Shown in pieces: positions 1-64,000 of a DNA stretch of 64,000 bases (the stretch's first letter is position 1; each line of letters starts with the position of its first letter). Both the position numbers and the translations under genes were made by a program. The stretch covers positions 736,001 through 800,000 of the forward strand of contig CBDHDF010000010.1 of the NCBI GenBank assembly GCA_965261545.1. Reading direction: 5' to 3'. The DNA comes from Bdellovibrionales bacterium. GTDB taxonomy: Bacteria > Bdellovibrionota > Bdellovibrionia > Bdellovibrionales > UBA1609. The notes under the pieces were generated by a model. The model was not told the origin of the DNA. It made no database searches and saw nothing but the letters and a program-made list of their open reading frames with translations.

Positions 1-396
1 AACAGAATATCTAATTCAAATATTAGTATAAGAAATGGTTATAAAGTTAAGTTCGGTTACTCCTACGCAAACAATTATCTAAAAATGAGATTGAAAAATC
101 CCTATAATATTAAAAACAAATTGATGCTTCAAATGGACGGATCTTTCATATCTTCGATTCAAGATGTTATTCTGTATTTAGGATATGATTTTACTAAAAA
201 AATAATCCTAGATGTAGATTATAGTTCTCATTGGGAGCTTGTGAGACTTAAAGGACACTACAAAATTTCTTCCAAGCTGAAGACATCTCTTTCTCTCGTG
301 TCTGGTTTTTCTGAAATTTATGATGAAATCTCCAAAGAAAAGAGTCGAGGTCCATTCGAAAATAAAGTCTTATTTGGTATCTCTTGGCAACGTTAA
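1..396 (+). CDS. Hypothetical protein, 5'-partial (possible outer-membrane beta-barrel C-terminus)
   Basis: Frame 1 is open from base 1 to TAA at 394-396. Alternating hydrophobic pattern and C-terminal KVLFGISWQR resemble a terminal beta-strand. Confidence 0.5.
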   Translation, partial: NRISNSNISIRNGYKVKFGYSYANNYLKMRLKNPYNIKNKLMLQMDGSFISSIQDVILYLGYDFTKKIILDVDYSSHWELVRLKGHYKISSKLKTSLSLVSGFSEIYDEISKEKSRGPFENKVLFGISWQR

Positions 397-427
397 TGCA
401 AGCTCACTCACACTCTTCACACTCACT

Positions 428-1474
428 TCACAGTGAATTGAGACACCACTGAGCGACACCTTTCAGCCTTTTGTGTTGTGCGTAGTTGGATACATCTTCC
501 TTAAGGGTTTGGATTTTTAAATTGGCAATAAGAACAATGGCATTTCTTTTAAGTCCTAGACCCTTAGCCCGACTCAAAGGACTGTTTTGAAGTGTTCTTT
601 CAAGGGACTTATTCGAACTTGAAAGAATCCATCGTAGATCTTCAATCAATGAATTCGTGACTTTTTTCTTTAAAATTTGCTCTTCTTTAATAACTCTACC
701 AAAAACTTTTTCATTCCATGGACACACGGCCTGACAAATATCACATCCAAAAAACCAGTCATTCATTTTCCCATGAAGGGGGTGGGGGGCGAGGCTCCTT
801 GATTCAATGTTGAGATAGGAAATGCATTTTCTTGCATCCAACTCTCTATGGTGAGAATGGGATAGGGCTTGGGTCGGACAGGCATCTATACAGCGAGTAC
901 AGTTACCGCAACGATCGGGATGGAGGGGGGCAAAGGCATTGATTTTGAGACTGGTGTAGATTTCGCCGATGAAGAAAAGGCTTCCCTTTTGGCTGTGAAT
1001 GAGGCAGGTGTTTTTGCCAAACCAACCAAGGCCAGCTCGATAGGCCAAGTCCCTTTCAAGAACAGGTGCAGAATCTGTAAAGCTGAGAAACTCCTCCTGG
1101 GGAAATTCGAGCTTGAGGGACTGACTGAGTTGATGAAGTTGGTTCTTAAAAAAGTGGTGGTAGTCTTGGCCTTTGGCATAGAGGGCTGTTCGCAGGGACA
1201 AGGCTTTTTTATCTGAAGAGGGAAAGGGGGCCGGGTGAGGGAGGTAGTTTTTAGTCACAACAAGAGCCGACTGGGCCCGGGGGAGAAGGCGCTGGGGCTT
1301 TTCTTTCATATCCGCATGATCCACAAGGTAGTTCATGCTTCCGTGATGACCCTTTTGAAGCCATTGTTTGTAAATATGAAAACTCATGGGCCTTTCAAGA
1401 GCTGCAAAGCCATAGTGAGCCTTGGGGCCCATGTGGTTTTTCACTTGCTTGTGAATACTGTCTTCAAGGGACAT
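428..1474 (-). CDS. queG: tRNA epoxyqueuosine(34) reductase QueG
   Basis: YAKGQDYH, DSAPVLERDLAYRAGLGWFGKN, CGNCTRCIDACPT and FGCDICQAVCPWN motifs. ATG 1474 has a GAGGTGG RBS. Confidence 0.95.
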   Translation of the reverse strand: MSLEDSIHKQVKNHMGPKAHYGFAALERPMSFHIYKQWLQKGHHGSMNYLVDHADMKEKPQRLLPRAQSALVVTKNYLPHPAPFPSSDKKALSLRTALYAKGQDYHHFFKNQLHQLSQSLKLEFPQEEFLSFTDSAPVLERDLAYRAGLGWFGKNTCLIHSQKGSLFFIGEIYTSLKINAFAPLHPDRCGNCTRCIDACPTQALSHSHHRELDARKCISYLNIESRSLAPHPLHGKMNDWFFGCDICQAVCPWNEKVFGRVIKEEQILKKKVTNSLIEDLRWILSSSNKSLERTLQNSPLSRAKGLGLKRNAIVLIANLKIQTLKEDVSNYAQHKRLKGVAQWCLNSL

Positions 1475-1669
1475 GAGTCCACCTCGCACGATAAAAAGTC
1501 CTAAGAGCTTGATAGAGTTTTTCAAACCTCGTCTTGATAGGAAGATAACAACACCCTACCATTAACATAAGTTAAGAAAAGTATTCTCTTAACTTATGGA
1601 GAAATTTATATAGGAAATCTTAAAATTCATAACTTATAACTTATGATTCACAGATGAAAAGGGGGCAAT

Positions 1670-2146
1670 ATGTTAAGATGGATTCAATCCGTAAAATATA
1701 CGAACATCTTCGTAAAATCAATGGTACTTATAATCCTATTGGGATCACCATTGCTATGGGTGGGGCAAAATCAAGCACGAGCTTGGTCCGAGGGAATGAT
1801 TGAACTCAATCTACACGGTTTTGGTTATTATATTGCCTCAAAGTGTTATTCAAACAGTGGTAGAAGCGTGGGCCGGTGGAGCAGAACCGGTTGGAAAGGA
1901 TCGAGAACCTGTGACACCTATGGCAACAGAACAGCTGCCTACATGAGGGTCCAACGTCAAAATATATGGATGCGAGATTATGGACGCCCGTGGCGAGTGT
2001 ATCGAGAGTATCATCAATGTGCACCTGCTCAAAAGCTGTGTATTAATATTCTCGCGACAGGTGTTGGCAGCGCTTACTATAGAGCCTATTGTGGGAGCCT
2101 AAATGTGGGTTGTGATCCTAACAAGGGACATACGTCCGTTAGATAA
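1670..2146 (+). CDS. Hypothetical secreted Cys-rich protein
   Basis: AGGGGG RBS, hydrophobic N-terminus ending QARA, 6 Cys in the mature part. Confidence 0.6.
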   Translation: MLRWIQSVKYTNIFVKSMVLIILLGSPLLWVGQNQARAWSEGMIELNLHGFGYYIASKCYSNSGRSVGRWSRTGWKGSRTCDTYGNRTAAYMRVQRQNIWMRDYGRPWRVYREYHQCAPAQKLCINILATGVGSAYYRAYCGSLNVGCDPNKGHTSVR

Positions 2147-2191
2147 GTGCGGGGAAAAACACTCGAAAAACCAGAGGAATCTTGTTGTAAA

Positions 2192-3745
2192 ATGATCTGG
2201 AAATTTGAAAACCTTTGGAGTGGGCATGAATGGTTGTCACCAGCTTTTATTGAAGTAAATAACAGAGGCTTGATACAAAGCAAGCCTTTGGCTGGACAGC
2301 ATCAACTTTCTCAAACCCACTCTCAAACTCACCCTCCAGTTCCAATAGATGAGATCGATGAGGAGGTCAGAGGGTGGGCCGTTCCCGGCTTTCAAAACGC
2401 CCACTCCCATGCTTTCCAGTTTGCCATGGCTGGCCTCACGGAGTTTCTTGGGAAAGCCTTGTCCGACGATTTTTGGAGTTGGCGCCAAAAGATGTATCAA
2501 TTGGCTTTAAAGCTCACTCCAAGGCAAATGGAATCCATCGCCACGAGGCTTTACTCCATCATGTTGACCCAGGGCTATACCTGGGTCGCTGAGTTTCACT
2601 ACCTCCACCACGACCCCCAAGGGAGAGCCTATGGGGATATTTCGGAGATGGGCCAGGCCCTTCTTCGTGCCGCTGAAAAAACAGGGATCGGTATCACATT
2701 GATCCCCATTTTTTACAATCAAGGTGGTTTTGGAAAGGCTCCTGAAGAAGAACAAAAAAGGTTTATTTCTCCCAGCATTGATGACTATTTAAAGCTTCAT
2801 TCGTCCACCCTTAGACACTGTGCTGGGCCGCGTCAAAAGTGTGCCCTCGGCATTCACTCCCTGAGAGCCATCAAACCAGAGCATGTAAAACCTCTCATCA
2901 AGGAAGCTCCCCAGAATCAACCTTGGCATATTCATATTGCCGAACAAAAAAAAGAAGTTTCAGAATGCCTGGAAATGTTGGGCAAAACACCTGTGCAGTG
3001 GCTCATGGACCATGTGAATGTTGATTCCAACTGGCACCTTGTTCATGGAACCCATGTCAGTGAGCTTGAAATTATATCTCTGCAAGAGAGGCAGGCCCAT
3101 ATCGTGCTTTGCCCCTCCACAGAGGGCAATCTCGGCGACGGTGTGTTTCCACTGAAAGCCTATTGGCATGGAGGGGGGCGTTGGAGTATTGGTTCCGACA
3201 GCCATATTGGCTTGAATCCTTTGGAGGAGTTAAGATGGTTGGATTATGTGCAACGCTTGAACCACCGCCAGAGAAATGTTCTTTGTCGTCACCCCCATGA
3301 AAATAGTGGAGAGCTTCTTTTTAGCGAGGCCCTCATCTCTGGGAAAAGGGCCATGGGACTGGGATGGGGGTTGGGATGTCCGGTGGGGGGAAATGTTCCC
3401 TCTCTTCAAACAGATGGAGTGTCTTTCAGCCCTAGGGAGCCTCTTGCCCCAAAGGAGTCTCTCAAATGTGGGGAGCCTTTTGGTCCAGAGAAGTCTCTCA
3501 AATGTGGGGAACCTCTTGGCCTTGGGGAATCTCTCGACCTTGTGGTTATAAAGCCTGAAGCCACTTTGTGGAAGAGTGGCTCAACTCAAAGCCTTTTGTC
3601 CACACTCATTTATGCAACTTCTCCCGGTGATTTTTCAGGGGTCATCGCTGGTGGGAAGTGGGTGGTTCAAGGGGGGCAGCACATAAAAGAGGGTGAATTT
3701 TCTAAAGACTGGCCCCATAAGGATGCTGTGGCTTTATATACTTAA
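2192..3745 (+). CDS. hutF: Formimidoylglutamate deiminase
   Basis: PGFQNAHSHAFQ, DDFWSWRQKMY, VAEFHYLHH, HIHIAEQ, CPSTEGNLGDG and IGSDSH motifs. Likely start ATG 2192. Confidence 0.93.
   Translation: MIWKFENLWSGHEWLSPAFIEVNNRGLIQSKPLAGQHQLSQTHSQTHPPVPIDEIDEEVRGWAVPGFQNAHSHAFQFAMAGLTEFLGKALSDDFWSWRQKMYQLALKLTPRQMESIATRLYSIMLTQGYTWVAEFHYLHHDPQGRAYGDISEMGQALLRAAEKTGIGITLIPIFYNQGGFGKAPEEEQKRFISPSIDDYLKLHSSTLRHCAGPRQKCALGIHSLRAIKPEHVKPLIKEAPQNQPWHIHIAEQKKEVSECLEMLGKTPVQWLMDHVNVDSNWHLVHGTHVSELEIISLQERQAHIVLCPSTEGNLGDGVFPLKAYWHGGGRWSIGSDSHIGLNPLEELRWLDYVQRLNHRQRNVLCRHPHENSGELLFSEALISGKRAMGLGWGLGCPVGGNVPSLQTDGVSFSPREPLAPKESLKCGEPFGPEKSLKCGEPLGLGESLDLVVIKPEATLWKSGSTQSLLSTLIYATSPGDFSGVIAGGKWVVQGGQHIKEGEFSKDWPHKDAVALYT
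3435..3537 (+). repeat. 36-nt coding tandem repeat (about 3 copies) in hutF
   Basis: GGGAGCCT...GTCTCTCAAATGTG units start at 3435, 3471 and 3507. Confidence 0.85.
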
Positions 3746-3767
3746 ATCCTAGGCAAAGAAACTGGGG

Positions 3768-5666
3768 TTAAGTAGGTAGAGAAATTTTTAATTTTGTTCC
3801 CACAGTGAGTTTGCTACTTATTTTGACTTCTCCGTTGTGGAGTTGAACGAAATATTTAACGAGATACAAGCCAAGTCCTGTTCCTTTTGTTTTGTACGCT
3901 TGAGAGGGAGACCTATAGAATTTGTTGAAAACCTTTTTTGCATCTTCTCGACTCATCCCTGGACCATTATCTGCAATCGTTATATCGACATACTTTCTTC
4001 TTTCTTTAGTAGAAATCGTAATTGCACATCCATTGTTTGAATATTTGATTGCATTCTCAACGACGTTGAGAATGACTTCGTGGATCATCATCGCATCAAC
4101 TTCCAAGAGAAATATGGGATCAAATATTTTTCGGATGGTGATGTTTTTTTTGTCGGCAAAAAGTTCCAATGTTTTCACAACACTTTCAATCATTTCGTTG
4201 ATATCTATAGAATCCTTATACATTTGAAAATCTTGAGACTCAGTTTGACTGTACTGTAAAATAGATTGAATGTAACGCTGAAGTTCCGCACTTTCTCGAT
4301 GTATACTCTGAAAATCTTTTTTGTATTGAGACTTATCAGTAAGCCGATAATCTGTGAGTGTGACTTTCTCACAAATAATTTGAATTTTGGCAATGGGTGC
4401 CTTTAAGTCATGGCTGATGAGAGTCATAAAGTTATTTTTGAGCTTGTTGTTTTCATCATGCATCTTTTTTTCTTGTATCAATTGCCAATTGGATTTTTCT
4501 TTCATATGGATGAGGTAACTTAAAAAAAGCACATAGGTAGCTAAAATTTGTATGAGGGGGGCCGTGACAGGTATCCAGAAATAGAAATTATCAAAAATCC
4601 AAATAGAAAAAGAAGTGGTAAATGTCCCAAGAAAGAGCAAGAAGGCAATACTTACGATTTGAGGACTGCCTAAGACAATCCACATGGCTCCTATAAGGAC
4701 AATGAGCAAGTATAAAACATAAAAGATCTTGGGCAGTTTATGAACCCAGCGCTCATTAAGAATGTTGTCTAAAATATGGGCAAAGATTTCAAGCTGAGTC
4801 ATGGGGCCCATGGGAGTGGTAAAAACTTGGTCGTATTCAGAACTTTTCCCTATAAGAATGTATTTACCTTTGAGAGTGGGGGGCCTGTCAGGGAGATCAC
4901 TGGTAGATTCAACGGATTTCTTAAAATGTCCAGAAGACCCATTGGAAGATTCCTGGGAAGCTCTATGGAAAGATTCACTGATAGCAAGAGCTTTTTTAAG
5001 GCTTATTGTTTGCAGAGTTTCCTTTTTTCCTCGAAAGTTGATGAGGTGCTTTTCACTTTGGAAGGGTCTATGGCTCTGAGCGACCTTCTCTAAAAAGGTC
5101 CTCCTGTTGCTTGGGAAACTATAATGGCGAAGCACCTTGCGGCTATCTTTTTGAATAAAAGAAGGAGCAAAATTTGTGCTGTTTGAAAATAAGAAAGGGG
5201 GAGGTATTTCCTCCCCCTTGCGCTCGATGGATCGCCAATAAATAGGGGAAGAGCTTTTTATTTTTCTTAGATTTCCTAAATCTTCTAGATCTTCTAGATT
5301 TTCTTTCTCTCTCTCACCGCTCTCTTGAAAGTCCTGAAAGGCCAAGGTGATGCCTAGAGAATGAGGCTTTCCCAGAAGAAGTTGATCTAAGATGTGAGTC
5401 CATAATTGAGGCTCCCATTTCAATAGGGAGGCGTCAGGTATTCCCAGCTCTTGTCCCAAATGACTCCATTCGCGGGGAGAAATGGAGATGAGAAGAATAT
5501 CTTTATGAATACTCTGGGTGCTTCGTGCTTGAAAGCGTTCGTCGTAGGGGCCGTTATCTGTGATAAGGAGAGTGGTGAGGCCAATAACAAAGGAAATAAG
5601 TCCTCGGATCCAAATAGATTTGGAGCGCTTAAGTGTATATATAATTTTTAAAATATTTATAGGCAT
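3768..5666 (-). CDS. CHASE2-domain sensor histidine kinase
   Basis: N-terminal TM, CHASE2-like region (INFRG; TPMGPMTQLEIFAHILDN), 3 TMs, H-box ISHDLKAP, N-box ENAIKYS, G-boxes DNGPG and GTGLGL. Confidence 0.9.
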   Translation of the reverse strand: MPINILKIIYTLKRSKSIWIRGLISFVIGLTTLLITDNGPYDERFQARSTQSIHKDILLISISPREWSHLGQELGIPDASLLKWEPQLWTHILDQLLLGKPHSLGITLAFQDFQESGEREKENLEDLEDLGNLRKIKSSSPIYWRSIERKGEEIPPPFLFSNSTNFAPSFIQKDSRKVLRHYSFPSNRRTFLEKVAQSHRPFQSEKHLINFRGKKETLQTISLKKALAISESFHRASQESSNGSSGHFKKSVESTSDLPDRPPTLKGKYILIGKSSEYDQVFTTPMGPMTQLEIFAHILDNILNERWVHKLPKIFYVLYLLIVLIGAMWIVLGSPQIVSIAFLLFLGTFTTSFSIWIFDNFYFWIPVTAPLIQILATYVLFLSYLIHMKEKSNWQLIQEKKMHDENNKLKNNFMTLISHDLKAPIAKIQIICEKVTLTDYRLTDKSQYKKDFQSIHRESAELQRYIQSILQYSQTESQDFQMYKDSIDINEMIESVVKTLELFADKKNITIRKIFDPIFLLEVDAMMIHEVILNVVENAIKYSNNGCAITISTKERRKYVDITIADNGPGMSREDAKKVFNKFYRSPSQAYKTKGTGLGLYLVKYFVQLHNGEVKISSKLTVGTKLKISLPT

Positions 5667-5683
5667 ATAAACTGACTGCCCCT

Positions 5684-5715
5684 ATGCTTATAGTACATAA
5701 TGCTTATAGTACATA
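5684..5715. repeat. Perfect 16-bp tandem duplication
   Basis: ATGCTTATAGTACATA x2. Confidence 0.9.
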
Positions 5716-5890
5716 TTGACACCTTAAAGGAGGAAATATATATATAATAACATATGTAAAATAGATACAATCATTCTTTGCCATAAGTTTCCCAAATTGT
5801 AATTTTTTACTCTCTTAAAATTTTATAGAAAAGCCCGATAGAATGACTATCTCTTTGTTATCTCTAGGTATTCAGGTATATTAGAATCAT

Positions 5891-6886
5891 ATGATTAAAA
5901 TCATGAGAAGTGTTTCAGATATAAAATTTAGTCCTTGCGCCCTTTGTATTGGCAAATTTGATGGAGTTCATAGAGGACACCAAGCTTTACTTAAAGCTAT
6001 GACCTCCAGCGATTCAAAATTGAAAAAAACTGTTCTGAGTTTTCATCCTCATCCCATGGAGGTTCTCCAACCCGAAAAAGATTGTTTTAAGGTACAGCAA
6101 TCCTCAGAAATGCCCGGCTTATTGAGTCAATATGGTGTGGATCTTCTCATTTGGCATCCATTTACAAAGTCTTTTGCTGAACTGAGTCCCAAGGAATTTG
6201 TGACTCGCTGGTTGGTGCCTTATATTCAGCCTCAATTGATTGTTGTGGGTGAAAATTTTCGTTTTGGCTGTGGGAAGTCTGGAAATGTTGACCTTCTCAA
6301 AAGCTATGGGGAAGAGCTTCGATTCAAAGTGCTTGTTGTTCCTACAGTTTTGGATAATAAGAATAATAAGGGTAATAAGGATAAGACAGGAGATCAACTT
6401 CAAAGGATTTCTAGCACAGTTGTGAGAAAAGCCCTTTCTCAAGGTCATATTACCTATGCGAGTCAGTTGCTAGGACGTCCGTACTTTTTAGAAGGGGCCT
6501 GCCAAACTGGAGATGGCGTGGGTCGTACGTTGGGTTTTCCAACTCTCAATATTCCCCTCGAAGAGAAGCTCTCCATTCGGTCAGGGGTTTATATTTGTCA
6601 CTTGGTCTCTGAGGGAAAAAGGCACCCCTGTATTGCTAATATTGGAAGGGCTCCAACAATCCATAAAAATCGCCCCCCCCTTCTTGAAGTTCATATGTTC
6701 AATTTTGTGTCACCTCAAGGAATCGTCCAGATCGAGTTTCAAGATTTTCTGAGGCCAGAAATAAAATTTCCAGGAACAGAAGAGCTTGTACACCAAATTC
6801 AAAAGGATGTTGAGAAAGCCAAAGCTTTTTTTTCAGTGGGTATTCGAAAGCTTGGCATGACATTTGGTGCCCGCAGAGGGACTTGA
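5891..6886 (+). CDS. ribF: Bifunctional riboflavin kinase / FAD synthetase
   Basis: FDGVHRGHQ, VVGENFRFG, ISSTVVR, GRTLGFPT and LEVH motifs. Confidence 0.95.
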   Translation: MIKIMRSVSDIKFSPCALCIGKFDGVHRGHQALLKAMTSSDSKLKKTVLSFHPHPMEVLQPEKDCFKVQQSSEMPGLLSQYGVDLLIWHPFTKSFAELSPKEFVTRWLVPYIQPQLIVVGENFRFGCGKSGNVDLLKSYGEELRFKVLVVPTVLDNKNNKGNKDKTGDQLQRISSTVVRKALSQGHITYASQLLGRPYFLEGACQTGDGVGRTLGFPTLNIPLEEKLSIRSGVYICHLVSEGKRHPCIANIGRAPTIHKNRPPLLEVHMFNFVSPQGIVQIEFQDFLRPEIKFPGTEELVHQIQKDVEKAKAFFSVGIRKLGMTFGARRGT

Positions 6887-6949
6887 ACCCCCACGCCGAG
6901 AGGCACTAGATCCTAAGTCTAGCGTGTCTGCCAATTCCACCATGCGGGC
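6865..6949 (-). tRNA. tRNA-Leu (anticodon UAG)
   Basis: Reverse complement GCCCGCATGGTGGAATTGGCAGACACG-CTAGA-CTTAGGA-TCTAG...GGTTCAAGTCC...GCGGGCACCA. Long variable arm, encoded CCA. Confidence 0.97.
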
Positions 6950-6998
6950 GCACAATAAGGAAGCCTATCAGCCCAATAAAGATAAACCAAGGAAAATT

Positions 6999-7409
6999 TT
7001 AAGTTTCAGAAGCTTCAGAAGCTTCAGAGATGAATTTCCTATATTCAGGGGCCCGCATGAGACTTGCAAGCTCTTTTTCTGTGTCCATCTCCACTTTCAC
7101 CAGCCACCCCTCGTTCATGGGGTCATCGTTGAGGGGGCCTGGGTCATCCACCAACCCTAGATTGATTTCAATGATCGTTCCTGAGACGGGAGACATGAGG
7201 TCACTTGCTGCCTTTACGCTTTCAATAACACCAAAGCTTTCACCTTGAGTGACCTTACTTCCCTCTTCGGGAATTTCAATATATACAATTTCACCCAGCT
7301 GATCTTGAGCGTACTCAGTGATGCCCACCGTAACAATATTCTCATCCACTTGGGCCCATTCATGCTCTTTGGTGTAGTAGTTTTCTTCAGGGACATGTAT
7401 TTTCCTCAT
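6999..7409 (-). CDS. gcvH: Glycine cleavage system H protein
   Basis: YYTKEHEW, GITEYAQDQLG and lipoyl motif IESVKAASD. Confidence 0.96.
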   Translation of the reverse strand: MRKIHVPEENYYTKEHEWAQVDENIVTVGITEYAQDQLGEIVYIEIPEEGSKVTQGESFGVIESVKAASDLMSPVSGTIIEINLGLVDDPGPLNDDPMNEGWLVKVEMDTEKELASLMRAPEYRKFISEASEASET

Positions 7410-7436
7410 TTTTAACTCCTTGAAGTACCTTAGGTA

Positions 7437-8531
7437 CTATTTTTGGGTGTTTAAGAAAGGTGTTTTCACCACCGTTGCCCTTACCTTCTGTTGACGAATC
7501 TCTACCATGAACTCTGTACCTACCTCACTGAAAACCTTGTTCACATAGGCAATGCCAATCCCTTTTTCTAGCATGGGGGATAGAGTTCCACTAGTTACTT
7601 TACCAATCTCATTGTTGTCAAAATCAAATAACTTGTATCCCTGGCGGGGGATTCCTTTTTCTTGCATTTGAAAACCCACAATTTTTTGTGGAAGCCCCGC
7701 TTCCTTCGCCTCTAGTATGGCTTTTCGGCCCAGAAAGTCTTTGATTTTTGGTTTGACAACCCAGCCGAGTCCCGCCGCATAGGGGTTTGAATTTTCGTCA
7801 ATTTCATGACCATAAAGACTATATTTCATTTCAATGCGCAGGGTATCCCTCGCCCCCAATCCAGCAGGCTTCACACCAAACTCAACTCCCTTGTCCATAA
7901 ATTCGGACCATAGGCAAGGAGCGTCATTCCATGGCACAAAAATTTCACAGCCAAGTTCTCCTGTGTAGCCTGTTTGAGCAAGGATATGACCTCCTCGAAC
8001 GGCCTTTAAAAATTGAAAAGGGCGCAGAAACAAAACCTGCACCTCAGGATAAATGCGAGACATCAGCTTCATAGAACTTGGCCCCTGAACGGCAATTTGT
8101 GCCCAACTCATGCTTTCATTGGTGATCTCACCGCCACAACTATTTTTGAGAATCCATTGAAAATCTTTTTGGGTATTTGCAGCATTGACACAAAGCAAAT
8201 AGTCACGTCCCTTTTCCAAGCAATAAACAATGAGGTCGTCCACAACGCCTCCCCCCTCATTGGCCATTAAGCTATATTGGGCATGACCTGATAAAAGGGG
8301 TTCAACATGATTTGTCGTCATCCACTCAACGGTTTCTAAGGCACCTTCTCCCCGTATGCGAATTTCACCCATATGTGAGACGTCAAACAAACCCACTTGC
8401 GTTCGAACAGCTTTGTGCTCTTGTCGAAGACCTTCGTATTGAAGGGGCATTTCCCAACCAGAAAAACTGACCATTTTTGCTTGAGCTTTGAGATGTTCTC
8501 CATGGAGAGGAGTTCGATTTAAGCCAGGCAA
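7437..8531 (-). CDS. gcvT: Glycine cleavage system aminomethyltransferase T
   Basis: RTPLH, GWEMPLQY, FDVSHMG, TGYTGELG, GLGARDTLRIE. TTG 8531 follows AAGGAGG. Confidence 0.96.
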   Translation of the reverse strand: MPGLNRTPLHGEHLKAQAKMVSFSGWEMPLQYEGLRQEHKAVRTQVGLFDVSHMGEIRIRGEGALETVEWMTTNHVEPLLSGHAQYSLMANEGGGVVDDLIVYCLEKGRDYLLCVNAANTQKDFQWILKNSCGGEITNESMSWAQIAVQGPSSMKLMSRIYPEVQVLFLRPFQFLKAVRGGHILAQTGYTGELGCEIFVPWNDAPCLWSEFMDKGVEFGVKPAGLGARDTLRIEMKYSLYGHEIDENSNPYAAGLGWVVKPKIKDFLGRKAILEAKEAGLPQKIVGFQMQEKGIPRQGYKLFDFDNNEIGKVTSGTLSPMLEKGIGIAYVNKVFSEVGTEFMVEIRQQKVRATVVKTPFLNTQK

Positions 8532-8716
8532 AGATCCTCCTTTGTGAAAAAATATTTTTGAAAAAATTAAAGATAACAAACAACCTTGGACTCCACAAGC
8601 CTTTCGAAAGCATTCGCACTGGCAGTGGCTGGTATTTTGGCCCTTGGGTTGACACGGGCAGAGAAAAAGACGCCGCTTTCCCTTGACCTACAATTTCTTG
8701 ATCTACAATTCTTATC

Positions 8717-11593
8717 TTAGAGTTGCCCTCTTATTCTTGCGCGTATTTCAGAGGCATCGGGGGCATTGGGAGCTAAGATAAGATATTTCTCATAGGCTTG
8801 GAGGGCGTCCCTATTTCCTTCCAATTCATATATAGCACCCAATTCACGGTAAATAAGGGGATTTCCAGACTCGATTCTCTTGGCTTGATCGAGCATGGAT
8901 TTTGCCACATCTGTATTCCCCGACTTTCGATAACATCGAGCCAGCTTAATATAGGTTTCTGAGCTTTGGGGGCTTATTTGAATGGCCTTTTGGTATTCTC
9001 GTCCGCAGAGAGTGTACTTTTCCATGCTTGTGTAAGCCTCGGCAGAAAGAAGGTAGGGTGCGGACCCAGAGTTGACTTTTCTCTCCTCCTCAGCCTGTCT
9101 CAAAGCTTCTTTGGAATTGTTTTGTTGAAGTGCAATTTGCCCCAGGTAGTAATGGGCCAACGGAAATCTATTGTTAACCTTTACAGTTCTTAAAAACTGA
9201 ATTCTTGCTTCTTTGAGTTTGGCACTATGGAAGTAAATAAGACCTGTTTGAAAAATAGCCTCTGGATCTGAGGGGTCTAAAATGGCAGCTTTTAAAAAGG
9301 CACCCAAAGCTTGGTTAAATTTTCCTTGAGACTTAAGGGCGCGCCCCAAACCCAAGAAAGCCTCCTTGGACCTTTCTTGAATTTGTGAAACCTGTCGATA
9401 CACGCCCTCGGCTTGAGAATATCGCTCATCCTCTAACATGACATCTCCTAGGGCTAGCCGGTACCCAAGCGTCAGGGGGAGGCTGGCAATAAGTTCCGAA
9501 AAATAGGCGATGGCTGCGTCCACACCCTGCACTCCCACCAAAGATTTTCCGTAGGCAATCTGAGCCGCCTTGTTGGCTCCATTGATTTCAAGGGCTTTGG
9601 CTGCTGCTGAGTAGGCAGATTGAAAGGGACTTTCCTTGGGCTTGGCAGATCCTTTTGTTCGTAGGCGTCCCCATTTCATATAGGATCTTGATAAGATAAT
9701 TAATGATTCAACATCGGCTTCGTAGAGGCCCAAGGCTTGTTTGGCAAAGTGAACGGCTCCCTGGTGATTTCCTCTTCGTTGCTCTATAAAAGCGTAGCCC
9801 CGGTAAATTTCATAACTTCTTGGGGCTTTTTTTTGGGCCTTAGATAGGACTTGTATGGCCGCAAGGTAATTGTATCTTTGGCTGTAGTAATCAGCGAGAT
9901 AAATGTAAGCTTCAATCAATTCAGGTTCGGCGAGGATGGCTTTATTGAGCCAATCAATAGCTTCCATGGAAAAACTCAATTTCCACAAACATTTAGCCGC
10001 CCTCATGGCTGCCACTCCATTTTGAGGATGACTCTCATAAGCAGCCTTGTAGTGGGCTTGAGCAGCCTGACAATCCCCCAATCGAAGAAATTGATCTCCC
10101 TGGTATACAAGTTGTTGGTCACTAAGGGGAGAGTCTTGCAGTTTTTCGCTCCCTCCCAGTTGAACAATCATAGACTTGGTAAATTGATTGGATGGGTCCC
10201 ATGCATAGGACTTTTGTGCCGCTTGCAATGCTTGTTTTTTTCGTTCTTCTGATTGAAAGATTTGTGCAAGAGTCAAATAAGCTTGAGCCATAATAAGGCT
10301 GTTGGCTTGGTCATTGATTTTTAGAGCTTCGTTAATAAGAGTCTTTGCCGCCTCTTTGCGTTTGTAAAAGAAATACTCTAGGTGCCCCCAGCGAATGCGT
10401 GCTTCAACATGATTGGGATTGGCTTGGGTGATTTCCTTGAGTCGCTTTATGGCAGCATCATACTGCTTGGAGCGGATAAGTAAATCGGCCTCTAGAGAGT
10501 AAAGCTTGAGCCAAGAGGGCCATAATTTTTGTGCTGAATTTAAGTATTCAAGAGACACCATAAATTTTTCCTCACCAGCTAAGATCAGGGCTCTTAAATA
10601 AAAGAAATATGTAGGAACTTCGCTGGAAGAGCCAAATCTGTTTAAAATATTCTCAATAACCACCTTCGCGGGATTGGTTTTTCTACTTGTAATGAGCTTC
10701 ACCACACGGCATGTGGTTCCCCTGGGTCCTGTGGAATCTATCAAGGTCGCCGCTTGGGTGGCTTGCGAAATGACCTTTAAATTGTGATTGTTTTGATTCA
10801 CATAGGGCCATAGTTCTAAGTAAGTCATGCATAAACCCTGGTAGGCATCTATATTTTTTTTTGCTCCCTCCGCAACCTGAACAAATATATTTTGAGCTTG
10901 AGAGTAACCCCACTGAGTGTCGAGGAGAAAAAAGCTAAAAGCCTTTTTCAGCTTCCCTGCGGCTTCGTCGGGGGTAAGTGTGGTCGGAACTTCTTGCCTT
11001 GGAGCAATGAGTTGTTGTTGAGTGCCCTTTGTTGAAGTTGAGTCTGGGTTTTTGAGTCCGAAGATAATGAGAAGAGCCGCCGCAGTTCCCAGTGTGAGGG
11101 GTAAAAAAAGGCGCGACCCTAGACTTTGGTTTTTTCCCTGGGAGCTTGGCTCTCCCTTCTTTTTGAGATCAATGACAGTGCCACCCGGAACCTCCTTGGA
11201 GTCTGTTCCCTCGGAATTTTGTCTTTTGGGGTCTTGTTCTTTGGAGTCTTTTTTTAGGGGGGAACTCTGAGGGCTCTGAAAGGGCGACTGAGTGAAGGGC
11301 TCAGAGTCTGAAGTGAACTCTTCAGAAAGATGTAGGGGAAATGGTTCAAAGTCCTCCTTGGGAGAGTCGCTATCTTCGGGAAGGGAGTCCACCTGCCTTT
11401 GAGCATTTTCCAGGGCATTTAATATTTCATCGTAGAGTTGAGGTTCTTTGGCCATGGAACGCCACTGGCCACTGGGGTATTCGGAAAGCATCTCTTCGCC
11501 CGAAAACTCTTCATGGCGAATTCCATGGAGAAGCTCTTGGGTAGATAGGGGACCTAAGATTTTCCCATCGAGTCGACGAACCAACCAAACCAT
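8717..11593 (-). CDS. Membrane-anchored TPR protein with N-terminal GYF_2-like domain
   Basis: N-terminal W-x-V...GPLS...W pattern, disordered linker, one TM helix, many TPR-like repeats. Confidence 0.8.
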   Translation of the reverse strand: MVWLVRRLDGKILGPLSTQELLHGIRHEEFSGEEMLSEYPSGQWRSMAKEPQLYDEILNALENAQRQVDSLPEDSDSPKEDFEPFPLHLSEEFTSDSEPFTQSPFQSPQSSPLKKDSKEQDPKRQNSEGTDSKEVPGGTVIDLKKKGEPSSQGKNQSLGSRLFLPLTLGTAAALLIIFGLKNPDSTSTKGTQQQLIAPRQEVPTTLTPDEAAGKLKKAFSFFLLDTQWGYSQAQNIFVQVAEGAKKNIDAYQGLCMTYLELWPYVNQNNHNLKVISQATQAATLIDSTGPRGTTCRVVKLITSRKTNPAKVVIENILNRFGSSSEVPTYFFYLRALILAGEEKFMVSLEYLNSAQKLWPSWLKLYSLEADLLIRSKQYDAAIKRLKEITQANPNHVEARIRWGHLEYFFYKRKEAAKTLINEALKINDQANSLIMAQAYLTLAQIFQSEERKKQALQAAQKSYAWDPSNQFTKSMIVQLGGSEKLQDSPLSDQQLVYQGDQFLRLGDCQAAQAHYKAAYESHPQNGVAAMRAAKCLWKLSFSMEAIDWLNKAILAEPELIEAYIYLADYYSQRYNYLAAIQVLSKAQKKAPRSYEIYRGYAFIEQRRGNHQGAVHFAKQALGLYEADVESLIILSRSYMKWGRLRTKGSAKPKESPFQSAYSAAAKALEINGANKAAQIAYGKSLVGVQGVDAAIAYFSELIASLPLTLGYRLALGDVMLEDERYSQAEGVYRQVSQIQERSKEAFLGLGRALKSQGKFNQALGAFLKAAILDPSDPEAIFQTGLIYFHSAKLKEARIQFLRTVKVNNRFPLAHYYLGQIALQQNNSKEALRQAEEERKVNSGSAPYLLSAEAYTSMEKYTLCGREYQKAIQISPQSSETYIKLARCYRKSGNTDVAKSMLDQAKRIESGNPLIYRELGAIYELEGNRDALQAYEKYLILAPNAPDASEIRARIRGQL

Positions 11594-11630
11594 TTTTGCA
11601 CTCTTACCTTGTTGTTACTCTTGTTTAGAA

Positions 11631-12440
11631 CTAGAAATAATAAATCAAGCCGGAGCCTCCTGTAAGCTCAGTGGCCATTTCACTCACATTAAACAGAGCG
11701 AGAGCCTCCAAATAAATGGAGAACCCTTGCCATGGGCCATCCAGTTGAACCCATTGAAGTCCTACGCCTGGATAGATCATATTTTCATTGAGTTCCCCTG
11801 TTCTTTTTTCTTTGTCACTTAGAAATTTCTTTGAAACGAAGTTGGGCGTGGTATTCATCCTAGGTTTTGGGTTTCCTGTGGAATACCATCGAGCCAAGCC
11901 TAAAGATAGGTAGGGGAGGAGACTGCTGCTACCCAAAATTTTTTTCACTTGGAAGTGATAGCTTTGATAGCCAGGGCCAAGACCAAAGCCACCTAAAATG
12001 CTCATTTCTGGAGTAAAGTTAATTTCTAGTTGAGCCCCTGCGACCCCTAGAGGGCCAGCCACTCCAAAGCCAATTCCCACTTTTCGTTGGTGTCGGAGGT
12101 CGAGGCCCCGTGTGATATAACCTGAGTAGGATTTATTCACGACTCGTCCTCCATTTTTTACGAAGGGCCTATTCATTTTCACCATAGAAGTGGCTTTTGC
12201 GGGGGAGCCAAGTCCAAGGGTGAAGGTGCTCAAGAAGTTGGGTGTGTCCAAAAAAGTGAGCGTGGTGAAAACGGTGAGTGCCCACAGAACGAACGTCCAT
12301 GGCCGGAGAAGTCGGCAATCTTTCCATGAAAGCAAGCTCAGTGCGTCCTTCCATAGGTACGTAGACCTTATTTTTATATGTGTATTTTTATTTACATTTG
12401 TATTTACACTTATGTTTGTATTTTGGGTTTCTTTTTTCAT
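11631..12440 (-). CDS. Hypothetical protein, probable small outer-membrane beta-barrel
   Basis: Gly-rich amphipathic strands and C-terminal GLIYYF. GGGAGGG RBS. Confidence 0.6.
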   Translation of the reverse strand: MKKETQNTNISVNTNVNKNTHIKIRSTYLWKDALSLLSWKDCRLLRPWTFVLWALTVFTTLTFLDTPNFLSTFTLGLGSPAKATSMVKMNRPFVKNGGRVVNKSYSGYITRGLDLRHQRKVGIGFGVAGPLGVAGAQLEINFTPEMSILGGFGLGPGYQSYHFQVKKILGSSSLLPYLSLGLARWYSTGNPKPRMNTTPNFVSKKFLSDKEKRTGELNENMIYPGVGLQWVQLDGPWQGFSIYLEALALFNVSEMATELTGGSGLIYYF

Positions 12441-12713
12441 AATTCCCTCCCCATGTTCCCTATGACTTCCTTTTTAGGACCTATGCTTTCCTGGACCTTG
12501 ATGATTGTTTTGTTGTTTTTCTTTTTTACTTGTCTTAGCTTTCAAAAACTTTCAACTTCAAAGACTGCCAAGTTTTTGATAGTATGACAATAGTATGACA
12601 TTTTAAAGGTATGTGGTAAAGATATCTGGAATGAAAACCGCCTGAGCAATATGATAGAAATAGATAGGCAGGCAGGTAGATAGATACTATGATAATGATA
12701 TGAAAGGAATCTT

Positions 12714-13658
12714 ATGAAGCATTGTAGAAAAAAAATCACCGTGGTGGGAGGGGGCTTTGTCGGCTCCACATGTGCCCATTGGGCGGCATCAAAGGAGTTG
12801 GGAGATGTGGTTTTGGTGGATATCAATGAGGGAGTCGCCCAAGGCAAAGCCCTCGATCTTTTCGAAGCTTCTCCTGTTGAGGGTTTTGATGCTCAGGTGA
12901 GGGGAACGAGCGACTACGGAGAAACGGCTGGCTCCGATGTGGTCATTATCACAGCGGGATTGCCTCGAAAACCTGGCATGAGCCGTGATGACCTCCTTTC
13001 CTCTAATGCCAAAATTATGAAAACCGTTTGTGAGAATATCAAAAAGCATGCTCCCCAATCGGTTGTTATTGTGGTGAGCAATCCTCTCGATGCTATGTGC
13101 TATATTGCCAAGCGCACCTTAGGTTTTCCAAAAGAGCGTGTCATTGGTATGGCTGGCATTCTTGACGGCGCTCGTTTTCGATCCTTTGTTGCAGAGGCCA
13201 CAGGAGTGAGCGTCAAAGATATTCACGCCTTTGTGTTAGGTGGCCATGGTGATACCATGGTTCCCATGCCCAGGCATTGTTCCATTGGTGGGGTTCCGTT
13301 GACAGAAATGCTTCCTTCCGATCAAATTGATGCCATTGTGGAGCGTACGCGCAAGGGAGGAGCTGAAATTGTAGGGCTACTCAAAACGGGCTCCGCCTAT
13401 TATGCGCCCTCGGCCAGTGCCGTTGAAATGGCCGCAGCTATTCTCAAAGATCAAAATCGCATCCTTCCCTGTGCGGCTTTTTTGCAAGGAGAGTATGGGG
13501 TCAGTGATATATTTTTAGGGGTTCCCTGTCAGCTAGGTGGAAAGGGTCTTGTCAAAGTGATTGAACTGGAACTTAATGAAACGGAAAAAGCAGGTCTCCA
13601 AAATTCCATTCAATCTGTGCAAAATCTTATGAGTGCCCTGCAAACCCTCGGCGTTTAG
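12714..13658 (+). CDS. mdh: Malate dehydrogenase (LDH-like)
   Basis: [27 protein letters not shown] and LGGHGD motifs. Confidence 0.97.
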
Positions 13659-13803
13659 AACAATCATTCAGTGTTGAATCACTCAGGGATGAGTCACTAA
13701 AGTTGAGATACATAAAATACTAAGATATCAATAAGTAGTAAGCAATAAAATATCAATAAACAGTTAAGATATTAAGTATTTCGGAGTCCAGGAGTTAAAA
13801 ACA

Positions 13804-14973
13804 ATGAATATCCATGAATATCAAGCCAAAGAAATTCTTCAGCATTTTGACCTTCCCACCCTAAAAGGTCGAGTGGCCTATACTGTCGATGATGCTGTTA
13901 AAGCAGCCCAGGAGCTGGAGGGTGATGTATGGGTGGTTAAGGCCCAAGTTCATGCCGGGGGCCGAGGAAAAGCGGGCGGAGTCAAAGTAGCTCATTCCCT
14001 GAAAGAAGTGCAAGAACATGCCAAAGCCATTCTGGGCATGAAGCTTGTGACTCACCAAACGGGCTCTGAGGGCAAGGTGGTTCACAAGGTCTTCATTGAA
14101 TCTGGTTGCCGCATCACCAAGGAGTATTATCTGGCGGCCCTCGTCCATCGAGGGACCCAACAAGTGTCTCTTATTGCCAGTTCCCAAGGGGGCATGGATA
14201 TAGAGGAGGTGGCGAACAAAAATCCTGAACTCATTCACCAGGTGATTGTGGATTCTGCCGTGGGGCTAACGGGGTTTCAAGCAAGGCAGCTTGCCTTTGC
14301 CGTGGGTTTTGAGGGCAAAGCTGTTCAGAAAGCCGTCAAGTGCTTCTTGAGTTTGTACAAAGCTTTTGTAGAAACGGATAGCTCCATGGCCGAAATCAAT
14401 CCCCTTGTTGAAACTGAAGAGGGAGAGGTCCTCGCTTTGGATGCCAAAATGAACTTCGATCCAAATGCTCTTTATAGGCACCCTGAAATCATAGAGTATC
14501 GGGATATCACAGAGGAGGACCCCGCAGAGGTTGAGGCCAGTCAGCATGGATTGGCTTTTATTAAGTTGGATGGAGAGATTGGTTGCCTTGTCAATGGGGC
14601 GGGACTTGCCATGGCTACCATGGATATCATTCAAATGCATGGGGGCAGCCCGGCCAACTTTCTCGATGTGGGTGGAGGAGCCAATAAAGAAAAAGTGACC
14701 GAAGCTTTTAAATTGATTTTAAAAGACACCAATGTGAAAGGCATTCTCATCAATATCTTCGGTGGTATCATGAGATGTGATGTGATCGCCGAAGGGGTGA
14801 TTGCCGCCACCAAGGAGCTTGATTTAAAAGCTCCCTTAGTTGTTCGGCTTGCGGGGACCAATGTGGAGCTTGGCAAGAAGAAACTTAGCGAAAGTGGCTT
14901 GAGTATTATTGCCGCAGATGGCTTGAACGATGCCGCTCAAAAAATCGTCTCAGCGGTGAAGGAAGGAGTTTGA
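13804..14973 (+). CDS. sucC: Succinyl-CoA synthetase beta subunit
   Basis: [34 protein letters not shown]. Confidence 0.98.
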
Positions 14974-14974
14974 A

Positions 14975-15844
14975 ATGGCCATCCTTGTGAATAAAAATAC
15001 AAAGGTTTTATGCCAGGGTTTTACGGGGATCAACGGAACTTTTCATTCAGAACAGGCCATGGCCTATGGCACCCAAATGGTGGGTGGGGTGACCCCTGGA
15101 AAAGGGGGAGCCGAGCACTTGGGGTTACCCGTTTTCAATACGGTGGAAGAAGCCGTGGAGAGAACAGGGGCTCAAGCCTCTGTGATTTATGTGCCTCCCC
15201 CCTTTGCTGCGGATGCTATTATGGAAGCTGTGGATGCTGAGCTTGAACTTGTGGTTTGCATCACGGAGGGAATCCCCGTGATGGACATGGTCCATGTGTC
15301 TCGCTTTATGAAAGGGAAAAAAACAAGGCTCATTGGCCCCAATTGCCCCGGTGTCATCACACCAGGCGAGTGCAAGGTGGGCATTATGCCTGGGGCAATT
15401 CACAAGCCGGGTCCTATTGGTGTTTTGTCGAGATCGGGCACTCTCACTTATGAAGCTGTGGGGCAACTTTCGGCTATTGGCCTTGGGCAGAGCACCTGCG
15501 TGGGCATTGGTGGGGACCCCATTCACGGAACCAACTTTATTGATGTTTTAGAGATGTTCAATGCCGATGAGAACACAGAGGCCGTCATCATGTTGGGAGA
15601 AATTGGTGGCACGGGTGAAGAGGAAGCCGCCGAATATATTAAGCGTGAATTTAAGAAACCTGTGACGAGCTTTATCGCAGGAGCCACAGCTCCTCCCGGA
15701 AAGCGTATGGGTCATGCGGGAGCTATTATTAGTGGTGGCAAGGGCACGGCTGAAGCTAAATTCGAAGCTCTCGAATCTGCCGGCTGCCACATTGCTCGAA
15801 GTCCCGGAAACCTCGGCACAACTCTTCAGGCCAGCCTGTCTTAG
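14975..15844 (+). CDS. sucD: Succinyl-CoA synthetase alpha subunit
   Basis: [28 protein letters not shown]. Confidence 0.98.
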
Positions 15845-16006
15845 AAGTTACGGCGTCCTTACAAGGCGGAAACCGACATTGAGCCAGCGATAACAGGTCG
15901 AGCGTCGAACGTAGCCACGATCGGAAGAACGCAGGTAACGAGCCCTGCTGAACCAATTGCCGCCACGAACCTTGATGGCCAGCCTTGTTTGCCAGAGCCA
16001 GAGTTC

Positions 16007-16696
16007 TTAGTGTTCCCAAGCAAAAGACAAGGTTTTTTTAGATAAGGACCGCAATCTTTCTTGGTCAAATCTTAGCTCCTGTGTGGCCCCTGTGGACATC
16101 TCTAAGTTAAACAAACGAATGGACACCAAAGACCATTCTTGGGGCCAGCTATCGCTTATATTTCGCATTTTTAGAAGGGTTTCTGGGGCTCCTGAAAAGC
16201 CTTCTTCACCCTCCCATGGGAGAGTTAAATCCACGGGGTTTTGGCGAACCAGCTCTTCTAGGGGAAGCCAGATAGGCCCTATACTTTGGGTCTCGTGATC
16301 GAAGTAACATTGTGCTTCGATGGTCATGGAGCAGGGCTTTCCATGAACGCGCATATCATCAGAATGAAAAACAATTTTCACTTTCTCGTAGAGATCACAA
16401 ACTCTTTCGAGTTCTCCTCCTGGTCCTCGCACTGTGAAGTGACCCAGACGGAGACCAACTCCCTTACTTGATTTTTCTATGAAGGCTTTTTCAATAAGCC
16501 GTTTCTTAGAAATCATCTTCAAAGAGGTCTTCTGAAGAGTAGAAACATCAAATAAATTTATAGAAGCCGGAGAACGAAATTCTCCAGACCTTTCTTTGAG
16601 AGAGTAAATAGCTCCCTCCCATGAGTCAGTGATGAAATGAAAGCCCAATATCAATGGAGCAGCAAGAGCAAAGAGCCAGGTAATTTTCTTTTTCAA
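16007..16696 (-). CDS. Hypothetical exported/membrane-anchored protein
   Basis: 229-aa ORF directly after fliA, with GAGG RBS and a basic plus hydrophobic N-terminus. Confidence 0.7.
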   Translation of the reverse strand: MKKKITWLFALAAPLILGFHFITDSWEGAIYSLKERSGEFRSPASINLFDVSTLQKTSLKMISKKRLIEKAFIEKSSKGVGLRLGHFTVRGPGGELERVCDLYEKVKIVFHSDDMRVHGKPCSMTIEAQCYFDHETQSIGPIWLPLEELVRQNPVDLTLPWEGEEGFSGAPETLLKMRNISDSWPQEWSLVSIRLFNLEMSTGATQELRFDQERLRSLSKKTLSFAWEH

Positions 16697-16711
16697 AATA
16701 AACCTCGCAGG

Positions 16712-17518
16712 CTAAGCTGCTCCCTTTTCATCAAAGTAACAGGTGAGCTTAGCTCTTAAGCGAACAATGGCTTGGGCATGAAGCTGAGAAACACGACTTT
16801 CTGTCACCCTTAGAATACATCCAATTTCTTTAAGGTTAAGATCTTCGTAATAATAAAGGGAGAGTACAATCCTTTGTCTCTCTGGAAGTTCTTCAATCGA
16901 GGTTGTTACGATTTCTTTAACAGATTTAAGGTTGAGTTGATTGAGAGGATTGCTAAGTTTACATCCCTCAAGGAGGTTTAAAATAGATTTTTTATCGACA
17001 TTGCTAAATGTTGTCGAATCATCTATAGATAAAACACTCACGGGACGAACCTGGTTCACAAGGCCAAAAAAACCTTCAATGGTCATGCCTAAGCGATCGG
17101 CAACTTCACGGTCTGTGGGTGTACGCCCTTTCTCAGCTTCCATTTTCACCAAAGTTCGGTCAAGCATTTTTGACTTATCTCTAATGGATCTTGGAACCCA
17201 ATCTTGAGCACGCAACTCATCGAGTATAGATCCTCGTATCCTAAACTCCGCATAGGTTTTAAATTTATTATCTCGAGTTGGATCGTATTTTTCAATCGCG
17301 TCCATAAGTCCAATCACACCACTCGATATAAGATCATCAAGTTCTATATTGGATGGCAATCTCACTGCAATTTTCTGAGCAATAAATTTAATAAGTGGAG
17401 CATACTCCATAATGAGCTTATCTTTTTGCTCAGAGCTAAGGCCGCCAGGTTCCTCTTTATATTGCTTGAGTAAACTGCCACCTGTACTATTAGAAACATC
17501 AGACATATAATTCCCCAT
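16712..17518 (-). CDS. fliA: RNA polymerase sigma-28 factor
   Basis: FKTYAEFRIRGSILDELRAQDW, LSLYYYEDLNLKEIG and TESRVSQLH motifs. Confidence 0.96.
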   Translation of the reverse strand: MGNYMSDVSNSTGGSLLKQYKEEPGGLSSEQKDKLIMEYAPLIKFIAQKIAVRLPSNIELDDLISSGVIGLMDAIEKYDPTRDNKFKTYAEFRIRGSILDELRAQDWVPRSIRDKSKMLDRTLVKMEAEKGRTPTDREVADRLGMTIEGFFGLVNQVRPVSVLSIDDSTTFSNVDKKSILNLLEGCKLSNPLNQLNLKSVKEIVTTSIEELPERQRIVLSLYYYEDLNLKEIGCILRVTESRVSQLHAQAIVRLRAKLTCYFDEKGAA

Positions 17519-17568
17519 CCATACCTATAATTCTATCAAAATGAGAACACTTAAAAAAGTCCTATTCT

Positions 17569-18432
17569 CTACTCATTACACTTAACAAGGTAGTTCCAGA
17601 AAAACTGAAGTCCTCCCTTGGGCGTGTCCATCATATTAAAACAACTCACTTTTTCTGAAAGTCGATCCAAGCCAAGACTTGAAGGGGCCCCTGGATTTAA
17701 GTTAGAAATTAATTGTTGCGATTTTGTTGCCATTCGGAGACTCTGGTCATTGGGAACATACCCCAAGTAACGAAGGCTCACACATAAGAATTTTGATGCT
17801 GTATCATAAAGAAGTTGATAAACTCGCTTAGACTCCAATTCATCTCTCACATCATTGCAAATAATACAAAATCGATTCTCTTTTTTTTCTTTAAATAAGA
17901 CTTTTATCAAAGCATAGGCATCTGCGAGGCTCGACGGCTCAGGGGTGACCACGACTATAATTTCTTGAGCAGCAGAGCTAAGATAGAGAACATTTTCGTC
18001 CATACCTGAGGCTGTATCGATGAGCATGATATCAAATGAGCCTTCCAAGTCATTGATTTGGTCCATAAAGCTCTGCTTTTGAAAGTGGTTCGTTTGATAA
18101 AGTGACAATATACCACTTCCTCCAGGAATAAGATGAACATTGTCAGCCACTTTTATAAGGCTTTGGCGTAGGTCTCTTTTTCCATTCATGATATCAACTA
18201 AAATATTGGATGGCCTCATTCCAAACATGATATCCAAATTTCCCATGCCAAAATCTCCGTCGAGGAGAAGAACTCTTTGCCCTCGGCGTCCCATAAATAG
18301 AGCCAAATTAGCAACAAGGCTTGATTTTCCAACGCCCCCCTTGCCCGATGTGACAGCCACGGTTCGCGTGGGCCTCATGTTCAGAGGTCGATGATGGCTA
18401 TAGGTGTTATTTCTAGGATGAGTTAAACCCAC
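17569..18432 (-). CDS. flhG: Flagellar number regulator, MinD-like ATPase FlhG/FleN
   Basis: SGKGGVGKS, DGDFGMGNLD, TPEPSSLADAYALIK. Lies between flhF and fliA. Confidence 0.92.
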   Translation of the reverse strand: MGLTHPRNNTYSHHRPLNMRPTRTVAVTSGKGGVGKSSLVANLALFMGRRGQRVLLLDGDFGMGNLDIMFGMRPSNILVDIMNGKRDLRQSLIKVADNVHLIPGGSGILSLYQTNHFQKQSFMDQINDLEGSFDIMLIDTASGMDENVLYLSSAAQEIIVVVTPEPSSLADAYALIKVLFKEKKENRFCIICNDVRDELESKRVYQLLYDTASKFLCVSLRYLGYVPNDQSLRMATKSQQLISNLNPGAPSSLGLDRLSEKVSCFNMMDTPKGGLQFFWNYLVKCNE

Positions 18433-19340
18433 TGCGCCTCTCTAGTGCCTCTCTCTTGATTTTTGATTTCTTCTTTATTTTTTTCTTCAGGTCTGAGAAT
18501 CAAGTCAATGATTTTTTTCTTTGTTGCTGGCTCCAAATCTTCAGGAATACCATGACCAATTCCAAAAGAATGGAGAGGAAGTTGATGTTTCCTTTGAATA
18601 TTGACAATCACACCATGTTGGGTCAACTCATCAAGACCTGTCAATATAATATCACTGAGTCCTAAGTGAAAAGACGTTTGAAGACTGTGATCTATTTCAA
18701 GCTCTCTCCACATAACAGATTGTACGTAGTGAACTCTTCTTTCTCTGGGCTTAGGAGGAAGTCTATCAACGAAATAAGAAATCTTTTCTTTACTTTGAAA
18801 TGGTGGAAAATCAACAAGGATATGGTCCAGTTGAGAAAATCTTTGATTTCTATTTATAGTTTCCCAATCCTTGGGTGTTTTCAGATGAGCAAATGCTATG
18901 TTCAAGATTTGAGTATAAGTTTTTAATTGTTCGACCGCCCCTATTTTTGTATGATCGGCTGTTACAATTCCAATGGAGCCTTTGCTTGACTTGATGATTT
19001 CACTGGCACACTTTATAAGTGTAGAAGTTTTTCCATGGCCAGCTCTTCCTACAAAAACATGGTATCGTCCTTCAAATCTTTGTTCCTTACATACAAGCAA
19101 TCCTGACAGATATTTAGCTGCCCATGTTTCTATAAAGTGAGGGTCTCGTAGAGATTCAGAATGTATGGATACTTGAGTCTTTCGAGCTATTTCTTGAATA
19201 ATTTTTTGAATGATTTCTTGAATGATTTCTTCATTGAGCCCCCCAGTCTTAAGCTTGCGATACAAAGGAACTACCTTAGGACATATCCACTCTTTTTCAA
19301 AGGTTGAAAGTGTTGGAATTTCAAATTTTTTTATCTGCAC
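18423..19340 (-). CDS. flhF: SRP-type GTPase FlhF, short and divergent
   Basis: N-terminal MQIKKFE, GRAGHGKTST, IGAVEQLKTY, GHGIPEDL. Directly upstream of flhG. Confidence 0.85.
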   Translation of the reverse strand: MQIKKFEIPTLSTFEKEWICPKVVPLYRKLKTGGLNEEIIQEIIQKIIQEIARKTQVSIHSESLRDPHFIETWAAKYLSGLLVCKEQRFEGRYHVFVGRAGHGKTSTLIKCASEIIKSSKGSIGIVTADHTKIGAVEQLKTYTQILNIAFAHLKTPKDWETINRNQRFSQLDHILVDFPPFQSKEKISYFVDRLPPKPRERRVHYVQSVMWRELEIDHSLQTSFHLGLSDIILTGLDELTQHGVIVNIQRKHQLPLHSFGIGHGIPEDLEPATKKKIIDLILRPEEKNKEEIKNQERGTREAQWV

Positions 19341-19804
19341 TTTTTATCCCCCCTCTTATCATCCCTCTTATCCTCTCTAAGAGAGGAAGAGACAATTTCT
19401 GTCAATCGAACACCAAATTTCTCACCCACCACCACGGCTTCTCCTTTGGCCACATGTTTATCATTGACGAAAACATCCATGGGATCTCCAGCCATTTTGT
19501 TGAGTTCAATGACACTTCCTTTGTCTAAGTTTAATAAATCATGAACCACCATCTTAGTGCGCCCCATTTCCACTCGTACCTTCAATGAAATATCAAGAAT
19601 GAGGTCTAGATTGTCTCGATCTTCCCGATTTTCTAAATTTTCTCGACTTTCTCCACCACGCTCTGAATCTGAAAGGGGCATTATATCGACTTCTGTGTTG
19701 ACCACTGAAAGGCTTGGCTCTAAGTTTTCAAAGGTTGGAGTGTTTTCGTCACTTTGTTTGTTTTCTAGACATAAGTTTTTTATCTGTTCCTCTGTCATGA
19801 GCAC
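19331..19804 (-). CDS. fliN: Flagellar motor switch protein FliN
   Basis: LDLILDISLKVRVEMGRT...GSVIELNKMAGDPMDVFVN...KFGVRLTEI. Confidence 0.93.
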   Translation of the reverse strand: MLMTEEQIKNLCLENKQSDENTPTFENLEPSLSVVNTEVDIMPLSDSERGGESRENLENREDRDNLDLILDISLKVRVEMGRTKMVVHDLLNLDKGSVIELNKMAGDPMDVFVNDKHVAKGEAVVVGEKFGVRLTEIVSSSLREDKRDDKRGDKKCR

Positions 19805-19805
19805 C

Positions 19806-21059
19806 TCACTTAGAAATAGGTTTTGTAATCTTTATAGCCATGGTTCCATGATGCACTCCACGGCGAGCCTTGTATTTATTAACATCTTCAATTTGCACAT
19901 GAGATTCATCAAAAACACTTTCGTTTAGTGTAATGATATCTCCTTCTTTTAAATTCATTAATTGTTTGAAAGAAATGGAGGACGTACCCAGGTTTACTTT
20001 CAATTCAACGCTTGCTTGCAAGAGTTTTTCTTTCAGGGAGGAACTCCATAGTTCTTGAGATCTTGAATCTTGGCTCTGTCTTTGAACCATATTCTGAGTT
20101 TGGCTCATCTTCTGATCTTGGGTTACACTCTGAACTTGGTTTACACTCTGAGCTTGATCCACATGTTGTTTTGAGTTCAATCTTGACCTCGAATTTGGGT
20201 TCGATCTTGAATTTAATTCTGATTTCAAAGAAATATAATTATTGATAGACCCCAGTTTTTGTTTGATTGGCTCCAATGTGGAATAAGGTGTCACTAGAGT
20301 CATCAAGCCTTGGGCATCATCAAGCTCTAAGATAAATTCAGAAACAACAATGACATCTGACTCATGCATCATACCTAAAAGATGTGAATGAGTTTCAGTG
20401 CTGGCAAATTTGCAATCCATTTTTTTAATAGGTGCCCAAGCTTTGTCTAAGTCGCTGACCGCCCAATGAATCACTTGCTCAACAAGAGATAGCTCAATAT
20501 GTGTGAGTCCATTTCCTTCTAACTTTGTGTAGGGACGATGAGTGCCTCCAAAGAAGTGATCAATGAGAATATATACCAATTTTCTTTCCATCAATAATAG
20601 AGATGGAACCTCTGAGGTATTCATTTGGAGGCAGTTGATACTCGTGAACATAGAAAAAGATTGGGCCCATTCACCAAATTGTAGAAAATCATGGGAGGCA
20701 CGGTGAAGACTTACTGTCTTTCTCAATTTTGATGAAAGAGTTTGGCTAAAAAACTCCATGAAATCATTATCAATGATGTCGATACGAGGGAAGTGATTCC
20801 GAATGATTTTGTCTTGGCAAGTGATATTGTAGGCAATAGGGCTTCGCCTTTTTGTATCCATAGATTTTTCTTTGTCAGCTCCCACTATCTCATTAATTTC
20901 TGCATTCTTATTAATTTTCACACTTTCATTAATCTCTGTGCTTTCATTAATTTCTTCATTCTTATTAATTTTTAATCTCTCATCATGATAAACTAAACTC
21001 CCTTCTGATATGGAAGACATCAAGGCGTCTATTTCACTTTGTGAGAGAATTTGATTCAC
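19806..21059 (-). CDS. fliM: Flagellar motor switch protein FliM
   Basis: CheY-binding ILSQSEIDALM, DHFFGG, PYSTLEPIK and a C-terminal SpoA domain. Two low-complexity insertions. Confidence 0.92.
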   Translation of the reverse strand: MNQILSQSEIDALMSSISEGSLVYHDERLKINKNEEINESTEINESVKINKNAEINEIVGADKEKSMDTKRRSPIAYNITCQDKIIRNHFPRIDIIDNDFMEFFSQTLSSKLRKTVSLHRASHDFLQFGEWAQSFSMFTSINCLQMNTSEVPSLLLMERKLVYILIDHFFGGTHRPYTKLEGNGLTHIELSLVEQVIHWAVSDLDKAWAPIKKMDCKFASTETHSHLLGMMHESDVIVVSEFILELDDAQGLMTLVTPYSTLEPIKQKLGSINNYISLKSELNSRSNPNSRSRLNSKQHVDQAQSVNQVQSVTQDQKMSQTQNMVQRQSQDSRSQELWSSSLKEKLLQASVELKVNLGTSSISFKQLMNLKEGDIITLNESVFDESHVQIEDVNKYKARRGVHHGTMAIKITKPISK

Positions 21060-21129
21060 GATGTCTATACTCCTTAAATAAAAGTTCTTAATTGAAAACC
21101 ATTAACTGAAAATCATTAACTGTAAATCA

Positions 21130-21657
21130 TTAACTAAAAATAAGTTGTGTAAAATAAATACTGCGAATCTGACCTTTTGTTAAAAACAGATTCACTTGGT
21201 TGCGAATTTCATTCTTTAATTCTTCTTTTCCTTTGCGATTCATCATCTCCCCATAGGATTTACTTGAAAGAAGAATAATAATAATATCTCTTATTTTAGG
21301 CTTTAAACGATTGATTTCTTGTTGAGCTCCTTCGCCATCAATTTCAAGTTCCATATTTAATTTGACAAGTTTGCGTCCATGATTTCCTGCAAGATTGACA
21401 AGAAAAGTTTCCAAAGGAATAAGTTGTCCCATCTCAGTAGGTCTTGTTATCAAGCTGTTATCATCGACGATTCCTCTTGAAACGCCATAAAAGGAATTCA
21501 TGCCATCTCCTTTCTCCCACTTGTAGATAAAACTTCCAAATAACAAGATAGCTACAGTATTTAGGATAGCTAAAATAAGAAAGAGTGTAGATTTTTGCAG
21601 TCTTTGAGATCGGCGTGGCGATGTGACCTCTTTCTTTTCTATGTCATGTTCGATCAC
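21130..21657 (-). CDS. fliL: Flagellar basal body protein FliL
   Basis: Single TM, PLETFLVNL, PKIRDIII..LSSK, IYFTQLI. GTG 21657 follows AAGGAG. Confidence 0.9.
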   Translation of the reverse strand: MIEHDIEKKEVTSPRRSQRLQKSTLFLILAILNTVAILLFGSFIYKWEKGDGMNSFYGVSRGIVDDNSLITRPTEMGQLIPLETFLVNLAGNHGRKLVKLNMELEIDGEGAQQEINRLKPKIRDIIIILLSSKSYGEMMNRKGKEELKNEIRNQVNLFLTKGQIRSIYFTQLIFS

Positions 21658-22064
21658 AGTAGCTCCTTGCGAAATTTTGAAAACTTGTGAGACCCTCTTT
21701 CTCGTATAGAGCAACTTGAGTGCCAACTGACCTAAAGTCTCTTATCCATCAATTTCTTCAAGGCGAAAACCTAGAGCCGACTCTCCACAGGTCAGTATAC
21801 CCATGACTTTTGTGCAGTCATATAAAAGCTGTTGTGGCAAAAGAGGCTCATATTTTGACTGATCCATATAGTAGTTTTTGACACCACTATGGGCGAGGAA
21901 TCAGGATTCAGAGATATAAATGCAAGAGAGATTCGTAGGCGCACAAACAAAGCCATGTCTAAACTTTGTACATTAATGAGAGATGATTTCGAAGCGATCA
22001 AATCTATGTTGTATCCTTCCTATACATTGTATCTTTCCTATACAATGATAGAACACAAGCATAT

Positions 22065-22104
22065 GCCTTGTTAAGAAAGCATAAGCCTTGTTAAGAAAGC
22101 ATAA
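22065..22104. repeat. Perfect 20-bp tandem duplication
   Basis: GCCTTGTTAAGAAAGCATAA x2. Confidence 0.9.
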
Positions 22105-22182
22105 ATTGACGCTCTTTTTATAGTAATACAAGTTATTTATGTTATTTATGGAAAATCGACTACACAAAAATTTAAGTCGCTC

Positions 22183-23673
22183 CGTATTGGGTCATAAGTA
22201 AACGACACCAAGGAGCGGTTTGTCATTTTGCTCATCTTATGCCACCTCCTTGATATTTTCCTGTCGTACTAATTTGAAAAACTCTTTAAGTTTTAGTTCA
22301 AGTCCCCTCTTTAGCTCAAAGGGGTTGAGTTCAGCTTTACGCCTCCTCAGTGCTTCATCCTCCTCATGGTTTAATACCCCACTTTCAATAACTCTCTGAT
22401 AGGGAGTCTTAGGGGTGCCATACTTTTTCTTGATTCTGGCTCCCACTCGTACCTTTTCCTGAAGTTTAAATGTGGGGAGAAAGAAGTTCTGGAGGGGACT
22501 CCAGTGGTTTTTATAAATGTCATTCATTAAAGGAACTAGCCTTGGATCTTCAAACCTCTCATAGCCAAACAATTCTCTGACGTGGGTGAAGTTTTTTTGC
22601 TCAATGTAGCAGTTGTCATTCTTTTTGTAGGGGCGAGAACGAGTGAACTTGATGTTAGATAATTGGGTGAATTGAAGGACAGGCTTGTTTAAGAACTCAC
22701 TTCCTGAGTCTGAGTTCATGGCCAGTAGTTTAAAAGGTATAGCTTGGTTAATGTTGTTGATTTGCCTTCTCACCTCCGTCCCTTTCTTGGTAAACATAGC
22801 CCGACACTCTGTCCATGTGGTGTTAATGTCGGTCACTGTAAGAGAGCTGATAAAAGGGCCTTGGGCACTCGTTCCACAGTGAGCAACCGTATCTGTTTGT
22901 ATATAACCAGGCCTTGTGACCTTGGAGTCCAGTGTATTGATGGGAACCTTATTTTTCATATATTGGGCAGGACAGGTTGTGGACAATCCCTTAGAGACCA
23001 CTGAAGCCAAGCGAATTTCCTTCAGATAACGCTTCAAGGTGCTGGCACTCATTTTTTCTAACTGAAGCTTTAAGTGGGGAGGACACGACTCATAATTGGG
23101 GAGCCAATCCGGTAGAGCGGCTTTTATTCGTACAGCCGAGATTTTTTCCATTTGTTCCCACAAATATTTGATGTGGGGTCGTAACTCCTCTTGAGAATAA
23201 GCCAGAGGCCTCCCTGACCGCTTGAGTGGCACAGAGCCATTATTTTGTTGAATCTCGTTTAATCTCCTTATGAGTCGCTTCCTAGAGAGGTTTGTGACCA
23301 GTTCCGCATGATCTAGCAACTCCCCTTTTTTAGCCTTAGAACTTTGTTGATATAAGCCTGAAATTGCAGTTAAGTAAGCATTAACAGCCGACTCCCTCAC
23401 TGAAGACCCCCTCGTTGATTGTTTGTTTCCAAAGATCAATCTTACTGAGAGGATCAACAGAGGGGTAGCTCGGCTGATCTGTTTTAGAAGGCGTAACAAC
23501 CGGTGTCTTATTGAGTGAGGGAGTCTCCTCAACGCACATTTTTGACTCAAAAAGAGAAAAGTGGGAACTCGGTATCGGAATAATGAGCCAGCCAGGTGGA
23601 GGACCATAACCCGGGCACCACGAAGGTGTTTTAATGTGATGCGTCTTGGTGTCGTTATTTTTGACCCAATTCG
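22183..23673 (-). mobile_element. Insertion sequence with rve-type DDE transposase (family not assigned)
   Basis: Imperfect ~30-bp TIRs: CGTATTGGGTCATAAGTAAACGACACCAAG and reverse complement CGAATTGGGTCAAAAATAACGACACCAAG. Flanked by CTC on both sides. Confidence 0.85.
22237..23400 (-). CDS. DDE transposase (integrase core)
   Basis: QTDTVAHCG, NSDSGSEF, RSRPYKKNDNCYIEQKN, KTPYQR. GTG 23400 follows GAGGGGG. Confidence 0.88.
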   Translation of the reverse strand: MRESAVNAYLTAISGLYQQSSKAKKGELLDHAELVTNLSRKRLIRRLNEIQQNNGSVPLKRSGRPLAYSQEELRPHIKYLWEQMEKISAVRIKAALPDWLPNYESCPPHLKLQLEKMSASTLKRYLKEIRLASVVSKGLSTTCPAQYMKNKVPINTLDSKVTRPGYIQTDTVAHCGTSAQGPFISSLTVTDINTTWTECRAMFTKKGTEVRRQINNINQAIPFKLLAMNSDSGSEFLNKPVLQFTQLSNIKFTRSRPYKKNDNCYIEQKNFTHVRELFGYERFEDPRLVPLMNDIYKNHWSPLQNFFLPTFKLQEKVRVGARIKKKYGTPKTPYQRVIESGVLNHEEDEALRRRKAELNPFELKRGLELKLKEFFKLVRQENIKEVA

Positions 23674-25492
23674 CTCAAATTCCTATCTTGATAAATCATA
23701 AGAAAATTATTGATAAAATATAAATTTTAAATAATAATTAATTAATTAAATGGAATTAATTTTTTTATAAAGTGTATTTGATGAGAATTGAAACGAATTG
23801 TACTAATCTGAGACTTTTAACTATGCTTTTTTAAAATATTTTAAAAGAGTATATGTGTGATGTTTTCCACAAGTTAATTATAACTTAATTCATCGTTAAA
23901 TGGAGGAGGGTGTAAAGTGAATATAAATAGAAAATTATTACATTCATTACAATTATTTAGATTATTATTTGTTTTATTCACTTTTTTAGTTTGTTTTTCG
24001 AATTACATCTATTCATCTCCTTTAGACTCATCTCCTTCAGACTTAAAAACATCAGATGAAACATCGAACGAAGTGCCATCTGAAACAATATCTCCCGTAC
24101 CTCAGGCATCTGATGAAAATTGTAATGGAGGGCAGAGATGTTCTGAATGGAAAAGTTATGCATTATTTTTAGAACAACGAGCAAAAGAACAGCCAGCAAC
24201 AGAAAATAGTTGTGAGTCTAGTGAATCTAGTACATCGGCGAGTGGCTCAACTGGGTCTCGTACTGTTGAATTGAGTGTCAATTCATTGCCTTCTTTATCT
24301 AGTCTGAATGCAGGAGCATACAATATTAGTGGAACTTGTGACTCAAGACTTGGAAATGTCACGGTTGTTATTGGGAAACCCAATGTTCAAAAATCTTTAA
24401 TTTGCACAAGTCAGAACGTATTTTCGGAAAGTTTTAACCTAGAACGTGTATCTTCCAATCCAGTCATTGCGACAGTCAGTCAAGAACAAGCCAATTCTAA
24501 TGGAGCCAGCATAATATCAAAAGAATTGAGCGTATCTATTGTTAATGAAATAAATTACTTTATAACAAAGTGGAATTTCCGTAATAATTATTATCGATTC
24601 ACTCTGCCTCTTAAATCAAATAAAGCATTAAGATATAATTTTTTGGTAAACTGGGGAGACGGAAGCCCTGCTGAGAGGGTCACATCTTTTGATGATCTAG
24701 ATAAGGTACATACCTATAAAAAGGCTGGAAATTATACGATTAAGATTTTTGGAATTTGTGAGGGATTTCAAAATGACGGAGTCTCAAGAAATATGTTGCT
24801 TGAGGTTGCCAACTTAGGTCAAGTTGGATGGAAAGACTTATCCCATGCTTTTAAAAACAACTTTTCTCTCACAAAATTTCTTGGAGGAGATACATCAAAA
24901 GTCACAAACATGTCGCATATGTTTACCCTTGCCAAAAAGGGACTGTAAAAATAATTGTGTAACTGCAATTTTTTTCTTAAATCTTAAAGCCACTTATGTG
25001 GCTCCACTCCTGGTAAAAAGCACAGTCCCATATTATTCGTCAATGTATAATTGACATTTTTTCCTTCAAGCGATTTTGTCAGTCACAATGCATTATAAGT
25101 TAATGGGGAGGTGGACATCTTCGCTGGTCTATATAATGGCCTCTTTAGTTACTCTGGACTTTTGATTGTATTATGGAGCCGTAATGGGATCATATCAGAA
25201 CTGGAAAGAACTCAAATAAATAATTATCATCTTGGTTGAAAAAAAATCAGCAATGGCTCTCTCAAAAAAATGGAAATTCCAATCTCATCAAAGGGTTCAT
25301 GTGTTTAGGTTCCCATACTATATTACCCCCTTTTTTTTATTTTTTTTAACTTAGGATATTCGAGAAATACCAGAATTGGGATGAAATATGAAAAAAAATG
25401 GAAACCCAAATCTGCACCAAGAGGGCATGTATTTAGGTTCCCATACTATATTACCCTAACCATAGTCTCGGTATTCCAGTACTTCTGTCAAC

Positions 25493-25526
25493 GCCTTAGA
25501 GGGGCTTTTAAGCCCCCTTATAAGGC
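25493..25526 (-). terminator. Hairpin just downstream of the IS256 transposase stop (possible terminator)
   Basis: GCCTTA..GGGGCTT-TT-AAGCCCC..TAAGGC. Repeated in copy 2. Confidence 0.4.
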
Positions 25527-25550
25527 AGGTGGTGGACCTTATTAAAAAAC

Positions 25551-26753
25551 TTAGTTGTCAAAACGGTCACCGTATTCAATGGCAAACCTGTTCATGGCTG
25601 GCTTCCAGTTGTGTAATGGTCGTGTCCATCGCTTAGAGGCCATTTTTATCGCTAAATATACAACTTTTAAAGCCGACCGATCACTGGGAAATATCTTACG
25701 ATTTCTGATCGCCTTGCGGATCACGCTATTTAACGACTCTATGGCGTTTGTGGTATAAAAAATCTTTCTGATTTCATCCGGATAATCGAAAATAGTGATG
25801 AGATTGTCCCAATTCCTACGCCAAGACTTTTCAATATTAGGATACTTTGAAGACCACTTGGTACAAAATTCCTCAAGGGCCTTTTCAGCTTCTGTCAGAG
25901 TCGTAGAGCCATAAATGGACTTGAGGTCTTGGGCGACAGCTTTCATATCCTTGGAAGGAACATAGCGAAGGGAATTGCGGACCATATGGACAATGCACAG
26001 TTGCACTTTAGACTTGGGAAAAGCCGCTGAAATGGCTTGAGGAAAACCTGTAAGACCATCTACAGAAAATATAAATACATCTTTCAACCCTCGATTTTGC
26101 AGCTCAGTCAAAACACTCAACCAAAACTTTGAACCCTCATTTTCAGAAATCCATAGGCCCAACAAGTCTTTCTGACCCTCCTCTGTAATACCAAGAGCTA
26201 GGTAAATCGCCTTATTAATAACTCTCTTGTCTTGATGGACCTTCACCACGATACAGTCCAAAAATACGATAGGGTAAGTGCTATCCAAGGGGCGGTTCTG
26301 CCAAGCCGTAACTTCATCAATAACAGCATCCGTCACGTTGGCTATCACTGAGTGGGATATCTCTGCACCATGGTAGAGGTCTTTGATAGCTCCTTGAATA
26401 TCCCTGGTCGTCATTCCCCTCGCATAGAGGGTCAGGATACTGTCTTCAAAGCCCTCAAGACGAGTCTTACCCTTGGGAATGACTTGAGGTTCAAAGGAGG
26501 CACTTCGGTCACGGGGGACCTGAAGCTCCACCTCGCCTTTCTCTCCCTTTATGGTCTTTCTACTGTAACCATTGCGAGTGTTGGATTTGCGGGTCTCAGA
26601 CTTCTCATGCCTCTCATAACCTAGGTGATCGTCCATTTCCGCATTAAGGGCCGTCTCTAAAACAACCTTCATCAGTTGACCCGTTATGTCGGATAAATCC
26701 TTTTGGGTCTTGACGTTCTTCGCTAGTTCCTTGCCTATTGTCTTGATATCCAT
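25551..26753 (-). CDS. IS256-family transposase
   Basis: RNGY, VPRDR, YARGMTTRDI, QLCIVHMVRN, YTTNAIES. Confidence 0.97.
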   Translation of the reverse strand: MDIKTIGKELAKNVKTQKDLSDITGQLMKVVLETALNAEMDDHLGYERHEKSETRKSNTRNGYSRKTIKGEKGEVELQVPRDRSASFEPQVIPKGKTRLEGFEDSILTLYARGMTTRDIQGAIKDLYHGAEISHSVIANVTDAVIDEVTAWQNRPLDSTYPIVFLDCIVVKVHQDKRVINKAIYLALGITEEGQKDLLGLWISENEGSKFWLSVLTELQNRGLKDVFIFSVDGLTGFPQAISAAFPKSKVQLCIVHMVRNSLRYVPSKDMKAVAQDLKSIYGSTTLTEAEKALEEFCTKWSSKYPNIEKSWRRNWDNLITIFDYPDEIRKIFYTTNAIESLNSVIRKAIRNRKIFPSDRSALKVVYLAIKMASKRWTRPLHNWKPAMNRFAIEYGDRFDN

Positions 26754-29700
26754 TCTGCCTTCTCCTTTCAGGATGATAGTTCATCCTAATATGATTCGGC
26801 AGTTACACAAAATAGTTTACAGGCTCGCCAAAAAAGCAACCCCAGATACAAGTGGTTGGGATACTTCTAAGGTTACAGATATGTCGTATATGTTTTCTCT
26901 TACCGAAAAAGCAAACCCAGACACAAGTGTTTGGAATACTTCCAATATTACCAATATGGCGAATATGTTTTATGCTACCAGAAAAGCAACCCCAAACACA
27001 AGTGCTTGGGATACCTCCAGTGTTACGAATATTCAAAGTATGTTTGCCCATAGCCTCCTAGCAAATCCAAATGTGAGTCATTGGGACACTTCCGAAGTCA
27101 CTAATATGTCAGGATTGTTTCTATCCACTGAGCAAGCGAATCCAGATGTGAGCAAATGGGATACCTCCAAAGTCACTAATATGTCAGGCTTGTTTCTATC
27201 CGCTCGCCAAGCGAATCCAGATGTGAGCAAATGGGATACCTCCAAAGTCACTAATATGTCCGGCATGTTTCACTCCACTCGCCAAGCAAACCCAGATGTG
27301 AGCAAATGGGACACCTCCAAAGTCACTACTATGTCAGCCATGTTTCAAAAGACCCTCCAAGCAAACCCAGATGTGAGCAAATGGGACACCTCCAAAGTCA
27401 CTACTATGTCAGCCATGTTTCAAAAGACTCTCCAAGCAAACCCAGATGTGAGCAATTGGAATACCTCCAAAGTGATTAATATGAAAAACTTATTTTTCGA
27501 GGCTCGCCAAGCAAACCCAAATACAAGTGGTTGGGACTTTACAAGCATTGGAGCGCATGAAGGGATGGCGTCAATATTTAAAAATTCAGGTCTTTCTATT
27601 GATAATTATTCAAAATTTTTAATAAGATTAAATCAAAAAGCACCGGTGATTCGTACGATCCACAAAGTGATTGAGGTAGGCAAATTGAAATACAATTATA
27701 GTGCTGCGATATCTCGTCACATTTTACAAATAAAAGGATGGACAATTCGTGATGGAGGTTTGAATAGACAATCAATGACTGGTACCAGTATCTCATTGGG
27801 TGTCAGTACCACTTCCCCGATTTCTTCATCCAATATAGCCAATTATATCATTAGTGGAACTTGTGATTCTGCCTTTGGAGCTGTCCGTGTTGGCGTTGTT
27901 GGACCACCACCAGGTGTAGAAAAAGATTTGCCTTGTACATCTCAGAACACATTTGCCGGGAGTTTTGATTTAAGAAATATATATTCTGCGCAGATCGCCA
28001 TTAACGTAATTCAGAGAGTGGCTGGAGGCAAACTCGAAACAACCCATTCTTCGATTTTTAACGACAGCAATTACTTTGTAACAAAATGGAGATTTCCAAG
28101 CAACCACCAATTCACTCTTCCTCTTAAAGAAGATCCATCATTGAACTACAATTTTACTGTGGACTGGGGAGATGGAAGTAAGGGTGAGGTGACATCTTTT
28201 AATGATTCCGATAAAGTGCATACTTATGCAACAGCTGGAGACTATATAATTAAGATTGTGGGTACCTGTGAGGGATTTCAAAATAACATGTCAGCATCAA
28301 GAGATCGCTTACTTGAGGTGAGAAACCTTGGAAATATGGGATGGAAAGACCTATCGAATGCTTTTTTTAGAAATACTCATCTTACAAGTTTTTTTGGAGG
28401 AAATACATCAAAAGTCACCAATATGAGTTGGATGTTTTCTTCAGCTTCCCGAGCCACCCCAGACACAAGTAAGTGGGATACATCCAAGGTCACCAATATG
28501 AGTTGGATGTTTTCTTCAGCTTTCCGAGCCACCCCAGACACAAGTAAGTGGGACACATCCAAGGTCACCGATATGCGATCTATGTTTTCTTCAGCTTCCC
28601 GAGCCACCCCAGACACAAGTAAGTGGGACACATCCAAGGTCACCGATATGCGATCTATGTTTTCTTCAGCTTCCCGAGCCATCCCAGACACAAGTAAGTG
28701 GGACACATCCAAGGTCACCGATATGCGCCATATGTTTTTGTATGCCACTCAATCGAGCCCAGACGTAAGTCGCTGGAATACTTCTGGTGTCCTCAATATA
28801 TTATATATGTTTAAGGGTGCCACTCAAGCTAACCCAGATACAAGTCGTTGGAATTTTACAAATCTTTCTGTTTCTGATAGTTTCGACGATCTATTTCGAC
28901 TATCAGGTTTATCCGTTGAAAATTATTCGAAATTCTTAATAAATATCAATGCAAAACCACCCACAAATATCAATATTCGGAAAGTGATTCATGTAAACAC
29001 ACTAAAGTACAATTATAGTGCCGCATCAGCTCGCAATAACTTAAAAAGGAAAGGCTGGATTATCACTGATGGAGGTTTGGACGAATCACCGCGTGATAAT
29101 AATGTGCCATGGTTGGGTCTCGATGATTCATTGACTCTACCTTCTCCATCCAATAGAGGGAGTTACACAATCCATGGAACTTGCAATGTAAATCTTGGAA
29201 TTGTTCGTGTCATTGTTGGATATCCCTCTGTACAAAAAGATTTGCCTTGCACAGAACAGAACACGTTTTCAGGGGAATTTGATTTACGAAATCAATCTTC
29301 TCCACACATGACTATTAGAGCCAGTCAAGATGGAGTCAGTGCAGAAGCAAGTGCGTCTCTTTCTAGCAGTCCCAATCACTTTGTAACAAAATGGAGATTT
29401 CCAAGCAATTTTACATTCACTCTCCCACTTAAATCAGAATCATCATTAAACTACAATTTTACTGTGGATTGGGGAGATGGTCTTACAAGTGAAGTGACAT
29501 CTTTTAATGACCCTGATAAAGTGCATACTTATGCAGCAGCTGGAAATTATATAATTAAGATTGCAGGAGTTTGTGAAGGGTTTCAGAATGATGGGCCTTC
29601 AAAAAATATGTTACTTGAGGTTGCCAATTTAGGTCAAGTGGGATGGAAAGACTTATCCCATGCTTTTAAAGACAATTCTTCTCTCACAAAATTTCTTGGA

Positions 29701-32700
29701 GGAGATACATCAAAAGTCACAAATATGTCGCATATGTTTAGTGGCGCCAGTAAAGTGACCCCAAATACAAGCAGATGGAAGACTTCCAATGTTACGAATA
29801 TGGAAGGTATGTTTTCCAATAGCCCCCTAGCAAAACCAGATACAAGAGGATGGAATACTTCTAAGGTCACAGATATGTCGTATATGTTTAACCTTGCCGA
29901 AAAAGCAAACCCAGACACAAGTAGTTGGAATACTGCCAATGTTACCAATATGAAGAATATGTTTAATGGTGCCAACAAAGCGACCCCAAACACAAGTGCT
30001 TGGGATACTTCCAGTGTTACGAATATGAAAGGTATGTTTGCCCATAGCCTCCTAGCAAATCCAGATGTGAGTCATTGGGACACTTCCGAAGTCACTGATA
30101 TGTCAGGCTTGTTTCTATCCACTCATCAAGCGAATCCAGATGTGAGCAACTGGGATACCTCCAAAGTCACTGATATGCCAGCCATGTTTCATTCCACTCG
30201 CCAAGCGAATCCAGATGTGAGCAACTGGGATACCTCCAAAGTTACTAATATGTTCGGCATGTTTCAAGAGACCCTCCAAGCAAATCCAGATGTGAGCCAT
30301 TGGAATACCTCCAAAGTGATTAATATGACGGGGTTGTTTCATCGTGCCCCCATGGCAAACCCAAATACAAGTGGTTGGGACTTTACAAGCATTAGATTGA
30401 ATGAGGGGATGGCGTCGATATTTGAAGATTCAGGTCTTTCTATTGATAATTATTCAAAATTTTTAATAAGATTGAATCAAAAGGCACCGGTAAGTCGTAC
30501 GGTCCACAAAGTGATTGAGGTAGGCAAATTGAAATACAATTATAGTGCTGCGGCAGCTCGTCACATTTTACAAATAAAAGGATGGACAATTCGTGATGGA
30601 GGTTTGGATGGACAATCAATGACTGGTACCAGTATTTCATTGGGTGTCAGTACCCCTTCCTCGATTTCTTCATCCAATATAGCCAATTATATCATTGGTG
30701 GAACTTGTAATTCTTCCCTTGGAACTGTCCGTGTTGTTGTTGGACAACCACCAAGTGTACAAAAAGATTTGCCTTGTACATCTCAGAACACATTTGCAGG
30801 GAATTTTGATTTAAGAAATATATATTCTGTGCAGGTCACCATTAACGCAAGTCAGAGACAAGGTGGAAGCAACGTTGAAACAGCCCATTCTTCGATTTTT
30901 AACGACACCAATTACTTTGTAACAAAATGGAGATTTCGAAACAACCATCGATTCACTCTTCCTCTTAAATCAGATTCATCATTGAACTATAATTTTACTG
31001 TGGACTGGGGAGATGGGAGTAAGGGTGAGGTGACATCTTTTAATGATCCTGATAAAGTGCATACTTATGCAACAGCCGGAAATTATATAATTAAGATTGT
31101 CGGTACTCTGGAGGGATTCCAAAATAGCGAGGGAACATCAGATAACTTGCTTGAGGTGAGCAACCTTGGAAATATGGGATGGAAAGATCTATCTAGCGCT
31201 TTCTTGAGAAATACTCATCTTACAAGTGTTCTTGGAGGAAATACATCAAAAGTTACCAATATGAGTTGGATGTTTGGTGGAACTCTCCAGGCAACCCCAG
31301 ACACAAGTAAGTGGGATACTTCCAACGTTACCAATATGAGTTGGATGTTTGCTAGAGCTTACCGAGCGAACCCAGACACAAGTCAGTGGGATACTTCCAA
31401 TGTTACCAATATGCGAACTATGTTTCTTCGTGCCTTCAAAGCGAATCCAGACACAAGTAAGTGGGATACTTCCAACGTTACCAATATGCGAACTATGTTT
31501 TCTGTAGCTTCCCAAGCGAACCCAGATACCGGTCGTTGGGATTTTACAAATCTTTCTCTTTCTGATAGTTTCCACGATCTATTTCGACGATCAAATTTAT
31601 CCGTTGAAAATTATTCGAAATTCTTAATAAATATCAATGCAAAACCACCCACAAATATCAATATTCAGAAAGTGATTCATGTAGATACACTAAAATACAA
31701 TTATAGTGCCGCATCAGCTCGCAATAACTTAAAGAGGAAAGGCTGGGTTATCACTGATGGAGGTTTGGACAGAAAATCGCTGAGTGATAATGCACCATGG
31801 TTGGATCTCAGTGGTTCACTGCCCCCACTTTCCTCATCCGATGGAGAAAGCTACACAATCCGTGGAACTTGTAACTCAAATCTTGGAACTGTTCGTGTCA
31901 TTGTTGGAGACCCTGATGTACAAAAAGATTTACCTTGCACAAAACAAAATACGTTTTCAGGAACATTTGATTTACGAAATCAATTTTCTCCAAACATTAT
32001 CATTAGAGCAAACCAGGATGGAGTTAGCGCAGAAACAAGCTCATACATTGTTAATAATCTTAATCACTTTGTAACCAAATGGAGATTTTCAAGCAATTAC
32101 CAATTCACTCTCCCTCTTAAATCAGGTTCATCATTAAACTATAATTTTACTGTGAATTGGGGAGATGGAACATCGAGCACAGTGACATCTTTTAATGATC
32201 CCGACAAGGTACATACTTATGCAAGATCTGGAGACTATACGATTAAAATCGTAGGAACTTGTGAAGGATTTCAAAATGACTCATCTTCAAAAAGTTATCT
32301 AGTTGAAGTTCCCAACCTTGGAAATATGGGATGGAAAGACCTATCGAATGCTTTTAAAGGCAACTCTTTCCTCACACATGTTGCTGGAGGAAAGACATCA
32401 AGTGTGACTGATATGTCAAATATGTTTTATGACGCTCGTCAGACGAATCCAGATACAAGTGGTTGGGATACCTCTAATGTCACCAACATGGAAAATATGT
32501 TTTATGACGCTCGTCAAGCCACTCCAAGTACAGGTTGGGACACCTCTAACGTCACCAATATGAAGGGTATGTTCTATCATGCCACTCAAGCTGCTCCAGA
32601 TACTAGTGGATGGAATACTTCTAAGGTCACTGATATGCCATATATGTTTTATAATGCCACCCAAGCCAATCCAGATACCAGTAATTGGAATACTTCTAAT

Positions 32701-34389
32701 GTTACAAATATGAACAACATGTTTGGACGTGCCGCTCAAGCAGATCCAGATACAAGCAATTGGGACTTTCGGAATGTCACCACCCTCAGTGAGATTTTTT
32801 CGGGTTCAGGCTTATCTGTGAATAGTTATTCAGACTTTTTAGTAAATCTCGACAAAAGAATACCTACAAGTGCCAATATCAACAAAGTGATAAACGTAGG
32901 CACATTGCAATACAACTTCAGTGCTGCATGGGCTCGATCCAGTTTGGTGAGTCAAAATTGGAGTATCACCGATGGAGGTTTAAGTAGAGAAGAGAGTATC
33001 AATATACCGTGGTTAACAATCTACCAACCGGCCCCTCTTTCTTTAAACCATGGAGGTATTTACAGAGTTCGAGGGACTTGCAATGCCAATGCTGGAGATG
33101 TTACGATCTCCGTTGGAGAACCTAATGTACAGAAAGATTTAGTTTGCACCGAAAATAACACATTTTCAGGAAACATCAGCGTACAATCCGTAGTTTCTCA
33201 TCCTGCGACCATCTCTGCCAGTCAGGACAGAGGCACTTCTATTATAAGTGAGTCTGTGGCTAATGAGATCAATCGCTTTGTCACAAAATGGAATATAGGT
33301 AAACCCAGTAAAACCAATCAAAAATTTACCCTCCCTTTAAAGTCATCCGCAGGATTAAAATATGACTTTACTGTGGACTGGGGAGATGGGACTACGGTAG
33401 GTACAGTGACGTCTTTTGGTGATCCCGATAAATCACATACCTATGCCACTGGTGGAAAGTATACGATTACCATTACAGGCACTATAGAAGGATTTCAAAA
33501 TAACAAAAAGACTCGCGCTAAGCTCATAGAAGTTGCTAACCTTGGAAATATGGGATGGAAAGATCTATCTTACGCCTTTGCAAAAAATATAAATCTCGTA
33601 AAGGTGAGAGGGGGAAACACATCCACCGTGGAGAATATGAGCTATATGTTTGCTGTTGCTGGTCAAGCCACTCCAGATACCAGTGGCTGGGACACTTCCC
33701 GGGTCACAAATATGAAAGCTTTGTTTAAAGGTGTCAGGCGTGCGAACCCAGATACCAGTGATTGGGATACTTCCAAGGTCACTGATATATCATATATGTT
33801 TTATAATGCCACCCAAGCCAACCCAGATACCAGTGATTGGGATACTTCCAAGGTCACTGATACATCATATATGTTTTATAGTACCACCCAAGCCAACCCA
33901 GATACCAGTGATTGGAATATTTCCAAGGTCGCTGATATGTCATATATGTTTCATCATGCTCTTCAAGCCAACCCAGATGTCAGCCAATGGGATACTTCGG
34001 AGGTCATAAATATGAAAGGAATATTTGGACGCTCCCCTAAGGCGAATCCAGATACAAGCAGTTGGGACTTTCGGAATGTTACCAAACTCAAATTTATTTT
34101 TTCAGCTTCAGGTTTATCTACTGAAAATTATTCAAAATTTTTAATAAGATTCGAAGAAAATACACCCACAGACATGAATAGCAATAAAGTAATAAATGTA
34201 GGAAAAATTCAATATAATTCCAGTGCGACATCGGCAAGAGAAAGCTTAGTGAATCATGGATGGTCCATCAAAGATGGAGGTTCAGAGTGAATCACGAAAA
34301 GAATAAATTTTGGAAAAACATTTTCTTCATATATAAATGGGAAAATGGAGAGAGTAAGCGTTTAATTTGTGAAATGAGGAGGTCGTAAG

Positions 34390-37300
34390 ATGAATATAAA
34401 TATGAATATGAAATTGTTATACACAATAAGATTATCTAAATCATTGCTCATTGTGCTTACTTTCTTTTTTTCTTTTTTATGCCATACCTACTCTTCTTTA
34501 GGGGTAGAAGGTTCAAATGAAGAGGTAGAAAAACCAAGCAATGAAAATTGTGATGGAGACCATAGATGTTCTGTGTGGCAAAGGTATGCAAATTTTCTAG
34601 AACAACAAGAAGAAGAAACAAATAATTTAAATTGTGAATCTGAAAATGACGATGGATCTAGCACCACAGTTTCTCCAACTGTTGCAACTCCATCTGCGAC
34701 AGTGCTGAGTATTGGCCTATTGCCCCCCATTTCTATGCTCAATGTAAAGTCCTATAATATTAGAGGAACTTGTGACTCACAATACGGAAATGTTATTGTT
34801 GTCATTGGAAATTCTTATATTCAGAAGTCTTTGACTTGCACAAGTAAAAACGAGTTTTTAGGAAACTTTAACCTAGAAGGTGGATTTTCAAATACGACCA
34901 CCATTAGAGTGTCTCAAAAAAAGGTGAACCTTAATGGGGGCGGCGCAATATCCATCGTAGTAAAAAATACAATTGTTAACACAATACATCCTTTTATAAC
35001 AAAATGGAATATTCCAAATGACAACCATCGATTCACTCTACCTCTTAAGTCAAATGAAATATTAAAATATAATTTTTTGGTGAACTGGGGAGACGGAAGT
35101 TCTGCCGAAAGAGTCACATCTTTTGATGGTCTAGATAAGGTACATACCTATAAAAAGGCTGGAAATTATACAATTAAGATTTCTGGAATTTGTGAGGGAT
35201 TTCAAAATGATGGCGTCTCAAAAAATATGTTGCTTGAGGTTGCCAATTTAGGTCAAGTTGGATGGAAGGACTTATCCAATGCTTTTAAAGGTAACTCTTC
35301 TCTCACAAAATTTCTTGGAGGAAATACATCAAAAGTCACAAATATGTCGAATATGTTTAGTAGTGCCAGCAAAGTGACCCCAAATACAAGCGGTTGGGAT
35401 ACTTCTAAAGTTACAGATATGTCGTACATGTTTTATCGTACCGGTAAAGCGACCCCAGATACAGATGGTTGGAATACTTCTAAAGTCACAAATATGTCGA
35501 ATATGTTTTCTTATACCCACAAAGCGACTTCAGATACAAGCGGATGGAATACTTCTAAGGTCACAAATATGTCGAATATGTTTTCTTATACCCACAAAGC
35601 GACTCCAGATACAAGCGGATGGAATACTTCTAAGGTCACAGATATGTCGAATATGTTTTATCATACCGCTAAAGCGACTCCAGACACAGGCAGTTGGGAT
35701 ACTTCCAGTGTTACGAATATGAAAAGTATGTTTGCCCATAGCCCCCTAGCAAATCCAGATACCAGTGGATGGAAGACTTCCAGTGTTACGAACATGGGAG
35801 GTATGTTTGCTCGTGCCTCTGAAGCGAATCCAGACACAAGTAAATGGGATACTTCTAGTGTCACAGATATGTCAAATATGTTTTATGATGCTACCAAAGC
35901 GAATCCAAACACAAGTGGCTGGAATACATCCAATGTTACGCTTATGCAGGGCTTGTTTTCTCATGCATCCCAAGCGAATCCAGATACAAGTGGTTGGGAC
36001 TTTACAGATATTACTGCACCTAGCGCGAGTTATAGTGCTCAACGCCTCCATTCTGGTATCAGTGGAATATTTCAATACTCAAGTCTTTCTATTGATAATT
36101 ATTCAAAATTTTTAATAAGATTGAATCAGAAAACACCGACAAGTCGTACAATCTCAAAAGTGATTGATGTCAGCAGATTAAAATACAATTATAGTGCTGC
36201 GACAGCTCGTCACAGCTTACAAATAAAAGGATGGACAATTCGTGATGGAGGTTTGGATAGACAATCAATGACTGGTACCAGTATCTCATTGGCTGTCAGT
36301 AACCCTTCCTCGATTTCTTCATCCAATATAGCCAATTATGTCATTAGTGGAACTTGTAATTCTTCCCTTGGAACTGTCCGTGTTGTTGTTGGACAACCAC
36401 CAGGTGTACAAAAAGATTTGCCTTGTACATCTCAGAACACATTTGCAGGAAGTTTTGATTTAAGAAATATATATTCTGCGCAGATCACCATTAACGCAAG
36501 TCAGAGCCAAGGTGGAAGCAACGTCGAAACAACTCATTCCTCGATTTTTAACGACAGCAATTACTTTATAACAAAGTGGAGATTTCCAGGCAACCATCAA
36601 TTCACTCTTCCTCTTAAAGCAGATCCATCATTGAGCTACAATTTTACTGTGGACTGGGGAGATGGAAGTAAGGGTGAGGTGACATCTTTTAATGATTCCG
36701 ATAAAGTGCATACTTATACAACAGCTGGAGACTATACAATTAAGATTGTCGGTACTTGTGAGGGATTCCAAAATAGCGTAAAAGCATCAAGAGATCATTT
36801 GCTTGAAGTGATAAACCTTGGAAATATGGGATGGAAAGATCTATCTGAAGCTTTTTTTGGGAATACTCATCTCACAACTTTTGATGGTGGAAACATATCA
36901 AATACAATAAATATCTCAAATATGTTTGCTCATTCCCCCCAAGTAACTCCAAACACAAGTCGTTGGGATACCTCCAAGGTCATCAATATGAGGTCTATGT
37001 TTGCTCATGCTTCGCAAGCGACTCCAGATACTCGTGGCTGGAGCACTTCCAAGGTCATCGATATGAGCTTTATGTTTGCCCACGCGCCGCTAGCCAACCC
37101 AGATGTAAGTCAGTGGAATACCTCTAACGTCCTCGATATGGGATATATGTTTTTTCATGCCACTCAAGCTAACCCAGACGTAAGTCGCTGGAATACATCT
37201 GGTGTCCTCAATATATCATATATGTTTAGGGGGGCCACTCAAGCCAATCCAGATGTAAGTGGTTGGGACTTTACAAATCTTGTTGATAGTAATCATCGCC

Positions 37301-40005
37301 ATGCGGTACTTACTACTATGCATGCGCAAGACAATCCTTTCTACTATCTATTTCGACGATCAGGCTTATCCGTTGAAAATTATTCGAAATTCTTAATAAA
37401 TATCAATGCAAAACCACCCACAAATATCAATATTCAGAAAGTGATTCATGTAGACACACTAAAGTACAATTATAGTGTCGTATTAGTTCGCAATGGCTTA
37501 AAGGGGAAAGGATGGGTTATCACTGATGGAGGTTTGGACAGCGAATCACCGCGTGATAATCATGTGCCATGGTTGAGGCTCGGTGATTCATTGCCCCCAC
37601 TTTCCTCATCCAATGGAGAGAGCTACACAATCCGTGGAGCTTGTAACTCAAACCTTGGAACTGTTCGTGTCATTGTTGGAGATCCTGCTATACAAAAAGA
37701 TTTACCTTGCACAGAACAAAACACGTTTTCAGGAACATTTGATTTACGAAATCAATTTTCTTCAAACATTACCATTAGGGCAAATCAGAGTGGAGTTAAC
37801 GCAGAAGCAGGCCCATCCATTGTTAACAATCTCAATCACTTTGTAACAAAATGGAGATTTCCAAGCAATTACCAATTCACTCTCCCTCTTAAATCAGGTT
37901 CATCATTAGACTATAACTTTACTGTGAATTGGGGAGATGGAGCCTCAAGCACAGTGACATCTTTTAATGATCCCGACAAGGTGCATACTTATGCAAGAGC
38001 TGGAGATTATACAATTAAGATTGTAGGAACTTATGAGGGGTTTCAAAATAACTCATCTTCAAAAAGTTATCTAGTTGAAGTTCCCAACCTTGGAAATATG
38101 GGGTGGGAGGATCTATCGAGTGCTTTTAAAGGCAACTCTTCCCTCACAAATGTTGCTGGAGGAAAGACATCAAGTGTGACCGATATGTCAAATATGTTTT
38201 ATGAAGCTGGTCAATCCACTCCAGACACAAGTAGTTGGAGCACATCTAACGTCACCAATATGTCAAATATGTTTTATGAAGCTCGTCAGGCAAACCCAGA
38301 TACAAGTGATTGGAACACCTCTAGCGTCACCAATATGTCAAATATGTTTTATGAAGCTCGTCAGGCAAACCCAAATACAAGTGGTTGGGATACCTCTAGC
38401 GTCACCAATATGTCAAATATGTTTTATGAAGCTCGTCAGGTAAACCCAGATACAAGTGATTGGAACACCTCTAGCGTCACCAATATGTCAAATATGTTTT
38501 ATGAAGCTCGTCAGGCAAACCCAGATACAAGTGATTGGAACACCTCTAGCGTCACCAATATGAGTAAAATGTTTGACCGTGCGGCTCAAGCAGATCCAGA
38601 TACAAGCAACTGGGACTTTCGGAATATCACCACTCTCACTCATATCTTTTCAGGGTCAGGTTTATCTATTGATAATTATTCAGATTTTTTAATAAGACTC
38701 AACGAAAGAATACCTACAAGCACCGATATTGAGAAAGTGATCAACGTCGGGACATTGCAATACAGGTTGAATGCTTTATTGGCCCATCACAGCCTAAGAG
38801 GGGCAAGCTGGTCCATCACTGATGGCGGTGTGGACAGTCAATCGATGAGCGGTGGTATTAATGTGCCATGGTTGAGTATCGACGCTTTATCACTGGGCCC
38901 CGTATCTTCAGTGAATGCAGCAGCCTACACGATCCATGGAACTTGTAATGCAAACCTTGGAACTGTCCGTGTTGTTGTTGGGAGATCAAACTTGCAGAAA
39001 GATCTATCTTGCACAGAAAGTAACGTATTTTCAGGAATTTTTAATTTACAAAACATGTCTTCTCCAAAAATTACTGTGAGAGCAAGTCAGGATGAAGGTC
39101 GAGCAGAAATAAATACTTCGCTTGTTAACGATCTTAATTACTTTGTGACAAAGTGGAGAATTTCAGGCAGTCGCTCCCTGACTCTCCCTCTTAAATCCGG
39201 TGCATCATTAAACTACAATTTTACTGTGGACTGGGGAGATGGAAATACAAGCGAGGTGACCTCTTTTAGTGATACCGATAAGACGCATACTTACACAACA
39301 CCCGGAGATTATACAATTAAGATCAAGGGTGTTTGTGAGGGATTCCAAAATGATTCGTCTTCAAAAAGATATTTGTTAGAGGTAAGCAACCTCGGAAATA
39401 TGGGGTGGAAAGACCTCTCTAAAGCTTTTCAGAATAACTCTGAACTCATACATGTTTTAGGAGGAAATACATCCCATGTGACCAATATGTCACATATGTT
39501 TTATGGAGCAGGCAAAGCCACTCCAGATACAAGTCGTTGGGATACTTCCAATGTCGCCAATATGTCTTTTATGTTTTCTTATGCCCTCAAAGTGGATCCA
39601 GATGTGAGTCACTGGAATACCTCCAATGTGACCAATATGAAAGGTCTATTTTATGGCACCCAAACAGCCACTCCAGATACAAGTCGTTGGAACACCTCCC
39701 GTGTCACAGATATGTCACTGGCCTTTTCCTATGCCACTCTGGCGAACCCCGATACAAGCCAATGGGATTTTACAAGCGTCACCAATATCCAGAATCTATT
39801 TTCAACATCGAGTCTATCTGTTGAAAATTACTCAAAATTTCTAATAAGCTTCGATGAAAATACACCCACAAGTACCAGTATCCAGAAAGTCATTAATGTG
39901 CATACATTGAAATACAACTCCAGTGCGGTATCGGCACGAGCCAACTTAGTAAGTCAAGGAGGGGGCTGGACCATTCATGATGGAGGAGAAGCGAGTCAGG
40001 AATGA
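34390..40005 (+). CDS. DUF285/BspA-type repeat surface protein, 1871 aa, intact paralogue
   Basis: GAGGAGG RBS, signal-like N-terminus, four modules of the same architecture, 75-nt coding repeats. Confidence 0.92.
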   Translation: MNINMNMKLLYTIRLSKSLLIVLTFFFSFLCHTYSSLGVEGSNEEVEKPSNENCDGDHRCSVWQRYANFLEQQEEETNNLNCESENDDGSSTTVSPTVATPSATVLSIGLLPPISMLNVKSYNIRGTCDSQYGNVIVVIGNSYIQKSLTCTSKNEFLGNFNLEGGFSNTTTIRVSQKKVNLNGGGAISIVVKNTIVNTIHPFITKWNIPNDNHRFTLPLKSNEILKYNFLVNWGDGSSAERVTSFDGLDKVHTYKKAGNYTIKISGICEGFQNDGVSKNMLLEVANLGQVGWKDLSNAFKGNSSLTKFLGGNTSKVTNMSNMFSSASKVTPNTSGWDTSKVTDMSYMFYRTGKATPDTDGWNTSKVTNMSNMFSYTHKATSDTSGWNTSKVTNMSNMFSYTHKATPDTSGWNTSKVTDMSNMFYHTAKATPDTGSWDTSSVTNMKSMFAHSPLANPDTSGWKTSSVTNMGGMFARASEANPDTSKWDTSSVTDMSNMFYDATKANPNTSGWNTSNVTLMQGLFSHASQANPDTSGWDFTDITAPSASYSAQRLHSGISGIFQYSSLSIDNYSKFLIRLNQKTPTSRTISKVIDVSRLKYNYSAATARHSLQIKGWTIRDGGLDRQSMTGTSISLAVSNPSSISSSNIANYVISGTCNSSLGTVRVVVGQPPGVQKDLPCTSQNTFAGSFDLRNIYSAQITINASQSQGGSNVETTHSSIFNDSNYFITKWRFPGNHQFTLPLKADPSLSYNFTVDWGDGSKGEVTSFNDSDKVHTYTTAGDYTIKIVGTCEGFQNSVKASRDHLLEVINLGNMGWKDLSEAFFGNTHLTTFDGGNISNTINISNMFAHSPQVTPNTSRWDTSKVINMRSMFAHASQATPDTRGWSTSKVIDMSFMFAHAPLANPDVSQWNTSNVLDMGYMFFHATQANPDVSRWNTSGVLNISYMFRGATQANPDVSGWDFTNLVDSNHRHAVLTTMHAQDNPFYYLFRRSGLSVENYSKFLININAKPPTNINIQKVIHVDTLKYNYSVVLVRNGLKGKGWVITDGGLDSESPRDNHVPWLRLGDSLPPLSSSNGESYTIRGACNSNLGTVRVIVGDPAIQKDLPCTEQNTFSGTFDLRNQFSSNITIRANQSGVNAEAGPSIVNNLNHFVTKWRFPSNYQFTLPLKSGSSLDYNFTVNWGDGASSTVTSFNDPDKVHTYARAGDYTIKIVGTYEGFQNNSSSKSYLVEVPNLGNMGWEDLSSAFKGNSSLTNVAGGKTSSVTDMSNMFYEAGQSTPDTSSWSTSNVTNMSNMFYEARQANPDTSDWNTSSVTNMSNMFYEARQANPNTSGWDTSSVTNMSNMFYEARQVNPDTSDWNTSSVTNMSNMFYEARQANPDTSDWNTSSVTNMSKMFDRAAQADPDTSNWDFRNITTLTHIFSGSGLSIDNYSDFLIRLNERIPTSTDIEKVINVGTLQYRLNALLAHHSLRGASWSITDGGVDSQSMSGGINVPWLSIDALSLGPVSSVNAAAYTIHGTCNANLGTVRVVVGRSNLQKDLSCTESNVFSGIFNLQNMSSPKITVRASQDEGRAEINTSLVNDLNYFVTKWRISGSRSLTLPLKSGASLNYNFTVDWGDGNTSEVTSFSDTDKTHTYTTPGDYTIKIKGVCEGFQNDSSSKRYLLEVSNLGNMGWKDLSKAFQNNSELIHVLGGNTSHVTNMSHMFYGAGKATPDTSRWDTSNVANMSFMFSYALKVDPDVSHWNTSNVTNMKGLFYGTQTATPDTSRWNTSRVTDMSLAFSYATLANPDTSQWDFTSVTNIQNLFSTSSLSVENYSKFLISFDENTPTSTSIQKVINVHTLKYNSSAVSARANLVSQGGGWTIHDGGEASQE

Positions 40006-40631
40006 AGAGAGAGGTATATCTAAGAGTCAATGCCGTTTCCTTAAGAAAAATCTCTTGAAATTATTAGATAAATCGACAAGAATAAGACTTGTTTTATTTT
40101 ACACCGGGACTGTAAAAATAATTGTGTAACTGCAATTTTTTTCTTAAATCTTAAAGCCACTTATGTGGCTCCACTCCTGGTAAAAAGCACAGTCCCATAT
40201 TATTCGTCAATGTATAATTGACATTTTTTCCTTCAAGCGATTTTGTCAGTCACAATGCATTATAAGTTAATGGGGAGGTGGACATCTTCGCTGGTCTATA
40301 TAATTGGCCTCTTTAGTTACTCTGGACTTTTGATTGTATTATGGAGCCGTAATGGGATCATATCAGAACTGGAAAGAACTCAAATAAATAATTATCATCT
40401 TGGTTGAAAAAAAATCAGCAATGGCTCTCTCAAAAAAATGGAAATTCCAATCTCATCAAAGGGTTCATGTGTTTAGGTTCCCATACTATATTACCCCCTT
40501 TTTTTTATTTTTTTTAACTTAGGATATTCGAGAAATACCAGAATTGGGATGAAATATGAAAAAAAATGGGAACCCAAATCTGCACCAAGAGGGCATGTAT
40601 TTAGGTTCCCATACTATATTACCCTAACCAT

Positions 40632-42048
40632 CAATGCCGTTTCCTTAAGAAAAATCTCTTGAAATTATTAGATAAATCGACAAGAATAAGACTTGTTTTA
40701 TTTTACACCCAACCCTCAACCAAGGAGTAAGTCACATGCAATCCAATATTGATCTCGAAAGCCCCCAAATGACGAGTTCGCGTCACAGATGACCATTTTA
40801 TTCTACCAAAACTTGATTCTTCCTTCAAGCCAGAGCACCTTGTCGATCCAGAAAAACAAAAAAGGAATCGAAAATTTAATCCTCAAATTTTCTTTTTTAC
40901 CATTATCTATCTTATTTCCGGAACAAATTACGAAGGCTACCAAATCGCTCTTAAGACGGTATGGACTCATTTTGGTGACCTGCTTCTCATGCCAGTCAAA
41001 AGCAGTCTCAGCAAGATACGTCAAAGTATTTCTTACCTATTTTTCAAAGATATCTTTGAATCTCTGATTACAGACTACGAACCATTGAGAAAAACGTTTC
41101 ATGGTTTTTATATCTATGCCATAGATGGCGACCAATTAGCACTTCCTCGCTCTAAAGATCTTTTAAAGGAGGGTTATTGTGGGTACCCTTGCCCAAATGA
41201 GATGGAAACTCATTTCTTACGTATGTATCTATCTCATGCTTATGACGTTTTATCGGGTGTGACAAAGAATCTTTGCTTTTCTCCCGCTCTCAACGAAATC
41301 GCCAATGCTATTCAAATGATAGGTAGTTTTGAGAGTAATAGCATAACTCTCTACGATAGGCTTTATTTATCTACAGAGATTATTAAGGCCCATGCTCAAG
41401 CCAGTAACTTCTTTATTGCGCGTTGTAAGCGAGGCTCTACTTTTATCCCCATTGTAAATTTATTTAATGGCCCAGGTTGGTATTCACGAATGGTTATTGA
41501 GGGGGTGGTCATTCATCTCTATAAGTATAAAAACCCAAAGACTGGGGAGTTCTCTGTTTTGGCCACTAATCTTCCGCATGGCTCCTTGGACAAGAAGGAT
41601 ATGGTTGCTCTTTACTCTCGTCGTTGGGAAATAGAAACGACATTTCGTGATTTTACATCGACAATGAAAATGGAGCAGTGGCACTCAACAAGCCTTAATG
41701 GAATATTGCAAGAGCTGTATTCTTATTTTTGGCTCTTCAATTATACAAAGATTCAAATGAGCATAAATGAGGATGAAGACAGTGTGAATCAGTTGGTAAA
41801 AAATGACTACAAAAAACCTAACTTTAAACTGATTCTTGATTTCATAATGGATAGCATCCCTCTTTTTGTTGCGGGGCTCTATCAGAAATTTAGGAAGCAG
41901 ATAAAGTTGCTGATGAAGATTTCAATGGAGAAGAGGAGGCACTTCAAAAGAAGCTATGAAAGGTCTATCAAAAGGGCTGGGAGTTCTTTTAAAAGAAATA
42001 GCTTAACGCAGAGGCAGAGGGGTGTGGTGGCTTAAGGAAACGGCATTG
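40632..42048 (+). mobile_element. IS4-family element (inner copy, 1417 bp)
   Basis: Same 18-bp TIR. 11-bp TSD ACCCTAACCAT at 40621-40631 and 42049-42059, single-copy in IS256 copy 1. Confidence 0.96.
40989..42035 (+). CDS. IS4-family transposase (frame open upstream to 40773; true start unclear)
   Basis: YAIDG, LYDRLY and YREK-like YSRRWEIETTFRDF. Confidence 0.92.
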   Translation: MPVKSSLSKIRQSISYLFFKDIFESLITDYEPLRKTFHGFYIYAIDGDQLALPRSKDLLKEGYCGYPCPNEMETHFLRMYLSHAYDVLSGVTKNLCFSPALNEIANAIQMIGSFESNSITLYDRLYLSTEIIKAHAQASNFFIARCKRGSTFIPIVNLFNGPGWYSRMVIEGVVIHLYKYKNPKTGEFSVLATNLPHGSLDKKDMVALYSRRWEIETTFRDFTSTMKMEQWHSTSLNGILQELYSYFWLFNYTKIQMSINEDEDSVNQLVKNDYKKPNFKLILDFIMDSIPLFVAGLYQKFRKQIKLLMKISMEKRRHFKRSYERSIKRAGSSFKRNSLTQRQRGVVA

Positions 42049-42146
42049 ACCCTAACCATAGTCTCGGTATTCCAGTACTTCTGTCAACGCCTTAGAGGGG
42101 CTTTTAAGCCCCCTTATAAGGCAGGTGGTGGACCTTATTAAAAAAC

Positions 42147-43349
42147 TTAGTTGTCAAAACGGTCACCGTATTCAATGGCAAACCTGTTCATGGCTGGCTT
42201 CCAGTTGTGTAATGGTCGTGTCCATCGCTTAGAGGCCATTTTTATCGCTAAATATACAACTTTTAAAGCCGACCGATCACTGGGAAATATCTTACGATTT
42301 CTGATCGCCTTGCGGATCACGCTATTTAACGACTCTATGGCGTTTGTGGTATAAAAAATCTTTCTGATTTCATCCGGATAATCGAAAATAGTGATGAGAT
42401 TGTCCCAATTCCTACGCCAAGACTTTTCAATATTCGGATACTTTGAAGACCACTTGGTACAAAATTCCTCAAGGGCCTTTTCAGCTTCTGTCAGAGTCGT
42501 AGAGCCATAAATGGACTTGAGGTCTTGGGCGACAGCTTTCATATCCTTGGAAGGAACATAGCGAAGGGAATTGCGGACCATATGGACAATGCACAGTTGT
42601 ACTTTAGACTTGGGAAAAGCCGCTGAAATGGCTTGAGGAAAACCTGTAAGACCATCTACAGAAAATATAAATACGTCTTTCAACCCTCGATTTTGCAGCT
42701 CAGTCAAAACACTCAACCAAAACTTTGAACCCTCATTTTCAGAAATCCATAGGTCCAACAAGTCTTTCTGACCCTCCTCTGTAATACCAAGAGCTAGGTA
42801 AATCGCCTTATTAATAACTCTCTTGTCTTGATGGACCTTCACCACGATACAGTCCAAAAATACGATAGGGTAAGTGCTATCCAAGGGGCGGTTCTGCCAA
42901 GCCGTAACTTCATCAATAACAGCATCCGTCACGTTGGCTATCACTGAGTGGGATATCTCTGCACCATGGTAGAGGTCTTTGATAGCTCCTTGAATATCCC
43001 TGGTCGTCATTCCCCTCGCATAGAGGGTCAGAATACTGTCTTCAAAGCCCTCAAGACGAGTCTTGCCTTTGGGAATGACTTGGGGCTCAAAGGAGGCACT
43101 TCGGTCACGGGGGACCTGAAGCTCCACCTCGCCTTTCTCTCCCTTTATGGTCTTTCTACTGTAACCATTGCGAGTGTTGGATTTGCGGGTCTCAGACTTC
43201 TCATGCCTCTCATAACCTAGGTGATCGTCCATTTCCGCATTAAGAGCTGTCTCTAAAACAACCTTCATCAGTTGACCCGTTATGTCGGATAAATCCTTTT
43301 GGGTCTTGACGTTCTTCGCTAGTTCCTTGCCTATTGTCTTGATATCCAT
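42147..43349 (-). CDS. IS256-family transposase, copy 2
   Basis: Near-identical to 25551-26753; visible difference LLGLW vs LLDLW. Confidence 0.97.
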   Translation of the reverse strand: MDIKTIGKELAKNVKTQKDLSDITGQLMKVVLETALNAEMDDHLGYERHEKSETRKSNTRNGYSRKTIKGEKGEVELQVPRDRSASFEPQVIPKGKTRLEGFEDSILTLYARGMTTRDIQGAIKDLYHGAEISHSVIANVTDAVIDEVTAWQNRPLDSTYPIVFLDCIVVKVHQDKRVINKAIYLALGITEEGQKDLLDLWISENEGSKFWLSVLTELQNRGLKDVFIFSVDGLTGFPQAISAAFPKSKVQLCIVHMVRNSLRYVPSKDMKAVAQDLKSIYGSTTLTEAEKALEEFCTKWSSKYPNIEKSWRRNWDNLITIFDYPDEIRKIFYTTNAIESLNSVIRKAIRNRKIFPSDRSALKVVYLAIKMASKRWTRPLHNWKPAMNRFAIEYGDRFDN

Positions 43350-43709
43350 TTTGCCTTCTCCTTTCAGGATGATAGTTCATCCTAATATGATTCGGCAGTT
43401 ACACAAAATAGTTTACAGGCTCTTTACACCCAACCCTCAACCAAGGAGTAAGTCACATGCAATCCAATATTGATCTCGAAAGCCCCCAAATGACGAGTTC
43501 GCGTCACAGATGACCATTTTATTCTACCAAAACTTGATTCTTCCTTCAAGTCAGAGCACCTTGTCGATCCAGAAAAACAAAAAAGGAATCGAAAATTTAA
43601 TCCTCAAATTTTCTTTTTTACCATTATCTATCTTATTTCCGGAACAAATTACGAAGGCTACCAAATCGCTCTTAAGACGGTATGGACTCATTTTGGTGAC
43701 CTGCTTCTC

Positions 43710-44756
43710 ATGCCAGTCAAAAGCAGTCTCAGCAAGATACGTCAAAGTATTTCTTACCTATTTTTCAAAGATATCTTTGAATCTTTGATTACAGACTACG
43801 AACCATTGAGAAAAACGTTTCATGGTTTTTATATCTATGCCATAGATGGCGACCAATTAGCACTTCCTCGCTCTAAAGATCTTTTAAAGGAGGGTTATTG
43901 TGGGTACCCTTGCCCAAATGAGATGGAAACTCATTTCTTACGTATGTATCTATCTCATGCTTATGACGTTTTATCGGGTGTGACAAAGAATCTTTGCTAT
44001 TCTCCCGCTCTGAACGAAATCGCCAATGCTATTCAAATGATAGGTAGTTTTGAGAGTAATAGCATAACTCTCTACGATAGGCTTTATTTATCTACAGAGA
44101 TTATTAAGGCCCATGCTCAAGCCAGTAACTTCTTTATTGCGCGTTGTAAGCGAGGCTCTACTTTTATCCCCATTGTAAATTTATTTAATGGCCCAGGTTG
44201 GTATTCACGAATGGTTATTGAGGGGGTGGTCATTCATCTCTATAAGTATAAAAACCCAAAGACTGGGGAGTTCTCTGTTTTGGCCACTAATCTTCCGCAT
44301 GGCTCCTTGGACAAGAAGGATATGGTTGCTCTTTACTCTCGTCGTTGGGAAATAGAAACGACATTTCGTGATTTTACATCGACAATGAAAATGGAGCAGT
44401 GGCACTCAACAAGCCTTAATGGAATATTGCAAGAGCTGTATTCTTATTTTTGGCTCTTCAATTATACAAAGATTCAAATGAGCATAAATGAGGATGAAGA
44501 CAGTGTGAATCAGTTGGTAAAAAATGACTACAAAAAACCTAACTTTAAACTGATTCTTGATTTCATAATGGATAGCATCCCTCTTTTTGTTGCGGGGCTC
44601 TATCAGAAATTTAGGAAGCAGATAAAGTTGCTGATGAAGATTTCAATGGAGAAGAGGAGGCACTTCAAAAGAAGCTATGAAAGGTCTATCAAAAGGGCTG
44701 GGAGTTCTTTTAAAAGAAATAGCTTAACGCAGAGGCAGAGGGGTGTGGTGGCTTAA
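43710..44756 (+). CDS. IS4-family transposase, outer copy
   Basis: Near-identical to 40989-42035; visible difference NLCFS vs NLCYS. Confidence 0.92.
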   Translation: MPVKSSLSKIRQSISYLFFKDIFESLITDYEPLRKTFHGFYIYAIDGDQLALPRSKDLLKEGYCGYPCPNEMETHFLRMYLSHAYDVLSGVTKNLCYSPALNEIANAIQMIGSFESNSITLYDRLYLSTEIIKAHAQASNFFIARCKRGSTFIPIVNLFNGPGWYSRMVIEGVVIHLYKYKNPKTGEFSVLATNLPHGSLDKKDMVALYSRRWEIETTFRDFTSTMKMEQWHSTSLNGILQELYSYFWLFNYTKIQMSINEDEDSVNQLVKNDYKKPNFKLILDFIMDSIPLFVAGLYQKFRKQIKLLMKISMEKRRHFKRSYERSIKRAGSSFKRNSLTQRQRGVVA

Positions 44757-44793
44757 GGAAACGGCATTGATCTAAGAGTCATTTCATTTTGCT

Positions 44794-46260
44794 TTATAGG
44801 CTTTGTGAGAAAACTTTAGCTTGGGGCTTTTGAGTTCGTAGCCTCATGTCTAGCCCCATACATGCATTTCGCAAAAAGGGGAGCCCCCTATTTGTGAGTT
44901 TCATAGCGCCACTTTCAATGACTACGAGTTTGTCGTCGATAAGAGGCTTTAAGAAACCCTTGAGGTCTGACTCTTGGGATTCATTGTGAAGCTTCACTTC
45001 AAACTGAGTCATAAAGGTAAGAATTTGCTCCCTTTGTTTTATATCCTCCTGGCTGAGTTGGTGCCCACGGAGGGTGGGAATCTGTCCCTTTTCTCCAACC
45101 CTTCTCTCATAAATGGGAAGAACCTTTTCATTTTGATGAAAGCATGTGGGAGATTCAGAAATAGAACTGACACCTAGGCCAAGAAGGGTGTGAGTTCTTT
45201 TGTCTGTGTAACCCATAAAGTTTCTGTGCAGCCCTTGGGTCACACAAGATTGGTATAAGGAGTCTTTTTTGAGGGCAAAGTGATCCATTCCGATTTCTGC
45301 ATATCCCGCCTCTATGAGATGGTGACGAGCCATATCGTAGAGGGCTCTTTTTGGGGCTCCTTCGGGGAGGTCTTCATCCTTAAAAAGTCTCTGAGCGGGC
45401 TTAATCCAGGGAACTTTGGCAAAACTGTAAAGGGCGATTCTTTCGGGCATCAGCTGAATGGTTTGCTCGATGGTTTTTTGAAAGCCCTTGAGATTTTGTC
45501 GAGGCAACCCGTAGATCAGATCAAAGTTCACGGAAGTATAACCTATTTGTCGTGCTGTTTCTGTTAAATTGGCTGTGGTGGAAAAGGGTTGTATACGGTT
45601 GATAAGTCTTTGAACTTCAAAATTGAAATCCTGAACACCCATACTTACTCGACGAAAGCCGATATCGTAGAGGGCTTGAAGCTGATCTCTTTGAGTGCGA
45701 CGGGGGTCGACCTCTAAGCTGGCCTCAAAGTCATGGTGGTTGATGGAGGTGGATTTCAAAATGGGCTCCACCATTCCAACAAGGTTTTGAGCCGACAAAA
45801 AAGTGGGAGTTCCGCCACCGAGATGAATTTGCTTGAGGGGCTGGTGCTTGAAGGCTTCCACTTGCTTGAGGTAGCTTTGCCACTCCTGATGGATGAGTTT
45901 TACATAGGGGATTTCGCGATCGTGATTGCGGGTGATGCTTGTGTTGCATCCGCAAAATGTGCAAAGCTGCTCACAGTAGGGAATGTGAATGTACAAGGAC
46001 CAACCGGCTTGGCTGGGGGGCAAGCCTTTTCTGAAAGAGAGATCATTTTTAGAAGAGAGGCTATTTTCAGAGGAGAGGTCATTTTCAAAGGAGAGGTCAT
46101 TTTCAGAAGAAAAGTCGCCCTTGGTGGAGAAGGCTTGATGAAGGGAATTTATCCATTGCTCTGTGGTGGGGGGGGCGGACCAATAGGGCACAGTGGGGTA
46201 GCTTGTGTATCTGGGGGCGGGAACATCGTATTTATTGAGAAGCTGGGGGTCTAAGCTCAC
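44794..46260 (-). CDS. hemN: Oxygen-independent coproporphyrinogen III oxidase
   Basis: PRYTSYPT, LYIHIPYCEQLCTFCGC, GGGTPT, GMDHFA, LHRNFMGY. Confidence 0.97.
   Translation of the reverse strand: MSLDPQLLNKYDVPAPRYTSYPTVPYWSAPPTTEQWINSLHQAFSTKGDFSSENDLSFENDLSSENSLSSKNDLSFRKGLPPSQAGWSLYIHIPYCEQLCTFCGCNTSITRNHDREIPYVKLIHQEWQSYLKQVEAFKHQPLKQIHLGGGTPTFLSAQNLVGMVEPILKSTSINHHDFEASLEVDPRRTQRDQLQALYDIGFRRVSMGVQDFNFEVQRLINRIQPFSTTANLTETARQIGYTSVNFDLIYGLPRQNLKGFQKTIEQTIQLMPERIALYSFAKVPWIKPAQRLFKDEDLPEGAPKRALYDMARHHLIEAGYAEIGMDHFALKKDSLYQSCVTQGLHRNFMGYTDKRTHTLLGLGVSSISESPTCFHQNEKVLPIYERRVGEKGQIPTLRGHQLSQEDIKQREQILTFMTQFEVKLHNESQESDLKGFLKPLIDDKLVVIESGAMKLTNRGLPFLRNACMGLDMRLRTQKPQAKVFSQSL
46035..46115 (-). 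repeat. 18-nt coding tandem repeat in hemN
   Basis: FSSENDLSFENDLSSENSLSSKNDLSF inserted before the radical-SAM motif. Confidence 0.85.
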
Positions 46261-47279
46261 GAGGTCAACCTCTTTCGCACATGTTCAACAATGTAGTGCA
46301 CATGCTTTTCTGGGGTTTGGGGAAGGAGGCCATGGCCCAAGCCGCAGATCCAACCCGCTCTTTCTTCAAGGGTTAAGTCTTCGATGGGCTTTAAGTAGCG
46401 ATCAAATTCCAAGCGAAAGAGCCTCTGATCACTAAAAAGTTGTGTTTGGTCAAAATTTCCCTGAATGGCTCCCCGTGGTCTTCTCTTAAGAAGTTGAGCC
46501 ATGTTCCAGCGATGATCCACTCCCACTCCCAACCAACCCCTGTGGTCCCAAAGGGACTGGAGGTGATCTGGGGTTGTTCCTTTGGAGTAGTACATGATTT
46601 TTCCTGGATGGGCCTTTGCCAATCTTTCCAGTGGGGGGAGGGCGAAGTGGCGAAACACATGGGGAGAAATCTCTCCGGCGGCGGTGTCTAGTACCATCAC
46701 GGCCTCGGCCCCACCCTCCAGTTGCAGATGGATGTTGCCAATAAGTAACTCTGTCAGTGGCTGAGAAAATTTTTCAAAAAGAGGGAGTTGGGATTTCGCT
46801 TCTTTAAGTGGGGCCTTGTGGCTTCCCTCCACGGCGTAGGAGAATAGGGTCCATGGACCTCCGACAAAGCCAATGAGGCTTTTGTGGGAGGGAAGCCGCT
46901 CCCTTGTGGCCAGCATAGCATTCTTTTGAAAGGTCATGGCTTCGAGGGCTTCTTCCATAGGCTTAAGGTCACTCAGATTTTGGTGGTTGAGTTTCCAGTG
47001 GAGTTGTGGACCGGGGTTATAGGTGAGCCCCATGCCCATGGCTTCTAGGGGGAAGAGCAGGTCACTGAAGAGAATGGAGACATCGAAGTCAAATTCGTCG
47101 ATGGGTCCAAGGGCCGTTTCTGCAGCGAGTTCGGGTTCTTTGCAGAGTTGAACAAAGGTGTATTTTTCCTTGAGTTTTTGGTAGTGGGAGTGATAGCGGC
47201 CAGCTTGGCGCATCATCCAAATAGGGGGTGTTTTTTGTGGAATCTTCCTCAGTGCATTTTGAAAGGCTTCATTGCCCAT
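46257..47279 (-). CDS. hemE: Uroporphyrinogen decarboxylase
   Basis: PIWMMRQAGRY, ILFSDL, LIGFVGGPWTL, LGHG. Confidence 0.96.
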   Translation of the reverse strand: MGNEAFQNALRKIPQKTPPIWMMRQAGRYHSHYQKLKEKYTFVQLCKEPELAAETALGPIDEFDFDVSILFSDLLFPLEAMGMGLTYNPGPQLHWKLNHQNLSDLKPMEEALEAMTFQKNAMLATRERLPSHKSLIGFVGGPWTLFSYAVEGSHKAPLKEAKSQLPLFEKFSQPLTELLIGNIHLQLEGGAEAVMVLDTAAGEISPHVFRHFALPPLERLAKAHPGKIMYYSKGTTPDHLQSLWDHRGWLGVGVDHRWNMAQLLKRRPRGAIQGNFDQTQLFSDQRLFRLEFDRYLKPIEDLTLEERAGWICGLGHGLLPQTPEKHVHYIVEHVRKRLTS

Positions 47280-47292
47280 GGGAATATCTCCT

Positions 47293-47343
47293 CATATTTC
47301 TTCTATCCTCATATTTCTTCTATCCTTATATTTCTTCTATCCT
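47293..47343. repeat. 17-bp tandem repeat x3 spanning the lgt stop
   Basis: (C/T)ATATTTCTTCTATCCT x3. Confidence 0.9.
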
Positions 47344-48079
47344 TGCGTAGAGTCCACCAAAAGCCCAACCCCATGGTGAGAAACAAAAGGCTCAGGGCTG
47401 TGGACAAACTAAGGCCGAAGATAAGGGGGCCTCGAAAATCATCTCGCAGGAATTCCATAAAGATTCTTCCCACAGAATGAAGAGAGAGCCAAAGAAAAAA
47501 AAGGGTTCCTGGGAACATAGGTTGCTTTTTCTTTTCTAAAAAAAGCAGCAAAAAACCTATGCCCCACTCTAAGATGCTTGCATAGATTTGAGTGGGGTGA
47601 CGGCTTTCTATCATGGTGGGAAGCGTCGTTGCCCATGGCAAGTGGGAGATCTTGCCATAACAGCAGCCACCCAAAAAACAGCCGATGCGTCCAAAGCCAT
47701 AGCCAAAAGCCACCACGGGGGCCATAAAATCAGCCCAAGGTCTCCAAGGCTCTTTGCTTATTTTGAAAATGACCCACCCAAGGAAAAATCCCCCCATGGC
47801 TCCACCGTAGAACACAAATCCCCCCTCCCAGAGCATAAAAATACGAAGGGGTTGCTCAAAATAAAAAGAAGGTTGTTCGTAGAAAACATGCATGAGGCGA
47901 CTTCCCACCAGAGAGCCCACCATAGTTCCTAGTCCAAGATTGAGAAGGATTTTTTGGGAGAAATTCTTTTTGTGGGCACGCCAAGAGGCCCAGATGATAG
48001 CCAACGAAAAGATTAAACTTATCGTTAAGACATAAGTGGAGATTTGAATAGATTCAGTAAGGATTATAGCGGGATACAC
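47309..48079 (-). CDS. lgt: Prolipoprotein diacylglyceryl transferase
   Basis: WEGGFVFYGG, GRIGCFLGGCCYG, RHPTQIY, RIFMEFLR. Confidence 0.94.
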   Translation of the reverse strand: MYPAIILTESIQISTYVLTISLIFSLAIIWASWRAHKKNFSQKILLNLGLGTMVGSLVGSRLMHVFYEQPSFYFEQPLRIFMLWEGGFVFYGGAMGGFFLGWVIFKISKEPWRPWADFMAPVVAFGYGFGRIGCFLGGCCYGKISHLPWATTLPTMIESRHPTQIYASILEWGIGFLLLFLEKKKQPMFPGTLFFLWLSLHSVGRIFMEFLRDDFRGPLIFGLSLSTALSLLFLTMGLGFWWTLRKDRRNIRIEEI

Positions 48080-48091
48080 GGGCGTTCTTGG

Positions 48092-48703
48092 TCATTGCTG
48101 GGCCTCTGTGACTGTGACCTTTCTGCTTTCTTTTGTTCCTACTCTCATTTTCGCGCCCACTCCTACTTCTACTTTGCCTTCCTCTTTTTCTTTCGCTTTC
48201 GCCTTCGCCTTCTCCTTTTCTTGCTCTTTGATATCAGCACTCATAATGATAAACAAGATGAACACTCCCACTACAATGGCGGAGTCTGCCACATTAAAAG
48301 CAGGAAAAGTATAAGCTCTCGACCAGTGAAAATCTAAGAAATCCACAACATAGCCAAAACGAAGGCGGTCAATATAGTTGCCCAAGGCTCCGCCAAATAT
48401 TCCAGAAAGGGACAAAATCTGCCAACGATCTATTTTGGAAACTCCCCTCAACATAAAAATAATGAGAACCATGGCAAGGGGGGGAACTGATAGTAAAAAG
48501 ACGGTACGAAAGGTGACATGGGCTTCCCTGAACATTCCAAAGGCAGCCCCTTCGTTACGCACATAGGTCAACTCAAAGAAGTTTTTAATGATTGTGTAGG
48601 ATTCACCTAAGTCAAATTGGGTGTGGATATATAGCTTTGTCACCTGGTCGAAAGTGATAATAAAACCTGTAACAGCGATCAAGATGAGGTATTTCTGGCT
48701 CAT
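48092..48703 (-). CDS. lspA: Signal peptidase II
   Basis: DQVTK, NEGAAFG, GGALGNYIDR, VVDF, FNVADSAI. Low-complexity tail. Confidence 0.96.
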   Translation of the reverse strand: MSQKYLILIAVTGFIITFDQVTKLYIHTQFDLGESYTIIKNFFELTYVRNEGAAFGMFREAHVTFRTVFLLSVPPLAMVLIIFMLRGVSKIDRWQILSLSGIFGGALGNYIDRLRFGYVVDFLDFHWSRAYTFPAFNVADSAIVVGVFILFIIMSADIKEQEKEKAKAKAKEKEEGKVEVGVGAKMRVGTKESRKVTVTEAQQ

Positions 48704-48750
48704 ACTCCATATTGTAACGATCTCTCTAGATGAATACTAGCCTTCTTTGC

Positions 48751-49059
48751 CTAAAAAGAGGAGCCCTTTTGGCTCTTTTGTTTTTTGTGACTAACGAGAT
48801 CTTTGAATTCTTTCCCAGGACGAAAGCGAGGAACTTTGACCTCGGGAATAATCAAGCTTTCGCCAGTTCGAGGGTGCCTGCCTGCCCGAGATTTTTTTGT
48901 CAAACGATCAAAAATACCAAAGCCGACAATTTTGATTTCTTCTCCCTTTGAAACCGATGTCTCAATAAGCTTGATGGCTGCATTGAGAAGGGCTTCAACA
49001 TCGGATTTTGTTAAGTGAGTATTTTGCGAGAGTTTGTTGATAAATTGAGATTTATTCAC
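48751..49059 (-). CDS. HU/IHF-family DNA-binding protein
   Basis: MNKSQFI, GFGIF, RAGRHPRTGE, PRFRPGKEFK. Confidence 0.93.
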   Translation of the reverse strand: MNKSQFINKLSQNTHLTKSDVEALLNAAIKLIETSVSKGEEIKIVGFGIFDRLTKKSRAGRHPRTGESLIIPEVKVPRFRPGKEFKDLVSHKKQKSQKGSSF

Positions 49060-49299
49060 ATTTGCCTTTCATATTCATAACTTCATTGAGCTAAAGATTT
49101 CTGGTTAAGGGAATATTCGCTTTTGGTTAAGGAAATACTAGCGGATCGCCTCTTTTATCTCAAGAGGAAACATGGACATGGTGAATCGTATGAGTTCCGA
49201 TATGATATGGATGGATAGATATGGATATAGGTATAGGTATAGGAAAGATGGTGCGACGCATCTTAAGACTCAACTTTTTATGCTTTGACCCTTTTTAGG

Positions 49300-49818
49300 C
49301 TACGCCGGTGTGCTATTTCTTATGGTGGCAATCCTATCAAGCCAAGCTCGTTCTTGCGTCAAATCAAAGCCAATAGCCTCTCCACCCTCTAGGACAGAAG
49401 AAAAAACACGCTTTAAGACTTCCACCTCAAGGGGGTGGCTTTCCATGTCCATGGCTTCTTCAATAGCCTCTAACACACTTATGAGATCTGGGGTTGTCAC
49501 CACCTTAGGCAAGCGCTTCATGTCTAAGCCCATTAAGGTACTGGGCTTAAATCCAATCAGGTTTTGGGTGAGTAGGAGTTTTCGGCCGTCCTGAAAGTTT
49601 ACTTGCAAAAAGTGCAAGCCATCTGTATCAACCCTTGAAATAATTTCTTCAATGAAGGTTGTCGTAAGAGAGAGGACCTTGCCATCGACTTTTTGTTTTA
49701 CTTTGATATCTTCCATCTGCGAGGTACTGATATTTTGCCCTTTTGAGGCTGAAACTTCCAAACCGGCAGAGGACTCTATAAAATCCGCAATTTTTGCAAA
49801 CACTACAACTCCTATCAC
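49300..49818 (-). CDS. Hypothetical protein
   Basis: 172-aa ORF with globular composition. Start uncertain. Confidence 0.65.
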   Translation of the reverse strand: MIGVVVFAKIADFIESSAGLEVSASKGQNISTSQMEDIKVKQKVDGKVLSLTTTFIEEIISRVDTDGLHFLQVNFQDGRKLLLTQNLIGFKPSTLMGLDMKRLPKVVTTPDLISVLEAIEEAMDMESHPLEVEVLKRVFSSVLEGGEAIGFDLTQERAWLDRIATIRNSTPA

Positions 49819-50056
49819 TGTCCTATATATACAATTAAGTTCACTTCTCTCAGATGTTCCCTTTGGAGCATAAAGGGAGAAAATGAGTGAGCAGTGACCT
49901 TGTTACTTTTTATGCAACTCCTTGTGTTTCCTACTCACCTCTATCGTCAATGTGAAAAAATAATTAAAGGTTAAAGGAGTTTTTTAGTTGATTGTCCTGG
50001 ACAAGTCTGGGAAGTAGTTAACTCAATGTTGAGATGTATCATGTGAGGTGTGTATC

Positions 50057-50362
50057 ATGCTTGTGTCCCGTTGGCAGGCCCCCATCCTACCTAAAAGAGA
50101 GCAAATTGTACTCATGTTGGAGGCAGAGGGTCTGAAAGCCTATGAAGAGTGCCTTCCACCTCAGCTTTTTATTCCAGACCATAGGCATCCATTTGACGAG
50201 GTGCGCATAGTTCTGTCTGGAGAACTCATCATCGATGTTTCAGGAAACAAACTCCTCCTCCGCGCAGGAGATAAGATTGTTATCCCCTCCAATACGAAGC
50301 ACTCAAAAAGTGTAGAGGGAGATATCGAGTGTGTTTGCATTTGTTCCAACACGCTTTATTGA
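50057..50362 (+). CDS. Cupin-domain protein
   Basis: DHRHPFDEVRIVLSGEL and AGDKIVIPSNTKH cupin motifs. Confidence 0.9.
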   Translation: MLVSRWQAPILPKREQIVLMLEAEGLKAYEECLPPQLFIPDHRHPFDEVRIVLSGELIIDVSGNKLLLRAGDKIVIPSNTKHSKSVEGDIECVCICSNTLY

Positions 50363-50397
50363 TCAAAGAAATCACTCCAAAATACCGAAGAAGAAGC

Positions 50398-50949
50398 ATG
50401 GCAGAGAAACCCACCAATGTATCCGTCGGTGCACCTATTCATGCATTTGATACATCTCATGCATCAGGTGTATCTTTTGCATCTTTATCGTTGATTCATA
50501 TTTATTTGCAACATATGGGCCGGGAGGAAGTTGACTTGAAACTGTGGGTGGACTCCCTAGGAACTATTGCCCACTCTGAACTCTCTGGCATTGGAGGGCC
50601 ACAGTTTTTGAATATTCTTGAGAAATGGCGCCCTAAGCTGGTCGGTAAATTGTCTGAGTTGGGTGTTCCCAAGGGAAGGTGCCCTGGCTCCATGCTCATC
50701 CGTGAAGCTATTCTTAAGGCCTGTGGGAGGTGGAACTTTCCCGTGGAAAGTGAGTACCTTTGTCATTGTCGTGGCATTAAAACATCGATTGTCGATCGGG
50801 CTGTGATTACAGGGGCCCATCGCGCCGAAGAAGTTTCATCTCAAACCTCAGCTGGCACGGGGTGTGGTACCTGTTGGGAGGATATAAAGAGTGTGATTGC
50901 CTATCGCTTGGGTGGGTCAAAAGCTAAAGCTAAGACTAAAGCTTCTTAG
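50398..50949 (+). CDS. Protein with C-terminal BFD-like [2Fe-2S]-binding domain
   Basis: LCHCRGI...TSAGTGCGTC. Confidence 0.85.
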   Translation: MAEKPTNVSVGAPIHAFDTSHASGVSFASLSLIHIYLQHMGREEVDLKLWVDSLGTIAHSELSGIGGPQFLNILEKWRPKLVGKLSELGVPKGRCPGSMLIREAILKACGRWNFPVESEYLCHCRGIKTSIVDRAVITGAHRAEEVSSQTSAGTGCGTCWEDIKSVIAYRLGGSKAKAKTKAS

Positions 50950-50968
50950 CTGGTTAGCTAGGTGAACT

Positions 50969-51991
50969 TTATCCTATCTTTGCATTGGCAAATCTATAGA
51001 GAATTTGATCTTTGAATTGGGGAACAATATCTTTGATATTTCCTTCAATAAAAGCACCCGCAGCAAACATATGGCCACCACCTTGAAAGTTCTCAGCAAT
51101 GCCAAGGACTTCAAACTTGCCCTTACTTCTCAAGCTGACCTTATGCCCATTTTTTTCTTGGCGGAAGAGAGCGGCCACCTGGACAGTGCTAATATTCATA
51201 ATCATATCAATAACATCACGGGCATCATCTGTACTGAGACCGTTGTCGCTGAGGTCCTTGGAAGTGAGGCACAGAACAGCAGCTTGTCCTTCGGCAAAAA
51301 AGTCAATTTCACCCAAAACCTTGGAAAGCAAAGTTACTTTACCCTGTGAATGTGTGGCAAATAGCTTTTGGTGTATTTCATCGGGATTTTTCTCAAAGTT
51401 TAATAGTTCGGCAGCAATAAGATGGGAAGCGGGGGAACTGCGAATGTACTTAAATACTTGTGTGTCAAAGGCAATACTCGCGTAAATGGACCGGGCAATC
51501 AAAGCATCTAGTTCCACACCTAGCTCCTTGATAAGTCCGTAGGCAATTTCACCAGTGCTGGCAGCTTGGGTATCAATGAAAGAGCCCGCAGTGGGCTTGG
51601 GCCCTTGTTTGAGGATAGGGTGGTGATCGACAAAAAGAATCTTTTGGCATTTTTTTGTGAGCTCTGTGTACAGAGGTTCCACCAATCTTTTATCGTTGGT
51701 ATCAAGTATAAGGGCTAGGTCGGTTTTTTCGATGGGCTGATGAGAGTCTTCAAAGATTTCAATGTACTTTCGAGGCTCTAGGAAAGAGTACTTGGGGGAA
51801 ATCGCATCCACACAAATAGCTCGCACAGGCTTTCCCATTTTTTTCAGGGCGTGGTAAAGGCCCAACTGGGAACCTAGACCATCGCCATCGCACTGTTTGT
51901 GGGTTGTGAGTAAGATATTTTGAGCCTCCTTGATGGAATGCGCCAAGGTTTGGAAGTCTGCTGCCTTTTTTGCACTTTGTTCATTTGCCAT
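50969..51991 (-). CDS. nrnA: DHH/DHHA1 phosphoesterase (NrnA-like oligoribonuclease/pAp phosphatase)
   Basis: THKQCDGDGLGS, VDHH, DT, SLRSKG, GGGHMFAAG. Confidence 0.88.
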   Translation of the reverse strand: MANEQSAKKAADFQTLAHSIKEAQNILLTTHKQCDGDGLGSQLGLYHALKKMGKPVRAICVDAISPKYSFLEPRKYIEIFEDSHQPIEKTDLALILDTNDKRLVEPLYTELTKKCQKILFVDHHPILKQGPKPTAGSFIDTQAASTGEIAYGLIKELGVELDALIARSIYASIAFDTQVFKYIRSSPASHLIAAELLNFEKNPDEIHQKLFATHSQGKVTLLSKVLGEIDFFAEGQAAVLCLTSKDLSDNGLSTDDARDVIDMIMNISTVQVAALFRQEKNGHKVSLRSKGKFEVLGIAENFQGGGHMFAAGAFIEGNIKDIVPQFKDQILYRFANAKIG

Positions 51992-52013
51992 TAAAGATCC
52001 TTTATCGATGGGC

Positions 52014-53459
52014 CTATTTCGTGCCATAGGCATCATAGAGGGGAATGTTTACAAACTGGCCTACGGAGGGGGCTTCTTGAAAGGGGGTTCTATCTAAGGA
52101 GTTGTAAGCTTTTCCATCTTTGTGAAGCTCAATGAGGCGCTCTTCGTAAAGGGCATAGCTTTGGATATGGCTTGGCCATTGAATGGACATATCTTGACAT
52201 CTTCTTCTCTGGAGGTCGTATTGACACATACTATGATTGGATTTTATCACAAAGAGCCCTCTTTCCCCCTTGGGGGATAAAGGACTTAAAAAATCAGCTT
52301 TTTGAATAATGGTGGGGCGAAACCACTGACCTCTTCTAAAATTAAACACATAAATCTTGCCTTCATTTGTTAAGCCCACCAAATACCTTTTCAGGCCCTC
52401 ATCAAGTTCTTCAAAGTCTTTGAAAGGTCTCTCAGAATGGAGATAGAGCACTTTGTAATAGGAGTAGTTATCTCTATAGAGGTTCTTCAGAGGGGAGTAG
52501 ATATCAATGGTGAGGGCTTGGTTTTTAGCTTGATTTTCACCTCTCCTTCTATTTCCATTTCCATTTCCATAAAATAAGGTGGCTCCCGCAGAGGTTCTTT
52601 TAAGCATGTATCCCTTTGGAGCCACAACGGAAGAGACTATGGATCGACCTTGATCCAACAATTGGAGTTCACCAAGTATTTCATTGCCAGGTATTTCATC
52701 ACCAAATAGATCTTCAACTTTCACCTTGGAGTTCTTGTTGGGTTTTGCTGTCAAGGTGAGAAGCCCCTCCCTTATGGACATGGGGCCTGTGTTGAAAACA
52801 AAGTTGGCTCGTGCCACGCTCATGATGCGAGCCATAGACATATAGACGGGGTGAAAATTCTGCCCTTGAAGAGCAACCCTTGCATAATACTCCATTTCGA
52901 CACCATGGGAGCCGCGACTTTCTACGGACTGATCACAGCCTTGAATACGTATATCGCTATAGGGGCCATGTTTGCATTGAACATGGCCATAGCCTTCTGT
53001 ATGGCGGGCTTCATGGAGAAGAACACCCACGCGCCCCAGAGCTGATAGGGCGCTCCATGCATCCTGCATCGTAAAATATCCTCCAATGTTATAAGCCGTG
53101 GCTATCGGGTTGTCCTGCCCACGCCTAATCCCATAAGTCATGTCCTTGAGCCAACTGTAGTATCTATCTTTATTCACAAAGCTCTTGATAAAAAGATGAT
53201 CTATTGGATTCTCAGCTTCTTCGAATTTTCCATTTTCCACGATATATAAGTCGTTAAATAGCTTCTTTGTATCCACGTGGTTATGGCAGAGTTCGAGCCC
53301 TCCAAAACTTTTTGTGTTGATATTTAAGTCTCTGATATATTTTTTTGCTTGATTTTCTGAGATACAACCAAAGTCTGAACTCCGGTAGGGCAGGCTTTGA
53401 CCAAGTGCCGTGGCACAGAAAAACATAGTGATGGATGCCGTCCATAATAAGAACCCCAT
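52014..53459 (-). CDS. Hypothetical secreted protein with HEXXH motif (putative zinc metallopeptidase)
   Basis: Signal-like N-terminus and LLHEARHTEG. Confidence 0.6.
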   Translation of the reverse strand: MGFLLWTASITMFFCATALGQSLPYRSSDFGCISENQAKKYIRDLNINTKSFGGLELCHNHVDTKKLFNDLYIVENGKFEEAENPIDHLFIKSFVNKDRYYSWLKDMTYGIRRGQDNPIATAYNIGGYFTMQDAWSALSALGRVGVLLHEARHTEGYGHVQCKHGPYSDIRIQGCDQSVESRGSHGVEMEYYARVALQGQNFHPVYMSMARIMSVARANFVFNTGPMSIREGLLTLTAKPNKNSKVKVEDLFGDEIPGNEILGELQLLDQGRSIVSSVVAPKGYMLKRTSAGATLFYGNGNGNRRRGENQAKNQALTIDIYSPLKNLYRDNYSYYKVLYLHSERPFKDFEELDEGLKRYLVGLTNEGKIYVFNFRRGQWFRPTIIQKADFLSPLSPKGERGLFVIKSNHSMCQYDLQRRRCQDMSIQWPSHIQSYALYEERLIELHKDGKAYNSLDRTPFQEAPSVGQFVNIPLYDAYGTK

Positions 53460-53602
53460 AATTCCCCCTTTTTTTATCCATTTTTAGCCGCCATGCCATT
53501 TGGCATGGTGTACAAAAATTGTATATAAGAATTTTGTGCTTGGGTAGAATATTTTGGATTTTGAATAATTGGACATATCTATTCAGGGAATGTTATGGGT
53601 TT

Positions 53603-56600
53603 TTAACTTCGAGGATGCCCCCAACCTCCTCCTCCGGGGGTCTCGATAACGAAGATGTCGCCAACATCCATTTTGGTGCTATCGACACCCAGAAGGACCT
53701 CGATTTGCCCGTTGGTACGCTCGACACTGTTACGCCCGAGTGCACCACTACCGCCACCTTCAAGTCCGTAGGGCGGCACTCGCCGATGGCTGGAGATAAT
53801 CGCCACAGTCATTGGCTCTAGAAAACGAATACGACGGCGTACGCCATTGCCGCCTCGCCAGCGACCAGCACCACCACTGCCCTGCCGGATCTCAAAACTT
53901 TCTAGGCGCACCGGATAGCGCCACTCTAGAATTTCTGGATCGGTAAGACGGGTATTGGTCATATGGACATGCACAGCATCCGCCCCATCAAAACCATCAC
54001 CTGCGCCAGAGCCACCACAAATGGTCTCATAATACTGGTAGTTGGCATTGCCAAAAGTGAAATTATTGGCCGTGCCCTGGGATTCGGCCACAACATTGAG
54101 TGCACCAAACAACGCATCGACGATATATTGCGAGGTCTCGACATTACCAGCCACCACCGCCGCAGGAGCCTGCGGCCTCAAGATCGACCGCTCTCTGAGG
54201 CGAATATCTAGGGGTCGAAGCCCACCGGCGTTCAGTGGAATATCCACATCGCAGAGACAGCGAAAAACATAGAGAACAGCTGCCATGCAAACTGCCGTCG
54301 GCGCATTAAAATTGCCATCCACCTGGTCTGAAGAGTGCGAAAAATCCAGGATCACCCGTTGCGCAGCCTTATCTATGGTAATATCCACTGCAATTCGCCA
54401 ACCCTGGTCGGTCTCGATCTCAAAACGGCCCGAACGGAGGCCATCGAGCACCTGGCGCACACTCTCTTCAGCATTATCGCACACATGACGCATATAAGCT
54501 TGGACGGTCTCCAAGCCGAAATTCGCCACCATCCTGCACAATTCACCTACGCCCTTCTGGTTGGCCGCAATCTGGGCACGAAAATCAGCAAGATTCTCAA
54601 TCGGATTGCGAGCCGGATAGCGTGCGCCTTCAAGAAGCGCCAGCACCTCGTCCTCTAAAAAGCGCCCACCGCACACCACCTGGACATCATCGAACAAAAC
54701 ACCCCTTCTTCCTCAATATGGCGGCTGTCTGGTGGCATAGAACCGGGAGTGATACCGCCAATATCAGCATGATGGCCACGATTTGCAACATAGAACCAAA
54801 CCGCATTGCCATCGGGGGCAAAAACGGGCGTGATAAACGTAACATCTGGCAGATGTGTACCGCCATTATAGGGTGCATTCAGCATGAAAACATCGCCCGG
54901 TGCCATTGTCTCAGTGCGAGATCGAATCACCGACTGTACCGATTCGGACATCGACCCCAAATGGACGGGGATATGTGGAGCGTTGGCCACCAATTCGCCA
55001 TTGGAATCAAACACGGCACAAGAGAAGTCAAGCCTCTCCTTGATATTCACGGAGGAGGCCGTGGCAACAAGTGACGCCCCCATTTGTTCGGCTGTTGCCA
55101 TGAATAGGTTGTTAAAAACCTCCAGCAATACAGGATCTGCCTCGGTACGAGACGCCACCTGAGCTATAACCGGACGGACACGCTTCAACACGAGGTTGCC
55201 ACTCTCAAGCAAACGAGCTTCCCAGCCGGACTCAACCACCGTGGTCGCAGTGTCCTCAACAACAATCGCCGGCCCCATCACAGGACTTCCAGGCCTGAGA
55301 TTTCCACGAATACGTATAGGAACTTCATGCATCTGGCCTTCAGTGAACAACCGAACCTCTGTAGTCAAAACCGACTTTTCACCTCCACCCGCAATAACAG
55401 ACTCCACGGGCCAGTCTGCCCGCCCGATTAATTCCAGTGTGACCGCCTCGACCACAAGCCCCTTGGTCTTTGAAACAAAACCAAAACGCTGTCGGTGCTG
55501 GTTCTCGAAGGCCACTCGCACCTCCGCCTCTGGGCCAAAAGGCACCGTCAGTGGAGCATTGGTGCCGTCATAACGTACATGAAGTCGACGCTCCACTTCG
55601 ACCCGGTCCGGCGGCACACCTTGGGCTCCCATCTCTGACCAAGCCAGAGCCTCCAACTGCTCAAATGCCACTTCCACTTCCCCAATTTCAGCAAGCGGCA
55701 CTTCGACGGCCGTCTCACGCAATACCCTGATATCAGCAAGGCCCATACCGTAAGCGGAGAGCACACCCGCAAAGGGATGGATCAACACGGTTTCCATGCC
55801 AAGTACATCGGCAACAGCACAGGCATGCTGACCACCTGCGCCACCGAAACAATGGAGTACATAGCTCGTAACATCATATCCACGCTCAATGGAAATACGC
55901 TTGATGGCATGGGCCATGTTCTCAACAGCGATCCGCAGAAAACCCTCCGCCACGGCCTCTGCACTACGCCCATCACCAATGCGCCCGGCAAGAGAGATAA
56001 ATTTGCGGCGCACAATGTCGACATCCAGTGGCTTGTTACCCTCCGGACCGAAAATATGTGGAAAAAAACCAGGCAATAACCGGCCAAGCATGAGGTTGCA
56101 ATCCGTAACCGTCAGCGGACCGCCACGCCGGTAACAAGCAGCGCCAGGGTTGGCACCAGCACTCTCCGTCTCCGGGCCCACCCGGAAGCGTCGACCATCA
56201 TAGTGCAGAATGGAGCCACCACCAGCGGCAACAGTGTGAATGTCAAGCATTGGTGCACGCATCCGTAGGCCAGCGACCTCGGTTTCAATGGCTCGCTCAT
56301 AGCGACCAGCATAGTGGGAAACGTCCGTTGACGTGCCCCCCATGTCAAAGCCGATGATGCGATCAAAACCCGCCGACCGAGCGACCTCAACAGCCCCGAC
56401 AATACCACCTGCGGGCCCAGAAAAGATGGCGTCCTTACCCTGAAAATGATGGGCATCAACCAGACCGCCATTGGACTGCATGAATAACAATCGTGTCTCG
56501 CCGAGGGCGGCCACCATGCGTTCGACATGACGGCGAAGAATCGGTGAAAGATAAGCATCCACAACCGTGGTGTTACCACGGGAGACGAACTTCATCAGTG

Positions 56601-57053
56601 GCGAAACCTTGTAGCTCACCGACACCTGCTCGAAGCCCACATGTCGAGCTATCTTCTCAACCGCCACTTCATGTTCGTTATAGCGGTAACCGTGCATCAA
56701 ACAAATGGCGACAGCTCGAAAACCTTCCCTATGAGCACGAGCAAGGTCTGCCTCCAACTTTTCCTTGTCCAACGGCTTTACCACCTCACCCTGGGAACCC
56801 ATACGCTCATCCGCCTCAACAACAGCGTCGTAGAGTGCTTCTGGGAACCGTATATTCAAATCGAAAAGACGTGGACGATTCTGGTAGCCAATCTGAAGTT
56901 GATCGGCGAAGCCATGGGTCACCACCAACAGTGTAGACTCCCCCTTGCGTTCTAAAAGTGCATTGGTCGCAACGGTGGTGCCCATTCGCACCGCCTCGAT
57001 ATGCTCGGTCGGAATCGGATCATCCACTGCCACCCCCCCATAATACTGCGAAA
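53603..57053 (-). pseudogene. 5-oxoprolinase / hydantoinase A+B fusion, 5'-truncated and frameshifted
   Basis: MGTTVATNALLERKG, SGPAGG, DMGGTSTD, SVNIKERLDFSCA, YYETICGG, ETPGGGG. Frameshift near 54695 (EEGV/LFDD). The N-terminal DRGGTFTD segment is absent. Confidence 0.9.
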
Positions 57054-58989
57054 ACTCCCCGGACACAATAGACAACTTTTCCATTGAAATTTCCATAAAT
57101 ATATATAATCATTCACTTTATGCAATTGGTCGTAAATATGCTCGCTATCGTTGGCATCCACCTGAGGATTCTTCCCATTTAGCTTCGAACCATAGTCAAA
57201 GGAATGATAATGGCCCACCAAACAAAACATCAAAATCCATGGACAGCTCAGTTAAAAAGTGTCTATCAAAGCGACCAAGCCACACGGGTTCAACAGACAT
57301 ACGAAGTTGTTGTTCCAAAAATAAAGAAACAATTAAAGCAGAAAGTAAAACAACAGAAAATAATGGAGGTTAAAAATGGAAACATCAGTAGCTCTTTATT
57401 GTCGAGTGTCCTCAGATAAACAAGCTCAAGAGGGAACCATTGATTCACAGATTTCTAGTCTTCACGATTTCGCTAAGGAACACAGCTTTTGTGTAGAGGA
57501 GGATCTTATATTTACGGATAATGGTGTGAGTGGTGCCACCCTTGTTCGTCCTGCTTTAGACTCCCTTCGCGACAAAGCTTTTTCTGGGGAGGTTACAAAG
57601 GTACTTGTGTTATGTCCAGACAGATTAGCTCGTAAATATGCCCATCAATTGATTCTAATTGAAGAATTTCAGAGGCTAGGTGTTGAAATTATTTTTTCTA
57701 ATAGAGATATTACAAATTCACCCGAAGATCAGCTTTTGCTACAAATACAAGGAGTCATTTCAGAATATGAAAGAGAAAAAATTATGGAAAGAAGTCGAAG
57801 GGGTAAACTTCAAAAGGCTTCTAAGGGCTTTGTTAGCGTTTTATGTGGAGCTCCCTATGGTTATATATATATTCCGAAAGCAGACTCCGCTGACGCACGA
57901 TATGAGGTCCATCCAGAAGAGTCTAAAGTTGTTAAAGATGTTTTTCAAATGTATTGCCGAAACAAACTAAGTATTAGAGCAATTGCAAAGGAATTAAATA
58001 TAAGGGGGGTGCCTACTAAAAAACAACAAGGTATTTGGGAGCGTTCAACTGTTTGGTGTATGCTTAAAAACCCCGCTTATTATGGACAAGCTGCTTTTAG
58101 AAAGACTATCCAGGTAGAAAGGTTGCGTCCAACCAAGTTAGCAAGAGACAATAATTTTTATCCAAAAAATCCTAAATCAAGCTCTTCCGATCGAAATAAA
58201 AAGGATTGGATATATATTCCCGTTCCATCTATAATTTCTTCAAAAACTTTTCAAGATGCATCCAGTCAATTGGAAACTAACAAAAAACTTTCCCCTCGGA
58301 ATAATAAAAAATATGAGTATTTGTTAAGTGGTCTTTTACGATGCAAAGAGTGTGGTTATTCGATCTATGGCAAACCCGCTTCTAATTCAAGGTATAAGCG
58401 TTGTTATTATCGCTGTATGGGACAAGATGGTCATAGATGGCCAGCTAAAGGTAGAGTTTGCTCATCTCATCCCGTAAGAGTTGAAGTTTTAGATGACTTA
58501 GTTTGGGAACAAACAGTTAAATTACTTGAAAATCCTCAGGCAGTTATAGATGAGTATACAAATAGAATTCATGAGCAAAAAGGCCAACAACAATCATTGG
58601 AAAAATTAATTGCAAAAAAGGCTCAGGAGATTCGTCAAATAACACATGAAAAGGAACGTCTCTTGGATCTTTATCAAAATGGAACTCTAAATCTATCAGA
58701 AATAGAGTCACGATTAAAAAAAATAAGAGGCAAAATAAAGCAACTTGAAAATGAAAAGCAATCTTTAGAGTATGAGCAAAGGCAAGAAGGACAACAATTA
58801 CAGCTTGTAGATCAACTCCAAGAATTCCAAAAAAAAGTGAGTGCCAACTTAAAGGTATTGAGTTTTGAGCAAAAAAAGGAGATTGTAAGGCTACTGGTAA
58901 AGGAGGTTGAGCTGAACATTAAGACAAGTGAAATTGTGGTTCGACACGTTGTGCCAACATCCAAAAGTTTGCCATTGTGTCCGGGGAGT
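57054..58989 (+). mobile_element. Minimal large-serine-recombinase element (small ORF + LSR) bounded by 27-bp inverted repeats
   Basis: 57054-57080 ACTCCCCGGACACAATAGACAACTTTT and 58963-58989 AAAAGTTTGCCATTGTGTCCGGGGAGT match 24/27, with the outer 16 perfect. Unrelated genes are cut at each end. Confidence 0.82.
57210..57419 (+). CDS. Small basic protein overlapping the recombinase start
   Basis: AAGGA RBS before ATG 57204/57210. Overlaps the LSR by 44 nt and lies inside the IRs. Confidence 0.55.
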   Translation: MAHQTKHQNPWTAQLKSVYQSDQATRVQQTYEVVVPKIKKQLKQKVKQQKIMEVKNGNISSSLLSSVLR

Positions 58990-58998
58990 CACACATGA
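57376..58998 (+). CDS. Large serine recombinase (resolvase + recombinase + zinc ribbon + coiled coil)
   Basis: ALYCRVSS catalytic Ser, DNGVSGATLVRPAL, DRLAR, LKNPAYYG, LLSGLLRCKECG, YYRC. GGAGG RBS. Confidence 0.96.
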   Translation: METSVALYCRVSSDKQAQEGTIDSQISSLHDFAKEHSFCVEEDLIFTDNGVSGATLVRPALDSLRDKAFSGEVTKVLVLCPDRLARKYAHQLILIEEFQRLGVEIIFSNRDITNSPEDQLLLQIQGVISEYEREKIMERSRRGKLQKASKGFVSVLCGAPYGYIYIPKADSADARYEVHPEESKVVKDVFQMYCRNKLSIRAIAKELNIRGVPTKKQQGIWERSTVWCMLKNPAYYGQAAFRKTIQVERLRPTKLARDNNFYPKNPKSSSSDRNKKDWIYIPVPSIISSKTFQDASSQLETNKKLSPRNNKKYEYLLSGLLRCKECGYSIYGKPASNSRYKRCYYRCMGQDGHRWPAKGRVCSSHPVRVEVLDDLVWEQTVKLLENPQAVIDEYTNRIHEQKGQQQSLEKLIAKKAQEIRQITHEKERLLDLYQNGTLNLSEIESRLKKIRGKIKQLENEKQSLEYEQRQEGQQLQLVDQLQEFQKKVSANLKVLSFEQKKEIVRLLVKEVELNIKTSEIVVRHVVPTSKSLPLCPGSHT

Positions 58999-59323
58999 GC
59001 CTTGAGGTGTACCCTCATCGGTCATCCTGAGCTCCCCATCAGACAAAACTCCAGCCTTCAGCATTCTCACAATATACCTTATGAATCTTTCATCCGTGAT
59101 TTTCATCTTGAGTATGGACACTAATTTCTTATGGTCGATAGAACCAAAGTAATTTTCTAAATCCAAATCAATGATATAGCCCACTTTCCCATGATAGAGA
59201 TGCTGGTAGCACTGCCTGATGGCAGTGTGACAGCCTACTCCTCGACGGAATCCAAATGAACAGTCTTGGAAAATCGGTTCATAGATGGCTTCGAGAATTT
59301 TACTGAACATACGCTGGACCATC
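58990..59323 (-). pseudogene. Group II intron reverse transcriptase internal fragment
   Basis: MVQ...ILEAIYEPIFQDCSFGFRRG, DLDLENYFGSIDH, RMLKAG, EGTPQGSCV. Cut at both ends by mobile elements; no YADD. Confidence 0.92.
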
Positions 59324-59465
59324 TGTTATACGATACTTTATTCTGACTAGAATTCGCCTTTATTTTTTATTTTTCTTTGACCATCCCTAGAGAATTATTA
59401 CATTCCCTTGACTAAGTCTTGTCATAACCTCCCCATGAGTTTAATACTCTGCATCAGGAGGTGTT

Positions 59466-59915
59466 ATGATTTTAGCTACTTTTGTATCAACGGATGACCT
59501 TGTAAAAGAAGGTAAGAATTACAATTGGAAGAGGCCATGTAAGTGCCAAAATCCCGGCTGTAACAGTGAGAAGCTCTGGGGCCATGGCTATGTGAAGAGA
59601 TACTTTTTTGCATGCTCTGAAGCGGTCTACCTCAAGCGCTGGCGGTGTCCTCACTGCCACAGTGTTATAACGACAAGACCCAAGTCGTTCTGGCGTCGTT
59701 TTCAAGAGACAAAGTCTCGTATTTTCGAAGCATTACGACATCGTCTGAACCCCAAGATTCCCAAGGCATGGCCCCTTTGGACAACGAGGCAAAGAGCGGG
59801 GCACTGGCTGAAAAAACTTCTTAATCACGCTAAGGCTTATAATCTGATGAAAGAAAAAGATCCACTTAGCACAGTGGCCTTTTATCAAGAGAAAAACCTG
59901 GACATTTTTGGTTAA
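59466..59915 (+). CDS. Transposon accessory Cys-rich protein (DUF6431-like)
   Basis: CQNPGC...WGHGYVKR...RWRCPHC. AGGAGG RBS. Confidence 0.75.
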   Translation: MILATFVSTDDLVKEGKNYNWKRPCKCQNPGCNSEKLWGHGYVKRYFFACSEAVYLKRWRCPHCHSVITTRPKSFWRRFQETKSRIFEALRHRLNPKIPKAWPLWTTRQRAGHWLKKLLNHAKAYNLMKEKDPLSTVAFYQEKNLDIFG

Positions 59916-60050
59916 CGAAGTTTGCCAGTGCTCCCATTTATTTTCAACCTACCGTTTCTTGTCATTAACAAAGAGTCAGGAAGTTGTGTATCTCTTATTT
60001 CAAGAAAGATTTCCAATAACGGAAATTAAATCAAAGAAAGAGAGGTCAAA

Positions 60051-61349
60051 ATGGCTGATAAGGACAAGAAAATGGAGGTTGCCACCTTTAGATTCGGAGT
60101 GATTTCTGAATTTGTTACAGGGTTGCGCCTTGAATATGGAGAAAAAGAGAGATTGCTTACGGAAAAATCTTCCAAGAGCTATCGTGTTCCCTACTCATCA
60201 TCGACTCGTGTGAGTCGTTCCACCATAAAAAAATGGATTGCAGACTACAAGGGATCGGGCAATAGATTAGAGGGGCTTATGCCATCGGATCGCAAGGATC
60301 AAGGTCAATTTAGAAGTCTTGATGAATCTCTCCAAGTGGTCATTAAAGAGATCATGAAGGCAAAGGGACATTTTACAGGCATAGCCCTTGTCAATGCTCT
60401 ACGTCAGCGCGGCTCTATTGGTACCAATGAAGAGATCAATATGAGTGTGCTTTATAGATTTTTAAAGCATCACAAATTGCAACAAAAAGAGTCCACAGAT
60501 CGTAGGTCCTTTGAAGCTTCGTCTCCCAATGAAATGTGGCAGTCAGATGTTCTTCATGGCCCCATTGTGGTTGGCAAAAAGAGAAAGAAAGTAAAATCCT
60601 ACCTCATTGCCATATTGGATGACAATTCTCGCATCATTCCCCACGGGGAGTTTTATGAGTCCGAAAGGCTTGAGAATATGAAGGATTGTCTTAAGAAAGC
60701 TGTTGAGAAGAGGGGGCTTCCTCAAAAGCTTTATATCGATAATGGGGCTTGTTTTAAGGCTATAAACTTGGAACAGGTCACAGCTTCCTTGGGTATTCAG
60801 ATTATTCACACTCCTCCTTATACTCCTCAGGGTCGGGGGAAAGTGGAGCGTTGGTTTCGATATGTACGGGAAAACTTCTTTCCTCGCTGCGATGAAAAAA
60901 CCTTGAGCCTTGAAGAACTGAATGAGGTATTTTCTGACTGGGTGGAGAGTTATCACCACAAAGTTCATGGAACCACTGGCGAAACTCCATTGGCGAAATT
61001 CCGTAAAAATATGAAGTGTGTTCGTCCCGCTCCCCCCAATCTATTGGACTATTTTCGATTTATTCAATTTCGACGAGTTAAAAAGGATCGAACTTTTCAT
61101 TTGAATGGAACCATATATGAAGCTCCCGTAGACCTGATCGATAGAAGAGTGGAACTCAAGTTCCACAGAGAGACTCCCGAAGATGTTGAAATTTTCTTTG
61201 ATGGAAGAAGCTTTGGTCAGGCCAATTTATTGGATCGGCATGTGAATTTTTACTTGGGTCGCAATGGAAAGGTGACTTCTGCCACGAAAGAGACAAAACC
61301 AAAATCAGGAGAATTATTTTCAGGAGATAAAACAGGAGGGAAGAAATGA
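60051..61349 (+). CDS. DDE transposase (IS481/Mu-like, rve core with Mu C-terminal-like domain)
   Basis: FEASSPNEMWQSD, ILDDNSR, LYIDNG, PYTPQGRGKVERWF, YHHKVH. Confidence 0.93.
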   Translation: MADKDKKMEVATFRFGVISEFVTGLRLEYGEKERLLTEKSSKSYRVPYSSSTRVSRSTIKKWIADYKGSGNRLEGLMPSDRKDQGQFRSLDESLQVVIKEIMKAKGHFTGIALVNALRQRGSIGTNEEINMSVLYRFLKHHKLQQKESTDRRSFEASSPNEMWQSDVLHGPIVVGKKRKKVKSYLIAILDDNSRIIPHGEFYESERLENMKDCLKKAVEKRGLPQKLYIDNGACFKAINLEQVTASLGIQIIHTPPYTPQGRGKVERWFRYVRENFFPRCDEKTLSLEELNEVFSDWVESYHHKVHGTTGETPLAKFRKNMKCVRPAPPNLLDYFRFIQFRRVKKDRTFHLNGTIYEAPVDLIDRRVELKFHRETPEDVEIFFDGRSFGQANLLDRHVNFYLGRNGKVTSATKETKPKSGELFSGDKTGGKK

Positions 61350-62149
61350 AATACATTGAATATTTTGGAATGAAGTTCTCTCCTTTTAATGACAATCTTA
61401 AATCCAAAGACCTTATGTCTTTACCTGGAACAATGGCAGTGAAAGAGAGATTGGATTATGTTCTTTCCATTGGTGGAATTATGGTCGTCACCGGCGATGT
61501 TGGCACCGGAAAATCCACCGCCATGAGATGGAGTTTAGATCAATTCCACAAATCTGAAATTAACAGCTGTTATGTGACGGCGAACAGTGGCTCAACCAGT
61601 GAGCTATATAGACAATTGTGTTGGAGTATAAATTTAAATTTAAGAGGAAACCATAGGTCCTTCCTTCTTAAGGAATTCAAAGAAGCCATCTCAGAAATAT
61701 TAGAACAACAAAGAAATAAAATTGTGGTTATCATTGATGAGGCATCCTTATTGAGAGTCGATGTCTTTGCTGAATTGCATACGATTAACCAATTCAACTT
61801 TGATTCTGAAAAAAGATTCTCACTTATTTTGGTGGGACAGAATAACCTTCTTGATAAATTGAAGTATAGAACTTCTCTGCCCTTGGCTTCTCGTGTGATG
61901 ACCCACGCTCACCTACCAGCTCTTAATGAAGAAAATATGAGAAATTATCTAGATCATCACCTTAAAATCTCTGGAATCAAGAATAAACTCATGACAGATA
62001 ATGCTGTCACAGCCATTTGGCAGGGCTCTGGAGGCTTGCTAAGAAAAGCCAATTTGATTGCCAGAGGTTCATTGATTGCATGTATGAAAGCTTCTGAAGA
62101 ACAAATTACAGAAGAACATGTTCGCCAAGCCGCCACAGAACTTATTTAA
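61346..62149 (+). CDS. ExeA-family AAA ATPase (transposition helper)
   Basis: Walker A GDVGTGKS, Walker B VIIDEA, LILVGQ. ATGA-coupled to the transposase. Confidence 0.9.
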   Translation: MKYIEYFGMKFSPFNDNLKSKDLMSLPGTMAVKERLDYVLSIGGIMVVTGDVGTGKSTAMRWSLDQFHKSEINSCYVTANSGSTSELYRQLCWSINLNLRGNHRSFLLKEFKEAISEILEQQRNKIVVIIDEASLLRVDVFAELHTINQFNFDSEKRFSLILVGQNNLLDKLKYRTSLPLASRVMTHAHLPALNEENMRNYLDHHLKISGIKNKLMTDNAVTAIWQGSGGLLRKANLIARGSLIACMKASEEQITEEHVRQAATELI

Positions 62150-62485
62150 ACTACATGGTCGGTAGTTATTCTCCCTGAGGTGTTAGGCGCCAATTAAAAT
62201 TGGCCATTTTTAGAAGCCGTCGCCAATGAAAAACGGCCAGTTGATGATGTACTGATTTAGTTATTCTTCGTTCAGAGTTTAGTCAAGTGTCTTTATTTTG
62301 CTCATCATTTAACTCGGACTATGCCACAAGATTCTGAGGAATGATTTTCTGCCCACCACTTTTGGCATGACCCCAAATGCATCCTTCAGCCCTATGGCAG
62401 AGGTAAATGGAGTATTTTTCAGGATTCCTTGGCGCAGCTAATGTCTAAAGCTCCGCGAGAGTGACGAGCAAATAGTACGGTAAAA

Positions 62486-62583
62486 GCCAGTTATCCATAA
62501 ATTTATCCATGGCGACACTGCGGCTGTGACCCCGATGTCTAGCAACGCAGTGCTGCTGTGGATAAATTTTGTGGATAACTGGC
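62486..62583. repeat. Long imperfect inverted repeat containing DnaA-box sequences
   Basis: GCCAGTTATCCATAAATTTATCCATGGCGACACTGCG ... CGCAGTGCTGCTGTGGATAAATTTTGTGGATAACTGGC. Confidence 0.85.
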
Positions 62584-62610
62584 GAGTTCCTTCCCCAAAA
62601 GTGGGGATCT

Positions 62611-63393
62611 CTAATGAACTTCTTTGGTTGAACTTTCCTCTTTGCTCTGTTTAGACTTGGCTTTTGCCGATTCGGTTCTCCAACTTTCTTTTCCTTCAAT
62701 GTTGAGGGTTTCACAGTTGTGAATGATTCGATCAACAGCAGCAGCGGTGGTAATAGGGTTAAGAAACACCTTATCCCATTCAGAGTATGTTAAGTTTGTA
62801 GTGATCATGAGACTTTTCCTTTCATATCGCTGAGATATGAATTGAAAGAAAAGATCTGCCCCCTCTGTGCAGGAAGCTGTATAGCCAAGTTCATCACAAG
62901 CAATAAGATCAAAACGGTCTAATTTCTTAAAAAGAGCATTCAATGAGAGTTCTTTCTTGCTTTCACGCATTGTTTCAATAAGTTCATGAGTGGTGACCCA
63001 TAAACATCGATAGCCTTGTTCACAGAGTGAACGAACTAGGGACATGGCCAAATGACTTTTCCCCATTCCAAAGCTTCCGTAAAACACAACATTACAGGCT
63101 TTTCTGACCCACTCTCCCTCTGCCATCCAATTAATTTGCTGAGCTGTCACTCCCGTTCTTTTCTGGAAGTTATAAGTTTGGAGTGATTTAAGTTGAGGAA
63201 GCTTGGCCCCCTTAAGCAATCTTTTCACTCTCTGGGAATGCTTGTCAGCAAGCTCATTTTGAACGAGTATACCTAAATACTGTTCATACGTCTTTTTTGT
63301 TTTTTCGGCAACTCTAGCCGTTGCAACATATTCATCCGCCATCGCTGGAAGTCGGAGTTTTTTAAGAGAACCTATAAGTTCTTCGTGATTCAT
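62611..63393 (-). CDS. istB: IS21 helper ATPase IstB
   Basis: LKKLRLP, GSFGMGKSHLA, LIACDELGY, SQRYERKSLMITTN, AAVDRIIH. Confidence 0.95.
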   Translation of the reverse strand: MNHEELIGSLKKLRLPAMADEYVATARVAEKTKKTYEQYLGILVQNELADKHSQRVKRLLKGAKLPQLKSLQTYNFQKRTGVTAQQINWMAEGEWVRKACNVVFYGSFGMGKSHLAMSLVRSLCEQGYRCLWVTTHELIETMRESKKELSLNALFKKLDRFDLIACDELGYTASCTEGADLFFQFISQRYERKSLMITTNLTYSEWDKVFLNPITTAAAVDRIIHNCETLNIEGKESWRTESAKAKSKQSKEESSTKEVH

Positions 63394-64000
63394 TAAGAAC
63401 CTCCTATGTTTGGAACAAGACTGTCATATTGAGACAATCTAGGTTGAAGTGGTTTTTGTTGGTCATTCAAATTAATTTTGGTGGGATTTCCTAAGAGCAA
63501 ATCTTTTATGGATTTAAAGTCGAAAATCTCACGACTTTCTAATTGAAGCTCCATGGCTGTAGATAAGTCCTGCCAACTCACATGCTGAATCAAGTTGATA
63601 ACTCTTAAATATTCATGCTCGGCACGGCTTGAATCTTGTTGCTTGAGGTATTGATAAAAATTTTCAAACACATTTGTTGGAAAAAGAATGGATCGGTGAG
63701 CCCATCTTACCATGGCTTGCGGCTTACGAACTAAAGAAGGAAGGATATGTTCAAGAAGAAGACTATGCTCCCCATCAGGTTTTCTTTGATGGCGAGCGAC
63801 AATTTCTTGCTTCCCTCCTGCACGATAGATCGTGACATGATAGGGACCCTGTACGGTTTTACAGGGAGATTGGATCACCTCATCAGGTATGGAATATGTG
63901 GTTTTACCTATTCTCAAAGTCCCATAACCATTACTTTGACAAATATTCACCTTACAGAGAATATCTTCATCTCGTGGAGGCAAAGGCTTAAGAACTTTGG
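63393..64000 (-). CDS. istA: IS21 transposase IstA, C-terminal part
   Basis: Frame open to the window edge. LKPLP, TYSIP, IVARH, HILPSLVRKPQA, LSQYDSL. Coupled to istB. Confidence 0.85.
   Translation of the reverse strand, partial: KVLKPLPPRDEDILCKVNICQSNGYGTLRIGKTTYSIPDEVIQSPCKTVQGPYHVTIYRAGGKQEIVARHQRKPDGEHSLLLEHILPSLVRKPQAMVRWAHRSILFPTNVFENFYQYLKQQDSSRAEHEYLRVINLIQHVSWQDLSTAMELQLESREIFDFKSIKDLLLGNPTKINLNDQQKPLQPRLSQYDSLVPNIGGS

Follow-up and report, generated by a model that had tools for sequence, protein, structure and literature searches.

The window, i.e., the whole 64,000-nucleotide stretch of DNA that was analyzed, contains a short segment between two incomplete genes, which is bounded by 27-bp inverted arms (57054–57080 and 58963–58989). 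The arms are complementary at 24 of 27 positions (89%), the outer 16 being perfect, and only two ORFs lie within the enclosed 1,936 bp, whereas mobilization, conjugation, and cargo genes are absent; repeats and ORFs thereby reproduce what had been described in the original prediction. The first ORF (57204–57419, forward strand) encodes a small basic protein of 71 amino acids and overlaps the start of the second one, a gene for a large serine recombinase (LSR; 57376–58989, forward strand) with 538 element-encoded codons and no internal stop. The recombinase frame crosses the right arm, where it reads LPLCPGS, continues for two flank codons and ends with a stop at 58996–58998, which gives an ORF of 540 amino acids (57376–58998) that, as predicted, takes its stop codon from DNA outside the element. 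The left end consists of a 1-base spacer and the arm (57053–57080), the same geometry being present in relatives, and the right end of the arm and a 1-base spacer (58963–58990), as read from empty sites. Each arm represents an attP half-site. The 2-bp crossover core at the left junction (attL) is AA (57051–57052), its register following from the empty sites of four other targets, and the core at the right junction (attR) is AC (58991–58992), which is also found in three empty sites of the same target. To the left lies the 3′ part of a GC-rich 5-oxoprolinase/hydantoinase gene (53603–57050, reverse strand), the 5′ part of which flanks the right end of another copy on contig C7. The genome holds no empty oxoprolinase allele, and the AA core is presumed to be host-derived from the reading frame across the flanks of the window and C7 copies. 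To the right lies the 5′ part of a group II intron reverse transcriptase (RT) gene (58993–59324, reverse strand; TIGR04416, profile positions 77–184), which is severed directly after GTPQGSC and cut off further upstream by another IS. The GC content falls from ∼0.54 at the left to 0.36–0.40 inside the element, and a promoter scan was uninformative, with two sites against 1.1 ± 1.2 expected. Two further IS adjoin the element in the window, one with genes for an IS481-like integrase-core protein, an AAA ATPase, and a 149-amino acid protein without assigned family (59324–62149), and the other an IS21 pair (62611–64000).

The recombinase comprises Resolvase, Recombinase, and zinc-ribbon domains, and DUF4368 is not among these three Pfam families. 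The catalytic S12 and the arginines of the DRxxR motif are invariant across a 34-row alignment, and the predicted structure resembles solved serine integrases, whereby the best Foldseek matches show 14–19% identity. The protein thus combines the serine nucleophile, the DRxxR motif, and the recombinase and zinc-ribbon/coiled-coil domains of an LSR, and it shares domain order and fold with the integrases of SPbeta, phiC31, Bxb1, and LI/A118. The best NCBIfam scores are far below the curated cut-offs of the SCCmec Ccr and XisF families (CcrB, 150 vs. 900 bits; XisF, 110 vs. 375 bits; CcrC, 108 vs. 900 bits), and the IS607-type model NF033518 scored 42 bits against a cut-off of 110. IS607 elements possess a short serine transposase with an N-terminal HTH and lack terminal inverted repeats (PMC6188088, accessible portion), in contrast to the 538-amino acid LSR and the 27-bp repeats found here, and unlike DDE insertion sequences the window element has neither a DDE transposase nor a target-site duplication. 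The small ORF is conserved in relatives with the family pattern W..Y..DR..R..AY.L.LP. Searches assigned it to no Pfam or NCBIfam family and gave no Atlas match at ≥0.9; its product is a candidate directionality factor.

BLAST searches and an end-motif scan of the genome identified 11 copies or fragments, which together possess 10 left ends and 10 right ends. Seven of them are uninterrupted and 1,936 bp long, two are split by other IS, and the remaining two are fragments, one with only the left and one with only the right end. The other copies match the window for exactly 1,936 bases, which is why the repeats cannot be due to chance. Two subtypes can be distinguished, subtype A with 99.5–100% identity to the window copy and subtype B with 97% identity and 28 amino acid differences. 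The copies occupy six target sites, and for five of these empty alleles are present. Three of the targets (RT-1, RT-2, and RT-3) are RT genes of different group II introns, in each of which the cut falls at PQGxx|xSP, and a fourth intron (RT-B) is cut at another place within its gene; the remaining two are the oxoprolinase gene and a terminal repeat that belongs to another multi-copy element (IS end). None of the four intron families detected in the genome is without an insertion. The four empty intron loci all adjoin Rfam group II matches, and the intact RT-1 copy on C7 adjoins an Rfam group II D1–D4 match. The comparison of empty and filled alleles gave the junction order host, 2-bp core, 1 base, arm, followed after the interior by arm, 1 base, 2-bp core, host. 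Hence, a single base beyond each arm and a single copy of the core belong to the element as well. The length of 1,936 bp that had been proposed holds as the length shared among copies, whereas the net insert amounts to 1,940 bp. The arms indeed behave as halves of an attP site, with 4 nt between them in the deduced junction. The proposed lack of a target-site duplication was borne out at the empty sites, where four targets revealed no duplication beyond the 2-bp core, which is present on both sides; it cannot be read from the window itself, since left and right flanks derive from different target genes. Together with the copies and empty alleles, which bear out the suggestion of an autonomous IS-sized LSR element, these data leave us practically certain that a mobile, cargo-free element is moved by a single large serine recombinase.

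The core bases differ between left and right at two of the three subtype-A sites for which both ends are available. At RT-2, the empty allele carries the core AC, whereas the left junction carries GC, the core of the RT-3 site, and this GC is one of only two differences over a 742-bp flank. The agreement with RT-3 suggests that the element takes core bases along when it moves between sites. Subtype B was found in a triple nesting at C10:1013277, C10:179004, C11:549502, and C6:252655, where it sits in an intron RT gene that itself lies within apparent IS21 end repeats. The five simple subtype-B copies may be independent insertions or may have been spread by the host intron or the IS21 carrier. 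One intron SNP occurs with both alleles in filled (4:1) and empty (1:3) copies. An intron loaded with the element might still be capable of retrohoming, provided that RT is available in trans. None of 300 other genomes of the host's phylum yielded a relative at E 1e-60.

The window copy separates the 3′ part of the oxoprolinase gene (left) from the 5′ part of RT-1 (right), and the complementary gene parts flank the C7 copy in a reciprocal arrangement, RT-1 contributing its 3′ portion to the left side and the oxoprolinase gene its 5′ portion to the right side. From these flanks we infer that the window copy is a hybrid, which probably resulted from a rearrangement between the RT-1 and oxoprolinase sites. 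Homologous recombination between two copies, attP × attB recombination of a chromosomal tandem dimer, and misassembly would all three give the same product. In the last case, the assembler would have swapped the flanks of the window and C7 copies at the 1.9-kb repeat without any rearrangement. The two copies share 99.9% identity across 1,659 bp, none of the contigs from four runs spans the whole element, and at least three metagenome loci (L022, L025, and L036) likewise have unmatched flanks, all of which would fit such a swap. However, megabase contigs of the same assembly cross much longer repeats, the C7 copy can be told apart by two additional IS insertions, and for a second hybrid copy, on contig C2, none of the 10 left ends provides the reciprocal counterpart. 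These counter-arguments bear on the window join only indirectly, and a swap by the assembler appears unlikely but keeps some weight. The oxoprolinase-element junction is present in contigs of two studies, one of which reaches 186 bases into the element. For the C2 copy, a tyrosine recombinase gene was considered as the target on the right and rejected, as 17 bases of another element's terminal repeat intervene. The oxoprolinase gene has two frameshifts (54696 and 57033); at one or the other position, 2 bases are missing from one contig each in runs X2 and X3, whereas run X1 agrees with the window, and the frameshifts may be homopolymer errors or alleles. A single contig of the second study (run X5, depth 2) ends at window position 57240 in 23 loose bases, which we take to resemble a cDNA template-switch adapter. 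If run X5 is RNA, a transcript might join the left end of the element to the truncated oxoprolinase gene, although one depth-2 contig is too little to establish this. Just past the 5′ part of the oxoprolinase gene on C7 there is a gene in which a 42-bp repeat occurs about ten times (C7:145940–146370; L154).

When the two ends are joined in silico, the recombinase frame passes through attP into the left end of the element. In this circle form the gene of the window copy would comprise 645 codons and cover 1,938 of the 1,940 bp, with 106 codons past the junction codon up to a TAA (57053–57373, forward strand). The first ∼34–35 of these codons, which do not include an ATG, form the conserved circle-only segment, and in the integrated state the left-end frame has neither a start codon nor a ribosome site of its own. 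Loci of relatives were retrieved by recombinase similarity only, whereby 46 were taken as the close clade, 42 of them with a scorable end; not all loci are independent, since the recombinases of L019, L020, and L022 and those of L001 and L035 are near-identical. The circle frame is open for 39–101 codons in 24 of 25 two-ended loci. For a codon test we used 29 distinct left ends, leaving out L041, L042, and L070 as uncertain or distant, and considered codons 10–36, which lie outside the repeat and ahead of the small ORF. In this range 64% of the single changes are synonymous, compared to 9–37% in the five other frames (the pair counts being non-independent), stops occur in 1 of the 29 left ends compared to 15–25 in the other frames, and the pairwise identity at the three codon positions is 0.59, 0.68, and 0.42, the third being the most variable. 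By these measures, the left-end codons display a pattern of protein-coding selection. Thus, the proposed difference between the C-termini of circle and integrated forms is corroborated, the circle form adding a conserved extension under apparent coding selection, and there is a high probability that this extension is translated from the circle. A sister clade possesses its own open circle frame of 104–114 codons in 12 of 12 loci, and in three other distant loci the frame is merely 28–34 codons long.

The circle junction was found neither among the joints listed for the four runs, which consist of contigs and thus drop rare forms, nor with degenerate patterns in 151 loci or IMG/VR. The circle-form protein was absent among 27 matches at the level of 90% clusters, 39 among 50% representatives, and 16 candidates longer than 472 amino acids, a weak negative because protein clustering would hide this form. 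Of the database matches, the 21 sequences that were inspected are host frames that run into the left end. At attL of sense insertions, IS630 and IS3 transposases and a replication protein continue in frame into the extension, so that fusion ORFs are present in the databases (P0128, P0135, and P0142).

In order to model where the extension lies on the enzyme, its first 38 residues were folded as a second chain with recombinase residues 155–538. The docking score was 0.61, compared to 0.11 for the best control; the docking mark is reached by 116 of 157 solved pairs and 2 of 215 mismatched pairs. The runs agree in at least 62% of the contacts, with a partner pLDDT of at least 52. In the model, extension residues 8–20 pair with the strand 518–526 and touch the helix 367–394, so that the extension is predicted to supply the zinc domain with an additional beta strand where this domain meets the coiled coil. 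The docking could also be explained if amphipathic strands generally tend to attach to the free edge of a sheet. All verified RDFs have been predicted at the DBD2-CC junction, where most of them add a strand, and the possibility that extra C-terminal strands of SCCmec LSRs block the RDF site has been raised and left open (PMC12286644, 2025, accessible text). The C-terminus of the SPbeta integrase has been placed in the same switch (bioRxiv 10.1101/2025.01.03.631226, accessible text). With the extension modeled at the known RDF site, the enzyme made from the circle would be plugged and that made from the integrated gene would be free to take up an RDF.

In the mechanism that we propose, recombination of attL with attR would excise a 1,940-bp circle, the junction of which (arm, 1 base, 2-bp core, 1 base, arm) would constitute attP, and attP × attB recombination across the 2-bp core would integrate the circle again. 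Given the position of attP within the recombinase coding sequence, the last residues encoded by the integrated gene are random and come from the host, and the gene in the circle gains the segment of ∼35 residues. The protein made from the circle, its RDF site blocked by the extension, would then integrate, and the protein made in the integrated state, its RDF site free, would excise together with the small ORF product. From the docking, it may be that the extension acts as such a directionality switch, though the chance falls slightly short of even. Chromosomal tandem dimers would carry attP as well and would make the plugged enzyme and drive inversions or deletions of the kind seen in the hybrid flanks. 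Both non-RT targets of the genome occur only in hybrid copies, which would fit this route, though with n = 2.

A different explanation is that the recombinase is bidirectional like TnpX and TndX, and that the extension stabilizes or activates the protein, full activity then arising only from the circle, or serves as an inhibitor or directionality factor fused to the enzyme. Enzymes of the TnpX/TndX type need no RDF for either integration or excision (PMC5704250, accessible portion), many att pairs are substrates of those SCCmec LSRs that carry extra C-terminal strands (PMC12286644, accessible text), the best NCBIfam matches are CcrB, XisF, and CcrC, if all far under cut-off, and docking does not reveal whether the extension blocks or activates. 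However, the second small gene that is conserved across the clade would presumably be dispensable for a purely bidirectional enzyme, and the modeled site of the extension is the known RDF site. Taken together, we regard a bidirectional enzyme as rather improbable.

A protein search yielded 3,788 relatives among 7,999 scored proteins, with variable lengths, as the protein tails are translated host DNA. Among the 120 relatives listed, 87 align to the element end and 73 of these have a tail of at least eight residues, which allows the target to be read from the protein. The RT motif fits 46 of these 73 tails, 21 by the antisense reading of TPQGxx and 25 by the shifted sense reading of xSPxxxNx, and 27 tails are off-motif; patterns moved by 1–10 residues match once in 634 tail-offsets. 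At the DNA level, 38 of 63 scorable ends lie at the RT motif codon in both orientations (close clade, 24 of 42 loci) and 25 lie elsewhere. Matches to an RT profile built from the genome's own RTs break at positions ∼167–177 on both strands. The preferred attB is a pseudo-palindromic sequence that encodes PQGxx|[I/V/L/A]SP of group II intron RTs, whereby the crossover core corresponds to the first two bases of the codon preceding SP and the orientation follows the core: sense insertions have CT or GT, antisense insertions AG or AC, and AT is shared by the two. Left and right cores are equal in 18 of 25 two-ended loci and different in seven; serine recombinases cannot religate fully mismatched centers (bioRxiv 10.1101/2025.01.03.631226, accessible text). 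In LSR elements the zinc-domain motif is expected to lie ∼5 bp nearer the center in attB than in attP. Here, comparison of the SP half with the left arm showed a weak peak at the expected shift of +5 (0.39), with −2 nearly equal (0.37), and there was no clear peak in the other three of the four comparisons. A plasmid of a Bradyrhizobium elkanii isolate carries a longer variant with the same right junction and annotated RT fragments on both sides. In the genome itself, the family matrix scores the three motif sites at 25.7–44.3 and the oxoprolinase, RT-B, and IS-end sites at −14.9, −20.2, and −11.8, respectively. The GTVQG motif of the RT-B intron itself (score 20.6) is occupied in none of its copies.

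In a quick tree of 78 rows the window protein falls into a 38-row clade (SH-aLRT 99) with RT as the commonest target label. The sister clade inserts at RWxV|ER of an element that we take to be IS5. Other relatives are found in IS3, IS6, IS66, IS630, a replication gene, and a short palindrome, labels that are presumed from motifs except where a target is named by Pfam or its source. In one subclade (L032, L033, L037, L039, L043, and L044), the element sits in the center of short GC-rich palindromes with the core AT and not in RT genes, and a distant, partly planctomycete clade (L003, L005, L073, and L082) sits in palindromic repeats that are presumably REP-like. We conclude from the tails and loci that the family very likely has a strong preference for one codon of group II intron RT genes. 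This runs against the relaxed target choice originally predicted, which describes only a minority of the ends and tails. That the element is IS-like with relaxed specificity, RT genes being frequent only because insertions into mobile DNA are tolerated, would accommodate the oxoprolinase, IS-end, and second RT sites of the genome and the IS3, IS6, IS66, IS630, replication-protein, and palindrome sites of relatives, but tolerance cannot yield one codon across many divergent RT genes in both orientations or a single match in 634 offset controls, so that this reading is already largely refuted and highly improbable. We consider it probable that the explanation as a whole applies, i.e., an LSR transposon with an RT codon as attB, a gene completed in the circle, a state-dependent switch, and a hybrid copy in the window.

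Tn4451 has a GA core and a promoter that is made in the circle. Tn4451/Tn4453 (TnpX) and Tn5397 (TndX) likewise depend on one LSR and a 2-bp crossover, have no true target duplication and more than one target, and move through a circular intermediate such as that proposed here; they carry cargo and mobilization genes and work without an RDF (PMC5704250, accessible portion), whereas the window element comprises 1.94 kb without cargo. Unlike them, it possesses a conserved small gene, a preference for an RT codon, and an attP inside the recombinase gene. Phage-type integrases also use a symmetric attP around a central dinucleotide, with orientation given by the core, and their RDF is a separate protein, no state-dependent C-terminal strand being mentioned in the accessible texts (PMC12286644; bioRxiv 10.1101/2025.01.03.631226). 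In contrast to phage integrases, the window element is free of phage genes, is multi-copy, and has an integrase gene that is whole only in the circle. The element would work like Tn4451/Tn5397 or a phage integrase, yet its gene content agrees with neither. In SSV1-type archaeal tyrosine integrases and the repressor of mycobacteriophage BPs, attP likewise lies inside a gene and integration changes the protein. These cases concern another enzyme class or gene; here, 538 residues with all three Pfam domains stay intact and only the modeled regulatory strand is exchanged. In the multi-targeting clade of Durrant et al. (Cp36 and kin) close LSRs spread across several target gene clusters, and 63% of the clade carry DUF4368 (PMC10083194, accessible text), which is absent from the window recombinase with its strong preference for one motif. 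Term searches of the accessible text and eight supplements of PMC10083194 returned no RT or intron targets, and in the supplements the peptide motifs of the family gave only one match, an unrelated Firmicutes row. Term searches of the accessible parts of PMC12884075, PMC11376236, and PMC9203015 revealed no such LSR element, and the accessible open literature contained no RT-targeting or circle-completed LSR element. The elements could constitute an undescribed, widespread class of two-gene LSR transposons that parasitize the most conserved codons of mobile elements with a direction set by the DNA state, a tentative suggestion with the balance lying somewhat against it.

The locus combines an active expansion to multiple copies, for which empty sites are available, with the results of the codon test and with a circle-only strand that is modeled at the RDF site. 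It also presents a DNA element that preys on group II introns at one codon. Directionality of serine integrases is a live question, and the family provides one enzyme in two natural versions, with the C-terminal strand or lacking it, together with readable attP and attB and a candidate RDF, which makes the question testable in a simple plasmid assay. For engineering, where the original prediction saw a candidate integrase, there is a warning that cloning of the annotated (integrated) gene yields a random tail and misses the conserved extension. The genome further encodes a second, distant LSR (24% identity) in ∼8 copies, probably another mobile LSR element (C3:8099–9685, C6:280760–282346, C7:538764–537178, C10:13647–15233, and C10:1007869–1006283, with further copies at C11:177120, 193246, and 879047), and two more LSR genes are located at C11:892901 and C2:59123.
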